A DNA stretch of 64,000 nucleotides from Candidatus Methanomethylicia archaeon (GCA_038727515.1 JAVYVS010000002.1:224001-288000); one strand, 5' to 3'; shown: positions 1 through 64,000, counted from the stretch's first letter. The notes: generated by a model from the sequence alone, not told the origin. A program made the numbers and translations.

Positions 1-1
1 A

Positions 2-949
2 ACTACTGTTCATTTTGTTTCAACAACCCCCGAAGAGATTGAAGCTTTACAAATTGCTAGAGCTCTTGGGAAACTTAAAGTTAGAGTATGCCTATATATT
101 TCAGCTGAATATTTAGATTATATATCTAAATTAAAATTGAAACGTGGTTTTGGAGATTACTTTTTAAAGATTAATGGTGTAAAAACTTTGGTAGATGGAT
201 CTCTCGGTGCTAGAACTGCTGCTTTAAGAGCTCCATACAATGATGATCCAAAAACTAAGGGTATCCTAGTATTATCCTATGAAAAGCTTAAGGATATAGT
301 ATTGAAAGCTAATAGCTGTGGATTACAAATTGCTGTACATGCTATTGGAGATATGGCTATTGAAATGGTTCTAAATGTTTTTAGAGAAGTTTTATCTATG
401 CATCCCACCTATGATCATAGACATAGAATTGAACATGCATCAATAATTTCCCCAGAATTAATTGAACTTATGAATAAGCTAGGTATATGTGCATCTGTAC
501 AACCTAGATTTATAATATCTGATTTTTGGGCTGTGGATAGAGTTGGAGTTGAAAGGGCTAAATGGGTTTACCCATTCAATAGCATGCTTAAATCAGGTTT
601 GAAAATTGCAGGTGGATCTGATTGTCCAGTGGATCCATTAGACCCATTATATCAGATCTATTCAGCTGTAACTAGAGGTAAATATGAGAACATTGAATTA
701 TACAATTATACTAGGGATGAATGTTTAACACCACTGGAAGCTATTAAATTGTTTACTAGGAATGCAGCATATATTGGTTTTGAAGAAGATGTTAAAGGTA
801 GTATTGATGTGGGAAAGTTTGCGGATATGGTTATTCTGTCTGATGATCCTTTAACTGTTAATGAAAGTATGATTAAAGATATAAAGGTTTTAGCAACTTT
901 TGTTGATGGAAAACTTGTTTACAAATCTAGTGTGGAATGTTTTAAATAA
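2..949 (+). CDS. Amidohydrolase, YtcJ/Amidohydro_3 family (5'-truncated by window edge)
   Basis: Frame is open from base 2 (TTVHFVSTTPEE...) into the listed ORF. Motifs K..VDGSLGARTA, HAIGD, HRIEHAS, GSDCP, GSIDVGKFADMVIL. Confidence 0.9.
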   Translation, partial: TTVHFVSTTPEEIEALQIARALGKLKVRVCLYISAEYLDYISKLKLKRGFGDYFLKINGVKTLVDGSLGARTAALRAPYNDDPKTKGILVLSYEKLKDIVLKANSCGLQIAVHAIGDMAIEMVLNVFREVLSMHPTYDHRHRIEHASIISPELIELMNKLGICASVQPRFIISDFWAVDRVGVERAKWVYPFNSMLKSGLKIAGGSDCPVDPLDPLYQIYSAVTRGKYENIELYNYTRDECLTPLEAIKLFTRNAAYIGFEEDVKGSIDVGKFADMVILSDDPLTVNESMIKDIKVLATFVDGKLVYKSSVECFK

Positions 950-979
950 TTCTATCACGATTTTATTTTGGTGTAGTTT

Positions 980-2335
980 ATGAGTGAACTCGATGTCCCT
1001 AAGATTGTAGTTACACCTCCAGGTCCAAAGGCTAAAATGATTATTGAGAATGATGAAAGATTTTTAATGCAATCTTTCGTACGTTGGTATCCCTTGGTAT
1101 TAGAGGAAGCTAAAGATTGTATATTAATTGATGTTGATGGTAACAAATATATTGATTTGAATGCTGGTATTGCTGTTACATCTGTCGGTCACTGTCACCC
1201 TAAAGTTGTAGAGGCTATTAAGAAGCAAGCTGAAAAATATTTGCATTATTCATTAACAGACTTTTATTATGATCCTGCAGTTACATTAGCTAAAAAGCTT
1301 ATTGAAATAACCCCTGGAAATTTCCCTAAGAAGGTCTTCTTCTGTAATAGTGGTGCTGAAGCTGTTGAAGGTGCATTGAAGGTTGCTAGAGGATATTTTA
1401 AGGGTTCTAGACCATACATTATTGCATATATAGGTTCATTTCATGGTAGATTATTTGGAACCATGGCTTTGACATCTAGTAAAATTGCTCAACGTAAAGG
1501 GTTTGCACCATTACTTCCATGTGTTGAACATGTCCCATATCCATATTGTTATAGATGTCCTTGGAAACAAAATTACCCTGAATGTGGTTATTGGTGTGTT
1601 GATTTCATTGATGAATACTACTTTAAGAAATTTGTTCCACCAGATGAAACTTGTTGTATAGTTTTCGAACCTATTTTAGGTGAAGGTGGATATGTTGTTC
1701 CACCGCCTGAATACTGGAATAGGATAAGGAAGTTATGTGATAATTATGGAATACTCATGATATCAGATGAAGTTCAATCTGGGGTTGGTAGAACTGGTAG
1801 ATGGTTTGCAATAGAACATTGGAATGTTGTCCCAGATATTATAACTGTTGCTAAGGGTATTGCAGCTGGACTTCCATTAGGTGCAATAATTGGTAAAAGT
1901 GATTTAATGTCTCTATCAAGGGGTAGTCATGCATCTACATTTGGAGGCAATCCAGTTTCATGTGCTGCTGCATCAACTGTTATTGATATAATTAGAGATG
2001 AAAAATTAATGGATAATGCTGTAAAAGTTGGAGATTACACTCTCAAGAGATTTAGAGAAATGGCTGAGAAAATCGAGCTTATAGGTGATGTTAGAGGTAA
2101 AGGCCTTATGATTGGAGTTGAACTTGTTAAAGATAGACGTAGTAAGGAGCCTGCTATTAAAGAGCTTGAAACTGTTTTAATGGAATGTTTTAAACGTGGT
2201 ATTGCAGTTATTGGTAGTGGTATTTCTTCTATTAGGATTTCTCCTCCATTAACCATATCCATTGAGCTCATGGATAAAGCTTTAAACATTATTGAATCAG
2301 TTTTATTTGAAGTGTCTAAAAAGTATTCAAAATAG
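980..2335 (+). CDS. Class III PLP-dependent aminotransferase (4-aminobutyrate/acetylornithine family)
   Basis: NSGAEAVE, SFHGR, FEPILGEGG, DEVQSGVGRTG, AKG (PLP Lys), STFGGNP. Confidence 0.92.
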   Translation: MSELDVPKIVVTPPGPKAKMIIENDERFLMQSFVRWYPLVLEEAKDCILIDVDGNKYIDLNAGIAVTSVGHCHPKVVEAIKKQAEKYLHYSLTDFYYDPAVTLAKKLIEITPGNFPKKVFFCNSGAEAVEGALKVARGYFKGSRPYIIAYIGSFHGRLFGTMALTSSKIAQRKGFAPLLPCVEHVPYPYCYRCPWKQNYPECGYWCVDFIDEYYFKKFVPPDETCCIVFEPILGEGGYVVPPPEYWNRIRKLCDNYGILMISDEVQSGVGRTGRWFAIEHWNVVPDIITVAKGIAAGLPLGAIIGKSDLMSLSRGSHASTFGGNPVSCAAASTVIDIIRDEKLMDNAVKVGDYTLKRFREMAEKIELIGDVRGKGLMIGVELVKDRRSKEPAIKELETVLMECFKRGIAVIGSGISSIRISPPLTISIELMDKALNIIESVLFEVSKKYSK

Positions 2336-3655
2336 TTCTTCTATCTTTCTTTTTATCTCATTTATATTTTTTGAAATATCTTTTTCGTTGATCTTCTTCA
2401 TATCCATAATTATACTTATAGCTTCTCTACCCCTCTCCATACCCTTAGGCATTCCATACATTTCTATTAATTCATTCTTCAATATGATCAATGCCATCAA
2501 CATTTTCTTCTTTAATTTTGCCTCTATTTCATATATCTTTAACCTATTATATCCATATTCTATTCCATCAATTATACTCTCAGTAAATTCTTCATATACA
2601 TTTATGGGTTTATAATATCCTCCATGGAGGCTTAATATTTCATCAAACATTTGAAAACCTTCTGGTGTATGTATTTGAGAAAGTATTTCTTGTGCATTTA
2701 ATATTGTGGTTCCTTTAACTTGATGGAAAACAAATTTTTCAGCTGAAGGTAGTGGATTCATAACATGCCATAATGCATAATACTCTTCCAATTTCATTTT
2801 TTCTAATTCCTTTCCACTAAGCTTTCTAGTTAAGTGGAAGTCTGTTATATATGTTTTATCAAATCCTACTACATGATTTGCTAAATGGGAATTTGTGTAA
2901 ATCCCCATTCCACTGGGATCTAGTATTGTTCCATGTATTATTCCATTATCATGTAGAAGTCTCAGATTGTATCCACATGATGAGCCAAGCCATTTTAGAT
3001 ATGCTTTAACTTCTTTGACATTAATGATTTTCTCAATTTTTGGGATCAATAATCCATAGAGAATTTCATCAACCCTTATATCGTTAATATTCCTATAGAA
3101 TACACATGCACCTTTAACTATCTTCTCTGATTTTTCAATTAACCTTAAGATTTCTTCTCGTTCACCACTTGCAATCTTATTTGCAAGTTCATATCTATTT
3201 TGCATTTCTAGTAACTTTATTTTTTCATATAATCCTATGCCTATAGGTTCTGGTGATGGTATATTAAGATCCTTTAGCATTAACATGTTCTCCACTTCTT
3301 TTTCTGCTTCATTGATGTCCATGAATCCCCATATTAATTGCCCTGTTCCAATGAATTCTTTCGTGAAATAATATGTGTATATGGTATTTTCCCTATATAT
3401 TGGTCTTACACCTTTAAATGGTATTCCAATACCCTTCAACTTTACTATATATTCATCGTAAACTTTAATTGTAGATCTAAATCCACTGGTAAACCCTTTT
3501 TCACTAGGTAATTTATCGCTTGTTTCACAAAGTATTGGTAGTTTATTTTTTTCATGAGGATACAATTCTGGTCTTATAAGTTTTGTTTCACCATCAATCA
3601 AATAATACTCTATTGGTTCCCCTCTAAGTTTTTGTATAATCCCCTTTAATTCCAT
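2327..3655 (-). CDS. Hypothetical protein with protein-kinase-like (SelO/YdiU-like) motifs
   Basis: VKLKGIG, EAEKEVEN..LNIPSP, LHDNGIIHG..HLAN..ITDF occur in kinase-fold order. Confidence 0.55.
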   Translation of the reverse strand: MELKGIIQKLRGEPIEYYLIDGETKLIRPELYPHEKNKLPILCETSDKLPSEKGFTSGFRSTIKVYDEYIVKLKGIGIPFKGVRPIYRENTIYTYYFTKEFIGTGQLIWGFMDINEAEKEVENMLMLKDLNIPSPEPIGIGLYEKIKLLEMQNRYELANKIASGEREEILRLIEKSEKIVKGACVFYRNINDIRVDEILYGLLIPKIEKIINVKEVKAYLKWLGSSCGYNLRLLHDNGIIHGTILDPSGMGIYTNSHLANHVVGFDKTYITDFHLTRKLSGKELEKMKLEEYYALWHVMNPLPSAEKFVFHQVKGTTILNAQEILSQIHTPEGFQMFDEILSLHGGYYKPINVYEEFTESIIDGIEYGYNRLKIYEIEAKLKKKMLMALIILKNELIEMYGMPKGMERGREAISIIMDMKKINEKDISKNINEIKRKIEELF

Positions 3656-3737
3656 ATTATCTATCCAGTATATTATTTGGGTTTTAAATATTTGTTACGT
3701 TTATTTATTCATTTTAAGATATTTTTGGTGAATATAC

Positions 3738-4841
3738 ATGGGTAGAATTAGAGTTAGAGATTTTGGTTTAGAGATAGGTAGTTTGGATCCTGGTCCCACA
3801 AATTCAATAGTTGATGTTGAAGGGGTAATGATAGGTCATTGTACATTAATTTATGGTGAAGGTAAGTTAGAGCCGGGTAAAGGTCCTGTTAGAACTGGTG
3901 TAACCATTGTTTTTCCTCATGAAGATAAAAATGTATTTAAACAGAAGGTTTTTGCAAGTTCCTATGTCATTAATGGTTTTGGTAAACCTATTGGTTTAGT
4001 TCAACTTAATGAACTTGGGCAATTGGAAACCCCTATAGCTTTAACTAATACACTTAATGTTGGAATTGTTGCTGATGCCATAATAGAGTATATGCTTGAT
4101 TTAAATCCAGATATAGGTGTAACCACTGGTACAGTTAATCCAGTTGTACTTGAATGTAATGATAGTTTCTTAAATGATATTCGTGGTAGACATGTAAAGC
4201 ATCAACATGTATATGAAGCTATTAGAAATGCATCATCTAAACAAGTTATTGAGGGAGCTGTAGGCGCTGGTACTGGTATGTCTTGTTTTGAATTTAAAGG
4301 TGGTATAGGTTCTTCCTCTAGAAGACTCCCTAAAGAGGTTGGGGGATATACTGTTGGTGTACTTGTACTTTCCAATTTTGGTCGTAGGACTGATTTGATT
4401 ATAGCTGGAGTTCCAGTGGGACGTGAATTAAAGGATTATGGTTTATCTAAACCTCAAGATGGGGGGTCAATAGTTATAATTGTTGCAACAGATGCACCAT
4501 TAACCCCTAGACAGCTTAATAGATTGGCTAAACGTGCAACACATGGTCTTGCTCGAACTGGAAGTTATTCATCCCATGGAAGTGGTGATTTTGTAATTGC
4601 ATTTTCAACAGCTTATAAAATTCCACATTATGAAGAATCGATCACATACAATATTAATGTGTTAAGTGAAAGTTATATGTCGTATATGTTTAGAGCTGTT
4701 GTTGAAGCTGTTGAAGAAGCTATATTGAATTCAATGTTTATGGCGAAAACTATGGTTGGTAGAGATAACAATGTTAGATATGCTATACCATTAGATAAAG
4801 TCGAAGAAATACTTGTAAAATATAATGTTTTGAAACGTTGA
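3738..4841 (+). CDS. dmpA: DmpA/P1 (S58) family L-aminopeptidase/D-amidase
   Basis: RTGVT, NGFGK, ECNDSFLNDI, EGAVGAGTGM, KGGIGSSSR, GGS|IV autoprocessing site, HGSGD. Confidence 0.92.
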   Translation: MGRIRVRDFGLEIGSLDPGPTNSIVDVEGVMIGHCTLIYGEGKLEPGKGPVRTGVTIVFPHEDKNVFKQKVFASSYVINGFGKPIGLVQLNELGQLETPIALTNTLNVGIVADAIIEYMLDLNPDIGVTTGTVNPVVLECNDSFLNDIRGRHVKHQHVYEAIRNASSKQVIEGAVGAGTGMSCFEFKGGIGSSSRRLPKEVGGYTVGVLVLSNFGRRTDLIIAGVPVGRELKDYGLSKPQDGGSIVIIVATDAPLTPRQLNRLAKRATHGLARTGSYSSHGSGDFVIAFSTAYKIPHYEESITYNINVLSESYMSYMFRAVVEAVEEAILNSMFMAKTMVGRDNNVRYAIPLDKVEEILVKYNVLKR

Positions 4842-4847
4842 AAATAA

Positions 4848-6017
4848 CTAAATATTACCCCATTTTTCCGATATCTTTTTCAAATTTTTAAAAGCCATTA
4901 TTTTGCCCTTCTCATTTTTCCTTATAGCTTCTATTATTGTTCTTAATTCTAGTATTACATCATCATAATGCTTTTTGGATATTGGATATGGTACTCCATC
5001 TTTTCCACCAACTGCATAAGACCACTTTATTGGGTCGTATATATGGGTTACAGGATCTCTTTTTGATGGGGGGTCATTATATATTAGTTCTGAAATTAAT
5101 GATAAAGCCCTTAACATGCTTGGTCCCACTCCATGTTGCAATAAGAATTCCTTAAAATCTCTAACATTCACTTTATAGATTTCTTCAAGTTTCTTCCAAT
5201 TTATTTCCTTCTCATTAATTGGTTTGTAGAAAACTTTTATACGTATTGTTGTTTCATGGCCCCCTATATTATTAACCCATTTATCTAGTTTCTCACTTTT
5301 ATTTAGGATTCTATTTACTTCCATCAAATATGTCTTTATCCTATTTGGTTCTTCATTTATTAAATCCAGGATTGTCTTTCTAGTTTTATGGCTCTCTTTT
5401 GCCACTAGATTAAGTACTTCTTCAACTTTTATTGGGCATGATATTGCTGTATGTGGTTCTTCAACTAGATCCTTTATGTTTTTTGAATACCAATGATATC
5501 TTCTAGCAAATCTTGTTTCTATATTCATGCCTTGTTGGATTACACTCCAATCTCCACTTTTTGATATGAGCATTACATGATGATATAAGTTGAATCCATC
5601 TTGTACTGCTGAATTATCTATTTTTGCAACAAGTCTACTTACTTCTTTTAATTTATTTGTTAATTCTTCATTGAAATTGAACTTTTTAGATATGTTGTTT
5701 ATATCATCTAGTGTTTTAAGACTTTTCCTACCTTTACCACCAGCTATAGCTAAATTTATATCCATCTTTTCAAGAGCTTCCCTCAATACACCACATGTTA
5801 CAGTAGTAGATCCAGAAGAATGCCAATCAAATCCTAAAACATTGCTAAAGGCTTGAAACCAAAGGGGGTTACTAATTCTCTCCATTATCTTTATTTCCCC
5901 AAATTCATTATACATTATCTCAAGAATTTCAGAAGCTAAATTTACCATTCTATTAAATAACCATCGTGGAGCTACACCATAATGTAATGGTAATTCTGCT
6001 ATACCATATATTCCCAT
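4848..6017 (-). CDS. DUF763 family protein
   Basis: LPLHYG..P.WL, GFDWHSSGSTT, QDGFNLYHH, QQGMN..ARRYHW, GGKDGVPYP. Confidence 0.88.
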   Translation of the reverse strand: MGIYGIAELPLHYGVAPRWLFNRMVNLASEILEIMYNEFGEIKIMERISNPLWFQAFSNVLGFDWHSSGSTTVTCGVLREALEKMDINLAIAGGKGRKSLKTLDDINNISKKFNFNEELTNKLKEVSRLVAKIDNSAVQDGFNLYHHVMLISKSGDWSVIQQGMNIETRFARRYHWYSKNIKDLVEEPHTAISCPIKVEEVLNLVAKESHKTRKTILDLINEEPNRIKTYLMEVNRILNKSEKLDKWVNNIGGHETTIRIKVFYKPINEKEINWKKLEEIYKVNVRDFKEFLLQHGVGPSMLRALSLISELIYNDPPSKRDPVTHIYDPIKWSYAVGGKDGVPYPISKKHYDDVILELRTIIEAIRKNEKGKIMAFKNLKKISEKWGNI

Positions 6018-6058
6018 AATAAATTTATCACACCTAAATTACTCTTACAATTTTAACT

Positions 6059-6460
6059 TTAAAACTCTTCTTCTAATATTCCAGATAATTCCTCTATTCT
6101 CCTCCTATCTTCTTCAAACATAGCCTTCCTAAGTTTATTCTTTAAAGTTTTCTCTATTGTTAAACCATATCCTTCAAGCAGCATTTCTATCTTTTTATTT
6201 AGTTTTTCTCCTTCTTCATCAAAATCCATTAATACCACTACTCTAAACCCCCTACACTTCTCTTTAATCTCTTCCACAATTTCAAACAATGGCTTATGCA
6301 TTTCTCCAATGGCTATTATCTGAGATTTGCATCCAAGCTTCATTAACACTTCTCTATCCCTTTTCCCTTCAACTATTATTAAATCAACATTTTCATCTAA
6401 AGTCTTTAAAATCTCCTCTATCTCCAATCTCCTCTCTAAAACCTTTCTTGATATCTTCAT
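6059..6460 (-). CDS. Small Toprim-domain protein (RNase M5/primase-like)
   Basis: IIVEGKRD and MDFDEEG Toprim motifs. Confidence 0.85.
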   Translation of the reverse strand: MKISRKVLERRLEIEEILKTLDENVDLIIVEGKRDREVLMKLGCKSQIIAIGEMHKPLFEIVEEIKEKCRGFRVVVLMDFDEEGEKLNKKIEMLLEGYGLTIEKTLKNKLRKAMFEEDRRRIEELSGILEEEF

Positions 6461-6991
6461 TTACTTCTTCCTCGCATGGTAGAGTATATGTTTAACTTCT
6501 GGGAAGAGTAGTTTCTCTAAAGCTAGCGTAACCGCTTTTTGCGATCCAGGTATTGCAGCTACTAATACTCCTTTAAATAAGCCTGCAATAGCCCTAGACA
6601 TTATTGCTGCTGCCCCTATCTCCCTATAACTTAACATTCTAAATATTTCTCCAAATCCATCAATTCTCTTATCCAAAATATTCTGTAATACTTCACATGT
6701 TACATCCGTTTGACTTAATCCAGTTCCACCTATGAATATTATCATATCACTCCCCATTTCAACCTTATTAAATAACTCTTCTCTAATCATTTTTTCATTA
6801 TCTGGAATTACTTCTTTACATAAAACTTTAAACCCATATTTTTCAGCTATTTTTACAGCTTCTTCTCCAGATTCATCTTTAAATTCTTCCCCACGGATCT
6901 TCTTTTCATATCTCGAAGTACTTACAACAATTATTGAAACCTTCACTTCTAAAACTTCTTTTAATGCTTCTTCTTTATGTTCCATCGACAT
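6461..6991 (-). CDS. moaB: Molybdopterin adenylyltransferase, MoaB/Mog family
   Basis: DESG, GGTGLSQTDVT, GFGEIFR, SRAIAG, PGS. Confidence 0.9.
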   Translation of the reverse strand: MSMEHKEEALKEVLEVKVSIIVVSTSRYEKKIRGEEFKDESGEEAVKIAEKYGFKVLCKEVIPDNEKMIREELFNKVEMGSDMIIFIGGTGLSQTDVTCEVLQNILDKRIDGFGEIFRMLSYREIGAAAIMSRAIAGLFKGVLVAAIPGSQKAVTLALEKLLFPEVKHILYHARKK

Positions 6992-7951
6992 TTAATTACA
7001 CCTCCTATAAATCCTAGTTCCAGTTTTACCTTCTAAAGCTTCTAGAGCTTTTTCAAGTGAGGTTATTATTGCCAATTCCCCTCCCCACTCTATAAACCTT
7101 ATACATGCTTGGATTTTTGGACCCATGCTTCCTGGTGGAAAATGACCTTCCTCATAATATTTTTTCGCTTCTTCTAAACTCATTTCATCAATTTCAATCT
7201 CATTTGGTTTTCCAAAGTTTAGTTTAACCTTTTCTACATCTGTTAATATCAATAGTATGTCTGCATTAATCATTTCTGCAAGTTTTTCACCAGCTAAATC
7301 TTTATCTATTACTGCTTCTACTCCAACATAGTTTCCATCTTCTAATAATACTGGTATTCCTCCTCCACCAGATGCTATAACTATTACTCCTTCATCTACA
7401 AGTTTCTTTACAATCTTTCCCTCCAATATCCTTACTGGTTCCGGGGATGGTACAACCCTTCTATACACTTTTCCTTCTCCTGGTTTTACCTTTTTGATTA
7501 TTATCCCCCTTATTTCCATCATCTTTCTTTCAGCTTCTTTTAAATCATAGAATGGTCCTATGGGTTTTGTTGGGTCTTTAAATGCGGGGTCACTTTTATC
7601 TACTTCTACCTGTGTTATTATGGTTACGATATCTCTATGAATTCCATTCTTTACAAGGATGTTTCTTAAGGTTCTTTGTATTAAATATCCTATTTGTCCC
7701 TGCGTCATAGCCCCCAATACATCTAAGGGTTGTGGTGGTATTTCATTTGATGCTAATTCTTGCTGTATTAGTAAGTTTCCCACTTGTGGACCATTTCCAT
7801 GTGTTATTACTATATCATAACCGGCTTTTATCAATTTCATTAATTGTTCACATGTATTTTCAATATTTTTTAATTGTTCTTCGTAAGTTCCAATTTCTTC
7901 AGCTTTCTTTATTGCATTTCCACCCAGTGCCACTAGAACTCTCTTTTTCAT
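6992..7951 (-). CDS. arcC: Carbamate kinase (CK-like carbamoyl-phosphate synthetase)
   Basis: ALGGNA, THGNGPQVG, PTKPIGPFY, RRVVPSP, GGGGIPV, EAVIDKD, GSMGPK. Confidence 0.95.
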   Translation of the reverse strand: MKKRVLVALGGNAIKKAEEIGTYEEQLKNIENTCEQLMKLIKAGYDIVITHGNGPQVGNLLIQQELASNEIPPQPLDVLGAMTQGQIGYLIQRTLRNILVKNGIHRDIVTIITQVEVDKSDPAFKDPTKPIGPFYDLKEAERKMMEIRGIIIKKVKPGEGKVYRRVVPSPEPVRILEGKIVKKLVDEGVIVIASGGGGIPVLLEDGNYVGVEAVIDKDLAGEKLAEMINADILLILTDVEKVKLNFGKPNEIEIDEMSLEEAKKYYEEGHFPPGSMGPKIQACIRFIEWGGELAIITSLEKALEALEGKTGTRIYRRCN

Positions 7952-8037
7952 TTATCAACACCTATAGTTTTGTTGAGACAAAATCATTTATTTTAATAGG
8001 AGTATATTAATGTTATAGTAGTAAAATGGTGAAATAA

Positions 8038-8361
8038 TTGTCTAAAGTTGGTTATGGGTCTATATCTATTGCCATAGTTTTTATATGCTCTGGACTTATT
8101 TTGATATTATCTTTTGTAGGTATTCCAATGGACTTCTTTACTTCCTTTTCAATTATTCTATTATCTCTAGCTTTTTGGACTTTGATTTATGGGTTTAAAT
8201 TTGGTGGTGGAGATAGATTTTGGATTGTTAATGGCTTATTTCTACTAATTCTTTCAGCTTCACTACTTTCATATTCTATTTTTCATTCTCTCATAGTATC
8301 GTTTAGCATATTATTGATATGCATTGGAGCAATAATAATTCTAGCTAGTCGTAGTAGATAA
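8038..8361 (+). CDS. Small hypothetical membrane protein (about 4 TM)
   Basis: Fills the intergenic gap; four hydrophobic stretches; GGTGA SD upstream of TTG. Confidence 0.7.
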   Translation: MSKVGYGSISIAIVFICSGLILILSFVGIPMDFFTSFSIILLSLAFWTLIYGFKFGGGDRFWIVNGLFLLILSASLLSYSIFHSLIVSFSILLICIGAIIILASRSR

Positions 8362-9327
8362 TTACATTATTTCAATGGTTGTTTCTATGACTTTCTTAAC
8401 TTCTTTTGGTATCATCCTCCTCAATGTTATATAGTTTAATAATCTACTTTTAAATGATAATTTTATTTTAAATCCACATGCAAAGGGGTGTCCTCCACCT
8501 CCAAATTTCTCTGCTATTTTAAGTAAATTTATTTCTTTGCTTCTATCTCCTATGTATACTGATATTGCATTATCTCTTCTCCACACGATCATGAAATCCA
8601 GTTTTAATTTTTCTGATATTTTCCTTGAAAGCCAGCTCTTTGGGGTTTCACTCTTTCTTAGATCTACAAATCCAAATTTTAATCCACTTTTTGTATCAAA
8701 TATTTTAGTTTTCTTGTAGCTTTTGTTTAATTCGTTTTCAGCTTTCCTTTTAATTTTTTCTGCTCCTGATGATATTTCTTCATCCCAAAATATTCCTTTT
8801 GAAAATTTTCCTAGGAGTTTCTCTTTCCATTCATCTTTGAAACTTAAAGCTCGTAGTATGAAGCTTTCATTAAATCTATCTGTTAACGTATCTATATCGT
8901 CTGCGTATAAGCTGATTTTCTTAGATATATCATCTTTACTCATAAATTTCTCATATACTATTCTTGCTGAACTTGAAGTTTTATTTATCATTATTAAATC
9001 TATGAATTTCTCTAGGTCTTTTACATCTCCTTCTCTCCATAGATGATGATCAATCCAAAAGATTTTGTTTCCATCCATTTTTAAACGTTTTATTTCTCTT
9101 TTTATGTCTTCTGCATTTGTTGGATTCAATGAGATGTCTGTTATGTATATCAATGTTTCTTTAATGTTTACCATCTTCTTTAATTCTTCAAGTAGTGTCG
9201 ATGGTCCTGTGAAAACTACTTTTACATTTTCTCTGGGTATTTTAAATTCTACTTCAAGGTATCTTAGTATTATTGCTGCTGAAGCTATTCCATCTATATC
9301 TCCATGGGTTAGTATTATGCTTTTCAA
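8362..9327 (-). CDS. DHH/DHHA1 family phosphoesterase (NrnA/nanoRNase-like)
   Basis: HGDIDG, TD, WIDHH, C-terminal GGGGHPFACG. Confidence 0.9.
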   Translation of the reverse strand: MKSIILTHGDIDGIASAAIILRYLEVEFKIPRENVKVVFTGPSTLLEELKKMVNIKETLIYITDISLNPTNAEDIKREIKRLKMDGNKIFWIDHHLWREGDVKDLEKFIDLIMINKTSSSARIVYEKFMSKDDISKKISLYADDIDTLTDRFNESFILRALSFKDEWKEKLLGKFSKGIFWDEEISSGAEKIKRKAENELNKSYKKTKIFDTKSGLKFGFVDLRKSETPKSWLSRKISEKLKLDFMIVWRRDNAISVYIGDRSKEINLLKIAEKFGGGGHPFACGFKIKLSFKSRLLNYITLRRMIPKEVKKVIETTIEIM

Positions 9328-9386
9328 TCTTTTTCCCTCAATTTCCTTGTTTAATACATACTGGTATCATGTATTACCTCCTACAT

Positions 9387-9557
9387 TTATACTCTCCTCT
9401 TCACTCCCCTCCTCAATTCATTTATTCCATTTATCAATAGTAATATTCCACCTATTAAGAGCACTAATATTCCAATATCTTGTTCTAATGTTAATAGTAT
9501 TATTCCAATGATCATCATAAATATGAATAGTATCGATGTTAGAGCCCTTTCACTCAT
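9387..9557 (-). CDS. Small 56-aa two-TM membrane protein (not in ORF track)
   Basis: Manual translation MSERALTSILFIFMMIIGIILLTLEQDIGILVLLIGGILLLINGINELRRGVKRRV*. ATG overlaps the end of the upstream gene; codon usage matches other minus-strand genes. Confidence 0.7.
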   Translation of the reverse strand: MSERALTSILFIFMMIIGIILLTLEQDIGILVLLIGGILLLINGINELRRGVKRRV

Positions 9558-10125
9558 ATATCATCATCTCCATGAGCTCACTCTTTTTAATGGTATCAAT
9601 CATATTCTTCATTCTATCATAGATCTTTTTTAATGCTTGTAGATCATCGTAACAATGTTCTATTATTAAGTTTATTGCATCTTGATCTCCAGAGATCGCT
9701 CTCATATAGTATGGTGGCATATCCCTCCCCTTTAATTCCACCTTCTTCTGTATGTTCATGTATTTTGCAACTGAATCTAGACTGTACTCACTTAATCTTA
9801 GCAATTTCTTTGCATATCTGTATAAGTCTATGTGTTCCTTTTCAATTAATGGTGTTGGATCTATATCATGTACTATTGCTCTTGACACCAACATTGGGAT
9901 GTCAAAGTTCAATCCATTCCAAGTTACTATTCTCTCCACATCGCTTAGTTTTTCCATAATTCTTTTTATCAATTCCCTTTCCCCATCTATTATGCTTCCT
10001 TTTAAAAATTCATGATCCCATGATCCATCTTCAAACATTATTCCAACTCCAACTATGAATCCGCTATCTGCAGATAGAGATGTGGTTTCTATATCCAGGA
10101 ATACTGTTTTTGGCATTTTAATCAA
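9550..10125 (-). CDS. RNase H-like (YprB/RNase_H_2) DEDD-type exonuclease
   Basis: FLDIETT, TWNGLNFDIP, HIDLY, HCYDDL. Confidence 0.88.
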   Translation of the reverse strand: MIKMPKTVFLDIETTSLSADSGFIVGVGIMFEDGSWDHEFLKGSIIDGERELIKRIMEKLSDVERIVTWNGLNFDIPMLVSRAIVHDIDPTPLIEKEHIDLYRYAKKLLRLSEYSLDSVAKYMNIQKKVELKGRDMPPYYMRAISGDQDAINLIIEHCYDDLQALKKIYDRMKNMIDTIKKSELMEMMIYE

Positions 10126-10147
10126 AAATTAATATTGCTCTTGATAT

Positions 10148-11248
10148 TTATGTTGTTTTCCATTGAATTTCATGTTCAAAGAATTTAGGTAATCTATCTA
10201 TATTCTCCTTACGTTTCCTATTATGTTCTTCAACATATTCTATTAAGGTTTTAGTTAATTTGTTTTTACATTCTCCACAAATTATTTCTCCATATGTACA
10301 TTTATTGTAATGTTCTTTTATTTCCTTTAGATTTTTGAAGTGGAATATAGATAACCATTCATATACAATACACTTTTCAGGTTCCCCCCCAAATTTTCTC
10401 TGTTCTTCTATTGTTGCTCTACCACCAGTAAAAGCAGCCCATATCTTCCTTTTAATGACTTTCGGTGAATCTGTTATGAATATCGATGTTTCTGGTTTCG
10501 AAGCTGACATAGGCTCTCCAGTTAAACCTCTAATGAATTTTAAGTATATTGATGCAGGTTTAAATATCTTCATTTTTCCAGCTATATCTCTACTTAATCT
10601 CATATATGGATCTTGATCCATCCCTATTGGAACTAGCACTGGATAATTATACATTATTGTAGGTCCAAGTATATGTGATGCTTGTACTGCTGCATAGAAT
10701 ATTTCACCTATATTTGTTTCTTCTTCAAATCCAAATGTTGCCTTCACTGTATTATATGTTAGATTTCTAGAGAAGTTTATTGCAAGTCTATAAACCCATT
10801 CACTTCTTGTTGATATGTATAGTTTTGTATCTTCTTCCTTAAATCCAAGTGATATTATACTTAGGGCATTGCTTAAAGCATATTTATACGCTTTTTCTAA
10901 ACTATCAACCTTTTGAAAAACGTATTTTTCATCATCTGATAATGGTATGAATACTTTTGCATTTAATTCTTCTTGAAGATATCTTATGAATTCAAAGAGG
11001 CATAAGTGTCCTAAATGTAATTCTTCTGATGGTCCTCTACCTGATACTATTGCAACGGTTTTCCCACCTTCCTTTTCCTTTAGGTATTTATCGAAATCTC
11101 TATGTGCAAATACCATATTTAATTGTAGAAATACATGTTTCTCTCTAAATTTATTTGCTATTTCTTCAGTGAAAGGTGAAGCTCCAAATACTTCTATGAG
11201 CTTACTATATTCTGCACTTTTCTCTAATTCCTTTATCTCACCAAACAC
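10148..11248 (-). CDS. trpS: Tryptophanyl-tRNA synthetase (archaeal type)
   Basis: HRDFD, SGRGPS..LHLGH (HIGH), DDEK, DQDPYMRL.RD, PMSAS (KMSKS), AFTGGR, CGECK. Confidence 0.95.
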   Translation of the reverse strand: MFGEIKELEKSAEYSKLIEVFGASPFTEEIANKFREKHVFLQLNMVFAHRDFDKYLKEKEGGKTVAIVSGRGPSEELHLGHLCLFEFIRYLQEELNAKVFIPLSDDEKYVFQKVDSLEKAYKYALSNALSIISLGFKEEDTKLYISTRSEWVYRLAINFSRNLTYNTVKATFGFEEETNIGEIFYAAVQASHILGPTIMYNYPVLVPIGMDQDPYMRLSRDIAGKMKIFKPASIYLKFIRGLTGEPMSASKPETSIFITDSPKVIKRKIWAAFTGGRATIEEQRKFGGEPEKCIVYEWLSIFHFKNLKEIKEHYNKCTYGEIICGECKNKLTKTLIEYVEEHNRKRKENIDRLPKFFEHEIQWKTT

Positions 11249-11310
11249 TATCCCTCATGGAGATCCTAATAATTATATTATTGATTTCGTTTTTATATTT
11301 TATCTTGGGA

Positions 11311-12237
11311 TTGACTTTGAAGGTTGCATACTCCTTTTCTCCAGCATCTATATCAAGCTTTTTTGCACCTTACATTGTTAATGATCCATTAAGATGTGGA
11401 GCTATTGGTGGAGGAGTTCCATTAAATGTTGGTGTTAAGGTTGCCGTGAAATTAGAGGAATCTAATTGTGGACTTTTATTGAAGTCTAGAATTAATGGTA
11501 AAAGTTTTGATTCATTTATTGTTAAGAAGGTTTTAGAATTGTTAAGTATAAATCGTGATTTGAATTATATTATTGAAGTTGATCAATTTATTGATGTTCC
11601 TATTGGTTGTGGTTATGGAACTAGTGGTGCAAGTGCATTGGCTGTTACCATGGCTTTATGTAAAGCATTAAATATTAACATGACATTTATGGGTATGGCT
11701 AGAATTGCACATTTAGTTGATTATTATTGTGGTACTGGACTTGGAACTGTTAGTGGTATTTTTGGTTGTGTTGGTGGAATTAGATTGATTGTTTCTCCAG
11801 GTGGCCCTGGATATGCTGTGGTGGATAGAATCTTTATTCCAAGAGATTGTTATATTGTTTCTGCAGCTTTTGGTCCTATTGATAAAAGGGATATTTTAAG
11901 GGATTCAAGTAGACTTAGTTATATTGAATCTCTCGGTAAAATGACATTAAATGATATTTTAAGAAATCCATCAATAGATAATTTCTTTAACTGTTGTAGA
12001 AATTTTGCATTTAAAGCTGGGTTTATGTCTCCACATTTGAAGAATTTATTTATGGATTTAGAGAAGGCTGGATTTTACTTGTTTACTCAAAATATGATTG
12101 GAGATGCTCTACATATACTTGTATATCCAGAAGATTTAGATAAAGTTAAAAGTATTTTAGTAAAATACTTTAGTGTTGATAGTATAATTACAGCTAGAGT
12201 GGAAGATCGTGGTCCTAGATATCTAGATCGTTTATGA
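11311..12237 (+). CDS. Pantoate kinase (archaeal GHMP kinase)
   Basis: FSPASISSFF, PIGCGYGTSGA, GTGLGTV, PGGPG, QNMIG. Start moved from 11257 to TTG 11311/11317 because the extra N-terminus looks non-homologous. Confidence 0.85.
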   Translation: MTLKVAYSFSPASISSFFAPYIVNDPLRCGAIGGGVPLNVGVKVAVKLEESNCGLLLKSRINGKSFDSFIVKKVLELLSINRDLNYIIEVDQFIDVPIGCGYGTSGASALAVTMALCKALNINMTFMGMARIAHLVDYYCGTGLGTVSGIFGCVGGIRLIVSPGGPGYAVVDRIFIPRDCYIVSAAFGPIDKRDILRDSSRLSYIESLGKMTLNDILRNPSIDNFFNCCRNFAFKAGFMSPHLKNLFMDLEKAGFYLFTQNMIGDALHILVYPEDLDKVKSILVKYFSVDSIITARVEDRGPRYLDRL

Positions 12238-12246
12238 AGATGTGGC

Positions 12247-13554
12247 GTGATGATCTTGGACGCCAGTAAAATTGCTAGAAGCATGGATTTAAAGGTTAAT
12301 AGTGTTTTATGGGTTGCTGGACCTGCTAAAATAAGTGTTATTAGTGGTCTTATTGAAATTTTCGGTGCGAAAATTAAAGCTGGAGAATCTGTTATTGTTA
12401 AGAGGTATAAATCTATTTACGTTAAAGCTTTAAATGATTCCAAATTGAGTATATCCTCTGAAGCATATGTTAAGAATGTAGATAGTGATGGTATACCTGA
12501 TGATTGGCGTAAACTTTCTCTTCAAATTCTCAATTTTAAAGGTAAAATTATGGTTTTAGGTGGTATTGATTCTGGTAAAAACACTCTTATCACCTTCTTA
12601 TCGAATCAATTATTTGATTTAGGTTTTAAAATAGGTGTTCTAGATGCTGATGTAGGTCAGAATGAATTAGGGCCTCCAACAACGTTAGCTTTAGGTTTAG
12701 TTAATCGTCCATTAACTTCCTTAGATAGATTGGAATTATTGAAGTGTATTTTTGTAGGTTCAACTTCTCCTGCATATGTTTATAAACGTTTATTTAATGG
12801 TTTGAATAAGCTTATTGCTGCATCTAGAAATTTCAATTTCGATTATCTCTTTATAAATACCACTGGATGGATATCTAATGGTGGTGTGAAGTTTAAAATT
12901 GAGAAGATTAAATTGGTAAAGCCTGATGTTATAATTGGTATTCAACGTGAGAATGAACTAGAACCTATATTTAATTCCATTGGTGATGAATATGTAGTTT
13001 TCAGAGTTTCAGCATCACAAATGGTTAGAGCTAGAGATAGATCTGATAGGAAGATGATTAGACAGATGAACTATTTTAAGTGGTTTACTAATGCAATGAA
13101 TAAGAAGGTTTTAATTGATGAATTGTATGGGATTGAACCTAACATTTTTAGTGGCTATCCATTGGATGATTTAAAGTTTAAACGTATTAGTGAACTTTTA
13201 GGTGTAAATATAATTTCATCTTTAATTGCAAATGATAATAAACTTGTAGCCATCACTACCAATGATATTGAAGTTGATAGTACTGTTAAAGATAAAATTA
13301 TAAGTGAATTTGGGGTTAAGGAAGTCATCCTCTTATCCTTCTCCAATCTAATACCACTTTTAATTGCCTTTGAAGATATTAATGGTGATTTTGCTGGGCT
13401 TGGAATAATTACAAATATGGATTTAAAGAATAAATGGATACAAGTATATACTAATGTGAGTATACCATGGAATAAACTCAAATTAATCTTAGGTTTAGTT
13501 AAAATAGATCCATTAAATTTCGATGAGATTGGTTTTTCCAATATCCCAATTTAA
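12247..13554 (+). CDS. Polynucleotide 5'-hydroxyl kinase, Clp1/Nol9/Grc3 family
   Basis: P-loop GGIDSGKNT, DADVGQ..GPPTT, INTTGW, R..R...R lid motif. Confidence 0.9.
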   Translation: MMILDASKIARSMDLKVNSVLWVAGPAKISVISGLIEIFGAKIKAGESVIVKRYKSIYVKALNDSKLSISSEAYVKNVDSDGIPDDWRKLSLQILNFKGKIMVLGGIDSGKNTLITFLSNQLFDLGFKIGVLDADVGQNELGPPTTLALGLVNRPLTSLDRLELLKCIFVGSTSPAYVYKRLFNGLNKLIAASRNFNFDYLFINTTGWISNGGVKFKIEKIKLVKPDVIIGIQRENELEPIFNSIGDEYVVFRVSASQMVRARDRSDRKMIRQMNYFKWFTNAMNKKVLIDELYGIEPNIFSGYPLDDLKFKRISELLGVNIISSLIANDNKLVAITTNDIEVDSTVKDKIISEFGVKEVILLSFSNLIPLLIAFEDINGDFAGLGIITNMDLKNKWIQVYTNVSIPWNKLKLILGLVKIDPLNFDEIGFSNIPI

Positions 13555-13598
13555 CCATTTTAACAATACCTTTTATTACTGTTTAAGCTTATTTTATT

Positions 13599-14348
13599 AT
13601 GGTAATTATGACTTTAAGACTTTATCTGGAGGATTCCTATATTAGGAGCTTTAAAGCTAAAGTTTTACGTATCGATAATTTTAATGATTTATTCCATGTG
13701 ACTCTGGATAAAACAGCCTTCTATCCCATTAGTGGTGGTCAAGATCATGATACTGGGATCATGAAGGGATTAAATGGACTATTTAAAGTTGTACGTGTTG
13801 AAGAATTAGAAGATGGGAATATAATTCATAAAGGGGTTTTAGATGGTTATATTAATGTTGGAAGTGAAGTTGAATGCTCTTTAGATTGGGATAGAAGGTA
13901 TAAATTGATGAAGATGCATACTGCAGCACACATAATAATACAATCAGTTAAGAAGTATTTTAATCAAAATGTTAATTGTGTGAGTGCAAATAAGAGTGTT
14001 AATGGTGGGCATCTTGACTTTCAAGCTCCTATACAGAGGGATATGTTGAGTAAAATTGAAGAAATTGCCAATACTATTATACGTGAAAATAGACCAATTT
14101 TAATTCATTATATGAATTTTGATGAGGCTGAAAGATATATTTCAAAGTTTGGTGAAAGTCTGGATTTATACTTAAGGAAGCATACAGTTAAAGGACCTAT
14201 TAGGATTGTAGAAGTTAAAGATTGGATTGCTATTCCATGTGGAGGTACCCATGTAAAGTTTAGTGGTGAGATAGGAGGTGTGAAAATTTTAAAGAGGGAG
14301 AGTAAGGGTAAAGGGGTTGTGAGAATATATTACAATGTTATTGAATAA
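13599..14348 (+). CDS. alaX: Alanyl-tRNA editing protein AlaX-M
   Basis: LYLEDSY, TAFYPISGGQDHDTG, MHTAAH (HxxxH), PCGGTHV (CxxxH). Confidence 0.92.
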   Translation: MVIMTLRLYLEDSYIRSFKAKVLRIDNFNDLFHVTLDKTAFYPISGGQDHDTGIMKGLNGLFKVVRVEELEDGNIIHKGVLDGYINVGSEVECSLDWDRRYKLMKMHTAAHIIIQSVKKYFNQNVNCVSANKSVNGGHLDFQAPIQRDMLSKIEEIANTIIRENRPILIHYMNFDEAERYISKFGESLDLYLRKHTVKGPIRIVEVKDWIAIPCGGTHVKFSGEIGGVKILKRESKGKGVVRIYYNVIE

Positions 14349-14361
14349 TTTTGCATTTTAT

Positions 14362-15279
14362 TTAAGCAAATAATTTTATCTTTGCTAGTAGGCTTTTCAT
14401 AGAGTATTTCAATGAGTAATGTAGTTCTGGACAATAATACTTCGTTTCCAACCCTCTTTCCCTATACCTCCTTCTTAATTCCATTAGACTTAACCCTAAT
14501 ACATTTATACTATCTGAAGCATATGTAAAAGTCCATTCACCACCGAATGATGGTACATAACTTGAGTATATCCCAACATATTTGAATAATTTCTTTAAAG
14601 ATGTCTGTATATCTAATATTACCCTTGGATACATTTCATATCCTGATGTTTGCGTTAATAGTATTCCACCATTATTCAATAGTCCCTTTATTTTTCTGAA
14701 AAATTCTATCCTATACAATTCTATTGCAGGTCCAGTAGGCTCTGGATCTGTTAAATCCATTAATATTACATCAAATTTTTCATGAGCTCTTTCAACATAT
14801 ATTTTGCCATCTTCAATTATTATCTTCACTCTTGGATCTTCAAAAGCTCCTCTTGGTATATTTGGTAGATAGTTTTTAACGGTTTTTATAACTTCTTCAT
14901 CTATTTCCACTATTGTTACCTCCTTTACGGTTTTATGTTTTAATACTTCTCTTAGAACTCCTCCATCTCCTCCACCTATTATCAATATCTTCTCCGGTTT
15001 TTCATGGCTTATTAATGCTGGGTGAACGTGCATTTCATGGTATAAACATTCATCTTTTTCAGATAATTGTATTAGATTATCTAATACTAGGCATTTACCA
15101 TACTCCTCGAACTCTATAACTTCTATTTTTTGATATTTAGATTGTGTATACGTTATTTTATCTTTTACTTCTAGCATTTTATATGTGTGTGGTGATGTTC
15201 TTTCTAGATAGTACTTTCCAAGTTTATACTCATCTGAAAAATCCATGTTTATCACTTTGATAATATTGGAATAATTCAA
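14362..15279 (-). CDS. speE: Polyamine aminopropyltransferase (spermidine synthase)
   Basis: SKYQKI, YHEMHVHP, LIIGGGDGG, VEID, DVILMDLTDP. The true start may be ATG about 15246. Confidence 0.93.
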   Translation of the reverse strand: MNYSNIIKVINMDFSDEYKLGKYYLERTSPHTYKMLEVKDKITYTQSKYQKIEVIEFEEYGKCLVLDNLIQLSEKDECLYHEMHVHPALISHEKPEKILIIGGGDGGVLREVLKHKTVKEVTIVEIDEEVIKTVKNYLPNIPRGAFEDPRVKIIIEDGKIYVERAHEKFDVILMDLTDPEPTGPAIELYRIEFFRKIKGLLNNGGILLTQTSGYEMYPRVILDIQTSLKKLFKYVGIYSSYVPSFGGEWTFTYASDSINVLGLSLMELRRRYRERGLETKYYCPELHYSLKYSMKSLLAKIKLFA

Positions 15280-15303
15280 ATATAACTGTTATCATTAAGT
15301 TAA

Positions 15304-15678
15304 TTGGTGATTTTCATTAAGAAGTTTTCATTTATTTTTGTGAATGAACTTGCTGGTGATATAGTTAGGGTTTTGGCTCTCTCTCTTGGTAGACTTTGGT
15401 TTAGTGAGCTTGTTGCAGAAGTTAATGCATTTAGGTCTACTTTGGGTATTAGTGAAATTGTAGATGAAGATAGTATTAGAAATTCTTTGAAGTTTCTTGA
15501 ATCTAATGGTATTGTTTATTGTGAAGATAGATTGAGAAGTCAATTACTTGGTGAAAGTGTTAAAGATACTTTGGTTTCATTGTTGAATTATGATTCTATA
15601 ATTAATGAGCTTAAGAATGATGAAAGGTATAATGCCTATATCTCTAAGTATCGTTCTTCATTTCTAAGTTTTACATAA
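15304..15678 (+). CDS. Hypothetical protein, possible winged helix
   Basis: Gap-filling ORF; LKFLESNGIV resembles a wHTH recognition-helix/wing segment. Confidence 0.55.
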   Translation: MVIFIKKFSFIFVNELAGDIVRVLALSLGRLWFSELVAEVNAFRSTLGISEIVDEDSIRNSLKFLESNGIVYCEDRLRSQLLGESVKDTLVSLLNYDSIINELKNDERYNAYISKYRSSFLSFT

Positions 15679-17026
15679 AATTGTTTTGTTGAATTATCCT
15701 CCTTTTTTCCTCAATGATCTTCATTATTTGTTGTGGATTTGGTGATCCAATATTACCTTTTATATTAATGTATTCTTGTACTCTTGTTGGTATCTTATTA
15801 GTTAACCCAATTTTTCCACTAATAATTCTTATAGCTTCATAAATATCGCTCTTCGCTTCTTTCAATGCTTCAGCCATGATTTCATGTGCCTTCCTATGTG
15901 GTATACCAAATTTTGTTGAGATATATTCCACTACTTCTGCTGCTATTATTGGATTGTTTTCGGCATCTTGCCTCATTCTTCTAGCATTTATTTTCATATC
16001 TTTTATTGCATCACTAATAACTTTTAGAGAGTTTTTGAGGTTTCTAGTTATATTCCATAGATGTTTTGTTGCTTCTTGTAGATCTAAATTGTATCCTGAG
16101 GGTAATCCCTTTATTATACTCATTATGGCTGTATTTTCCCCTATTGCTTCACCTGCCTGTGCCCTCATTACTTCCATTGTTACAGGGTTCTTTTTATGTG
16201 GCATTAAACTACTTGTTGCAAGATGTCCATCTGGTAGTTGTATGTAGTTGAATTGATTTGTTGACCATATTATTAGGTCTTCTGCTATTCTACTTAATGT
16301 TACTTGTAGTGCTGTTAATATTGATGATACTATTATCATAAAGCTTCTACTACCAGTAGCTTTAATGGTGTTTACATCTATGTTTTTCATTCCAAGGTTT
16401 TCTGCCATTCTAATTCTATCCATATTTACTATGCTTCCAGCTATAGCTCCTGAGCCTAAGGGTGATTTATCAATTATTTCATTTCTTATGTATTCCAATA
16501 TTTTTTGATATTCTTCCATTTCCTCCTCTATGTATAGTAGATAGTGGGCTAGTGTTATTGGTTGTGCTGATTGTAGATGTGTAAAACTTGGCATTATTGT
16601 TTCAATATTTTCTTCAGCTTTTCCCAGCAATATTATTCTTAATCTTATTATTTCGCTTATTATCGTATTTAATTCACTTTTTATATGTAGTTTTATTGCT
16701 GTAGCTACATGGTCATTTCTACTTTTCCCTAAACTTATAATTTTTGCTTCTTCTCCAAGTATTTTCTCCAATTCTATTTCAATAGCTTCATGTATATCTT
16801 CAGCTTCATTTTTAAATATCCTATCTTGCTCTTTCTCCAATATTTCTAATGCTTTAATGATTTTTTCACATTGTTCTTCACTTATCAATTTTTGTTCTTT
16901 TAATTCCTTTACATGTACTTTTAATGTAGTTATAACTTCAAGTGTTATTTCTCTATCTTCTTCCATGGAGCTTTCATATTCCATAAGCCATTTTTCTTGT
17001 TTTCCCAATAATCCTCTTCTATACAT
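15671..17026 (-). CDS. argH: Argininosuccinate lyase
   Basis: EDIH, GKSRNDHV, FTHLQSAQP, SSLMPHKKNP, YNLDLQE. Confidence 0.95.
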   Translation of the reverse strand: MYRRGLLGKQEKWLMEYESSMEEDREITLEVITTLKVHVKELKEQKLISEEQCEKIIKALEILEKEQDRIFKNEAEDIHEAIEIELEKILGEEAKIISLGKSRNDHVATAIKLHIKSELNTIISEIIRLRIILLGKAEENIETIMPSFTHLQSAQPITLAHYLLYIEEEMEEYQKILEYIRNEIIDKSPLGSGAIAGSIVNMDRIRMAENLGMKNIDVNTIKATGSRSFMIIVSSILTALQVTLSRIAEDLIIWSTNQFNYIQLPDGHLATSSLMPHKKNPVTMEVMRAQAGEAIGENTAIMSIIKGLPSGYNLDLQEATKHLWNITRNLKNSLKVISDAIKDMKINARRMRQDAENNPIIAAEVVEYISTKFGIPHRKAHEIMAEALKEAKSDIYEAIRIISGKIGLTNKIPTRVQEYINIKGNIGSPNPQQIMKIIEEKRRIIQQNNFM

Positions 17027-18217
17027 CTATTTTACATCCCTCAACTTTTGATTTGCCATTACTGTTTGCATACCCCATATTTCCACAAATCCTTCAGCCA
17101 TTTTCTGATTGAATGTGCTCCAAGCTTCATATGTCGCTATTTCTTTACTATATATGCTGTATTCAGATCTCCTACCAATACATATGATACTTCCCTTATA
17201 CAACTTTAATTTCACATCTCCATAAACTCTCTTTTGAGTTTCATTTATGAAGGCCTCTAAAGCTTTTCTAAGTGGACTCATCCATAAACCTGCATATGAT
17301 AGGTATGTCCATTCATCATCCACTATTTGTTTAAATCTTAATTCTTGTGATGTCAAAGTTAATTTTTCTAGATCTTTGTGTGCTTCTATTAATGTTATTG
17401 CTGCTGGTGCTTCATATACTTCTCTAGATTTTAATCCAACAATCCTATCTTCTATGTGGTCTATTCTTCCTATACCGTGTTTTCCAGCTAAATGATTTAA
17501 TTCAATTATTAAATCTTTGAATCTCATGTGTTCATCGTTCAGTTTTATTGGTTTTCCATTTTCAAAAGTTATTTTTATGATTTCAGGGGTTTCATTCGCT
17601 TTTTCTGGACTTACAGTTAATTTAAATATTTCTTCCGGTGGTTCTTGGTATGGATCTTCTAATACTCCGCACTCTATACTTCTACCCCATAAGTTTTCGT
17701 CAATACTGTAGGGGCTTTCACTTATTTTTACTGGCAGATTTCTTTTCTTAGCATATTCTATTTCCCAATCTCTTGTTAATCCCAGTTCTCTCACTGGTGC
17801 TATTACTTTTATCTTTGGATCCAATGATTTTATTGTTACATCAAATCTTATTTGATCGTTACCCTTTCCAGTACATCCATGTGCTACAGCATCAGCCCCC
17901 TCTTTTTTAGCTATTTCCACAAGTTTCTTTGCTATCAATGGTCTCGATATTGCACTTGATACTGGATACTTCTGTTGGTATAGTGCGTTTGCTTTTAATG
18001 CTGGGAGTACATATTCTTCTGCAAATTCTTCTCTTGCATCTATATTGTAGTGTTTTATTGATCCTGCTTTTATAGCTCTTTCTTCTATTTCTTCATAGTC
18101 TTTTTCTTGTCCAAGATTTAATGTTAAAGTTATTACTTCTGCATTATACTTTTCTTGGAGTATTTTTAGGAGTACTGTTGTATCTAATCCTCCTGAATAT
18201 GCTAATACAACTTTCAT
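17027..18217 (-). CDS. argG: Argininosuccinate synthase
   Basis: LAYSGGLDT, HGCTGKGNDQ.RF, YSIDENLWGRSIE, KSREVYEAP. Confidence 0.97.
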   Translation of the reverse strand: MKVVLAYSGGLDTTVLLKILQEKYNAEVITLTLNLGQEKDYEEIEERAIKAGSIKHYNIDAREEFAEEYVLPALKANALYQQKYPVSSAISRPLIAKKLVEIAKKEGADAVAHGCTGKGNDQIRFDVTIKSLDPKIKVIAPVRELGLTRDWEIEYAKKRNLPVKISESPYSIDENLWGRSIECGVLEDPYQEPPEEIFKLTVSPEKANETPEIIKITFENGKPIKLNDEHMRFKDLIIELNHLAGKHGIGRIDHIEDRIVGLKSREVYEAPAAITLIEAHKDLEKLTLTSQELRFKQIVDDEWTYLSYAGLWMSPLRKALEAFINETQKRVYGDVKLKLYKGSIICIGRRSEYSIYSKEIATYEAWSTFNQKMAEGFVEIWGMQTVMANQKLRDVK

Positions 18218-18274
18218 TTAAATCCTTAAAGGTGAATTTCACATTAATTTTTTATAGTTTTTGTGTTTTTTAAA

Positions 18275-18994
18275 TCATTTTCTTTTCTGTAATGTTACAT
18301 TTGTTCTATGTTTCATTATCATGTTTTCCACAACGTTATATGCTTTTTGAGCATCTCTTCTATCTACTATTAGTATTGTGTCTTCGTAGCATGATATTAT
18401 TTGAGTTATGTTTATTCCATTCCATGCTAATTGTGTTGTTACATATGAAACAAATCCCGGTACTTCTATAACTTCTACTGGACTTATTAGTATTATTGCT
18501 GATTGTTCATCTATTAATTTCTCTATGTTTTCTTCCCCTACTTCTCTAATTACTTCATCCATCACCTTTTTATCAAAGCTTAGTGTAAATGTTCTAGTAC
18601 CTTGACTTAATTGGAAGAATCTTGATTTAGATGCTATTTTCATTATTTCATCTAATCTATTCATTACTGCATTTTGCTTTACTGTTATCACAACTATATC
18701 GCTTTTTAATTCAATAGTGCTATTTTTAAGAAGCCAACTTATTCTATCCTCTAAGATATTCTCTTTCTCAGAAATTTCCTGTGAGAATCTTATTAAAGCT
18801 ACTTTTATAGCTTCTTCTCTTACTTTGCTTTTTTGAACAGCTTCTTCTACTTCACTCTTTATTTTTGATGCTAATGCAGAATAATTTATGATATCCATTT
18901 TTATGCAGTCTATTATGCTTGGATGATGTAAAATGATGTTCTTTGTGGCTTCAGCTATGGATAGTTCCTTCCTCTCCTGCTTCAAATTTATCAC
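18275..18994 (-). CDS. Archaeal ACT-domain protein (putative amino-acid-sensing regulator)
   Basis: IINYSALA N-terminal helical domain; C-terminal PGFVSY..L...GINI.QIISCYEDT ACT domain; lies upstream of argGH. Confidence 0.75.
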   Translation of the reverse strand: MINLKQERKELSIAEATKNIILHHPSIIDCIKMDIINYSALASKIKSEVEEAVQKSKVREEAIKVALIRFSQEISEKENILEDRISWLLKNSTIELKSDIVVITVKQNAVMNRLDEIMKIASKSRFFQLSQGTRTFTLSFDKKVMDEVIREVGEENIEKLIDEQSAIILISPVEVIEVPGFVSYVTTQLAWNGINITQIISCYEDTILIVDRRDAQKAYNVVENMIMKHRTNVTLQKRK

Positions 18995-19047
18995 TTTAAT
19001 TGATTTGTGTTTCTTATCTTTTTAATAAATATTATTATTTTGTTATT

Positions 19048-19356
19048 TTATGGTAGTATTGCTATAGCTTCTATATTCTCCTTACTAGTCTTCTTTATTC
19101 CCTGTTTAACATTTGGTGGGATTATTAAAATTTCTCCTGCCCTTACTTCTTTTTCCCAATTTTCAAATATTATAATGCCTTCACCCTTCAATACGATTAT
19201 AACTTCTCCCTTTGGATGTGAGTGAGGTGTTACTTCTCCCTCTATAACTACATATCTAACGGTTATTGGAACTCCAAGGTCTAAATTCACTAAAGTTTTC
19301 CTTTTTCCATATTCAGTCTTCTCCCATTCTATTTCATCAATATTCTTTATACTCAT
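19048..19356 (-). CDS. Cupin-domain protein
   Basis: PHSHPKGEVIIVLKGEG and GEILIIPPNVKQ. The last His of motif 2 is replaced by Gln. Confidence 0.85.
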   Translation of the reverse strand: MSIKNIDEIEWEKTEYGKRKTLVNLDLGVPITVRYVVIEGEVTPHSHPKGEVIIVLKGEGIIIFENWEKEVRAGEILIIPPNVKQGIKKTSKENIEAIAILP

Positions 19357-20600
19357 TTCTTCATCTCCTCAAATTCTCTCTTAACTTCTTTCATTAATTT
19401 TTCATCTAATAATAAGTCCATGGCACTACCAACAAGAACTTTTGTGGATAATATAGTTCTTCTCCTTCCTTCATCAGTCATTGTTGCATCTGCAAATTCT
19501 TTTGAATGCCCAGGTATAATTTCATTGGTTATTGGTATGGATGCTGATATGGCTGGTACAACTTGTGTTACATTTCCAAAATCTGTTGAAGCTACAGGTC
19601 CACGTCTAATAAGTTCTTCCATTGAAATTAATTTGAATCCATGTTCTATGAGATTTCTATCAACTATATCTGCAAGTTTATGGTAGATCTTCTTTTCTCT
19701 ATATAGTGGACCTACTTCTTCCACTTCATATTTCGTTTCAGTCATTATTGCAGCTCCCCTTATACAATTTAAAACCTTTTCCTTTAGAATATTGAAATAT
19801 TCTAAGTCTGCAGCTCTTATGCTTACCCTTGCTTCTGCATAATCTGGAATAATATTTGATGCTTCACCACCCTTTAATATTATCCCATGCATCCTTGCAT
19901 CCTTCCTAATATGCTGTCTTAAAGCATCTATACCTCTGAACATTATCATTACTGCATTTAATGCGTTTATCCCTAATTCTGGGTTTGCTGCTGCATGTGC
20001 AGTTTTACCTCTAAATACTACTCTAAAACTTTGTACTGCAAGAGCTTCAGTTCTAGTTGAAGCTTTTCCTCCACTCGTTGGATGCATCATTAAGACTGCA
20101 TCTATATCATTAAAAATACCCTTTTCAACCATCATTATTTTGCTTCCAGCATAAGGTCCATTACCTTCTTCAGCTGGTGTTCCTATAACTATTATTTCAC
20201 CATTTATTTTATGTATAACCTTTGATATTGCTATTGCAGCTCCAACAGCTGTAGCTGCTATTACATTATGTCCACATCCATGTCCAATTCCTGGTAATGC
20301 ATCATATTCCGCTAGAAATGCTATTTTAGGTTTTTCACTCATTCCTTTAAATGAAGCTTTAAAAGCCGTTTTCATACCTAGCAATTCTTCATCAACTTTA
20401 AATTCATGCTTCTTTAGAATTCCCGTTAAAAGATTGTATGCCTTAAATTCTTCACTTCCCAATTCCGGGTTTCTATATAGGTATTCACTTATAAAGAGTA
20501 TTTCATCTCTAAGTTTATCAACCCATGTAAGTGCTTCCGATTTTAATTCGTGCTTCATATTTAACTCTCCATTTAATTTTACTTTTAGCTTATATTTCAT
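19353..20600 (-). CDS. M20 family amidohydrolase (ACY1L2/AbgB-like)
   Basis: PELGSEE, AEYDALPGIGHGCGHN, GTPAEE, AHAAANPELGINAL, STDFGNV. Likely start ATG about 20558. Confidence 0.9.
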   Translation of the reverse strand: MKYKLKVKLNGELNMKHELKSEALTWVDKLRDEILFISEYLYRNPELGSEEFKAYNLLTGILKKHEFKVDEELLGMKTAFKASFKGMSEKPKIAFLAEYDALPGIGHGCGHNVIAATAVGAAIAISKVIHKINGEIIVIGTPAEEGNGPYAGSKIMMVEKGIFNDIDAVLMMHPTSGGKASTRTEALAVQSFRVVFRGKTAHAAANPELGINALNAVMIMFRGIDALRQHIRKDARMHGIILKGGEASNIIPDYAEARVSIRAADLEYFNILKEKVLNCIRGAAIMTETKYEVEEVGPLYREKKIYHKLADIVDRNLIEHGFKLISMEELIRRGPVASTDFGNVTQVVPAISASIPITNEIIPGHSKEFADATMTDEGRRRTILSTKVLVGSAMDLLLDEKLMKEVKREFEEMKK

Positions 20601-20636
20601 ACAATATTTAACTATTCCTATTCATAATATTATCAT

Positions 20637-21320
20637 GTGGATGTTATGTCTGTTTTTATATCGCAGGAGGTTAAAAGTAGTTTTCCAGATATAAAGTTGT
20701 GTACTGCTTTAGTTTCAGATGTGGATGTAAATGTACATACACCTTTGCTGGATGAAGAGTTTCTCAATATTGAAAGAGAGATTAAAGGTAAATTATCATT
20801 GGATTCTTTGAAGGATTATGGTAATATTAGGATTTATAGAGATTTCTATTGGCGTATTGGTATTGATCCAACGAAACAGAGACCTGCAGCTGAAGCTTTG
20901 ATTAGACGTATTCTTCAAGGGCGTTCTATACCAAGAATAAATGCTGCTGTAGATTGTATTAATCTTGCTTCAATAAAATTTATGGTTTCAATTGCTGCAT
21001 ATGATTTCGATAAGATCGTTGGAAAGATAAATCTAAGATTTTCTAGAGATGGAGAATTATTTCTTGGTATTGGTGAATCAGAGTTTAAACCTATACCTAA
21101 ACAACTTGTTTTAGCTGATGATGAAAAGATAGTTGGATTGTATCCCCATAGAGATTCTGAACTTTCAAAAATAACTCCTTTAACTAAGAATATCATTATG
21201 ATTTCTTGTGGTGTTCCAGGGATCTCCATCGATGTATTATTTAATGCTATTGATTTTGCATCTAAACTTCTAGAGAATTATTGTCATGGTAAAACTCTAT
21301 GGATTAAACCTGTATATTGA
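20637..21320 (+). CDS. Stand-alone B3/4 domain protein (PheRS-beta editing-like)
   Basis: YRDFYWRIGIDPTKQRPAAEALIRR, PRINAAVD..N..S, YDFDKI, YPHRDS. Confidence 0.88.
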   Translation: MDVMSVFISQEVKSSFPDIKLCTALVSDVDVNVHTPLLDEEFLNIEREIKGKLSLDSLKDYGNIRIYRDFYWRIGIDPTKQRPAAEALIRRILQGRSIPRINAAVDCINLASIKFMVSIAAYDFDKIVGKINLRFSRDGELFLGIGESEFKPIPKQLVLADDEKIVGLYPHRDSELSKITPLTKNIIMISCGVPGISIDVLFNAIDFASKLLENYCHGKTLWIKPVY

Positions 21321-22029
21321 TTTTATACCATAACTCCCTTAGTACTGGTATCTTTGAAATCTTACTTTTATCTATTAAATTCCAATATATCCCCTTAGGT
21401 TTTTCCCTTATCCTATTTGTTGTTATGATCTTTGTTGGTGTTACTATGATATCTACTGGAACATCATATGGATCTACTTTAAAATCGTAATCTACAATTT
21501 GTATATCGTGAACTGTTGTTATAACTGGAGTTTCCTCTTCAACTTTCCCATATTCTCTAGCTAAACCCCATTCTATTTCAGAGTATCCTTCACCCTTCCC
21601 TATCCTATTACCACGTTTATTTACAGCTACACTTCCAACTATCACTAGATCTATTTTTGGTAGGTCCTCCGGTTTTACTTCCACACCATACTTAAATGCA
21701 CCTTTAATTGTAGATGCATAATCATAATTTTTCCTTTCAATTTTATTTGGATCTAGCAGTAGGAATCCATTGGAAATTCTTGGGGTTGGCATTATCAATA
21801 TCTTACCCCAATTTAATGCTAATCTCCTAACACTTTTCTGCGGAGAATCAGGATTCACCTTAACTACTCTAGCCCTCTTCCATATTTCCAATGTTATTAA
21901 TTTTTCTGCTGCTTTTTCAGCTCCAATGAAGTTTGGTATTCTACCATAAGCTCCTGGGAAAACTGCTATTCCTTCCTCCTCCATTTTCCTCCATATTTCC
22001 TCTCTAATCTTTTGTTTTTCATAGATCAT
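21304..22029 (-). CDS. 5-formyltetrahydrofolate cyclo-ligase-like protein (MTHFSD/COG0212 type)
   Basis: [20 protein letters not shown]...[24 protein letters not shown]. Confidence 0.88.
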
Positions 22030-22035
22030 TGATTA

Positions 22036-23844
22036 TCACTTTGAAATGGTTTTCATTGATATAGTTATTATTCTTATGGAATTGTTTATTGCATCCAAAA
22101 GCTTTTTCCTTTCTCTTAATATTTTTGTCTCCCAAAGCCTCATTTCATCATCCTCTATATTTAAATCCATTATCTTATTGATTATACTGTATAATACTGG
22201 TATTGGCTTCCCAGTTAGATAATATCCATATGGATCATAATCATATCTTCCAGCTTCAGTTGTAAGTATATGTGAAAGTTCATGGCTTATTCTTATTAAA
22301 GCTTTATTTATTATATTTAATTTGAAATTCACTTCATCTACCAATCCTTTAATTTCATATTCCCTTTTCACATCTTCTTTACATTTTTCAAATTCTTCTA
22401 ATACTTCATAAAGTATTTTTGCTCTTTCTATTGTATCGTTAATGCTAATATTAGTTTTTGTTTTTATAATGTCTTCATAGTATTCTAGATTTCTCAGTAA
22501 ATTTTTTACAACAACCATATGGTTGTATGGTATTATTATTGAATTGCATAGTCTGAATATAAGTTTTAGATAGAATTCCATGTGTTTCTCATATAGTTTT
22601 AGATCTATTTTGTCTATTGTGTCAGCTTCACTATGTAACCATGGACTTAGTGTAGCATAATTCAATTCTTTAACTTTTTCCTCCGTATATTGTGTGCTGA
22701 AGGATATGTATGGTATCCCAATACCCATGAAGGATTCGTCTCCACCCATATATGGTTGCTTCCAAACACCATCAACACCCCAAACTTCTCTAACAACTTC
22801 TAATGCGAAATCTCTTAATTCCAATGAACATCTAACTGTTGGTACCTCTGTCCCAATTATTCCAGGATTATCAATATTTACATATGCTATGCAATTCTCA
22901 TCTAATATACTCCAATACTTATCTACAAACCATGCTGAACCTGCTGCTTCAGCTATTTCATGCCCATCCCAAAATCCAAATATAACATTTCTATTCAACT
23001 CCCCTTTATACTTCGATAGAACTTTTGCAATTTCCATCATCATAGCATTTCCACTGGAATTACATATTGCAGTTTTACCCCATGCTTCCAAATGTCCACC
23101 TACAACTATAAACTCCTCTTTTCCATTATTTATGTCTACCATTGGTTGTGTTGCTTTCACCCATAAATTTTCCGAAGCTCCATATAACCAAACTTTTACT
23201 TCCCCTTTCTCCCTTATCAACTTCTTTAGATATTCTCCAGCCGCCCTCGTTATGCTTATAACGGTTATTCTTGGAATTTTAAGCCAACCTTCAGGTGTCG
23301 GATTTCCCCATACAGATTTTATAGCACCCTTTTGTATAACAGGATTTTCCATAGTTCCCCAATTCATTATTATCAATGCTTTTGCACCTAATTCATATGC
23401 TATTCTAGCTTTTTCAGGTCTTGGAGGATCCCAACTCATTTCTGCTAATACTATTTTATTCCTAACATCTTTACCTCTATAATCTTCGTAGCTTCCAGGT
23501 CCAACGTAAATTAGTGATCCACTTATTCCTTCTTCTAATGTTGATAATATATGACCACATGGTTTTGCTTCTATAATCCTTTGTTCTGGTTCTAAAACTT
23601 TTAGTATTGCTTCCTTTGGGTAGCTGTGATATATTGGGAATCTTTCAACCCATGTACTTAAATTATATTTAGATAATTCTTCAACAATATACTTCGCGGC
23701 TTTTTCTATTTCCATGGTTCCAGCAATTCTCTCTCCAACTTCCTCCACTAAATATCTCATATATTCAAAGGCTTTTTGTACTGATGCATCTTTAAGGATT
23801 TTTCCTTCAATTTCTTGTTTTATTACAATGTTTTTCATCATCAA
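22036..23844 (-). CDS. M28 family metallopeptidase with PA domain (variant ligands)
   Basis: RIAGT..E..AA, PA domain (YVGPGS..DY..KDV.NKIVL), GHLEAW, NID, LHSEADT. Confidence 0.82.
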   Translation of the reverse strand: MMMKNIVIKQEIEGKILKDASVQKAFEYMRYLVEEVGERIAGTMEIEKAAKYIVEELSKYNLSTWVERFPIYHSYPKEAILKVLEPEQRIIEAKPCGHILSTLEEGISGSLIYVGPGSYEDYRGKDVRNKIVLAEMSWDPPRPEKARIAYELGAKALIIMNWGTMENPVIQKGAIKSVWGNPTPEGWLKIPRITVISITRAAGEYLKKLIREKGEVKVWLYGASENLWVKATQPMVDINNGKEEFIVVGGHLEAWGKTAICNSSGNAMMMEIAKVLSKYKGELNRNVIFGFWDGHEIAEAAGSAWFVDKYWSILDENCIAYVNIDNPGIIGTEVPTVRCSLELRDFALEVVREVWGVDGVWKQPYMGGDESFMGIGIPYISFSTQYTEEKVKELNYATLSPWLHSEADTIDKIDLKLYEKHMEFYLKLIFRLCNSIIIPYNHMVVVKNLLRNLEYYEDIIKTKTNISINDTIERAKILYEVLEEFEKCKEDVKREYEIKGLVDEVNFKLNIINKALIRISHELSHILTTEAGRYDYDPYGYYLTGKPIPVLYSIINKIMDLNIEDDEMRLWETKILRERKKLLDAINNSIRIITISMKTISK

Positions 23845-23901
23845 TATATCTTTATGGATAGCTTCATATAAGCATTTCCAAATAATAATTATTGATTTAC
23901 T

Positions 23902-25278
23902 ATGGATTACAATGAACTTCTAAAATTTGTAGATGATTCTTCTAGTGAGATTATCTCCTTCCTTAGATCTATTATACGTTTTAATACGTCTAATCCTCCT
24001 GGAAATGAACTTCCATTAGCTCAATACATATATGATTTCCTTTCACGTGAAGGTTTAAATTGTGAAGTTATTGAATCTAGTGAAGGTAGGGGGAACGTTA
24101 TTGCATATCTCCCTGGTGAAGATGATTCAAAACGTCTATTATATCTATCACATTTAGATGTTGTTCCACCTGGAGATTTATCGCTTTGGAGTTATGATCC
24201 TTTTTCAGCTAATATGGATGGAAATTGGATTTATGGTAGAGGAGCTTTAGATTGTAAAAGCCTAGTTACTGCAGAAGTTTTTTCTTTGGTTTTACTTAAA
24301 CGTTTAGGTATTAAACCAAAGTATAAGATAATTTTAGCTGCTACAGCTGATGAAGAAACTGGTGGTTATAGAGGTATTGGATGGATAGCCTCTAAATATC
24401 CTGAGAAGGTTAAAGCTGATTATGTTATTAATGAGGGTGGTGGATTGCCCATTAGAGGTAGGGGTGGTAAACTAGTGTATTTAGTGGATGTATGTGAAAA
24501 GGGTTATTGTAATGTTAAGATTAAGGTTAGTGGTAGAGGTGGGCATTCTTCAGTTCCATATACTAGTGATAATGCATTATATTTAATGAGTTTAATTGTT
24601 AAGAGATTATATGAATGTGAACCACCAACATATAAATTTGAAATTGTGGAGGAAAGTTTTAAAAAGATTTTTAAACATTTTGCTGGTTTTCTAGGTTCTA
24701 TATTGGCGTCAATGATATTTTCTCCACTACGTGGATTAGCCTTTAAACTTATCTCAAAATTTGAACCTAATATGGTTAATTTTATTAAATCGCTTATGGG
24801 TATGACCATAGCTCCAACCATTGTTAGAAGTGGTGAAAAGGAGAATGTTATTCCAAGTTCAGCTGAAATTACAGTTAATTGTAGACTTTTACCGGGACAA
24901 GATGATGGATACGTAAAATCAGTATTGAAAGAAGTTTTAAAGGGATTTGAGAAGGTTGATATAAATGTTTTAAGTTGGTTTCCAGCCTCCTACTCCCCTA
25001 TAGATTCAGCTTTCTTTAATGTGATGGAATCTACATTAAAATTGATATTACCAGGCTATGATGTTAGCATAGCTCCATTTGTTATGCCTGGATCTTCTGA
25101 TAGTAGATTTTTAAGGGGTTTAGGAGCGAATGTCTATGGTTTTTCACCATTAAACCCAAAATTGAAGTATAGTGAATTAATGAATTTAGCCCATGGAGTT
25201 AATGAGAGGATTGATGTTGAAAGTTTAATTCTATCCACAAAATACTTGACACTTTTACCATTAAAATTAAATTTTTGA
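23902..25278 (+). CDS. M20/M25/M40 family peptidase/deacylase
   Basis: SNPPGNE, SHLDVVP, YGRGALDCK, ADEE.GG, NEGGG, GHSSVP, AHGVNER. Confidence 0.92.
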   Translation: MDYNELLKFVDDSSSEIISFLRSIIRFNTSNPPGNELPLAQYIYDFLSREGLNCEVIESSEGRGNVIAYLPGEDDSKRLLYLSHLDVVPPGDLSLWSYDPFSANMDGNWIYGRGALDCKSLVTAEVFSLVLLKRLGIKPKYKIILAATADEETGGYRGIGWIASKYPEKVKADYVINEGGGLPIRGRGGKLVYLVDVCEKGYCNVKIKVSGRGGHSSVPYTSDNALYLMSLIVKRLYECEPPTYKFEIVEESFKKIFKHFAGFLGSILASMIFSPLRGLAFKLISKFEPNMVNFIKSLMGMTIAPTIVRSGEKENVIPSSAEITVNCRLLPGQDDGYVKSVLKEVLKGFEKVDINVLSWFPASYSPIDSAFFNVMESTLKLILPGYDVSIAPFVMPGSSDSRFLRGLGANVYGFSPLNPKLKYSELMNLAHGVNERIDVESLILSTKYLTLLPLKLNF

Positions 25279-25743
25279 TTTTAATTTATTATCTTCACAT
25301 ATTATTTCCATTAATATTTTTATGGTATCTTCAACGAATTTCATACATTTCTTCTCCTTTAAATTCTCTATTCTAAATTTTTCTCTATCCTCTTCCTTTA
25401 TTAGTTTTAAGCCTATTAGCTTTTCACAGTGTATTTCACCATGTATTTTTCGGAATTTGCATATTAACTCCTGAACTTTCTCCATACATTTTTCATATGT
25501 AATTAAATCCTCTGGGATATCTCTACCATATATTGCACTTATAATCATTATTCCTGCACCTATTGCTCCACATACTTCTCCAATTCTACCTATCCCAGCT
25601 GAGAATCCTGTAGCTATTCGTGGTGTTAACCATTCAGGTATTTTTGCTCTTTTATTTAATGCTATTATTACTGATTCTGCACATGAATACCCTTTTCTCA
25701 TCCCATTTAAAGCTTCATCTAATACTTCCCTATCTATCTCCAT
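25267..25743 (-). CDS. C_GCAxxG_C_C family putative redox-active protein
   Basis: YSCAESV, GEVCGAIGAG, IHCEKL, KKCMKFV. Confidence 0.88.
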   Translation of the reverse strand: MEIDREVLDEALNGMRKGYSCAESVIIALNKRAKIPEWLTPRIATGFSAGIGRIGEVCGAIGAGIMIISAIYGRDIPEDLITYEKCMEKVQELICKFRKIHGEIHCEKLIGLKLIKEEDREKFRIENLKEKKCMKFVEDTIKILMEIICEDNKLKSKI

Positions 25744-25791
25744 TGAAATTAGTTAATGTTAAGTTATATATAGTATTTACCCTATCTATTA

Positions 25792-27189
25792 TTGATGGAT
25801 ATGTTTTCTCTAGATGAAATTCTAAGTATCATAGATAGTGTTTTTGAAAAACCAATAAAATCTGATTTTACTGAAGTGAGATTTCATGGGCGTAGAGAAC
25901 TATCTGTTTTAGTTAGGAATGGTGAGGTTGAAAGGATTGGTCATGGTTTTATAGCTGGATTTTGTGCTAGAAGCCTTGTTAATGGAAGTTGGGGTTTTTC
26001 TTCTACAACTAAATTGTCTCTTGATGATGTTAAATCAATTATTGATGCTTCAATTAATTCTGCGAGAGCTTCACGTAAATATATGGGTAGAAGGATTTCT
26101 TTGGGTGATAGAAAAAGTTTTAGAGATACTTACGTTACACCCATGAAGAAGGATCCAGTTAATGTTGATGTTAATGATATTGTTAGAGAAGCTCTTAATG
26201 TTCATGAACATGTTAGGAGTATATCGCCATTAATAACTCTTGATACTATTAGTATTGGATTTGTTGATGATTATCTTGCTTATGCTAGTAGTGATGGCTC
26301 ATTTATTATTCAGAGGATTGTTAGATGTTCTGGTACATGTTCTGTTGCTGCTAGGGAAGCTGGAAATATAGCTTCTGGATTTGAGAGTGTTGGAGCTCAA
26401 TCTGGATTTGAAATATTTGATGAAACTCCTCTATTAAATGCTGCTGAAACTGCTGCTAAGCGTGCCGTTAGACTTGTAAATGCAGGTTTACCTAAAGGTG
26501 GATATTCCACAGTAGTTTTGGATAGAGATATCGTTGGCTTATTAGCTCATGAAGCTGTTGGTCATACTGCTGAAGCAGATCTAGTTTACTCTGGTAGTTA
26601 TTTGGCTGGTAAAATTGGTGTTGAAATTGCTTCTCCATTAATAACTCTCGTTGATGATGGTAGATTTGAAAGAGGTTTTGGAACTATGATGTATGATGAT
26701 GAAGGAACCCCAACCCAAAGAACTGTGATTATAGAAAGGGGGATTTGTAAAAGCTATATGCATTCTAGGGAGACAGCTTATGAAATGGGTTTTGAACCTA
26801 CTGGTAACGCTAGGGCATGGACCTTTGAATATGATCCAATAATACGTATGCGTAATACGTATATTGAAGCTGGTGATCATAGTCTTGAAGAATTAATTGA
26901 AGGTGTAGAGCATGGATATCTATTAATTGGTGGGAGAGGTGGTCAAGCTGATTCAACTGGTGAATTCATGTTTGGTGTTCAAGAAACCATAGAGATAAAG
27001 AATGGTAAACTTGGAGATCATTATAGAGGGGTAACTATTAGTGGAAATGCATTTGATGTTTTAAAGGCTGTAGATGCTGTTGGTAAAGATTTTGCTTTAA
27101 GGAGGGGTATGTGTGGTAAAGAGCAGCCTAATTATGTTGGTATGGGTGGACCAAGTATTAGAACTAAGGTTATTGTGGGTGGGAGGTGA
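25792..27189 (+). CDS. tldD: TldD family metalloprotease
   Basis: HEAVGH..EAD, YDDEG, TGNARA, RMRNTYI, CGK.Q, GGP. Confidence 0.93.
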   Translation: MMDMFSLDEILSIIDSVFEKPIKSDFTEVRFHGRRELSVLVRNGEVERIGHGFIAGFCARSLVNGSWGFSSTTKLSLDDVKSIIDASINSARASRKYMGRRISLGDRKSFRDTYVTPMKKDPVNVDVNDIVREALNVHEHVRSISPLITLDTISIGFVDDYLAYASSDGSFIIQRIVRCSGTCSVAAREAGNIASGFESVGAQSGFEIFDETPLLNAAETAAKRAVRLVNAGLPKGGYSTVVLDRDIVGLLAHEAVGHTAEADLVYSGSYLAGKIGVEIASPLITLVDDGRFERGFGTMMYDDEGTPTQRTVIIERGICKSYMHSRETAYEMGFEPTGNARAWTFEYDPIIRMRNTYIEAGDHSLEELIEGVEHGYLLIGGRGGQADSTGEFMFGVQETIEIKNGKLGDHYRGVTISGNAFDVLKAVDAVGKDFALRRGMCGKEQPNYVGMGGPSIRTKVIVGGR

Positions 27190-28541
27190 AGGTTATGTCT
27201 TCACTATTTGAGATTGCTGAGAAATCTGTTAAAATTGCTTGTAGGGAAGGTGCAAATGAAGCTGAAGCTTATGTAGAGCGTAGTAAAGTCTTAGAAGTCT
27301 TCTTAGAACGTAATGATTTTAAGACTGTTAGAGTTAAGTGGCATATGGGTATTGGTGTTAGAGCAATTTATGATAAGAGGATTGGATTCGCATATGCTTC
27401 AAGTCTTAAACCTTCAGATATTGATTGGGTTTCTAAGAAGGCTGTTGAAAATTCTAAGTTATCTCCAAAATTGAAGGATTGGGTTTCACTTCCACATCCA
27501 ATGCCTCTACCAAGAGTTGAGGGAACATTTTGTAATGACATTGCAAATATATCTGAAGAACAACTTGTGGATTTAGCTAAGAGAAGTTATGATGCTATTT
27601 TTGAAGCTGATAAGAGAGCTAAATGTGATGATGGTAAGATCTCAGCTGTTATTGAGGAGACTGTTATAGCTAATAGTAATGGTATTCTAGTTGGTGAAGA
27701 AGGTACTGCTATTAGTGGTTATATTGTTTGTGTAGCTTCTGAAGCTGGTAAAACCTCTAGTTTCGCCACTGGAATTAGTAATGCACGTTTACTATCTCAA
27801 TTTAACCCTGAAGATATGGGTCGTGAAGCAGCTCTATTAGCTGTTAGATCTCTTAATCCACGTAAAATTGGGTCTTTTACTGGTGATGTTATATTGGAGT
27901 GGACGCCAGTATCAAGTATACTAATACCTGTTATCAATTTTAGTGTTAATGCAGATATGGTTCAGAGAAAGAGTAGTTTATGGGCTGGTAAGATTGGTGA
28001 AAAAGTTCTTTCTGATGTTATTAATATCGTTGATAATGGTGTAATACCTGGTGGAATGGCTACATCTATGTTTGATGGTGAAGGTGTAGCTAGAAGGGAA
28101 ACTGTATTGATTTCTTCTGGAATTTTAAGGAATTATCTTTATGATTCATATACTGCTTTTAAAGAATCTAAGGAAAGTACTGGTAATGCTGGTAGACCAT
28201 CTTATGCATCTATACCTTCAATTTCACCATCAAATCTAATAATGTATGAAGGTTCTAAAAGTATTGATGAACTCATTTTAGAAGTAGATAAGGGATTGCT
28301 TGTTGGTAGGTTTAGTGGTAATATTGAACCTGCTTCAGGTCTATTTTCTGGAACTGTTAAACAAAGTGTTTATATTGAGGATGGAGAAGTAAAGTTTGCT
28401 GTTGAAGAGACTATGATATCTGGAAATGTATTTCAACTTTTAAATAGAGATGTTATTCTTGGTAAACCTAGGAGAGTTATTGGTAATACCCAAATTCCAC
28501 CAGTATTATTGAGAGATGTAAATATAATATCAAAAACATAA
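27186..28541 (+). CDS. pmbA: PmbA/TldE family protein
   Basis: GA.EAEAY, FDGEG, STGNAGR; lacks HExxH; overlaps tldD. Confidence 0.9.
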   Translation: MKVMSSLFEIAEKSVKIACREGANEAEAYVERSKVLEVFLERNDFKTVRVKWHMGIGVRAIYDKRIGFAYASSLKPSDIDWVSKKAVENSKLSPKLKDWVSLPHPMPLPRVEGTFCNDIANISEEQLVDLAKRSYDAIFEADKRAKCDDGKISAVIEETVIANSNGILVGEEGTAISGYIVCVASEAGKTSSFATGISNARLLSQFNPEDMGREAALLAVRSLNPRKIGSFTGDVILEWTPVSSILIPVINFSVNADMVQRKSSLWAGKIGEKVLSDVINIVDNGVIPGGMATSMFDGEGVARRETVLISSGILRNYLYDSYTAFKESKESTGNAGRPSYASIPSISPSNLIMYEGSKSIDELILEVDKGLLVGRFSGNIEPASGLFSGTVKQSVYIEDGEVKFAVEETMISGNVFQLLNRDVILGKPRRVIGNTQIPPVLLRDVNIISKT

Positions 28542-28583
28542 TTTTATCGCAACATTTTTCTATTATTTTAATCAAATGAGTAT

Positions 28584-29075
28584 TTGAGTTACATGTTTGT
28601 TATACATATATTGAATGTTAAAGATTGGTTTAACTTTTTAAGTGAATTTGAAAAATTTATTAAGAGTGATGAATTTCGTAGAGTTTCAAAGTTTTCCAAT
28701 ACCTATATTAAGATGCGTTTTCATGGTACATTACTATTGGATGTTGATGGAATTAAGAGTGTTGGTGATTTTGAATATTGGGATATTTATGGTGATGGTA
28801 ATCTCATTGGATATTTAGAGGTTGCATATATGGATCAACACTTCTTTTCATTATCTGTTGAAGCTATAGATGCCCTTTTAAGCGATGAGGATTTAAAGGA
28901 GTTTATGTTGAGTGGTGCTCGTTGGGCTTCCCCCGTCTCTCCAATATCTTTATCCTTAAGCTTTGATGTTTCTGATGAAGTTAAAAACTTGATAAATGTT
29001 TTTGTTTCAAATTATCGAGATGATTACCCCAATCAAATTGCTATGAAATTTGCTCCTAGAGCTATTATATGTTGA
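28584..29075 (+). CDS. Hypothetical protein
   Basis: Gap-filling ORF with plus-strand-type codon usage; no motif recognised. Confidence 0.65.
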   Translation: MSYMFVIHILNVKDWFNFLSEFEKFIKSDEFRRVSKFSNTYIKMRFHGTLLLDVDGIKSVGDFEYWDIYGDGNLIGYLEVAYMDQHFFSLSVEAIDALLSDEDLKEFMLSGARWASPVSPISLSLSFDVSDEVKNLINVFVSNYRDDYPNQIAMKFAPRAIIC

Positions 29076-29084
29076 TGGTTTATA

Positions 29085-29933
29085 CTAAATTTTAATCCAT
29101 TTTCTACCCTTTTCCTCTAGATATCTTATTGTCATTTCTCTATGGTTTCTTTTTAAACCCTTCCATTCTATTAATACATAGTTCACTTCTTCATCATTTC
29201 TTTTAATTGCCATTTCCAGCTCCCTTTCAGTTATCTTGTCATATACATATTCAGGTATTATATGTCCTATAGCATATTCTGTTTCAAGGATTTTCCTTGT
29301 AAATGTTGGTGCATAATGTGGTCCTCCAAGTCCTATGGCAACTTTATATTCATTACATTTCATTTTAAATCTGTTTTCTATAACTTTAATTATTGCTTCT
29401 GAAACTATGTATGCTGCTCTTTCATCCCTCCAATTTTCTTCTACGCTTCCAAGTTCTATGAATATTGTTGGTGTATTTTCTACGTATGGGCCGTGATGAG
29501 TTACTTCTAATCCAACTTTATACTCACTTAGATTATTTTCTCTAGTTAATTTCTCCATTTCATTTACAGCTATTTTCAGAGCTTTTGGAGATGCTATTGC
29601 TATTTTTCTTGATTCTCCACCTAAACTTGTATCTTCAGTCCAATTTCCAGGTGTATGCGATAGTAATGCTGGTATCCTACTTTCTGCTGAGTGTCTAGAT
29701 GCAAATATAAATAATTCTGCTTTAAATTTATCTTCAAGTTTTTCAGCATATATTGAATCTACTGGTATTTCTACAATTAATGCTTCAATATTTTTGTTAC
29801 GATATACCTTTATGCCACTTGAATACTCCATTTTAAAATTATGATTTCTAATTAACTGATTTTTTATGTTTTGTGCCGCTATATCATTTATTGATGCAAA
29901 TACTATTACCCTTGATTCTATTATTATAGTCAT
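29085..29933 (-). CDS. dtdA: D-aminoacyl-tRNA deacylase (archaeal DTD2)
   Basis: FASRHS, HTPGN, EVTHHGP, FIELGS, GLGGPHYAP, GHIIP.Y. Confidence 0.93.
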   Translation of the reverse strand: MTIIIESRVIVFASINDIAAQNIKNQLIRNHNFKMEYSSGIKVYRNKNIEALIVEIPVDSIYAEKLEDKFKAELFIFASRHSAESRIPALLSHTPGNWTEDTSLGGESRKIAIASPKALKIAVNEMEKLTRENNLSEYKVGLEVTHHGPYVENTPTIFIELGSVEENWRDERAAYIVSEAIIKVIENRFKMKCNEYKVAIGLGGPHYAPTFTRKILETEYAIGHIIPEYVYDKITERELEMAIKRNDEEVNYVLIEWKGLKRNHREMTIRYLEEKGRKWIKI

Positions 29934-29964
29934 TTAATTTCATTAATTGATTGTCCATCTAGAT

Positions 29965-31218
29965 TTAAATCATTTTCCCAGTTCTAAATAGCCTTGGGAA
30001 TGAAACTGCATCTCTTATATGCTCTAGTTTACAGATCCACCATGTTAATCTATCTATACCCATTCCAAATCCTGCGTGTGGTACAGATCCATATCTCCTC
30101 AAATCTAAGTACCAATCATAATTTTCTGGGTTAAATCCTTCAGCCCTTATCCTACTCACCAATTTATCTATATCATCTTCCCTTTCTCCTCCGGTTGCCA
30201 TTTCCCCATAACCTTCTGGTGCAAGTAAATCTACTGTAGCTCCCATTCCAGGTTTATCCTTCATTTCCTTCACATAAAATGGTTTATACTTTAATGGGTA
30301 ACCCACTAGGAATATGGGTTCTTTAAGTTGATTTGTTAAGAAATATTCTTCATCTCCACCAATTTCATCTCCAATTTCTATTTTTACATTTAGTGTTTTC
30401 AATTTCTCTATGGCTTCTTCATAACTTATCCTTTTGAATGGTGTTTTTATCTCCATTAATTCGTTTGGATCTCTACCTAGAAATTTAAGTTCATATTTAC
30501 ATTTTTCAGCTACTGATTGGCATATGTATGATAGGAGTTCTTCTTCTAGCTTCATTAATCCATTGAGATCCATCCATGCAGCTTCAGCTTCTAAATGCCA
30601 GAATTCTGCTAAATGTCTTCTAGTCCTAGATTTCTCAGCTCTAAATGATGGCGCTAAACACCAAACTTTTTCATACGTAAATATCATTACTTCTAGGTAT
30701 AATTGTGAACTTTGAGTTAAATATGCTGGTGTATCAAAGTAATCTATTTTGAAGAGTGTAGCCCCCCCTTCACATGCTGTTGTCACTATTATTGGTGGTG
30801 AAACTTCTATGTATCCATTGTTTATAAAGAATTCTCTACTTGCCTTCAGTATCTCACTTCTAACTTTAAATATTGCTTGGTATCTCGGTCCCCTTATAGC
30901 TAAATGTCTTTTCTCCATTAATACTTCAGGTGAATGCTCCTTTTTCCCAAGTGGATATGGTGATTCTGCTAAATGAACTATCTCTAGATTTTTAACAATG
31001 AATTCTTTACCTCTTGGAGCTCTATCTTCAATCTTCCATTCACCATGTAATACTATACTTGATTCTTGAGTTAATTTTTCAGCTTTACTCCAATTTTCCT
31101 CGTCAACAGATTCCCTTCTTACAATACATTGAGTTATTCCTTCTCCGTTCCTTAAATCTATAAATATTATTCCTCCATGCTCTCTCTTCCTCAAAACCCA
31201 TCCACGTATTTCCTCCAT
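29965..31218 (-). CDS. asnS: Asparaginyl-tRNA synthetase
   Basis: OB fold (IRGWV..FIDLR), CEGGATLF, YLTQSSQLYLE, FRAEKSRTRRHLAEFWHLEAE, YGSVPHAGFGMG. N-terminus is unusually short, with an in-frame TAG a few codons upstream. Confidence 0.92.
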   Translation of the reverse strand: MEEIRGWVLRKREHGGIIFIDLRNGEGITQCIVRRESVDEENWSKAEKLTQESSIVLHGEWKIEDRAPRGKEFIVKNLEIVHLAESPYPLGKKEHSPEVLMEKRHLAIRGPRYQAIFKVRSEILKASREFFINNGYIEVSPPIIVTTACEGGATLFKIDYFDTPAYLTQSSQLYLEVMIFTYEKVWCLAPSFRAEKSRTRRHLAEFWHLEAEAAWMDLNGLMKLEEELLSYICQSVAEKCKYELKFLGRDPNELMEIKTPFKRISYEEAIEKLKTLNVKIEIGDEIGGDEEYFLTNQLKEPIFLVGYPLKYKPFYVKEMKDKPGMGATVDLLAPEGYGEMATGGEREDDIDKLVSRIRAEGFNPENYDWYLDLRRYGSVPHAGFGMGIDRLTWWICKLEHIRDAVSFPRLFRTGKMI

Positions 31219-31390
31219 ATTTTCATCCTCAAACTACATGTTACATTATCTATAGAGCTCTTCTACTTAATTATTTTATCTATTTTTTATTGAAAAAAAA
31301 TATTATAAGTTTATTTACTTGTGAATTTTTATATGATTTCTTCAATCTTTTTTCATGAATTTATTGTTTAAAATAAAAAAATTTTTGTTT

Positions 31391-31615
31391 TTATCCACAT
31401 GAACTATGCTTTATTGCTCCACGTGGACATGCAACCACACATGCACAACACTGTATACAATTATCTATATTTTCCGCAATTGATTTTCCACCTTCTAACC
31501 TATATACGGATGTAGGACAAACCCTCACGCATTCACCTTCCCCAGTACACTTATCATAGTCTATTTCTATTGTTATCCCAAGACCTTCACTTTTCCATAC
31601 TTTCACATTTGCCAT
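31391..31615 (-). CDS. Dicluster ferredoxin
   Basis: CTGEGECVRVCP and CIQCCACVVACP. Confidence 0.9.
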   Translation of the reverse strand: MANVKVWKSEGLGITIEIDYDKCTGEGECVRVCPTSVYRLEGGKSIAENIDNCIQCCACVVACPRGAIKHSSCG

Positions 31616-31753
31616 TTTAGGTCAAGAAACATTATTGTGTTTAATATATATTAAGTTTTTGAAATCAATACCATGATAAATTACAGGATGTATTAATAGT
31701 AAAATTTTTAATCGTATTTTGTATTCATTAAGTGTAATCATAGGTGTGTTTCA

Positions 31754-34438
31754 ATGGTTGGCGATTTAAAACATCAAATGGTCTATACATTTGAAGAAGC
31801 TGATCCATCAGATGTGAAATTGCTTGGAGGTAAAGGTGCTGGTCTTTGTTTAATGATTCAACAAGGACTTCCAGTTCCACCTGGAATAATAATTACCACA
31901 GAAGTTTGTAAAGCCTTTTATGAAGCTGGTGAGCAACTTCCAGATGGTTTAATGGATGCTGTTAAAGAGAAAATACGTTACATTGAGGAGGAAACTGGTA
32001 AGAGGTTTGGTGACCCTGAAAATCCATTACTTGTATCTGTTAGGTCTGGTGCACCAGTATCAATGCCTGGAATGATGGATACAGTATTAAATCTAGGTAT
32101 AAATGATACAATTGTTAATGGTTTAGCAAAGCAAATGCGTGATGAAAGAGCTGCCTATGATGCTTATAGAAGGTTTCTACAAATGTTTGGTAAAATCGTT
32201 TTAGGTATTGATGAGAAGCTATTTAATGAAGTTTTTGAGGAAGTAAAGAGTAAGTATGGTGCTAAGTATGATGCTGAATTAAATGTTGAAGCTTTAAGGG
32301 AAATCGTCGATAAATTTAAGGATATTATTAAACGTGAATATGGTGAAATTATTGATGATCCATGGAAACAATTAGAACTTGCAATAAAAGCAGTTTTTAA
32401 ATCTTGGAATTCTCCAAGAGCAGTCTTCTATAGAAAAGCTAATAATATTACTCCTGATATTGCTGATGGAACTGCAGTTTGCATAGTTGCTATGGTTTTT
32501 GGAAATATTGGTGAAATGTCTGGTACTGGTGTTATATTCTCTAGAAATCCAGCTACTGGAGAAAATGAATTGTATGGAGAATTCTTGGAAACTGCTCAAG
32601 GAGAGGATGTTGTAGCTGGAATTAGAACTCCAAAACCTATTGCTGAACTTAAAAAGATTAATCCAAAACTCTATAAAGAATTGTATGATGGAGCAAAACT
32701 TTTAGAACGTATTAAGAAGGAAGTTCAAGATATTGAATTTACCATTGAACGTGGCAAATTATACTTCCTACAAACTAGAAATGGTAAACTTGGGCCGATA
32801 GCTAGAGTTAAAACTGTTGTAGACATGGTTAGGGAGGGCATATTGAGTAAGGAAGAAGCTTTGTTAAGGGTTTCCCCAAATCATATAATACAATTATTGT
32901 ATCCACGAATTGATACTTCAATTAAAATTTCACCAATAGCTACAGGTTTAGCTTCATCTCCTGGAGCTGTTTCAGGTATGGTTGTTTTCAGTGCTGATGA
33001 TGCTGTTGATTGGAGTAGGAAAGGTTACAAAGTTATACTTGTTAGAGAGGAAACAAAGCCAGATGATGTACATGGAATGTATGCTTCTGTAGGCATATTG
33101 ACTAGTAGGGGTGGTATGACAAGTCATGCTGCTGTTGTCGCTAGAGCTATTGGTAAACCTTGTGTTGTGGGATGTGAAGATATAGTGATAAACTATGATA
33201 ATAAGACTTTTACAGTTAAAGGTAAGAATATTGTGGTTAAAGAGGGAGATTATATAACTATAGATGGTTTCTCAGGTAATGTTTATTTAGGGATTATTCC
33301 AACAGTTGAACCTAAAATCTTACCTGAACTAGAAGAATTACTTTCTTGGGCTGATGAATTTAGAAGACTTGGTGTTAGAGCGAATGCTGATACACCTGAG
33401 GATGCGGAAATAGCTAGAAAATTTGGTGCTGAAGGTATTGGTTTATTGAGAACTGAAAGGATGTTTAGAGCTCCTGAGAGGCTTGAAGTATTTAGGAATG
33501 TGATTTTATCTTCAGATTTCGAAGAAAGAAAGAAGAACCTTGAAAAACTTGTACCATTATTAAAGAATGATTTCATTGAAATTCTTAAAGTGATGAATGG
33601 ACTTCCAGTTATAATTAGATTGTTTGATCCACCATTACATGAATTCTTACCAAAAGAATCCGAGCTTATGTCTGAAATTATGGATTTAAAGTTTAAGGGT
33701 AAATTTGAAGAGGCTGCTGAAAAGGAGAAACTTCTTAAGAGAGTTTCAGTATTGACGGAATCTAATCCAATGATGGGTCATAGAGGAGTTAGAGTTGGGG
33801 TTGTTTATCCAGAGATATATATGGCTCAAGCTAAAGCTATACTTGAAGCTACAGCTGAATTAATTATTAAAGGTTACGATATTAAGACTTCAATAATGAT
33901 TCCACAAGTTAGTGATGTTAAGGAGTTAATTTACGTTAAGGAGCATGCTATTGATGTTGCTCGTAGAGAGGTTGAAGCTAAGTATGGTATTAAAGTTCCA
34001 TTTAAATTTGGAACAATGATTGAAGTTGTACGTGCATGTTTAACTGCTGATGAAATTGCGAGTGTAGCTGAATTCTTCAGTTTTGGAACTAACGATCTAA
34101 CACAAGCCACATATACGTTTAGTAGAGATGATGCTGAAGCTAAGTTTCTACCAAAATATCTTGAACTTAAAATATTGGAGTTTAATCCATTTGAGACTAT
34201 TGATGTGAAGGGTGTTGGTAAGTTAATGAAAATGTGTGTTGAAGAAGCTAGAAAAGTTAGAAAGGATATTGAAATTGGAATTTGCGGTGAACATGGTGGA
34301 GATCCTAAGAGCATTGAATTTTGTCATAAGATTGGATTAGATTATGTTAGTGCTTCCCCATATCGTATACTTGTTGCTAGATTAGCTGCTGCTCATGCTG
34401 CTTTAAAAGAGAAAGGATTTAAACTATCTGAGTATTAG
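31754..34438 (+). CDS. ppdK: Pyruvate, phosphate dikinase
   Basis: LGGKGAGL, VSVRSGA..SMPGMMDT, GGMTSHAAVVAR (phospho-His), FSFGTNDLTQ, GICGEHGG. Confidence 0.97.
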   Translation: MVGDLKHQMVYTFEEADPSDVKLLGGKGAGLCLMIQQGLPVPPGIIITTEVCKAFYEAGEQLPDGLMDAVKEKIRYIEEETGKRFGDPENPLLVSVRSGAPVSMPGMMDTVLNLGINDTIVNGLAKQMRDERAAYDAYRRFLQMFGKIVLGIDEKLFNEVFEEVKSKYGAKYDAELNVEALREIVDKFKDIIKREYGEIIDDPWKQLELAIKAVFKSWNSPRAVFYRKANNITPDIADGTAVCIVAMVFGNIGEMSGTGVIFSRNPATGENELYGEFLETAQGEDVVAGIRTPKPIAELKKINPKLYKELYDGAKLLERIKKEVQDIEFTIERGKLYFLQTRNGKLGPIARVKTVVDMVREGILSKEEALLRVSPNHIIQLLYPRIDTSIKISPIATGLASSPGAVSGMVVFSADDAVDWSRKGYKVILVREETKPDDVHGMYASVGILTSRGGMTSHAAVVARAIGKPCVVGCEDIVINYDNKTFTVKGKNIVVKEGDYITIDGFSGNVYLGIIPTVEPKILPELEELLSWADEFRRLGVRANADTPEDAEIARKFGAEGIGLLRTERMFRAPERLEVFRNVILSSDFEERKKNLEKLVPLLKNDFIEILKVMNGLPVIIRLFDPPLHEFLPKESELMSEIMDLKFKGKFEEAAEKEKLLKRVSVLTESNPMMGHRGVRVGVVYPEIYMAQAKAILEATAELIIKGYDIKTSIMIPQVSDVKELIYVKEHAIDVARREVEAKYGIKVPFKFGTMIEVVRACLTADEIASVAEFFSFGTNDLTQATYTFSRDDAEAKFLPKYLELKILEFNPFETIDVKGVGKLMKMCVEEARKVRKDIEIGICGEHGGDPKSIEFCHKIGLDYVSASPYRILVARLAAAHAALKEKGFKLSEY

Positions 34439-34800
34439 CGGCATAAATCATTTATATCAATAAAACTTTCTAAATCTACTCTATCATTTTTCAATATTTT
34501 TACACCTTCAAATTCAAGTAGCATTTTCTTAAATTTTTGACCTCCAGGTCCACTGTAGCCACCTATTTTTCCATCACTTTTTATTATCCTATGACATGGA
34601 TATACTATTGGATGTTTATTTAACTTCATAATTTTCCCTATAAGTTTTGGATTTACATTTAATGCTTTAGCTATACTACCATAACTTGATACTCTACCTT
34701 CTGGGATGAGTTGTAATATTGCACTTACTATTTCAATGTAGTCTTCTATTTTTGCTCTTCTAATCTTCCCCTCCTTGATTTGATAAACTAGTAGTGGCAT
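34435..34800 (-). CDS. ogt: Minimal O6-alkylguanine-DNA alkyltransferase (MGMT/Ogt family)
   Basis: IPEGRVSSYG.IA, PCHR active site, GGYSG, K..LL..EG. Confidence 0.88.
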   Translation of the reverse strand: MPLLVYQIKEGKIRRAKIEDYIEIVSAILQLIPEGRVSSYGSIAKALNVNPKLIGKIMKLNKHPIVYPCHRIIKSDGKIGGYSGPGGQKFKKMLLEFEGVKILKNDRVDLESFIDINDLCR

Positions 34801-35212
34801 TTTTCATCCCATAAATTTTTGTTAGATATCTAGCCTTTTTAACGGTTTCAGCATCAACTTCTATGTCTTCACCTTTATAAATTAGTATGTGTCTTATATT
34901 CAGATTTTTACCGGTGATCTTTTCTATTTCATTCATCATGAAATGTAGTTGTATGCAATGTGGTGATCCATCAACTGTTAATACTATTATTTCTTCTATT
35001 GGTACTCTAGAAATTATTGATGATAACTTTAAGCATACCATGTTAAAATGTTCTCTTTCTAAACATACCTTTAATTTTGCTTTTCCTTCAGAGTATTTTT
35101 CCACAATTTTTGGGTGTTCATCTATTAGACATGATCCAATCAATAATATTCTTTTCTTCTCTCTAATCTCTTTACTTGCAGCATTTACCTCCATTAATTC
35201 TCTAAATTCCAT
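34760..35212 (-). CDS. Uncharacterised Cys-rich putative Fe-S protein
   Basis: LLIGSC, VCLE, TVDGSPHC..LH. Start moved to ATG 35212, which has a GGTGG SD. Confidence 0.65.
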   Translation of the reverse strand: MEFRELMEVNAASKEIREKKRILLIGSCLIDEHPKIVEKYSEGKAKLKVCLEREHFNMVCLKLSSIISRVPIEEIIVLTVDGSPHCIQLHFMMNEIEKITGKNLNIRHILIYKGEDIEVDAETVKKARYLTKIYGMKNATTSLSNQGGED

Positions 35213-35222
35213 GTTTTCCACC

Positions 35223-35603
35223 TTAACTTTTCTTAAAGAATAACCAATTGTTTTCTCCACTTTTTTCATATTTTAATAGTACATATTCACCTCTAAGCTT
35301 ATTTCCATACAATTTAAAAACTATCTTTTTATCAGTTACTTCTATTGGTTTATATATGCCTTTATCCCATATTTCCACTTTTCCAGCTCCATAATGTCCT
35401 TCCGGTATTATTCCTTGGAAATTTGCATATTCTATTGGATGGTCTTCAACCATTATTGCTAATCTCTTTATTCCAGTGGTTTGGGGAGGTTCTTTTGGAA
35501 CAGCCCAACTCTTTAAAACTCCATTCATTTCTAATCTTAGATCCCAATGAAGTCTTCTAGCTTCATGTCTATGTATTACAAATATCAATTCTTTCTCAGA
35601 CAT
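35223..35603 (-). CDS. Stand-alone LigD 3'-phosphoesterase (PE) domain protein
   Basis: FVIHRHEARRLHWDLRLE..GVLKSWAVPK, RLAIMVEDHP..Y, YGAG.VEIWD.G. Confidence 0.93.
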   Translation of the reverse strand: MSEKELIFVIHRHEARRLHWDLRLEMNGVLKSWAVPKEPPQTTGIKRLAIMVEDHPIEYANFQGIIPEGHYGAGKVEIWDKGIYKPIEVTDKKIVFKLYGNKLRGEYVLLKYEKSGENNWLFFKKS

Positions 35604-35716
35604 TTTCCTTCAAATATCTTAAGCATATCCTATTCAAATTAAAGTTATGCTTAACAATTATTCTTAAATACACATTGCTAAATAATATTTATAATCAATT
35701 AGTTTGTGGTGTTATT

Positions 35717-36247
35717 ATGGCTGTTAGACCTCAAATTTGGATTATGAGGGACTTTGCAAATTGTAGTGGTTGTAGATTATGTGAAGTTGTTTGTAGTTTG
35801 GTTCATGAAGGTAAAATATGGCCTGAAGCTTCTAGGATTAGGGTTTTCAAATTCGTTCCAGGAGTTGAATTTCCACATTTTTGTTCTCAATGTGATGATT
35901 ATCCATGTGTAGCTGCATGTCCAGTTAAAGCTTTGTCTGTTAATGAGTTTACTGGTGCTGTTATTGTTGATGAAAAGAAATGTATTATGTGTGGTAGATG
36001 TATAGATGCTTGTCCAGGTAGAGTTCCACATAAACATCCAGCTAAAAATAGTGTTGTTATATGTGATTTATGTGGTGGACATCCTAAATGTGTTGAAATC
36101 TGTCAAAAGGCTAAGTATAATGTGTTATGGGTTGTTCCAAAGGCTGGTTTAGGTAAACAGACTAAACTTTATTCTAGGAAGCCTAAGGAGATCTCAGATG
36201 AATTGGTTATTAGACTTTATGGAGAGTATGGGGTGAGATTCCTATGA
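35717..36247 (+). CDS. Multi-[4Fe-4S] ferredoxin-like subunit associated with AOR
   Basis: CSGCRLCEVVC, CSQCDDYPCVAACP, CIMCGRCIDACP, CDLCGG.PKCVEIC; overlaps the AOR start. Confidence 0.9.
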   Translation: MAVRPQIWIMRDFANCSGCRLCEVVCSLVHEGKIWPEASRIRVFKFVPGVEFPHFCSQCDDYPCVAACPVKALSVNEFTGAVIVDEKKCIMCGRCIDACPGRVPHKHPAKNSVVICDLCGGHPKCVEICQKAKYNVLWVVPKAGLGKQTKLYSRKPKEISDELVIRLYGEYGVRFL

Positions 36248-38127
36248 TTGGAGGTTATTGTGGTAAGATTTTAAATGTTAATTTAAGTTCTGGTAAGATT
36301 AATGTTGAAGATATTGATGAAGATATTTTAAAACATTATATTGGTGGTAGAGGTCTTGCCACAAAGATATTATGGGATAGATTGGGTAGAGAGTGGAGTA
36401 AGATTGATCCATTATCACCAAGAAATTTACTTATAGTTGCTACCGGACCTCTTACTGGTTTTTATCCTGGTGGAAGAGTGTGTATATCTGGTAAGTCTCC
36501 TCAGAGTAATGGTATAATTGGTTCAACTGTTGGTGGAGAATCAGGTATTGATTTAAAGTGTGCTGGATATGATGCTATTGTTATTGAAGGGGCTTCAAAA
36601 GATCCCGTATACCTATGGATTAAAGATGATGAAGTTGAAATTAGAGATGCATCTAAGTATTGGGGTTTAGATGGTAAAGATACTTTGATTAAGATAACTA
36701 AAGATGCTTTAAACGATCTAAATAGTAGGTATAGGAGATTTGGAGAATGGAAGGATCCATCAGTCTTATACATAGGTCCTGCTGGAGAAAATCTATGTAG
36801 AGTTGCTGTAGTTATGGAGAAATGGACTCATGCTGCTGGTTATGGTGGTTATGGTGCTGTTATGGGTTCAAAGAAGCTTAAGGCTATTGTTATAAAGGGT
36901 TCAGGTCCATTACCAGATATTCATAATCCCATTAAATTCCATAATCTCCTCTATAGGGCTTATGATGAACTTATTAGTAGGGATGGTATGCGTAGATGGG
37001 GTACTGGGTCTGCGGGTTATAGTGTTGGTGCAATGCAAAGTTCTGAACCTGTTAAGAATTGGCAGGAGGAGTGGCATGATGAAAGAAGCTTTGGTGTTGA
37101 TGAATTTGAACGTAGAGTTTGGATTAAACGCTATTGGGGTGATTATGGTTGTCCTACAACATGTCTCAAAATTGCATTGGTTAGGCATGGTACTTATGCT
37201 GGTTCTTTAACTGATAATCCAGATTATGAATTACAAGCATATGTTGGAACGAATCTAGGTATATTTACACCTGAAGAAAATGTATATGTTGCATCTATTG
37301 TTGATGATATGGGTATTTGTGGAATTAATGGTGGTAATGTTCTGGGTTTTGCAGCTGAGCTTTATCAACGTGGAATATTGAGTAAAGAGGAACTTGGAGG
37401 TTTAGATTTAAGTTGGGGTAATGCAAAAGCTTTTGGTGAATTAGCTAAAATGATTGCTTACAGAATTGGTATTGGTAATATTCTTGCTGAAGGAACTTAT
37501 AGAGCTGCTTTAAAACTTGGTGAAATGAAGGGTTTAGATCTACTTCCATATGCTGTTCAAGTTAAGGGTGTTGCTGTAGGTGCTCATGGTATTAGGAGTA
37601 AAATGGATTATCCAACACCAATAGCTTATGCATGTTCAGTTCAAGGTGGAGATCATACTTCTGTAGCTAGACTCCCAATAGATTCAGGTGGTAGTGAAGT
37701 TGTTAGGATAATGTGTGATTCAGCTGTAGTCTGCATATTTAATTTCTTCCCTAATCCTTCATTGATGTGGGAATTCTATGAAGCAATAACTGGAATTAAA
37801 TTGAATCCAAGTGAATGGTGTTATACTGATGGTTTAAGGATATTGACTATTCAACGTGCAGCGTTACTTTTAGGTGGACCTGATTTCTATTGGGATCCGA
37901 GGATACATGATGATAATCCACTTAGGTTTTATGAACCTTTACCAAGTGGTCCATATAAAGGTCAAGCTGCTGATAAAAGTGAAGTTGAATCTCAAAAGAA
38001 GCAATATTATGAAGCTGTAGGCTGGGATGAATTTGGAATTCCAAAGAGTGAGAAATTACGTGAACTTGGACTTGAGGATGTAGATATAGCTTTAGAAGAG
38101 GTTCGTAGGAGAATTAAATCAAACTAA
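36244..38127 (+). CDS. Tungsten-containing aldehyde:ferredoxin oxidoreductase family protein
   Basis: GGYCGKIL.VNLS, YIGGRGL, KSPQS, IGPAGEN, GAVMGSKKLKAI, PDYE, DDMG, YYEAVGWD..GIP. Confidence 0.92.
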   Translation: MIGGYCGKILNVNLSSGKINVEDIDEDILKHYIGGRGLATKILWDRLGREWSKIDPLSPRNLLIVATGPLTGFYPGGRVCISGKSPQSNGIIGSTVGGESGIDLKCAGYDAIVIEGASKDPVYLWIKDDEVEIRDASKYWGLDGKDTLIKITKDALNDLNSRYRRFGEWKDPSVLYIGPAGENLCRVAVVMEKWTHAAGYGGYGAVMGSKKLKAIVIKGSGPLPDIHNPIKFHNLLYRAYDELISRDGMRRWGTGSAGYSVGAMQSSEPVKNWQEEWHDERSFGVDEFERRVWIKRYWGDYGCPTTCLKIALVRHGTYAGSLTDNPDYELQAYVGTNLGIFTPEENVYVASIVDDMGICGINGGNVLGFAAELYQRGILSKEELGGLDLSWGNAKAFGELAKMIAYRIGIGNILAEGTYRAALKLGEMKGLDLLPYAVQVKGVAVGAHGIRSKMDYPTPIAYACSVQGGDHTSVARLPIDSGGSEVVRIMCDSAVVCIFNFFPNPSLMWEFYEAITGIKLNPSEWCYTDGLRILTIQRAALLLGGPDFYWDPRIHDDNPLRFYEPLPSGPYKGQAADKSEVESQKKQYYEAVGWDEFGIPKSEKLRELGLEDVDIALEEVRRRIKSN

Positions 38128-39294
38128 ATTCCTCTCTATTTTTTCCAAAATTAATTTATATATTTCAACTGCCATTTTCATGCTAATTAAACTTATTCTT
38201 TCATTTGGTTGATGGGCAAGTTTCCAATCTCCAGGTCCAAATCCAAATGTTTTAATGTTTGTATTAGCTGTATATACACCATCAGTACTAAAATCCCAAG
38301 TTATATATCTCCCCCCTATTCCACTTATTATTTCATTTAAACCTATTCTCTCTAGGTATTCTATTGGTGTTAACCATGCTGGGAAGAAGTCTTCAACATT
38401 CATAGTAGCTCCAGTCCAGCACTTTACTTCTTCCTTTAAAATTTCCACATATCCATCTATTACTTCTCCCTTTTCAATCATTTTCTCAATTATTTCTTGG
38501 AGTGGTTTTACAATTTCCTCTTTTCCTTCATTTAATATGATTCTCCTATCAAACAATATTTCTACATCATCTGGTAATTGTGGTAATCCTTCAGGTTCAC
38601 ATCTAATCTTTATTGGAGTTATTGTGGATTTTCCAAGTATATCGTGTGATGGTAATATTTCACTCAATTGAATTACTTTCACTATATATTTTGCAGATGC
38701 TTCTAATGCATTTATACCTAATTTTGGCATACTTGCATGAGCAGTTTTCCCCCTTAATCTAACTTTCAGTAAACTTCTACCTCTATGTCCTATTGCTACA
38801 TTGAGATTTGTTGGTTCTATTATTATTGCTAAATTTGGTTTATCCAAAATTCCTTCTTCAATTACTCTTTTTATAGCTTCTCCTTCTACTGTTTCTTCAT
38901 GTACTACGAATGCCAATTGTATGTTTATTTCTCTTTCACTTTTTGAAATTTCCTGTATAGATGTAATTAGAGATGCTATAGGTCCCTTCATATCTACTGC
39001 ACCTCTACCATAAACATATCCATTAACTATTTTCGCTTTGTATGGTGGATATTTCCATGCTTCTATGTTTCCCGGTGGAACATGATCCATATGTCCTTCC
39101 AATAACACATTTATTTCCCCTTTTCCCCTTATCATAGCAATTACATTTCCATATTTGTCTATCATTACCTTGTCTACTCCAATTTCAACTAGTTTATCTT
39201 TTATCTTACCTGCTATTTCCCCCTCTTCTCCAGATAAACTTGGTGTCTCAATTAATTCTATTAAAAAGTTTTGTATGAATTTTTCATAAGTCAT
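38119..39294 (-). CDS. M20 family metallohydrolase (YgeY/ArgE-like)
   Basis: PSLSGEE, EGHMDHV, YGRGAVDMKG, HEE, EPT, AHASMP, STDG, GPG...AHQPNE. Confidence 0.88.
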   Translation of the reverse strand: MTYEKFIQNFLIELIETPSLSGEEGEIAGKIKDKLVEIGVDKVMIDKYGNVIAMIRGKGEINVLLEGHMDHVPPGNIEAWKYPPYKAKIVNGYVYGRGAVDMKGPIASLITSIQEISKSEREINIQLAFVVHEETVEGEAIKRVIEEGILDKPNLAIIIEPTNLNVAIGHRGRSLLKVRLRGKTAHASMPKLGINALEASAKYIVKVIQLSEILPSHDILGKSTITPIKIRCEPEGLPQLPDDVEILFDRRIILNEGKEEIVKPLQEIIEKMIEKGEVIDGYVEILKEEVKCWTGATMNVEDFFPAWLTPIEYLERIGLNEIISGIGGRYITWDFSTDGVYTANTNIKTFGFGPGDWKLAHQPNERISLISMKMAVEIYKLILEKIERNLV

Positions 39295-39302
39295 TTTCTC
39301 AT

Positions 39303-40967
39303 CTATATCCTGTACCTATAACTCTCATACTCATTTGTTGTATATACATCAACTATTATTGGCCCCTTCATTTCTACAATTTCTTGTAGTGTAGCAGTTA
39401 GATCTTTTGCTTCCTCAATTCTAATTCCATAAGCTCCAAAGCTTTTTGCAACTTCTGCAAAGTTTGGTGTTTGTAGATCTACTTGGAATGGAGGATATTT
39501 ATGTCTGCCTCTTTGTATATTTTTTATCATTGTATATTGTCTATCATTCATTACAATTATCTTTACATTTGATTTCTGCTCTACAGCTGTAGCTATTTCT
39601 CCAAGTGTCATTAGTAATCCACCATCACCAGTTATACCAATAACATTTGCTTCCGGTTTTACCTTGCTTGCAGCTATTGCTGCTGGTAATGTGAATCCCA
39701 TATTTCCAAATCTATCTGATGTTAAAATGGTGTTTGGTTTGTTTGTTCTTATGTATAGTTCAGCCCAAGATGAGCTTCCACCTACATCCAATGTATATAT
39801 AATGTTATCTTCATTTGTTGCTTCTTTTATTGCTTGAGCTAGGTATGCTGGATGTATTGGTTTTTGATCTGATAGTTTATAAGCATATTCCTTTAATTCT
39901 AATTCGATTTTACCCTTTAATTCCCTTATCTTCTCTTCTAAATATGTCCATTTACTTTTATAATTTAATTTACTATGTATTTCCCTTAGTAGTTGTTTTA
40001 GATATGGTGTGTTTATTTCAATTATTTTGTCATTGTTTATTGATGTTTCTCCATATGGTGGTTCCTCTTGATATACATGTATAATTTTTCTGTTTTTAGA
40101 TAATTCTTGCATCATTCTTGATGTTCTCTCACCTTCTTCTAATCCTAATGTTATTATTAAGTCTGATTCTTCAATAAATTTCTGTAGTTCTTCTGGTATT
40201 ACGCCAAATCCCATTATTGTGTATCCTATGTTTAATTTGCTTCTAAATGGTAATGTATCTCTCGCTCTTCTAGTGGCGATTGCTGGTATATTGGCTTTCT
40301 CCATTATTTCTTCTACTTCTATGCTTGAATTAGTTCTTAAAACTCCTTTCCCACTAATTATTATAGGTTTTTCACTCTCTCCTAATACTTTCAAGATTTT
40401 ATTTATTGTTGATTCATGTGATGTTATCACTTTATGTTCATATGTTTTTGATTCTTTTGAAATTTCTACTTCAAGTATATCCATGGCAAATGATAAATGT
40501 ACAGGTCCCATTCTACCATTAATGGATATTTCATATGCTTTTTCCATATAGTATGGTATCTTTTCAGCTTCTTCTATTGTTTTGCTCCATTTTGATATAT
40601 TTGAGAATATTTTTTCTAGAAATAGCCAATCTTCAACTCCATGATAGGGTTGAATTCTTTCCCTACTTGAACAATGTCCAGTTAAGTGTAGCATTGGTGA
40701 AGCTGCAGTATATGCTGCTGCAACTCCAGTGGCTGTGTTTAATGCTCCGGGTCCAGCTGTAACTAAGCATACACCTGGTTTTAAAGTTAATCTACCTGTA
40801 ACATCAGCCATTACTGCTGCTGAATGTTCATGTTTAACGAGTATATGTTGTATTGAGCTTTTTCTTATGGCTTCATATATTTCTAATACATTATATCCTG
40901 GTAATCCATAAATCACCTTTAAATTCCTTTCTTCTAAAAATCTTATTATGTACTCTGCCGCCTTCAA
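39303..40967 (-). CDS. Thiamine-diphosphate-dependent enzyme (acetolactate synthase large subunit-like)
   Basis: YGLPG, KHEHSAAVMAD, TAGPGALN, GPVHL, FGNMG, GDGG...MND ThDP motif. Confidence 0.88.
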   Translation of the reverse strand: MKAAEYIIRFLEERNLKVIYGLPGYNVLEIYEAIRKSSIQHILVKHEHSAAVMADVTGRLTLKPGVCLVTAGPGALNTATGVAAAYTAASPMLHLTGHCSSRERIQPYHGVEDWLFLEKIFSNISKWSKTIEEAEKIPYYMEKAYEISINGRMGPVHLSFAMDILEVEISKESKTYEHKVITSHESTINKILKVLGESEKPIIISGKGVLRTNSSIEVEEIMEKANIPAIATRRARDTLPFRSKLNIGYTIMGFGVIPEELQKFIEESDLIITLGLEEGERTSRMMQELSKNRKIIHVYQEEPPYGETSINNDKIIEINTPYLKQLLREIHSKLNYKSKWTYLEEKIRELKGKIELELKEYAYKLSDQKPIHPAYLAQAIKEATNEDNIIYTLDVGGSSSWAELYIRTNKPNTILTSDRFGNMGFTLPAAIAASKVKPEANVIGITGDGGLLMTLGEIATAVEQKSNVKIIVMNDRQYTMIKNIQRGRHKYPPFQVDLQTPNFAEVAKSFGAYGIRIEEAKDLTATLQEIVEMKGPIIVDVYTTNEYESYRYRI

Positions 40968-41035
40968 TTAATTTCACCTGGGATTAGAAAATTTATGTAA
41001 TCTCTATTCTTTATAGATTTCGGTTAGGTTACATT

Positions 41036-42265
41036 TTACTTCTTTTTTGTAGTTGAGATTAATGTTATTACGTCTCTATCTCTTAAAATGTAATCTTTTG
41101 GTAATCTTATTCCAGTTCTAACATCTATGCCATATAGTAACCCCCTAGCTAATTCGCTATGGATTTCTCTTGCTAAATCTACTAATGATGCTTTTTGTGG
41201 TAGTAGGAATGCATCTGGAAGTATATTACCCTTTTTATCAGTTAATTTTTCTGGGTCTTCTACTGGATAAACTACATTCATCTTTAATAATTTAAATACT
41301 GCTATATTCAATGATAGTTGAACACCAGTTCTAAGAAGCCTATTCATTACCGTGTGTTGTATATAGTTTAAAGCCCATTTCTGCCTGGGATTTAATTTTG
41401 ATTCATCTAATATTTCAAAGTTTTCTGTTCCAGGTATATATTTTATTAATCCCTGTTGCTCCGCTTTTCTTAGAGCTAATTCTGCTTCTGCACTACATGG
41501 AACAACTAAATGTTGCCCGAATTCTTCAACAATCTTCTTATAGTTTTCTTCTGAAATTCCAAGGTCCATTTTATTTGCTACTATTAATGTTGGTTTTGAT
41601 ATTGTTCTAAGCTCTATTGAAAATCTATTTAAGTCTTCTTCACTCCAACTACCTATCTTTTTCTCTAATAATCCAGTTTTCTCTAAACTATTGTATATCA
41701 TCTCTTTTGTAATCTTCATTCCAGAGAATACCTGATATAATGCTTCAACCATAGATGAACTCTTTGCATACTCTCTCTCTATCCTACTTATATTGGATTT
41801 CACCACTTTCTTAAACCATTCCATGAGTTCATGTTCCACCTCATAATAATCTGCTATTGGATTTCCAATTCCAGGTTCACATATTCTCCCTTCAGAATCT
41901 ATACTTCCAGAGGCATCTATTATGTGTAGTAATGCATCTGATTTCATAGCTACATCTAGAAATTGGTCTCCTAAACCTCTTCCAAGATGAGCATCCTTTA
42001 TCAATCCAGGTAGATCTATTAATTCTATTGGTATATATCTCCAACCATCAATACATTTAGAGTTTTGTGGATTATCTTTCACCTTAAATTCTCTACATAC
42101 ACATATTGTTTGAACATATGCTATTCCAACATTTGGCTTTTTTGTTGTAAATGGATATGTGGAAACCTCTGCACTTAATAGGGTAGCAGCATTAAAGAAT
42201 GTTGTTTTACCCGTATTTGTTTTACCTATTAATCCTATTTTTATCAATTTAGTTCTCCAATTCAC
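41036..42265 (-). CDS. Obg-family GTPase/ATPase, YchF/Ygr210 archaeal type, with TGS domain
   Basis: GKTNTGKTT, YPFTT, DLPGL, ANKMD, C-terminal TGS (IHSEL..G). Confidence 0.9.
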   Translation of the reverse strand: MNWRTKLIKIGLIGKTNTGKTTFFNAATLLSAEVSTYPFTTKKPNVGIAYVQTICVCREFKVKDNPQNSKCIDGWRYIPIELIDLPGLIKDAHLGRGLGDQFLDVAMKSDALLHIIDASGSIDSEGRICEPGIGNPIADYYEVEHELMEWFKKVVKSNISRIEREYAKSSSMVEALYQVFSGMKITKEMIYNSLEKTGLLEKKIGSWSEEDLNRFSIELRTISKPTLIVANKMDLGISEENYKKIVEEFGQHLVVPCSAEAELALRKAEQQGLIKYIPGTENFEILDESKLNPRQKWALNYIQHTVMNRLLRTGVQLSLNIAVFKLLKMNVVYPVEDPEKLTDKKGNILPDAFLLPQKASLVDLAREIHSELARGLLYGIDVRTGIRLPKDYILRDRDVITLISTTKKK

Positions 42266-43415
42266 CTATTTCCATAAGCCACTCTTTAAGTTTTTGGAAG
42301 GCAATTATTTTTGAAGTAGATTTTGATCCTGGAGGTCCAGGCTTTTTCATGTAAAATAAATTTACTGGGTATATAGCCCCCCTCAAATTTTTTTCAATGC
42401 ATATCTTTCCAAGTCTTACCAGATCGACTAAGAGTCCTGCTAATGCTGGACTATCATTCATTCTAACATTAATATAAATTTCATCCTTCAAGTTATTGAA
42501 TGTGTAATACTCTATATGCATAGATACAAATTTTCTATCACCAAGAGGTTCTAGATATCCCGTTGGCTTTATATAGTGTGGTGCATTATACCCAAGTATA
42601 TCTTCTATCATACTACTCTTGGTATTCTCTTTCATTATATTCTTCTCAGGTATAGTTAATGATAAGAAATCTAAATTTCCAGCTATATTGAATTGAACTA
42701 TAAACTCTACTTTCCTATTCCTAGTTGCAAGATGTTCAAGTAAATCTGCGGTGAGTGGGGTTGCTCCAGTAGCTCCATCATCTCCGAAGAGTACTAAATT
42801 ATGTTCCTCATATAATTTAACCATATTTTCATCATTGGCTATGGGTGAGGGTATACAATTTATGAATGCAACTTTACATCCAGTTTCTTCCTCATATTTG
42901 GCTAAAGTGTACGCATAAATTTGTGATGCCGCAAATCTATTTACATTGTTTTTAGCAATTTCTTCTTCTATTTCTTCTACACTCTTAAATGTTGTTGCAA
43001 TTTCTGTTGTTATAACGTTTATTATTACGTCGACCTTCATTTCCTTCCATTGATCTATGAGTGTATCTATTGCTTCCATTAGAGTTAATTTTCTCTCTAA
43101 TCCTAAAGTTTCGTTTACAACTCCATTTAAACTTTTTAAGTGAATTCCCTCCATAATCTCTATATTCTTTAATTTTTCTGGTATTGGTAGTATATCTCCA
43201 ATTTCTCTTTTTGCAACTTCATATACTGTTTTACCAACTTTTCTTGCGTCTACATCATATGAGCCAACTATTTCTATTTCTTCTATCCTTTTTCCTAATT
43301 TATAATTTGCTAATGGGATTCCATATGGTGGTATTTCTCCAGCTTTTATCCTTTCTAAGCCTACGGCGAAATGATTCGCAACCATCCCCTGCCCAAGTAT
43401 CACTGTCCTTATCAT
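42249..43415 (-). CDS. ino1: myo-inositol-1-phosphate synthase
   Basis: GQGMVA, YDVD.RKVGK, GDDGATGATP, QFNIAGNLDF, LGDRK, NDSPALAG. Confidence 0.92.
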   Translation of the reverse strand: MIRTVILGQGMVANHFAVGLERIKAGEIPPYGIPLANYKLGKRIEEIEIVGSYDVDARKVGKTVYEVAKREIGDILPIPEKLKNIEIMEGIHLKSLNGVVNETLGLERKLTLMEAIDTLIDQWKEMKVDVIINVITTEIATTFKSVEEIEEEIAKNNVNRFAASQIYAYTLAKYEEETGCKVAFINCIPSPIANDENMVKLYEEHNLVLFGDDGATGATPLTADLLEHLATRNRKVEFIVQFNIAGNLDFLSLTIPEKNIMKENTKSSMIEDILGYNAPHYIKPTGYLEPLGDRKFVSMHIEYYTFNNLKDEIYINVRMNDSPALAGLLVDLVRLGKICIEKNLRGAIYPVNLFYMKKPGPPGSKSTSKIIAFQKLKEWLMEIGELEN

Positions 43416-43448
43416 TATAATCCACTTATCACCTCCTAATATGCCATC

Positions 43449-44099
43449 TTAGTCTTTTAAATATTTCTCGCCATAAATATTATTTAGAAGTTCATATAAT
43501 TTTATGGTTATTGTTGATGTTGCTATTATCTTTTCAAGGTCTTCTATACTCTTCCTCATATCATCCAATTTCTTCCTTAATCCAGGTACTAGCGATCTCG
43601 GGTATTCTAATGCTTCCAATGATTGGAATATTTGATTTATTATTTTCATTTTTTCTTTTGCATTTTCAATTTCAGCATTTATTAAGTTTGATATAACTTT
43701 CCTTTTTAATTCTCCCATTAAGTCTGCTAATCCAAGGATGTATGCTCTTTCTGTAACTTTTAAATAATCCATTTTTGGTATTTCTCCTTTCTCCTCTAAA
43801 TCTATTAGTGCTTTTGCTTCAACATATTCTTGAAGCATTGTATTATATACTTCACTTAGGTCATCCATATAGTTGGTTATGCCCTCCATAATCTCCTTAA
43901 TTATTCCTTCAGCCAATAATATTCTTTCATTGGCTTCCCTCATTTTATTTTGTTGTACTAGGGATATTGCTTCACCACAAAATCTCTGAGCTTCCCTAAT
44001 TTTCAAGTAAAATTTTTCTTTTGTTTCATATTTTTCATAAAGTTTTTTCCTTATATTTTCTATTTCCTCAATTAATTTATCCATTTTAATTCCATTCAT
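43449..44099 (-). CDS. Translin/TRAX (C3PO) family protein
   Basis: QEYVEA, YILGLADLMGELKR, LRKKLD..R. Confidence 0.88.
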   Translation of the reverse strand: MNGIKMDKLIEEIENIRKKLYEKYETKEKFYLKIREAQRFCGEAISLVQQNKMREANERILLAEGIIKEIMEGITNYMDDLSEVYNTMLQEYVEAKALIDLEEKGEIPKMDYLKVTERAYILGLADLMGELKRKVISNLINAEIENAKEKMKIINQIFQSLEALEYPRSLVPGLRKKLDDMRKSIEDLEKIIATSTITIKLYELLNNIYGEKYLKD

Positions 44100-44104
44100 T
44101 TACG

Positions 44105-44635
44105 TCACCTTAAAAATATCCCTATCTCTTTAAGTTCTTTATCTTGCTTTTCAATTAAAATCTCTTCTATTCTTTTCATTAATTCTCTATCTATTATGTT
44201 AATTATTTTCATTAATTGTTTTATTTCATCTAAGTTGTCAACTGGAATTTCAAATGTTACAGCATTGTAATCTTTGTCTTCTATAAATCCCTTCTCTGCC
44301 ACAGACATATATATGTCTTTGAAATCTTCCACTTCCGTTAAACTTATTAATATATTCCCCTTATCTCCAATGGCTTCTACAAATCTTTTAATTTCTTGAT
44401 TTGATGGTAGTATTACGACTTTTATATTTTCCATAACCCTATATTGCTTTAAAGATACTTCAATTATTATCAATGGAGCTTTCACTAGCGTTTTTACATA
44501 TCCTTCACTCTTCAATCTTGGTTTGAAAATCTTATTTGTGTAAAGTATCATGTATGGAGTTCCATCTTCATATATGCCATAAACATATATCGTCCTAAAT
44601 TGTTCAATAATAGTCTTATATTCTTCAATTTCCAA
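44105..44635 (-). CDS. Hypothetical protein
   Basis: Gap-filling ORF, first gene of the translin-ino1-GTPase run; no motif recognised. Confidence 0.65.
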   Translation of the reverse strand: MEIEEYKTIIEQFRTIYVYGIYEDGTPYMILYTNKIFKPRLKSEGYVKTLVKAPLIIIEVSLKQYRVMENIKVVILPSNQEIKRFVEAIGDKGNILISLTEVEDFKDIYMSVAEKGFIEDKDYNAVTFEIPVDNLDEIKQLMKIINIIDRELMKRIEEILIEKQDKELKEIGIFLR

Positions 44636-44695
44636 TTTAACTTCACATCCAATAGTTTTATTAAAGTCATATATCTATGTTTTTTGGGGGTCTGT

Positions 44696-45967
44696 TTGAG
44701 TAGCTCATTGATAAATTACCCGAAGGATACTATTATATCCTTTAGTCAAGATGAAGAGATGTTTAGAAATGTTGTAAGGGAATTTTGTGAGAGATATATC
44801 TCTCCAGTATGGATTAAAGTTGATGAAGCTTGTGAAAAGGATCCAATGAATATTCCACTAGATCTATATGCTAAAATTGGTGAACAAGGTTTGTATGCTA
44901 TCCCATGTAGTTCAAAGTTTGGGGGTCAAGATGGAACTTATACTATGGCTACCATAGCTATCGAAGAGATTTCATATGCTGATCCATCTGTGGCAATAGC
45001 TGTTTACACACTTTTAAATAATGGTTGGCCATTTGCGTTACAATTGTTTGGGAGTGAAGATGTTTGTCAAGAAATTATACCTAGAGTTGCTAAGGGAGAA
45101 GCCTTTTTTGGGATAGCTACAACTGAACCTCAAGGTGGATCTGATATTGCTGGTATAAAGACTACTGCTAAGAGGGATGGTTCGAAATATATTTTCAATG
45201 GTGAGAAGTCTTACATCAGTGGTGTAGGTGAAGTTCAAAAACTTCCATGGGGTGGAGGATGGTTTTTAGTAGCTAGAACTGGACCTGCTGGACATAGAGG
45301 TTTATCTGCATTTGCATTTTTAGCTAGAAAGAATGGGAAATTAAGTGAAGGCTTTAATCCAACAATATACCATGATATTGGGCGTCATGGACTTACCACT
45401 GGAGGATTCATACTAGAAAATTTCGAGCTGGATGCAAAATACCTATTGGGAGAAGAGAACAAAGGATTCTATCATGTTATGGAGGGATTTAACCTAGCTA
45501 GAATACTTGTTTCAGCAGCATGTTTAGGAGCTATGAAATGGCTTTTAGAAAAAGCTGCTGAATGGTTTAAACAGAGAAAGCTATTTGAAGGTAGATATAT
45601 ATCATCATTTCAAGGCGTAAGCTTCCCCTTTGCAGAATTATACGCTAAATATGAAGCTTCAAGATACTTCGTATATAGAGCAGCAAGATTAGCAGATAAG
45701 ATCTATATTGAGAGGGATCCGACATTAAATCCAAGGGATTTAAATGTTCCAGTGGCATTGGCGAAGATGTGGGCTCCATTAACCGTAGCTGAATTAGCTG
45801 AAGAAGTTATGAAATGGTATGGTGCATTTGCATATACAAAGGAATGCCCAATATATAGAGCATGGCTTGGAACGTTTTCCTATGCCATAGGAGCTGAGGG
45901 AGCACAAAACATAATGAAATACATAATCGCAAGAGATCTCCTTGGAAGCGAATATGTGAGAGCATAG
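44696..45967 (+). CDS. Acyl-CoA dehydrogenase
   Basis: ATTEPQGGSD, FNGEKSYIS, LLGEENKGF, F..ARI, FQGV.F, IGAEGAQNI. Start moved to TTG 44696. Confidence 0.92.
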   Translation: MSSSLINYPKDTIISFSQDEEMFRNVVREFCERYISPVWIKVDEACEKDPMNIPLDLYAKIGEQGLYAIPCSSKFGGQDGTYTMATIAIEEISYADPSVAIAVYTLLNNGWPFALQLFGSEDVCQEIIPRVAKGEAFFGIATTEPQGGSDIAGIKTTAKRDGSKYIFNGEKSYISGVGEVQKLPWGGGWFLVARTGPAGHRGLSAFAFLARKNGKLSEGFNPTIYHDIGRHGLTTGGFILENFELDAKYLLGEENKGFYHVMEGFNLARILVSAACLGAMKWLLEKAAEWFKQRKLFEGRYISSFQGVSFPFAELYAKYEASRYFVYRAARLADKIYIERDPTLNPRDLNVPVALAKMWAPLTVAELAEEVMKWYGAFAYTKECPIYRAWLGTFSYAIGAEGAQNIMKYIIARDLLGSEYVRA

Positions 45968-46039
45968 TTTTCACATAGGTTCAAACAAAATTATTTTCAT
46001 TTTTATATATTTTTAAATATACTTATTAAAAAATGTTAC

Positions 46040-46054
46040 AAAAACTTTTTAAAT
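46040..46054 (+). promoter_or_regulatory. Putative archaeal BRE/TATA promoter of the first membrane module
   Basis: AAAAACTTTTTAAAT about 65-80 nt upstream of ATG 46118; strong SD AAGGAGG at 46104-46110. Confidence 0.5.
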
Positions 46055-46117
46055 CCCATACACAAATACTACTATTAGCACTCCAAAAAAACTAAAATTA
46101 ATTAAGGAGGAACTTAA

Positions 46118-46918
46118 ATGAACCAACTATTTGTAGAGCAAATACTATTTACGGGTCGTGGAAGCAGTTTAGTTATACTAATACTACTGATAGCATTCTT
46201 CTTCATAGGGCTACAGCTTGCAAAGATGGGTAGACCCCCCAAAATGAGGCGTTTACCAGCTTTAGATGCTATTGATGAAGCTATTGGTAGATGTGCAGAA
46301 ATGGGCAAACCAGCACTATTCACACCAGGACTTACTGGAGATTTATATACTGAGCAAGGTCCTCAAATGGTTTCATCAATAACTATTTTAAGTTATATTG
46401 CTGAAGGATGCGCAAAATACGATGTTCCATTAATCATTGATATGTGTGCAGGTGATGCAATACCACTCATGGATGAAACTCTTAGACTTGCATATTTAAA
46501 GCAAGGTAAACCCGAGAAGTATGATCCCAAAATGATAAACTATTATCCAGGACAGTCTCCAATGGTAACTGGAATACTTGGACATTTACAGCGTCTACGC
46601 CCAGCAGCATTCTTCATGCTTGGAGGATTATATTATGAGAGTGTTGTGATAGGTGAAGCTGCAAATATGGTTGGATCTATGAACATTGGAGGTACAGTAA
46701 ATACCCACCAATTACCATTCATTATAGCAACTTGTGATTATGTATTGATTGGTGAAGAGTTCTATGCTGCAAGCACATACTTATCAAAAGATCCATATCA
46801 AATTGCAACGATAGCTGGTGAAGACTGGATAAAATTCATTTTAATAGCATTGTCTTTGCTAGGATTCATACTAGAACCACTAGGTATTAAAGTGATAAGT
46901 AATTTCTTGAGGTGGTGA
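46118..46918 (+). CDS. DUF6754-like membrane-anchored protein (module A, gene 1)
   Basis: N-terminal TM, RRLPALDAIDEAIGRCAEMGKP, GPQ, GTVNTHQLPF, DYVLIGEEFYAA..YLSKDP, C-terminal TM. Family name is from recall. Confidence 0.75.
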   Translation: MNQLFVEQILFTGRGSSLVILILLIAFFFIGLQLAKMGRPPKMRRLPALDAIDEAIGRCAEMGKPALFTPGLTGDLYTEQGPQMVSSITILSYIAEGCAKYDVPLIIDMCAGDAIPLMDETLRLAYLKQGKPEKYDPKMINYYPGQSPMVTGILGHLQRLRPAAFFMLGGLYYESVVIGEAANMVGSMNIGGTVNTHQLPFIIATCDYVLIGEEFYAASTYLSKDPYQIATIAGEDWIKFILIALSLLGFILEPLGIKVISNFLRW

Positions 46919-47586
46919 TGGTTATGGGTATGTCAGTTTTAAGAAGACCTGAAGTATTCATGTTTATTTCTGGTTTAGTTATGGGTTTAACCCTTTTTGG
47001 TTACTTCTTTAATGTACCACCAGTAATAGATACTGTAAATTGGCTTCAGACATTTGCAGTTCATATAAGTTATTTCGCTACATGGCTTGGATTCTTAACT
47101 GCTGCAAGAATTCACATAACCAATATTCAACGTAAAACTCCTGGCATATGGTATTTCAGCATAATAATGTTTATATTTGCACTTGTCCCATTCTTTGCAG
47201 CTTTACCAGAAATAACAAAACCATCTGTTACCACAATGATATATACGTGGCCCTTCAATTGGGTTTATACACCATTAGGTGCAGCGCTATACGCAACAAC
47301 TGGATTCTACATATTCTCAGCAGCTTACAGAGCATTTAGAGCTAGAAGTTTTGAAGCAGCAGTATTACTGATTGCTGGTTGTCTCGTTATGCTTGGTAAT
47401 GCACCAATAGGTGAACTTATTTGGAGTCAAATACCTACAATTAATGAATGGCTTCAATTAACTGGACAAACTCCTGCTATGCGTGCTTTAAATATTACTG
47501 CAGCTCTAGGTGTAGTTTACTTTGGATTAAGAGTTGTACTTGGTGCTGAGAAGAGGGTGATCACACTTGGTGCTGGAGGTGGATAG
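46912..47586 (+). CDS. Multi-pass membrane protein (module A, gene 2)
   Basis: About 6 TM; FYIFSAAYRAFRARSFEA, GNAPIG; paralog of 62757..63410. Confidence 0.85.
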   Translation: MVMVMGMSVLRRPEVFMFISGLVMGLTLFGYFFNVPPVIDTVNWLQTFAVHISYFATWLGFLTAARIHITNIQRKTPGIWYFSIIMFIFALVPFFAALPEITKPSVTTMIYTWPFNWVYTPLGAALYATTGFYIFSAAYRAFRARSFEAAVLLIAGCLVMLGNAPIGELIWSQIPTINEWLQLTGQTPAMRALNITAALGVVYFGLRVVLGAEKRVITLGAGGG

Positions 47587-47588
47587 AA

Positions 47589-48455
47589 ATGGGTGAATCT
47601 CAATCCATATGGGTAAAGCTGGGTGCTGTAGATAAACGTATACTATATTGGATATTATTTATATCATTGGCAATACCATACATACGTCCAATAGGATTGC
47701 CAGTATCAATTGCTGAAACGAGCTATGCTTTATACAATTTCATAGAAAAACTAGGTCCAAATGATGTTGCAGTTATGGCAATAGAATTTGGTGTTAGCGC
47801 TTGGTCTGAATGTTTACCTGGATTTGTAGCGGTTTCAAAGCATTTAGTGATGCGTGGTGTTAAGATAATATACTGGTGTGTTGGCTATACCGATTGTGAC
47901 TTAACTATGGAGGCTGTTAAAGCTAGAATTCCACAGCTTAAGGGTCCCGGCGAACCTGCAGGTCCCGGAGATTATAAGTATGGTGTTGATTGGGTTTATA
48001 TGGGTTATATTGCTGGTGGTGAAACTACTGTGGCTCAATTGGCTGATGATATACGTCAAGTTCTTAGAGCTGATAAATATGGTACTCCAATAGATCAAAT
48101 ACCATTATTCCAAAATGTTAGGAATGCAAATGATATTAAGATTGTTATAGATTCTACAACTGGAGATTATGGTGATTACTATGTTAGGCAGTGGAGGATT
48201 CGATATGGAACTGCTGTTGCTGAAATAGGTATAGCTATGAACTATTCAACGTTCATGGCATACTATCAAGCTGGATTAGCTGTAGGTGCATTGAAAGGTA
48301 TTAGAGGAGCTGCTGAATATGAGAAGTTAATAGGACAATTAGGTGAAGCAACAACAAGTTTAGATGCACTTAATGTTTCACATCTACTTGTAATAATCGC
48401 AATTATAATGGCTAATTTAAGTTATGTAATGACTAGACGTAGAGGTGGTGGGTGA
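47589..48455 (+). CDS. Membrane-anchored alpha/beta-domain protein (module A, gene 3)
   Basis: N- and C-terminal TM; PIGLPVSI, KYGVDWV.MGY..GGET, GIRGAAEYE; paralog of 63413..>64000. Confidence 0.85.
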   Translation: MGESQSIWVKLGAVDKRILYWILFISLAIPYIRPIGLPVSIAETSYALYNFIEKLGPNDVAVMAIEFGVSAWSECLPGFVAVSKHLVMRGVKIIYWCVGYTDCDLTMEAVKARIPQLKGPGEPAGPGDYKYGVDWVYMGYIAGGETTVAQLADDIRQVLRADKYGTPIDQIPLFQNVRNANDIKIVIDSTTGDYGDYYVRQWRIRYGTAVAEIGIAMNYSTFMAYYQAGLAVGALKGIRGAAEYEKLIGQLGEATTSLDALNVSHLLVIIAIIMANLSYVMTRRRGGG

Positions 48456-49096
48456 TGCCCTATCCAACAAATCCCGCTGATATAATTGGAGCTTGGGTTG
48501 GAGCATTCCTAACTTTAGCCATTTATAGCTATATCCTTTACAAAGAAACAAGAGTGTATAGGTTAGCTGAGTACATATATATTGGTATAGCCTTTGCTGT
48601 TTCATTAACTATCTCCGTTCAGCAGATTTGGAATCAAATAATAGTGCGTATACTTGGTGGCCAATACATTTACATTATTGGTGTAATATTGGGGTTAATG
48701 CTATTAACACTACCATTCAAAAGTATACGTTGGATAAGCAGGTATCCAGTAATCTTCCTAATGGGATTAGGATTCGGCGTTACCATTAGAGGTGCACTTA
48801 CCGCCAATATTGTTGGTCAGATAAGAGGTTCAATAACTCCACCTGGAGCTACTGCTACGATTCTTGATTGGTTTAACTTTGCATGGATATGCCTTGGAAC
48901 GTTACTCATAATATCATATTTCACATTTACAGTTGAACACACTGGATGGTATTATTACCCAACGAAACTTGGCAGATATATACTGTTACTTGGTTTAGGC
49001 GCATACTATGGTAATACTGTGCAATTCAGAATGACCATGCTTGCAGGCAGAGTTCAATTCTTATTACAAGTGTTCAAAATAATTCCATGGCCGTAA
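48452..49096 (+). CDS. Multi-pass membrane protein (module A, gene 4)
   Basis: About 5-6 TM; TLAIYS.ILYKE, AEYIYIG, YFTFT, GAYYGNTV..RM..L.GR. Confidence 0.85.
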   Translation: MMPYPTNPADIIGAWVGAFLTLAIYSYILYKETRVYRLAEYIYIGIAFAVSLTISVQQIWNQIIVRILGGQYIYIIGVILGLMLLTLPFKSIRWISRYPVIFLMGLGFGVTIRGALTANIVGQIRGSITPPGATATILDWFNFAWICLGTLLIISYFTFTVEHTGWYYYPTKLGRYILLLGLGAYYGNTVQFRMTMLAGRVQFLLQVFKIIPWP

Positions 49097-49157
49097 AAGG
49101 ATAATTAAATTTAATTTCTATTTTTTATAGTTAATTTAACATATTTGGTATTTCATA

Positions 49158-49862
49158 TTGATTTACTGTATGTTGAATGTTGATGTAGTTTTGGATTTCG
49201 AGGATATACCTAAATTTACATGTGGAGGTTATGCTGTTGCAGTTATAGATGTTTTAAGAGCTTCAAGTACTATAGCTACTGCTTTATTTAATGGTGCATT
49301 GAAAGTTTATGTTTTTAGGGAGATTGAAGATGCAGTAAATTTCTCTAAACATAAATCTAACTGTATTTTGGCTGGTGAACGTGGAGGCTTAAGAATAAAA
49401 GGTTTTCAATTGGGTAATTCTCCCTTGGAATTTTCTAAGGAAATGGTTTATGGAAAGTATATATCTTTTACGAGTAGTAATTGTGCGAAGGTTGTTGAAG
49501 CTGCTAGGAATGTTAAGCATATGATCCTGGCATGTTTCATAAATCTTTCTTCTGCTGCAAATTACCTTAAACATTTACATTCAGAATATGGTTTAAATAT
49601 TGCTTTGATTTGTGCAGGTCGCTATGGATATCCGAGTTCTGAAGATATTTTTTGTGCTGAAATTTTGAGGGATATTATCATTGGATTATTGGATAAGCCA
49701 CCAGCAAAATGTTTTTCAAACTTCTTAAAACATACTTCCGCTGGTAGAAACCTAATTAAACTTGGATTTATCAATGATGTGGAGTATTGTGGCATTGTGG
49801 ATTTAATTGATATAATTCCTGTTTGGGATGGTGATGGATTTATTGGTGTTAGATTAAGTTAA
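49158..49862 (+). CDS. comB: 2-phosphosulfolactate phosphatase
   Basis: VIDVLRASSTI, LAGERGG, LGNSPLE, TSSNC, ICAG, SSED..CA. Confidence 0.9.
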   Translation: MIYCMLNVDVVLDFEDIPKFTCGGYAVAVIDVLRASSTIATALFNGALKVYVFREIEDAVNFSKHKSNCILAGERGGLRIKGFQLGNSPLEFSKEMVYGKYISFTSSNCAKVVEAARNVKHMILACFINLSSAANYLKHLHSEYGLNIALICAGRYGYPSSEDIFCAEILRDIIIGLLDKPPAKCFSNFLKHTSAGRNLIKLGFINDVEYCGIVDLIDIIPVWDGDGFIGVRLS

Positions 49863-49968
49863 ACTTTACCTTTTACTAAATAGTTCTATGGTTTTCATTT
49901 CAATACAATTATAATTTAAACCGTAAATCTCATATTTATGTTGATCTTATATTGTTGGGGGACTGAAT

Positions 49969-50391
49969 TTGAATTTCAACATTATTTTGTTGAGGTTTAT
50001 ATACCTCTTCATCATAAGTTTAATAGTTAAACAGATTTCTTTTCAATTCTTTCTTGGTAAGTTTGCCAGAAACCTTAAATTTATTCTGATAGTATCCCTT
50101 GTTTCTTTTATTTCATCAGTAGTATTCTACTCCATAATTTACCTATCACATAGCTATTTGAGTAGCTTTTTGATTACTATATACTTTTCCAGTGTATTCC
50201 TGTATTTATGCTTATTTATCGCTATGTTTATAGGTTTAAATCTAATTGTTGAATTCCCATTATACACCTATGTTTTTGTTAGAGGTAAATTTAGTGGAGG
50301 AGAAATTTTTAGTTTATTATTAATGGTGAATATGTTTTCATATTTATTTGCATATCTCTTTGGTTTTGTAGATCCATTATCTTGGATGTAG
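49969..50391 (+). CDS. Hypothetical membrane protein (about 4 TM)
   Basis: Hydrophobic gap-filling ORF between comB and hdrC. Confidence 0.6.
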   Translation: MNFNIILLRFIYLFIISLIVKQISFQFFLGKFARNLKFILIVSLVSFISSVVFYSIIYLSHSYLSSFLITIYFSSVFLYLCLFIAMFIGLNLIVEFPLYTYVFVRGKFSGGEIFSLLLMVNMFSYLFAYLFGFVDPLSWM

Positions 50392-50430
50392 CTATGAATC
50401 AACCTTAAATATTTTATTTATCATTTTCTT

Positions 50431-50961
50431 TTGGTGTTATATTTGTGGTCTGATGTGACTACGTTAAGTGAGAAATTTGATGGTAGCCTTAAAGAGAAAG
50501 TTACTCGTTTTCCATCAATATTAAATCCTTCTTCCTGTTTTCAATGTGGTAAATGTACTAGTGGATGTACAATTATGGTTTTAATGGAAAACTTTCCACA
50601 TAGAGTTGTTGATATGGTTAAATTAGGGTTAATCTCTGAACTTCTTAGATCTGATGTTATATGGGCTTGTACTCAGTGTCAGAAATGTAGAGATGCATGT
50701 CCACAAAATGTTAATCCTTCTGAAATCTTTATTGTTTTAAGAAATATGAGTATAATTGAAGGTGGAAGTGTTCCAGAAGCTTATATGAATATGCTTTCAA
50801 AAGTTTTAGAGTCTGGTTATATTCAGGATGCGATAAGTGTAATCGGATCTGATGGTTTAATATATGATCGTTCAAAACTTGGTTTAGTAAATCTTAAGGG
50901 TCCTAGAGATATGAGTATCTTCCAAAATAATTGTATGGAAGCTTTTCAAAGGAGTGTTTAA
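50431..50961 (+). CDS. hdrC: Heterodisulfide reductase subunit C-like
   Basis: CFQCGKCTSGC and IWACTQCQKCRDACPQ; coupled to hdrB. Confidence 0.9.
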   Translation: MVLYLWSDVTTLSEKFDGSLKEKVTRFPSILNPSSCFQCGKCTSGCTIMVLMENFPHRVVDMVKLGLISELLRSDVIWACTQCQKCRDACPQNVNPSEIFIVLRNMSIIEGGSVPEAYMNMLSKVLESGYIQDAISVIGSDGLIYDRSKLGLVNLKGPRDMSIFQNNCMEAFQRSV

Positions 50962-51820
50962 AATGGAATATATAATTTATCCCGGATGTTTAAGTGTTAC
51001 TGAGCAATATTCATATGAAGTTTCATGTATAAACGTTTTGAATCATTTAGGTGTAGATTTTACTTATGCTGAAAATGTTAATTGTTGCGGTTTTCCTCTT
51101 AGAAGTTTAAATTCCTTTGGATGGATATACTTATCTGCACGTTTAATTTCTGTTTTAGAAGATTACAATAAACCTTGCATACTGCTTTGTAATTGGTGTC
51201 ACGCATCATTAACATATGCATTGAAAATTCTTAGTGAAAATGAAGAATTAACCTCTTGGGTTAACGATCTTTTATCAAAGGAGGATTTGAGATTTAATGG
51301 TAAACTTGTATTCAAACATTTATTGGGATTCTTATATTACGATATTGGAATTGAGAAGTTGAAATCGAATATTAAGAGGTTTATGGGAGGTTTAAAATTC
51401 TCTATACATCCTGGATGTCTATTCTTTAGACCTAGAGATATTGATAGACCTGATAACCCATATGAACCTAGAATTCTTAAAGATCTCGTTGAATTATTGG
51501 GTGCTGAAGCTAATGTACATTTAGACTGTTGTGGATGGGCTATTTACAAAACTAATAGTGATACTGGTTTAACTTTAGCTGGAAATAGAATTAAGACTGC
51601 TTATGGTACTGATGGAATAATTATATCGTGTCCTCATGGCGGTGAAATGTTGGATAAATATTATAATGATGCATGTAAAACCATTGGATTTAATGGTGAA
51701 GTTCCAGTATTATACTACACTCAGCTATTGGGTTTAGCCCTTGGAATTGACCCTAAGAATCTAGCTTTAAACCTAAATAAATCCCCAGTAAAATCACTAT
51801 TAGATAAGATTGGTGTTTGA
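50954..51820 (+). CDS. hdrB: Heterodisulfide reductase subunit B-like (CCG domains)
   Basis: YPGC..NCCG..LCNWC; HPGC..DCCG..SCPHG; PVLYYTQLLGLALG. Confidence 0.9.
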   Translation: MFKMEYIIYPGCLSVTEQYSYEVSCINVLNHLGVDFTYAENVNCCGFPLRSLNSFGWIYLSARLISVLEDYNKPCILLCNWCHASLTYALKILSENEELTSWVNDLLSKEDLRFNGKLVFKHLLGFLYYDIGIEKLKSNIKRFMGGLKFSIHPGCLFFRPRDIDRPDNPYEPRILKDLVELLGAEANVHLDCCGWAIYKTNSDTGLTLAGNRIKTAYGTDGIIISCPHGGEMLDKYYNDACKTIGFNGEVPVLYYTQLLGLALGIDPKNLALNLNKSPVKSLLDKIGV

Positions 51821-53050
51821 TTTAGGTAATGGAACTATTGTGGAAGCATTATATACGACTTTAACTTCAGCATCTTTACCCTTAACTCTTATTGCTTCAT
51901 TTATTGCTTCCTCTAAATCGTAGAATGCCCTTATTCCAATATCTTCTAAAACTTCCTTCCTAAGTGAAGTTACAGCCCATACATCTGTCCTCATAAATGT
52001 TTCTAACATTTTCGCAGCTTTATGATATCCAAGTTTATAATTCCTCCTTATATGTTCTAATGTACTCTCTACATCTTTATTTTCCCTACTCTTTAGTAAT
52101 AAATCGTAGAAGTTTCTTGGACCTATACCATCCCTACATTCAGCCACTAATATTATTATTCCACCATCCTTCACCACTAATTTCGAATGTTCTATTGCTT
52201 TTTGTGCTTGATATAATGATATATCAAATGGATTATTTGCTACTGCAACTACTATATCCCCCTTTCCATGGGATTCAACTATAAATATCTCATTGGCTTT
52301 TTCTACACTTTCCATGAAACTTGTTTTTATATTACCAGTCTTTATTGATGCTAATTCTCCATTAGCATCTAGAACCATCATTATTGAATATATATCTTCA
52401 ATCCTACCTAGTACTTCTAATGCATCCATCATATCTTCATGAACTGGATTTCCATTCAATTTCAATAATGTTGCATTTGAATCTAATGCGAATCTATGAT
52501 TGTATTCTATTGTTCCGTAACTTGATAATCCTGGAAGTAGAAATTTCCTTCCTCCAGTATACCCTGCGAAATAATGTGGTTCAACTGATCCTATAACTAT
52601 GATTTTATCAGCTTCCAATAATCTTTTATCAATGTATACTCTATTTCCACGTTTTGTTTCTCCAATATATTCATGTTCTTCAACTTTCTTTGCATCATGT
52701 ATTACAGTTCTATACCTATAATAATCATATTTATTTCCCAATATCCACTTTAATTCTTCTTCAGTTGGAGATCTATGAGCTCCTGTAGCTACAATTATCT
52801 TAACCTCTTTATCTTTAATCTTTTCATGTATTTTATTAAGTATTTTTGATGTGGGTGTTGGTCTTTCTTGATCATTCACCACCAATAAGATTTTTCCCTT
52901 ATCGTATATGAAATCTTCAATTTCCCTATCTATTGATACATTTACATCCCCTGTAATAGCTTTCTTCAAATTTAATGTTTCAATTGAGATTTCACTTGGT
53001 ACTTTACATTTTATAATCCTTTTATTTCCATATGGAATTTCTATGATCAC
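51800..53050 (-). CDS. larA: Nickel-pincer-dependent lactate racemase family (LarA)
   Basis: IPYG, VND.ERPTP, ATGAHR, PHYFAGYTGGRK..LPG, NPVHEDM, LYQAQKA, AEC.DG.G. Confidence 0.92.
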   Translation of the reverse strand: MIIEIPYGNKRIIKCKVPSEISIETLNLKKAITGDVNVSIDREIEDFIYDKGKILLVVNDQERPTPTSKILNKIHEKIKDKEVKIIVATGAHRSPTEEELKWILGNKYDYYRYRTVIHDAKKVEEHEYIGETKRGNRVYIDKRLLEADKIIVIGSVEPHYFAGYTGGRKFLLPGLSSYGTIEYNHRFALDSNATLLKLNGNPVHEDMMDALEVLGRIEDIYSIMMVLDANGELASIKTGNIKTSFMESVEKANEIFIVESHGKGDIVVAVANNPFDISLYQAQKAIEHSKLVVKDGGIIILVAECRDGIGPRNFYDLLLKSRENKDVESTLEHIRRNYKLGYHKAAKMLETFMRTDVWAVTSLRKEVLEDIGIRAFYDLEEAINEAIRVKGKDAEVKVVYNASTIVPLPKSNTNLI

Positions 53051-55017
53051 TAATGCTTCACCAATATTGCTTGAATAGCTGTATTTATAATTTCATCTGT
53101 AAAGTGTCTTTGTATTATTGCTCTTGATGGGCATGCTGAAGCGCATATTCCACATCCCATACATGCACCTTCATCTATTTCAGCGGTTTTCTTTTCATTA
53201 TTTATTTTTATCACATTGTATGGGCATGATGCTACACATATTCCACATCCACTACATCTTTCTTCTATTACTTCAGCTATGTATGGTTCTGATTCAATTT
53301 CATTTTTCATTAAAAGTTTTATTGCTTGTGCTGCTGCAGCTGATGCTTGTGCAATACTTGATGGTATATCCTTTAAACCTTGTGCGCATCCACAAATGTA
53401 TATTCCTCTCGTAGTTGAATCTACTGGTCTAAGTTTTGGATGAGCTTCCAATAAGAATCCATCGATTCCTCTTGGAATTTTAAGTTTTGACGCTAAATCC
53501 ATGGTTGATGGATTTGGAATTAAACCTACTTCAAGTATTACAATATCTACTTTAAATTTGTATAGTTCATTTAGATTTATATCGAAAACTTCAAATACAA
53601 GTTTTCCATTTTCCAATCTTATTTCCATAGGTTTACCTCTAATGAAATATATGTTCTTCATATCTCTAATTCTCTTATAGAATTCTTCATACCCCTTCCC
53701 ATTGGTTCTAATGTCTGTGTAGAATATGTATACCTTTGTATTTGGGTTTGATGAAGCTATATAATATGCATGTTTCAATCCCGCCATGCATCCTATACTA
53801 CAACAATATGGTAAATATCTTTCATCTCTTGAACCTGCACATAGTATTATTGCTGCTTCCTCCGGTTCTTTTTCATCACTTAACCTAATTATCCTACCCT
53901 TTGTAGGTCCCTCAGATGAATATATTCTTTCAAATTCCAACCCCGTTATCACATCCCTATACTTGCCATAACCATATTCTTGTAAATCCTTTGCATTCAT
54001 AATTTCATATCCAGTTGCAATTATTATTGCTCCAACTTCTATTTCTATTTCTTCATCTTGATCATTGAAGTTTATTGCTTTTGATGGACATATTCTTTCA
54101 CATACACCACATATTCCTCTAGTTATTTTTAAGCAATGTTTTGAATCTATAACATAAGCATTTGGAATAGCTTGTGGAAATGGTTTGTATATGGCTTTTC
54201 TCAATTTTAATCCAAGGTTGAATTCATCCGGTATGTCTTTTATTGGACATTTCTCACTACACATACCACAAGCTACACACTTATCCACATCAACATATCT
54301 CGCCTTTTTCTTGATTTTTACCTGAAATGAACCTACACGTCCCTTAACATCCACTACCTCTGAATTTGTTAGAATCTTTATATTCCTATTCTTTGCAACT
54401 TCATTCATTAATGGTGTTAATATACATAGTGAACAATCAAGCGTTGGGAAGGTTTTATCCAATTGAGCCATCTTCCCGCCAATTGATGGGGATTTTTCAA
54501 CCATGTACACTTCTATTCCAGCTTCAGCTATATCTAATGCAGCTCTAATTCCAGCAATACCCCCTCCAATTACTAGAGCTCTCCTTGTGATTGGTAGTTT
54601 AACCCTCTTTAATGGTTCATATAAACAAACTTTTTTAACTGCTGCTCTAATTATATCAATGGCTTTCTCTGTAGCTTCCTCTGGATTGTCATAATGTACC
54701 CATGCACATTGCTCCCTTATATTGGCCATCTCAAATAAGTATCTATTTAATCCCCCCTCTTCTACAGCCCTCATAAATGTTTCTTCATGCATAGTTGGTG
54801 AACAGGCTGCAACAACAACTCTATCAACTTTATCATTCTTTATATCGTCAATTATCATTTGCTGTCCATTCTTTGAACACATAAATGTATAATCTACAGC
54901 TACAGATACTTCATTTAACTTTCTAATTTCTTCAACAACCCTCTTTACATCTATTACTCCAGCTATATTCTTGCCGCAATGGCAAATATAAACTCCAACT
55001 TTAACCATTTCCCTCAA
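53050..55017 (-). CDS. hdrA: Heterodisulfide reductase subunit A (flavin-bifurcating)
   Basis: GVYICHCG.NI, AACSP..HE, ANIREQCAWVH, IGGGIAG, LDKTFPTLDCS.C, CAGSRD, EAHPKLRP, two ferredoxin domains; no fused MvhD. Confidence 0.95.
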   Translation of the reverse strand: MREMVKVGVYICHCGKNIAGVIDVKRVVEEIRKLNEVSVAVDYTFMCSKNGQQMIIDDIKNDKVDRVVVAACSPTMHEETFMRAVEEGGLNRYLFEMANIREQCAWVHYDNPEEATEKAIDIIRAAVKKVCLYEPLKRVKLPITRRALVIGGGIAGIRAALDIAEAGIEVYMVEKSPSIGGKMAQLDKTFPTLDCSLCILTPLMNEVAKNRNIKILTNSEVVDVKGRVGSFQVKIKKKARYVDVDKCVACGMCSEKCPIKDIPDEFNLGLKLRKAIYKPFPQAIPNAYVIDSKHCLKITRGICGVCERICPSKAINFNDQDEEIEIEVGAIIIATGYEIMNAKDLQEYGYGKYRDVITGLEFERIYSSEGPTKGRIIRLSDEKEPEEAAIILCAGSRDERYLPYCCSIGCMAGLKHAYYIASSNPNTKVYIFYTDIRTNGKGYEEFYKRIRDMKNIYFIRGKPMEIRLENGKLVFEVFDINLNELYKFKVDIVILEVGLIPNPSTMDLASKLKIPRGIDGFLLEAHPKLRPVDSTTRGIYICGCAQGLKDIPSSIAQASAAAAQAIKLLMKNEIESEPYIAEVIEERCSGCGICVASCPYNVIKINNEKKTAEIDEGACMGCGICASACPSRAIIQRHFTDEIINTAIQAILVKH

Positions 55018-55049
55018 CCATGAATAACATTTCTACTATATAAAAGGAT

Positions 55050-55982
55050 TCATTTACCCATGCTCTTTAATCTTTCAATGAATTTAGGTATGAATTCATA
55101 TAGGTCTGCTACAACACCATAATCTGCAGATTTAATTATTGGAGCTTCTGAATCTTTATTTATAGCTACGACTACCTTTGCATTTTGAATTCCAGCTAGA
55201 TGTTGTATTGCTCCAGATATTCCTACTGCAATATATAATTTTGGACTTACTTTATGTCCAGATAATCCAATCCATTCATTAAACCATTTTAAATCTGCTG
55301 CTACAGGTCTACTACAAGATATAACTCCCCCTAGGATTTTCGCTAGTTCTTCCATTATTTTGCAATCTTCCTTCTTCTTGACACCTCTCCCTACTGCAAC
55401 TATAACTTCTGCACTTTCTAATGGTACAGCGCTCAACTCCTTCTTCTTTACATCAATAACTAAAGTTTTTGTTTCTATAGGTTTCACTTTTTCATATATG
55501 ATTTCACATGTAAAATTCCATTCAGATTTTGGTTCTGAAATTCTTCTAGGAACAGTCATTATGGCTTTTTCAGATAGAACTTTTATAGTTTCAACAGCTT
55601 TTGAAGCATAAACCATTCTTTTACCAATAAGTTTCCCATCTACATCAATTTTGAAGTCTATACAATCCGCTATGTAACTAGCTCCAATGTTTACAGCAAT
55701 CTTTATTGCAATTTCCTTATTGACTTTATTTGATTCAAGAATTATCAATTTTGCTTCTTCCCTTTCCGATATTCCCATTATTGCATCAATTAATTCTTCA
55801 ATATTTCTTAAGCCTTCTATTACGTATAATTTGTTTATACCATATCTCCCCATTTCTTCTCTCATATTTGGTTTCATTGTTGTTATTGATGAAATTGATG
55901 ATTCCATGGGGATGGATTCCCTTACTTTTGCAGCAATTTCCATTAATGCTTCGAGATTTTCAGAGAACGTTACGATTTTCAT
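55050..55982 (-). CDS. etfA: Electron transfer flavoprotein alpha subunit
   Basis: VAVGRG, CSRPV, IGLSG..V.PKLYIAVGISGAIQHLAG, AINKD..API...ADYG. Confidence 0.95.
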   Translation of the reverse strand: MKIVTFSENLEALMEIAAKVRESIPMESSISSITTMKPNMREEMGRYGINKLYVIEGLRNIEELIDAIMGISEREEAKLIILESNKVNKEIAIKIAVNIGASYIADCIDFKIDVDGKLIGKRMVYASKAVETIKVLSEKAIMTVPRRISEPKSEWNFTCEIIYEKVKPIETKTLVIDVKKKELSAVPLESAEVIVAVGRGVKKKEDCKIMEELAKILGGVISCSRPVAADLKWFNEWIGLSGHKVSPKLYIAVGISGAIQHLAGIQNAKVVVAINKDSEAPIIKSADYGVVADLYEFIPKFIERLKSMGK

Positions 55983-55989
55983 GTATGTT

Positions 55990-56769
55990 TCACCTCTTTA
56001 TAACTCCCTCTTTAATTAAGTTATTTAATAGTTCATCTACGGCTTTATCTACTGGTAGATCCTTTATTACTATCCCCTTTCTTTTGATTTCAACTCCTTT
56101 AACTTCTAAAACTTTTGTTTTTGGTTTTAAATCTATCTTCAATTGACTTAAATTTATGGTTTCTATAGGTTTCTTTGCTGCTCTGAGGATAGCCATCAAC
56201 TGTGGTAATCTAGGTATATTTATTTCTCTTGTTACAGTTATTAGTACTGGCATTTTAGCTTTCACTATTTCAATTCTATCTTCTAAATCTCTTTCCACAG
56301 TAACTTCATTTCCCTCTACATTTATGCTTCTAGCATATGTTATACATGGTATCTTCATGTTTTCAGCTATTCTAACGCCCACTTGTGCAGTATATTTATC
56401 TATGGACATTTCACCACATAGTATTATTTGAAATGGGCCTCTTGTTTTTAGAATATTTGCTATAGCTTCTGAAACTACATATTCATCTATTTCTCCAAGA
56501 TCATTCAATATATGTATTGCATTATCTACGCCCATGGCAATAGCTTCTCTCAAAACCTCTTTTGCTTTTTCCCCTCCAAGGGTTATTGCAGTTACCTTTC
56601 CACCATGCTTCTCTTTAATTTTCAAGGCTTCTTCTATAGCATTTCTATCTATATCACTAATTTTCATTGGTGTTACACTTATCAATGGTTCAAAACTTTT
56701 TGGATCTATTTTTAATTGTGCAACATCTATTGATTGTTTTATGCAAACAGCTATCTCCACATCATTCAC
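55990..56769 (-). CDS. etfB: Electron transfer flavoprotein beta subunit
   Basis: VCIKQ, D.NAIEEAL, A.AMGVD, CGEMSID..TAQVG, INIPR. Confidence 0.95.
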   Translation of the reverse strand: MNDVEIAVCIKQSIDVAQLKIDPKSFEPLISVTPMKISDIDRNAIEEALKIKEKHGGKVTAITLGGEKAKEVLREAIAMGVDNAIHILNDLGEIDEYVVSEAIANILKTRGPFQIILCGEMSIDKYTAQVGVRIAENMKIPCITYARSINVEGNEVTVERDLEDRIEIVKAKMPVLITVTREINIPRLPQLMAILRAAKKPIETINLSQLKIDLKPKTKVLEVKGVEIKRKGIVIKDLPVDKAVDELLNNLIKEGVIKR

Positions 56770-56850
56770 CTTCTGAACTCAATTTTAATTTTCATTATTT
56801 AACCTTAGCGTTTACAGAGAATCTTTTTATTCTAAACTTATAATCCTTTA

Positions 56851-58131
56851 TTGGTGTTTAATTTGGGTAGAACTTCTAGGGTTTCCGGCTTCTACAATCT
56901 TCCAGTTGAAGAGAGGCTTAAATTCGTTAAGGATTTTGCTGGTTTAACTGATGAAGAAGTTAATTTAATCTCTAAGTGTGGTAGATTATCAATTGATTTA
57001 GCTGATAAAATGATTGAGAATGTTATTGGAACATTTGAACTCCCCTTTGGCATTGCAGTCAATTTTTTGATTAATGGTAGAGATTACATTATACCTATGG
57101 TTATAGAGGAGCCTTCCGTTGTTGCTGCTGCAAGTAATGCTGCTAGAATTATGCGTGAAGGTGGTGGGATATTTACAAATAGTACTTCACCCATAATGAT
57201 TGGACAAATTCAATTAGTTAATGTATTGTCTTCACGTAAAGCTGCATTTCAAATATTGTCACATAAAGATGAAATCCTTAAAATTGCAAATGAGAAGGAT
57301 CCAATTTTATTTGGTCTGGGTGGTGGCGCTAAGGATTTGGAGGTTCGAATAGTTGAATCTCAGATAGGCCCAATGGTAATTATACATTTACTTGTGGATG
57401 TTAGGGATGCTATGGGTGCTAATGCTGTTAATACCATGGCTGAGGCTGTTGCACCATACATTGAGAAGATTACTGGAGGTAAAGTTTATTTAAGGATAAT
57501 ATCTAATCTCGCTGATAGACGTCTCGTTAGAGCTTATTGTAGAATTCCAAAGAATGTTATTGGTGAAGATCTTGTTGAAGGTATAGTATATGCATATCAT
57601 TTTGCTGCTTCAGATCCATATCGTGCCGCTACACATAATAAGGGTATAATGAATGGTATTATAGCTGTAGCTTTGGCTACTGGTAATGATACTAGAGCCT
57701 TAGAGGCTGGTGCTCATGCATATGCTTCTAGGAGTGGTGCCTATAAGCCTTTAAGTGTTTGGGAGAGGGATGAAAATGGAGATTTAATTGGTTGGCTTGA
57801 AATGCCCATGGCTGTGGGTATTGTGGGTGGTGCTACTAGAAGTAATCCACTTGCAAAAATTTCACTTAAAATTTTAGGTGTAAAATCTGCTAGTGAATTA
57901 GCTGAAGTTATGGGTGCTGTTGGTCTTGCACAAAATTTTGCTGCTTTAAGAGCTTTAGCTTCTGAGGGTATTCAACGTGGCCATATGAAACTTCATGCTA
58001 GGAATATTGCAATTATGGCTGGCGCTATTGGTGATGAAATTGATAAAGTGGCTTCTGAAATGGTTAGATTACAAGTTATTCGTGTAGATAAAGCTAAAGA
58101 AATATTGATGAAAATAAGGGGTGAACGATAA
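56851..58131 (+). CDS. mvaA: HMG-CoA reductase, class II (bacterial-type)
   Basis: MIENVIG, EEPSVVAA, DAMGAN..N, RAATHNKGIMNG, EGIQRGHMKLH. Confidence 0.93.
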   Translation: MVFNLGRTSRVSGFYNLPVEERLKFVKDFAGLTDEEVNLISKCGRLSIDLADKMIENVIGTFELPFGIAVNFLINGRDYIIPMVIEEPSVVAAASNAARIMREGGGIFTNSTSPIMIGQIQLVNVLSSRKAAFQILSHKDEILKIANEKDPILFGLGGGAKDLEVRIVESQIGPMVIIHLLVDVRDAMGANAVNTMAEAVAPYIEKITGGKVYLRIISNLADRRLVRAYCRIPKNVIGEDLVEGIVYAYHFAASDPYRAATHNKGIMNGIIAVALATGNDTRALEAGAHAYASRSGAYKPLSVWERDENGDLIGWLEMPMAVGIVGGATRSNPLAKISLKILGVKSASELAEVMGAVGLAQNFAALRALASEGIQRGHMKLHARNIAIMAGAIGDEIDKVASEMVRLQVIRVDKAKEILMKIRGER

Positions 58132-58148
58132 CAATTAAATTCTTTTGT

Positions 58149-59906
58149 TTAGCCTTTTTTTATCCAACAATCATAGATTTTTCTCTCAAACTTAACTATA
58201 ACATGTTTATAATTCTTTTTGAATTCTAATCCATTTTTCTCCAATTCATTTAATATCTTCTTATATCTATCATGTAATTCTTTAAGTGCTTCTATTGCTT
58301 CTTCTAGTGTTGCTTCTTTAAATTTAATTTTTGTTTTTGGTTCACATTGTGAAAAAATGTTTAAGTCTGGTTCTATTATTTTACCTATTACAGCATATCC
58401 TCCTGTAGTTTGTGCATCAGCCATTAATACTATTGGATTTCCATCCCCTGGAATTTGTATTGCACCTGGAAGTGTTCCACAACTTATTAATCTTCCAACA
58501 CCTTTAATTTTTGCTTCAATATCTTTCTCCAACCTATAACCCATTCTATTTATGTTGCTTGTAACTGTGAATTTTGTATTTGTGAAATCTTTAATCATTT
58601 CCTCCGTGAAGTATTGGAGGTGTGGTCCTAATAAAATTCTAAATTCATTTTTCCTTTCTCTTTTCCAGTTTATTCTTCTTGCTGGACATGTTTCTATTAT
58701 TTCGTTAAACATATTTTTAGATGTAGTTATTATTGCATTTTTGGTTAGTTCTCTTCCAATTCCAGCAGTTAGATAATGTGATCTACTTCCAAGAATTATA
58801 GGTTCATTTATTCCTCCAGCTATGGAAATATATGATATTAACCCATCTACTATTCTATTAATTTTAATCTTGCTCCCCTTCCTAACTGGTATGGCTCTCC
58901 AAGTTTCAATTTCTTCTCCATCAATTTCCCCCTCCACATTAGCTCCACAAATAGATATTATTATATCTTGTAAAACTGTAGCTTCAAAATTGCTTTGAAA
59001 TATTTCTATACATGCACAATCAATATTGTTTCCAACAAGTATATTTGATGTTATAAATGATTCTTTATCCATAGCTCCAGATACTGGAACACCATACTTC
59101 CTATAACCTTCTCTACCAAGATCTTGTATTGATACACCTGGACCTGCTACATCAACCTTTAATACTGGTTCCCCTTCAATACTCAATGAAGTTTTAGGAG
59201 GTTCTTTTCTTAAAATTTCATCATATACCTCTCTACTTATTGGTTTGAATTTCACATAATCTCCAATTTTGAATATTGTGGGTGGATCTCTATTTGGATC
59301 GAATAATTTTATTGGCGTTCTCCCTATGATTCTCCATCCTCCTGGGCTTTCAAATGGATATATTCCTGTTTGTGTTCCAGCTATTCCTACAGAACCTGCA
59401 GGTACCTTTATCCTTGGATTTTCCAATCTTGGTACAGCTATTTTTTCAGGGACTTCACCCATATATGGGAATCCTGGTATAAATCCAACCATATAAACTC
59501 TGTATACTTGTTCTGAATGTATTTTAATGATTTCTTCAGGTTTTAGTTTAGTTATCTTTGATATCTCTTCTAAATCTAAACCTACATCATAATCATATAA
59601 TGTTGGTATCTCTATTATATTTCGTATTTCTTCTTCAACTATTTCTCTCTCAATTATATTCCCATATACTTCTAGAATTTTCTCTTCTAATTTTTTCCTA
59701 TCTGTATTAAGTGGGTCTATTATGATTAGTATTGTTGTGTAAGCTGGTATTATCTCTTTAATACCGTAATCCCCCTTTAATTTCTCTATTTCATCACTAA
59801 GCATTTTTACCATAGTGTTTATTCTCTTATTTATTTCATTGCCAATTTCTATGAATACTCCATTTTCCCCCATGTGCTGCAAATTTATTTTGCGATTAAA
59901 AAGCAT
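58149..59906 (-). CDS. Fused PxpB-PxpC (KipI/KipA; urea-carboxylase CT-like) protein
   Basis: PxpB: IPAY.T, GFIPGFPY, PR...PR..VPAGSVGIAG.QTGIYP..SPGGW.IIGRTP. PxpC: IQDLGR.G...GVP.SGAMD, NRMGYRL, GAIQIP..G.PIVLMADAQTTGGY. Confidence 0.92.
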   Translation of the reverse strand: MLFNRKINLQHMGENGVFIEIGNEINKRINTMVKMLSDEIEKLKGDYGIKEIIPAYTTILIIIDPLNTDRKKLEEKILEVYGNIIEREIVEEEIRNIIEIPTLYDYDVGLDLEEISKITKLKPEEIIKIHSEQVYRVYMVGFIPGFPYMGEVPEKIAVPRLENPRIKVPAGSVGIAGTQTGIYPFESPGGWRIIGRTPIKLFDPNRDPPTIFKIGDYVKFKPISREVYDEILRKEPPKTSLSIEGEPVLKVDVAGPGVSIQDLGREGYRKYGVPVSGAMDKESFITSNILVGNNIDCACIEIFQSNFEATVLQDIIISICGANVEGEIDGEEIETWRAIPVRKGSKIKINRIVDGLISYISIAGGINEPIILGSRSHYLTAGIGRELTKNAIITTSKNMFNEIIETCPARRINWKRERKNEFRILLGPHLQYFTEEMIKDFTNTKFTVTSNINRMGYRLEKDIEAKIKGVGRLISCGTLPGAIQIPGDGNPIVLMADAQTTGGYAVIGKIIEPDLNIFSQCEPKTKIKFKEATLEEAIEALKELHDRYKKILNELEKNGLEFKKNYKHVIVKFERKIYDCWIKKG

Positions 59907-59980
59907 TCGTATGGCACCTATTCAGAATCTATAAATCTATATATTAGTAGGTTAATCTTAAAAATTGTGAGTGTAATGCT

Positions 59981-60463
59981 ATGATATCTAATGTTAAGAG
60001 TTTTATTGCCGCAGTTATTGCTCTATATAATTATTTATTAGATTGTGGTTTAAGTAATATTCCTGAAGTCACATTATCCTCTGGAGATGATAAGTATACT
60101 TTTACTGATGTTTCTCTGAGAAATAATATTCTAAATTTTAAGTTTAATGGTAAAGATTATTTTGTGAATTTTAGTGATAACGAAATTGAATTTTCTACTG
60201 TTAAGCATGTTTTTGAAGAAGTTGAAAAGGAGGTTGAAGATTTTTTCATAGTTAAGTCTACGGTTTCCGGTAGGGTTATTAATGTTTTTGTCAATGAGGG
60301 AGATAATGTTAAAGAAAATGATTTACTATTGAAAATTGAAGCTATGAAAATGGAAATTGATATTAAATCCCCTGTGAATGGTGTTGTAGATAGAATCTTT
60401 ATTTCTAAGGATATGGAGGTTAAATTGGGTTCACCATTAATCTCCATAAGGGTTTATAGGTGA
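59981..60463 (+). CDS. Stand-alone biotin carboxyl carrier protein
   Basis: EAMKM biotinylation motif, V.EGD.V, I.SPVNG.V; N-terminal FIAAVIAL helix and FKFNGKDYFV hairpin. Confidence 0.9.
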   Translation: MISNVKSFIAAVIALYNYLLDCGLSNIPEVTLSSGDDKYTFTDVSLRNNILNFKFNGKDYFVNFSDNEIEFSTVKHVFEEVEKEVEDFFIVKSTVSGRVINVFVNEGDNVKENDLLLKIEAMKMEIDIKSPVNGVVDRIFISKDMEVKLGSPLISIRVYR

Positions 60464-60470
60464 GGATTTC

Positions 60471-61877
60471 ATGGTTGAAATTGTGGATTTAACTTTAAGG
60501 GATGCTCATCAATCTCTACTTGCCACTAGATTTAGAACTGAAGATATGCTTCCAATACTTGATGTTATGGATGAAATAGGGTTTTATTCTATGGAGGTTT
60601 GGGGTGGTGCAACTTTTGATGCACCATTAAGATACTTAAATGAAGACCCGTGGATTAGACTTAAACTTATTAGAGAGAGAATTAAGAAGACTAAACTTCA
60701 AATGCTTCTAAGAGGTCAAAACCTCGTTGGCTATCGCCATTATCCAGATGACATATGCATAAAGTTTGTGGAAAAAGCTTATGATAATGGTATCGATATA
60801 TTCCGGATTTTTGATGCATTAAATGATTTAAGGAATGTTATGATAACTGCTAAGACAGCTAAGAAAATTGGAGCTGAAGTTCAATTATGCATGGTATATA
60901 CTATAAGCCCAATACATACAGTAGATTATTACATTAATTTAGCTAAGGAAATAGCATCTATGGATGTTGATTCCATATGTATAAAGGATATGTCTGGAAT
61001 ATTGAAGCCATATACTGCATATGAGATTGTTAGAAGGATTAAAAGCGAAATTAATATTCCGGTGAATGTGCACTCACATACTACTGCAGGTTTAGCTCCA
61101 ATAACATTAATTAAATCTGTTGAAGCTGGAGCAGACTACATAGACTGTACGCTATCCTCAATGTCCATGTATACGTCACATTCACCATTAGAATCCATTG
61201 CATTATGTCTAGAAGATACACCGTATAAAGTTAAGATAAATTTAAATCTAGCTTTAAAAGCATCAAAATATTTCTGGGAGAAGAGGAAGAAGTATAGTGA
61301 ATACGATTATGCTTTAAAAAATCCTCCAGTGGATGTAAGTGTATTGGAGCATCAGATTCCTGGAGGTATGCTTAGCAATTTATTAGAACAATTAAGAATG
61401 CAAGGTGCAGAAGATAAATTAGATGAAGTTTTAAAGGAGGTTCCAAAGGTTAGAAGAGATTTGGGATATCCACCACTAGTAACACCATTATCACAAATAG
61501 TTGGAACACAAGCAGTAATAAATGTTCTATCGGGGAAATCATACTCAATAGTAATAAAGGAAGTAAAAGATTATGTTAAAGGATTATATGGTAAACCTCC
61601 AGGTGAAATAGACCCAGAAATTGCAAAAATGGTTTTAGGAGATGAAAAGCCTATAAACGTAAGACCTGCAGAACTATTAGAACCAGCATATCAAAAAATA
61701 GTTTCAGAAATTCCAAAGGAATTTATTGAAAAAGAGGAAGATTACATAACATATGCATTATTCCCAGATATAGCAATAAAATACTTTAAATTAAGAAGAG
61801 AAGCAAAAATCAAAATTCCTAAGACATATGAAATAATAATCGGAAATAAAACATTTAATGTATCACTAGAAAAGTAA
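60471..61877 (+). CDS. Pyruvate/oxaloacetate carboxyltransferase (OadA/PycB/transcarboxylase 5S-like), lacking a biotinyl domain
   Basis: DLTLRDAHQSL, EVWGGATFD, QMLLRGQNLVGY, IKDMSG, HSH, HQIPGGM.SN, GYPPLVTP.SQIVG; no MKM motif at the C-terminus. Confidence 0.93.
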   Translation: MVEIVDLTLRDAHQSLLATRFRTEDMLPILDVMDEIGFYSMEVWGGATFDAPLRYLNEDPWIRLKLIRERIKKTKLQMLLRGQNLVGYRHYPDDICIKFVEKAYDNGIDIFRIFDALNDLRNVMITAKTAKKIGAEVQLCMVYTISPIHTVDYYINLAKEIASMDVDSICIKDMSGILKPYTAYEIVRRIKSEINIPVNVHSHTTAGLAPITLIKSVEAGADYIDCTLSSMSMYTSHSPLESIALCLEDTPYKVKINLNLALKASKYFWEKRKKYSEYDYALKNPPVDVSVLEHQIPGGMLSNLLEQLRMQGAEDKLDEVLKEVPKVRRDLGYPPLVTPLSQIVGTQAVINVLSGKSYSIVIKEVKDYVKGLYGKPPGEIDPEIAKMVLGDEKPINVRPAELLEPAYQKIVSEIPKEFIEKEEDYITYALFPDIAIKYFKLRREAKIKIPKTYEIIIGNKTFNVSLEK

Positions 61878-61888
61878 CATTTATATAC
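61870..61888 (+). promoter_or_regulatory. Putative TATA box upstream of the second membrane module
   Basis: AAAAGTAACA-TTTATATA (TATA at 61880-61887), about 55 nt before ATG 61943. Confidence 0.4.
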
Positions 61889-61942
61889 TTCCCATTATCA
61901 AAGGAATCATGACTTCATATTTTTAATTTTCGGGGGAAAACA

Positions 61943-62752
61943 ATGCTATCCTATCCATTATATCTATCACAAATTCTAAAGTCTGGTAGAGTTAGTGGAC
62001 TCGTTTTCTTATTGATAATAGCAATATCCGCAGCATACTTCATTAGGCGTGGTAAAGCTGGTAAGGTTCCATATATTAGGAGAGTTTCTGGTCTCGATGC
62101 TATTGATGAAGCTATTGGAAGAGCCACTGAGATGGGACGTCCAGTATTTTGTTCGCATGGTATAGCAAGTATAGCTGATGCAACTTATGGTCCACAAACC
62201 ATCGCCGGTCTCTCAGTATTAGGTTATGTAGCTCAATTATGTGCTAAGTATGGTACTAGGCTAATAGTTCCAATTAGACAAGTTGCAGTTTATCCTATTG
62301 CCAGAGAAATCGTTGAAAACGCATATAGAGCTGAAGGTAAATTAGATCAATTTAGAGTTGAAGACCTTGTATACCTCTCAGGTTGGCAGTTTGGTTACTC
62401 TCTTGGTTATATGAGTTTAATGCAGAGGGAGAAGGCTGGTGCAAATATCATGATCGGTGGGTATTGGGCTGAATCATTGCAGTTGGCGGAGGTTGGGTAT
62501 ATGGTTGGTGCTATGCAGGTTAGTGGAACAGCAAACACACACCAAATACCATTCTTCGTAGTAGCAACAGACTACTGCCTAATAGGAGAAGAAATCTTTG
62601 CAGCAGGAGCATACCTAAGCAAAGACCCAGCAATGATAGGAAGCATAGTAGCACAAGACATAGGAAAATTTATCTCTGTAGCTCTCATAGTTATAAGTTT
62701 CATTCTTCTGCTTGGTGGCTCTAAATTTATTGTAGACTTGTTGAGGTGGTAG
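61943..62752 (+). CDS. DUF6754-like membrane-anchored protein (module B, gene 1)
   Basis: IRRVSGLDAIDEAIGRATEMGRP, YGPQ, GTANTHQIPF, DYCLIGEEIFAA.AYLSKDP; paralog of 46118..46918. Confidence 0.78.
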   Translation: MLSYPLYLSQILKSGRVSGLVFLLIIAISAAYFIRRGKAGKVPYIRRVSGLDAIDEAIGRATEMGRPVFCSHGIASIADATYGPQTIAGLSVLGYVAQLCAKYGTRLIVPIRQVAVYPIAREIVENAYRAEGKLDQFRVEDLVYLSGWQFGYSLGYMSLMQREKAGANIMIGGYWAESLQLAEVGYMVGAMQVSGTANTHQIPFFVVATDYCLIGEEIFAAGAYLSKDPAMIGSIVAQDIGKFISVALIVISFILLLGGSKFIVDLLRW

Positions 62753-62756
62753 ATGT

Positions 62757-63410
62757 ATGTCTTGGCTTAAACGTGTTGAAATTCCAATAGCAATAACAAT
62801 TATATGCGCACTAATACAAATAGTACCATACTTTATTAGCATGGGTGTTGATGTAGAGAATTTCCAAAGTAAATTTGTAAGTTGGAGTTTGGTTGTGGGT
62901 ACTGGTGCATTAATGGTTGGTGCAATTTCTCTACTATTAATACATGTTCCAAAAATTACCCATCGACGTCAATACTGGGAGTATAGTCTACTTTTAATGG
63001 TTTTCATGTTTATTATGGCATTACTTGGTTTACCAATTTCAGAAATTGGTTTAGGCTTAACGAATTATTGGTTTACTTTCCTATATAATAATGTTTTAAC
63101 GCCTCTTTCATCTAGCATGTATGCTATAATTGCATTCTATATTACTTCTGCGGCTTATAGAGCTTTTAAAGCTAGATCTTTAGAGGCTGGATTATTATTG
63201 TTGGCTGGAAGTATACTGGTGTTTAGAAATGCTCCATTAGGAACATTCTTAATACCTGCTTCAGCGGATATAGGCGATTGGATATTCAACATACCAAATA
63301 TGGCTGTGAATAGAGCTATAATGATTGGTGGTGGGCTTGGAGCTATGATTCTTGGAATTAGAACCTTAATGGGTTATGAGAGAGGTTACTTAAGAGGTGG
63401 AGGTGAATAA
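62757..63410 (+). CDS. Multi-pass membrane protein (module B, gene 2)
   Basis: FYITSAAYRAFKARSLEA, RNAPLG; paralog of 46912..47586. Confidence 0.85.
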   Translation: MSWLKRVEIPIAITIICALIQIVPYFISMGVDVENFQSKFVSWSLVVGTGALMVGAISLLLIHVPKITHRRQYWEYSLLLMVFMFIMALLGLPISEIGLGLTNYWFTFLYNNVLTPLSSSMYAIIAFYITSAAYRAFKARSLEAGLLLLAGSILVFRNAPLGTFLIPASADIGDWIFNIPNMAVNRAIMIGGGLGAMILGIRTLMGYERGYLRGGGE

Positions 63411-63412
63411 AT

Positions 63413-64000
63413 ATGGGTAGTAACGTAAGCTTGTGGGAAAAGCTTGAAAATATTGATGTTAGGATAATATATTTAATATTGTGGATAGTAATTCTATGGC
63501 CCTTTATATACCCCATAGGTCTACCAGTAAGTATAGGTTCTTATGCTATATCGTATGCTAAGACCATCGATGAATTACCACCAGGTTCTATGGTTGTAGT
63601 ATCCTTTGACTTCAGTCTTGGCGGCCTTGGAGAATTATATCCAATAGTTGTTGCTACCATGCACCACCTATTCACTAAACCCATTAAGATTGCTATTATC
63701 GCCATATGGGTTGACGGTCCCATAGTGGCTAATATGGTGTTAAATGAGTTGAAACCTGAAAATCCTCCATATAATAAGAAGTACGGTGTGGATTGGATTT
63801 TCCTCGGATACGTGCCTGGTGGGGAAACTGCCATGGCTGCTTTAGGCAGAGACTTCTGGAATACACTTCCATTAGATTACATTTACAAGAAACCTGTTAG
63901 TGAATATCCAATAATGCAAAAATTAAGGTCTGCAGCAGATGTAAATTTACTTGTAAGTTTTGAAACTGGTACTCCTGGAGCTGATGAATGGGTTAGGCAA
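63413..64000 (+). CDS. Membrane-anchored protein (module B, gene 3), 3'-truncated by window edge; not in ORF track
   Basis: Manual translation MGSNVSLWEKLENIDVRIIYLILWIVILWPFIYPIGLPVSIG...KYGVDWIFLGYVPGGET...EWVRQ; GGAGGTG SD; paralog of 47589..48455. Confidence 0.88.
   Translation, partial: MGSNVSLWEKLENIDVRIIYLILWIVILWPFIYPIGLPVSIGSYAISYAKTIDELPPGSMVVVSFDFSLGGLGELYPIVVATMHHLFTKPIKIAIIAIWVDGPIVANMVLNELKPENPPYNKKYGVDWIFLGYVPGGETAMAALGRDFWNTLPLDYIYKKPVSEYPIMQKLRSAADVNLLVSFETGTPGADEWVRQ

What the first reader, a model, noticed from the sequence alone, without database searches (positions are those of the whole stretch)
58149..61877. Candidate novel ATP-independent transcarboxylase: PxpBC fusion + free BCCP + OadA-type carboxyltransferase sharing a putative assembly hairpin
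Seen in sequence: a PxpB-PxpC fusion is divergently transcribed (74-nt spacer) from BCCP and an OadA/PycB CT gene. No pxpA/lamB or biotin carboxylase is in the window. All three proteins carry a similar short beta-hairpin-like segment: PxpBC C-tail YKHVIVKFERKIYDCWIKK, CT C-tail TYEIIIGNKTFNVSLEK, BCCP LNFKFNGKDYFVNFS. BCCP also begins with a small-residue helix (SFIAAVIALYNYL). Established: PxpB/C are homologous to the urea-carboxylase carboxyltransferase domains. The Propionibacterium transcarboxylase couples a PycB-like 5S subunit to a second CT via a free biotinyl 1.3S subunit whose N-terminus is a K.TVNG..Y.V.V strand pair. OadG/BT/PT domains assemble beta-strands around an AVIAAA-type helix. 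Inference: the three proteins may assemble and shuttle CO2 between oxaloacetate/pyruvate and an N-substrate (urea/guanidine/oxoproline-like) without ATP. I do not know this combination to have been described.
Basis: partly seen in the sequence, partly recalled or inferred. Interest (0 to 1): 0.8.

Follow-up and report, generated by a model that had tools for sequence, protein, structure and literature searches.

The report
Oxaloacetate-fed biotin lactam-opening enzyme
Hot-spring archaea (Culexarchaeia) that lack every known partner for their oxaloacetate carboxyltransferase keep it, and their only biotin carrier, beside the PxpBC genes of a pyroglutamate-opening enzyme, which suggests an undescribed enzyme that opens a lactam ring using oxaloacetate instead of ATP.

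Summary
The three genes are real and intact. The divergent pxpBC / BCCP-CT arrangement is conserved in all 9 genomes of this order (Culexarchaeia) that hold the CT gene. pxpA is present elsewhere, but sits directly upstream of the biotin ligase birA in 10 of 10 genomes. Biotin carboxylase, OadB and acyl-CoA carboxyltransferase were found in none of 12 genomes, whereas five other carboxylase-less, CT-bearing archaea tested all have a known partner. The BCCP looks like an OadG-BCCP fusion that lost its membrane anchor. A 2026 cryo-EM study shows mycobacterial PxpBC holding a BCCP-bound biotin.

Best reading (about 0.55): oxaloacetate carboxylates biotin, PxpBC N-carboxylates a lactam (probably 5-oxoproline), and PxpA hydrolyses it, without ATP. 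The chemistry is inferred, and the literature calls PxpABC ATP-dependent.

The hairpin claim is only partly met. The CT tail matches the carrier motif and the BCCP hairpin scores positive; the PxpBC tail is conserved but does not match. The complex prediction gave weak support (0.60, best control 0.00). Urea or guanidine is unlikely as substrate. First-stage readers noted this locus in two other genomes.

The parts
58149..59906 (-). pxpB-pxpC fusion, 585 aa (PxpB/CT_C_D residues 8-211; PxpC/CT_A_B about 249-551); proposed lactam N-carboxyltransferase
   Evidence: Pfam PF02682 E 7e-70 and PF02626 E 4e-73; TIGR00370 and TIGR00724 over cut-off; closest solved relatives PH0987, TTHA0988, KipI, YbgK/YbgJ
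58158..58223 (-). conserved C-terminal tail of PxpBC (residues 562-583), candidate docking hairpin
   Evidence: 5 invariant columns in 10 orthologues; does not match the canonical carrier hairpin PSSM; weak complex support 0.60 vs control 0.00
59907..59980 (.). 74-nt AT-rich divergent spacer with TATA-like stretches; about 58-110 nt in relatives
   Evidence: promoter function not tested (the sigma-70 scan does not cover archaea)
59981..60463 (+). the genome's only biotin carrier protein, 160 aa: OadG-like soluble assembly domain plus biotinyl domain
   Evidence: PF00364 E 2e-17; single hit in the genome; orthologue aligns over its length with an OadG-BCCP fusion of an oadB locus, 35%, E 5e-23
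59987..60202 (+). BCCP N-terminal domain: small-residue helix (3-22) plus five strands (26-74), PT/BT-like half barrel
   Evidence: AlphaFold2 pLDDT 88.7; VIA Z 5.0, tied at the top, with PT of pyruvate carboxylase (2qf7, 4jx4) and BT of ACC (5csa), inconclusive on its own; hhalign to the OadG-BCCP fusion probability 79%, E 1.6e-5
60338..60352 (+). biotinylation motif EAMKM (Lys123)
   Evidence: E, M and K invariant in 9 orthologues
60471..61877 (+). OadA/PycB/5S-type pyruvate-oxaloacetate carboxyltransferase, 468 aa, catalytic motifs intact, no biotinyl domain
   Evidence: PRK09282 713 bits over cut-off; E 3e-139 to 5KS8 beta, 3e-131 to transcarboxylase 5S, 4e-131 to OadA 2NX9; RDAHQS, WGGATFD, KDM, HSH and PLVTP present
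61824..61868 (+). C-terminal beta-hairpin of the CT (residues 452-466), canonical carrier-type assembly hairpin
   Evidence: PSSM 16 bits for the 98%-identical cluster representative P0121, rank 1 of 454, tail-shuffle p 0.0005; also present in the oadB-linked outgroup P0141
61943..64000 (+). DUF6754 four-gene membrane cassette (continues past the window), co-oriented and conserved behind the CT; membership in the system uncertain (candidate transporter)
   Evidence: PF20539; DUF6754 follows the CT in all relatives; 8 copies in the genome beside unrelated genes

Best explanation
An oxaloacetate-driven, ATP-free, biotin-dependent lactam hydrolase: a transcarboxylase whose second half is PxpBC. 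(1) BirA, encoded beside pxpA on contig C1, biotinylates BCCP Lys123 [gene content shown; reaction established for the family]. (2) The OadA-type CT moves the carboxyl of oxaloacetate to biotin and releases pyruvate [established for the family; motifs intact here]. (3) The carrier swings to PxpBC, which passes the carboxyl to the ring nitrogen of a lactam, most likely 5-oxoproline (pyroglutamate) [inferred from the urea carboxylase CT fold and from the biotin-bound mycobacterial PxpBC structure]. (4) The metal-dependent PxpA hydrolyses the activated N-carboxy-lactam, and the carbamate falls apart to glutamate and CO2 [inferred; same logic as urea carboxylase plus allophanate hydrolase]. Net: oxaloacetate + 5-oxoproline + H2O -> pyruvate + glutamate + CO2, roughly -20 kJ/mol. 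The CT tail, and possibly the PxpBC tail, dock on the BCCP helix to form a BT-like barrel [inferred; weak model support]. The module probably derives from a Na+-pump decarboxylase that lost OadB and the OadG anchor [inferred].
For: Divergent pxpBC / BCCP-CT order in own genome and 8/8 relatives with the CT, over 3 families, at CT identities of 69-83%. pxpA directly followed by birA in 10/10. Biotin carboxylase 0/12, OadB 0/12, Carboxyl_trans 0/12; the only weak carboxylase hit is CarB. One biotinyl domain in the genome. Five other BC-less, CT-bearing Thermoproteota all have an acyl-CoA CT, two also OadB, so among the lineages tested this order alone has a CT with no known partner. All 15 pxpA genomes in a 251-genome phylum sample have BC or an OadA-type CT, against 100 of the other 236 (kin are not independent, about 3-5 lineages). 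pxpB-pxpC-pxpA-BCCP-BC operon in G190; pxpA next to a PxpB-PxpC-BCCP fusion, P0083; S. aureus pxpBCA-accBC operon (PMC11315280). Mycobacterial PxpC/PxpB bind BCCP with biotin 'positioned to participate in a carboxylation reaction' (PMC13012033). Keq 0.035 for ring opening (PMC13274462) = +8 kJ/mol, so a driving reaction is needed. Pyroglutamyl peptidase present, HyuB-type oxoprolinase not found; Culexarchaeia are predicted to grow near 85 C. Complex prediction for BCCP 1-84 + CT tail + PxpBC tail: weak support, 0.60 vs best control 0.00, runs agree in at least 96% of contacts, partner pLDDT at least 73. The mark was reached by 58 of 80 solved and 2 of 110 mismatched pairs, but at 0.60 or under by only 7 of the 80 and by both mismatches; it may reflect likeness to solved BT-like domains.
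Against: Published accounts describe PxpABC as an ATP-dependent enzyme in which PxpB/PxpC hydrolyse ATP or phosphorylate 5-oxoproline, with no biotin (PMC8453981; PMC13274462). The mycobacterial paper reads the BCCP binding as regulatory sequestration. pxpBC is divergent from, not co-transcribed with, BCCP-CT, and pxpA is on another contig. The PxpBC tail does not match the carrier hairpin motif, and similar tails occur in bacterial loci without adjacent biotin genes. No BioY was found in the order and no clear biotin synthase, so biotin supply is unexplained. No expression or biochemical data; the substrate is not identified.
Confidence: 0.55

Rival explanations
1. Two independent systems that merely share a promoter region: an ordinary ATP-dependent 5-oxoprolinase (PxpA + PxpBC), and a CT-BCCP pair that acts alone as a soluble oxaloacetate decarboxylase (carboxybiotin decays) or is a relic of a Na+ pump.
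For: Literature describes PxpABC as ATP-dependent and self-sufficient. The Pxp proteins here are canonical in sequence. The genes are divergent, not one operon. The BCCP retains the pump-derived OadG-like domain.
Against: Needs two separate coincidences, pxpBC beside BCCP-CT (9/9) and pxpA beside birA (10/10). The CT is 69-83% conserved and intact, not decaying. Wasting carboxybiotin through a three-gene biotin system is unusual (own knowledge). No Walker A motif in PxpA or PxpBC (weak evidence).
Confidence: 0.18
2. Same complex, but a different substrate or direction: PxpBC/PxpA handle another lactam or N-carboxy/carbamoyl compound, or PxpBC donates carboxyl to biotin so that the CT makes oxaloacetate from pyruvate (ATP-free anaplerosis).
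For: All genomic evidence for coupling applies equally. The substrate is not shown. In other archaea pxpA-pxpBC sit beside a DapB_N/DAP_DH_C-family dehydrogenase, hinting at other substrates. No pyruvate carboxylase exists in this order.
Against: With glutamate/5-oxoproline the reverse direction is uphill by about 20 kJ/mol (Keq plus own knowledge of oxaloacetate decarboxylation, about -30 kJ/mol). Urea/guanidine determinants are missing. PxpA/B/C pass the 5-oxoprolinase family cut-offs except the PxpC equivalog.
Confidence: 0.15
3. The downstream DUF6754 membrane cassette is an unrecognised decarboxylase or ion-pump subunit replacing OadB, so CT-BCCP-DUF6754 is a new ion-translocating oxaloacetate decarboxylase and PxpBC is a bystander or regulator (biotin sequestration as proposed in mycobacteria).
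For: The cassette is co-oriented and follows the CT in all order genomes. The CT and BCCP descend from pump-like ancestors. Regulatory binding of PxpBC to a carboxylase has been proposed.
Against: The genome has 8 DUF6754 cassettes beside unrelated genes but only one biotin carrier. No similarity of OadB to anything in the genome. The BCCP has lost its membrane anchor. It does not explain pxpA-birA.
Confidence: 0.12

Closest known systems
Transcarboxylase (methylmalonyl-CoA carboxyltransferase, EC 2.1.3.1; 5S/12S/1.3S) of Propionibacterium freudenreichii
   Same: ATP-free carboxyl shuttle between an oxaloacetate/pyruvate CT and a second CT through a free biotin carrier; the CT matches 5S at E 3e-131; no biotin carboxylase.
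   Different: No 12S (crotonase-fold acyl-CoA CT) in any of 12 genomes. The proposed second CT has the urea carboxylase (cyclophilin-like) fold and would accept an N-substrate. The carrier has an OadG-like helix plus five strands, unlike 1.3S.
Prokaryotic 5-oxoprolinase PxpABC (LamB/YcsF, KipI, KipA; Niehaus 2017)
   Same: All three components present and canonical.
   Different: pxpA is separated from pxpBC and coupled to birA; pxpBC is fused, tailed and paired with BCCP and an OadA-type CT. Described as ATP-dependent, whereas no biotin carboxylase is available here.
Urea carboxylase / urea amidolyase (EC 6.3.4.6; KlUC 3VA7, 5I8I)
   Same: PxpBC is homologous to its CT domain (E 3e-26). Same proposed logic: N-carboxylate an inert amide, then hydrolyse.
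   Different: No BC domain; urea-site loop D1321/Y1324 absent and N1330 is Q; carboxyl would come from oxaloacetate; the hydrolase is PxpA, not allophanate hydrolase.
Na+-translocating oxaloacetate decarboxylase OadABG (EC 7.2.4.2)
   Same: OadA-type CT (2NX9, E 4e-131); BCCP homologous to an OadG-BCCP fusion of an archaeal oadB locus whose CT is a close outgroup (65%).
   Different: No OadB in the order; the OadG transmembrane anchor is missing.
Mycobacterial LCC-MSMEG_0435/0436 complex (PDB 9YX5; PMC13012033)
   Same: Stand-alone PxpC/PxpB homologues bind a BCCP with the biotin in the PxpC site.
   Different: There the carboxybiotin source is an ATP-dependent carboxylase (AccA3), and the authors propose regulation; here no such carboxylase exists.
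Two-subunit pyruvate carboxylase PycAB (M. flagellatus 5KS8; archaeal PycAB)
   Same: Best sequence match of the CT (E 3e-139); subunits assemble by strands wrapped round a small-residue helix (BT-like domain, PMC5059739).
   Different: No PycA; the helix is on the carrier, not on a biotin carboxylase.

Membership tests
Transcarboxylase EC 2.1.3.1 | 5S-type pyruvate/oxaloacetate CT with intact metal and carbamylated-Lys site | tested here: met
   E 3e-131 to 1RQB; RDAHQS, KDM and HSH motifs present
Transcarboxylase EC 2.1.3.1 | 12S acyl-CoA carboxyltransferase (PF01039) | tested here: not met
   0 of 12 genomes of the order; tblastn with MmdA finds nothing
Transcarboxylase EC 2.1.3.1 | free biotin carrier, no biotin carboxylase | tested here: met
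Transcarboxylase EC 2.1.3.1 | ATP-independent carboxyl transfer between two CTs | not testable with these tools
   needs an enzyme assay
Prokaryotic 5-oxoprolinase PxpABC | pxpA, pxpB and pxpC all present in the genome | tested here: met
   PxpA C1:545156-545926 over the NF003814 cut-off; PxpB over TIGR00370; PxpC over TIGR00724 but below the NF045499 equivalog cut-off
Prokaryotic 5-oxoprolinase PxpABC | ATP-dependent conversion of 5-oxoproline to glutamate | not testable with these tools
   no assay; no Walker A motif, which does not exclude ATP binding
Urea/guanidine carboxylase | biotin carboxylase domain | tested here: not met
Urea/guanidine carboxylase | urea-site residues D1321, Y1324, N1330 (K. 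lactis numbering; their role from own knowledge) | tested here: not met
   D1321 falls in a 5-residue gap, Y1324 aligns to T, N1330 to Q as in E. coli YbgK; D1584 and K1605 not checked by alignment
Na+-translocating oxaloacetate decarboxylase OadABG | OadB membrane subunit (PF03977) | tested here: not met
   0 of 12
Na+-translocating oxaloacetate decarboxylase OadABG | membrane-anchored OadG | tested here: not met
   the BCCP aligns only to residues 61-228 of the L049 OadG-BCCP fusion, past its hydrophobic N-terminus
Pyruvate carboxylase PycAB | PycA biotin carboxylase | tested here: not met
   0 of 12 in the order versus 13 of 13 in sister family f5
BT/PT assembly domain | small-residue helix wrapped by an antiparallel sheet or barrel | tested here: inconclusive
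   helix + 5 strands predicted; Z 5.0, rmsd 3.0-4.3, 58-72 aligned to 2qf7, 4jx4 and 5csa, tied with unrelated folds; weak complex support

The most novel reading that the evidence does not exclude
Culexarchaeia have a transcarboxylase of a new kind, in which oxaloacetate supplies carboxybiotin to a urea-carboxylase-fold PxpBC that N-carboxylates pyroglutamate for PxpA, assembled through a three-chain BT-like barrel. It would also mean that PxpABC in general is a biotin-dependent lactam carboxylase/hydrolase that borrows carboxybiotin from whatever source the cell has, so its reported ATP dependence comes from a biotin carboxylase and not from PxpBC.
Probability: 0.4. Interest if true: 0.9.

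Novelty: new variant of a known kind. Interest (0 to 1): 0.74.

Why it matters
PxpABC is a widespread enzyme whose mechanism is still stated as an assumption: phosphorylation by PxpBC (PMC13274462), although these proteins have a carboxyltransferase fold. Most hosts carry an essential biotin carboxylase, which would mask any dependence on biotin. This order has PxpABC, one biotin carrier, one oxaloacetate CT and BirA, but no biotin carboxylase, so five proteins give a clean test of whether PxpABC works by N-carboxylation. If true, it adds a new kind of transcarboxylase with an N-acceptor, and an ATP-free way for energy-limited hyperthermophiles to recover glutamate from heat-formed pyroglutamate. 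It would also re-read the mycobacterial PxpBC-LCC complex and the S. aureus pxp-acc operon as catalytic.

Tried and rejected
Urea or guanidine as substrate: rejected on the missing urea carboxylase loop and residues and the reported lack of urea carboxylase activity in mycobacterial PxpBC.

Ordinary pyruvate carboxylase, Na+ pump or classical transcarboxylase: rejected on missing PycA, OadB and 12S in 12 genomes. Assembly gaps are an unlikely cause, since 7 genomes are at least 90% complete and at most 5% contaminated, and one is 99% complete.

'The tail occurs only with this synteny': rejected. Twelve bacterial PxpBC fusions carry a canonical hairpin tail, and the four tail-bearing loci inspected have pxpA but no BCCP, CT or BC within 7 kb; their whole genomes could not be searched.

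The same synteny outside the order: not found in the four closest outgroup CTs examined, in two other PxpBC fusion proteins or in six other pxpA-bearing Thermoproteota. The BCCP N-domain profile finds only six full-domain matches, all order-like, in 1.84 billion proteins.

Searches that led nowhere: the single-protein genome-contig scan was too stringent (1 locus). Niehaus 2017 and Fan 2012 are not held, so the original reconstitution conditions could not be checked. No paper in the library holds both 'transcarboxylase' and 'oxoprolinase' or 'DUF6754'. The sigma-70 scan was at chance level and does not apply to archaea. BioY was not found in the order.


Full report
1. Observation. 58149-59906 (-) is a 585-aa PxpB-PxpC fusion (PF02682 E 7e-70, PF02626 E 4e-73; over the cut-offs of TIGR00370 and TIGR00724). 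59981-60463 (+) is a 160-aa biotin carrier with EAMKM at 120-124. 60471-61877 (+) is a 468-aa OadA/PycB/5S-type carboxyltransferase (CT) without a biotinyl domain; its catalytic motifs are intact, and it matches 5KS8 beta, transcarboxylase 5S and OadA at E 1e-131 to 1e-139. The spacer is 74 nt, and BCCP and CT are 7 nt apart.

2. Organism. Orthologues carry the names GBS-70-058, GB-1867-005 and GB-1867-035. These are Culexarchaeia bins, predicted to grow near 85 C (bioRxiv 10.1101/2022.04.06.487207) and described as anaerobic peptide fermenters that can make oxaloacetate from aspartate. The searches of that paper found no mention of biotin or oxoprolinase. The partial CT of GBS-70-058 has the length and contig size of locus L013 from G005, which is in the same family as the window's genome.

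3. Genome content. The own assembly is 93.6% complete. It has pxpA at C1:545156-545926, followed after 2 nt by birA. It has one biotinyl domain only. No biotin carboxylase was found (PF02785, PF00289; the only tblastn hit is CarB), no OadB and no acyl-CoA carboxyltransferase. Pyroglutamyl peptidase is present, and the HyuB-type oxoprolinase was not found.

4. Conservation. Eight of 11 relatives in the order have the CT, at 69-83% identity; the three without are 45-74% complete. All eight show pxpBC divergent from BCCP-CT, followed by a DUF6754 cassette. pxpA is in 9 of 11, and in all 9 it lies directly upstream of birA. Biotin carboxylase, OadB and PF01039 are each 0 of 12. The sister family f5 instead has a BC-BCCP-MmdA cluster plus a CT and no pxpA. 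So both halves of the Pxp system are tied to biotin genes, at two separate loci, across three families. These genomes are kin and count as one evolutionary event; the force of the argument lies in retention over a long divergence, not in the number.

5. Comparison across the phylum. In a sample of 251 Thermoproteota, 15 have pxpA, 50 an OadA-type CT and 99 a biotin carboxylase; 115 have one or the other (my count from the two lists). All 15 pxpA genomes are among them, against 100 of the other 236. This is modest support, with about 3-5 lineages involved. One of them, G190, has a pxpB-pxpC-pxpA-BCCP-BC run. Seven genomes outside the order have a CT but no BC. The five tested all have an acyl-CoA CT, and two also have OadB. 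Among the lineages tested, only this order has a CT with none of its three known partners, and there PxpBC is its neighbour. Elsewhere, PxpB-PxpC-BCCP fusions are common among the homologues (nine of the top 120), and one inspected lies directly behind pxpA. S. aureus has pxpB, pxpC, pxpA, accB and accC in one operon (PMC11315280).

6. Structural precedent. A 2026 cryo-EM study found the mycobacterial PxpC/PxpB homologues bound to the long-chain acyl-CoA carboxylase, with a BCCP biotin held in PxpC and 'positioned to participate in a carboxylation reaction'. No urea carboxylase activity was detected, and the authors proposed regulation (PMC13012033). Against this, other papers state that PxpB/PxpC hydrolyse ATP or are assumed to phosphorylate 5-oxoproline (PMC8453981; PMC13274462). 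I could not read the original reconstitution paper.

7. Substrate. Aligned to K. lactis urea amidolyase, the PxpC half lacks the loop bearing D1321, has T for Y1324 and Q for N1330, like E. coli YbgK (the role of these residues is from my own knowledge). Urea or guanidine is therefore unlikely. PxpA is closest to P. horikoshii PH0986 (E 4e-88). 5-oxoproline is the default substrate, but it is not shown.

8. Origin of the carrier. AlphaFold2 gives a helix (3-22) and five strands ahead of the biotinyl domain. Three of the five best fold matches are PT or BT domains of biotin carboxylases, but at Z 5.0 and tied with unrelated folds. The close outgroup CT P0141 (65%) lies with oadB and a 240-aa OadG-BCCP fusion. 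The carrier of G007 aligns to that fusion from the helix to the biotinyl domain (35%, E 5e-23), and the N-domain profile matches it (probability 79%, E 1.6e-5); only the transmembrane segment is missing. The CT tree places the order as one clade (96/97) in an unresolved group with P0141 and other archaeal CTs, far from f5. Loss of OadB and the anchor, with recruitment of PxpBC, is the simplest history, but direction was not tested.

9. The hairpins. A PSSM from 31 hairpins of carriers and PycB linkers outside the order ranks the CT tail first in every orthologue (8-23 bits) and scores BCCP 50-64 at +7.5. The PxpBC tails of the order score -1 to -8, no better than shuffles, and hhalign finds no match to the CT tails. 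The tail is under selection, with five invariant residues. Twelve bacterial PxpBC fusions end in a canonical hairpin at the same place, which does match the CT tail (probability 91%), so the order's tail may be a diverged version (probability 7%). The bacterial loci inspected lack adjacent biotin genes. Folding BCCP 1-84 with the CT tail and the PxpBC tail gave weak support: 0.60 against a best control of 0.00, at least 96% agreement in contacts, partner pLDDT at least 73. The mark was reached by 58 of 80 solved and 2 of 110 mismatched pairs, but at 0.60 or under by only 7 of the 80 and by both mismatches, and solved BT-like domains may have been recalled. Precedent for such assembly is the BT-like domain of two-subunit pyruvate carboxylase (PMC5059739).

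10. Mechanism. Shown: gene content, linkage, intact motifs, absence of alternative partners. Established for the families: BirA biotinylates the carrier; the CT exchanges carboxyl between oxaloacetate and biotin. Inferred: PxpBC moves the carboxyl to the lactam nitrogen, PxpA hydrolyses the activated ring, and the carbamate decays. Ring opening has Keq about 0.035, or +8 kJ/mol; oxaloacetate decarboxylation gives about -30 kJ/mol (own knowledge). The forward sum is near -20 kJ/mol, and the reverse (anaplerotic) direction is disfavoured with this substrate. I put this reading at 0.55, independent systems at 0.18, another substrate or direction at 0.15, and a DUF6754-based pump or regulatory role at 0.12. 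The cassette has 8 copies beside unrelated genes, which suits a transporter family better than a dedicated pump subunit. Biotin supply is unexplained, as no BioY was found.

11. Novelty. The parts are known; I found no description of the combination in the held library, which lacks most subscription papers. It fails membership of EC 2.1.3.1, urea carboxylase, OadABG and PycAB on tested features, but would work like a transcarboxylase joined to a urea-amidolyase-type hydrolysis. First-stage readers of this scan noted the same locus in two other genomes, and other agents reported PxpABC with OadG-BCCP-OadB in marine Chloroflexota. These are untested leads and are not counted as evidence. Verdict: new variant of a known kind, interest 0.74.

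Noticed in passing
window 61943-64000 and 46118-49093; G000 C1 (six more copies): The genome has eight four-gene DUF6754 membrane cassettes. The copy behind the biotin genes has an 80%-identical paralogue at C1:157961-160988, about 2.3 kb from a lipoate-protein ligase-like gene. With no BioY in the order, this subfamily could be a cofactor (biotin/lipoate) or lactam importer. No paper in the library mentions DUF6754.
   Followed up: partly
P0048, P0059, P0070, P0078, P0085, P0086, P0090, P0091, P0093-P0095, P0100; L058-L061: Many bacterial PxpB-PxpC fusions end in a canonical biotin-carrier-type assembly hairpin although the four tail-bearing loci inspected have no biotin genes nearby; it may dock PxpBC onto a carboxylase or decarboxylase encoded elsewhere.
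   Followed up: partly
L105:7243-10028 (P0083); also P0069, P0079, P0080, P0098, P0101, P0106, P0107, P0109: PxpB-PxpC-BCCP triple fusions; the one inspected lies directly behind pxpA with no biotin carboxylase within 8 kb.
   Followed up: partly
L049:5599-9416: Archaeal oadB + OadG-BCCP fusion (membrane-anchored biotin carrier, 240 aa) + split OadA: an unusual Na+-pump architecture and a likely ancestor type of the locus studied.
   Followed up: partly
L055-L057, L062, L063, L065, L066: In Bathyarchaeia-like genomes pxpA-pxpBC are repeatedly preceded by a DapB_N/DAP_DH_C-family dehydrogenase gene, hinting at a substrate other than 5-oxoproline.
   Followed up: no
P0166, P0169, P0178 and relatives: Bathyarchaeial OadA-type CTs (about 514 aa) end in a small-residue helix plus an SPWVLAGRQ-like motif, reminiscent of acyl-CoA carboxylase epsilon subunits (own knowledge). 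G144 and G209 have CT, BCCP and acyl-CoA CT but no BC or OadB, which suggests a classical transcarboxylase in archaea, and both also have pxpA.
   Followed up: partly
L052, L053 (P0148-P0162): Archaeal OadA-type CTs of about 445-455 aa without the C-terminal hairpin and with no biotin gene nearby; in L053 a pxpA gene begins 7.9 kb downstream at the edge of the locus.
   Followed up: no
G000 C1:633999-634730: One DUF6754 copy shows an internal TAA in the family search (possible pseudogene or assembly error).
   Followed up: no
window 51800-53050: Lactate racemase (LarA) family gene downstream of ETF and HdrA-like genes.
   Followed up: no
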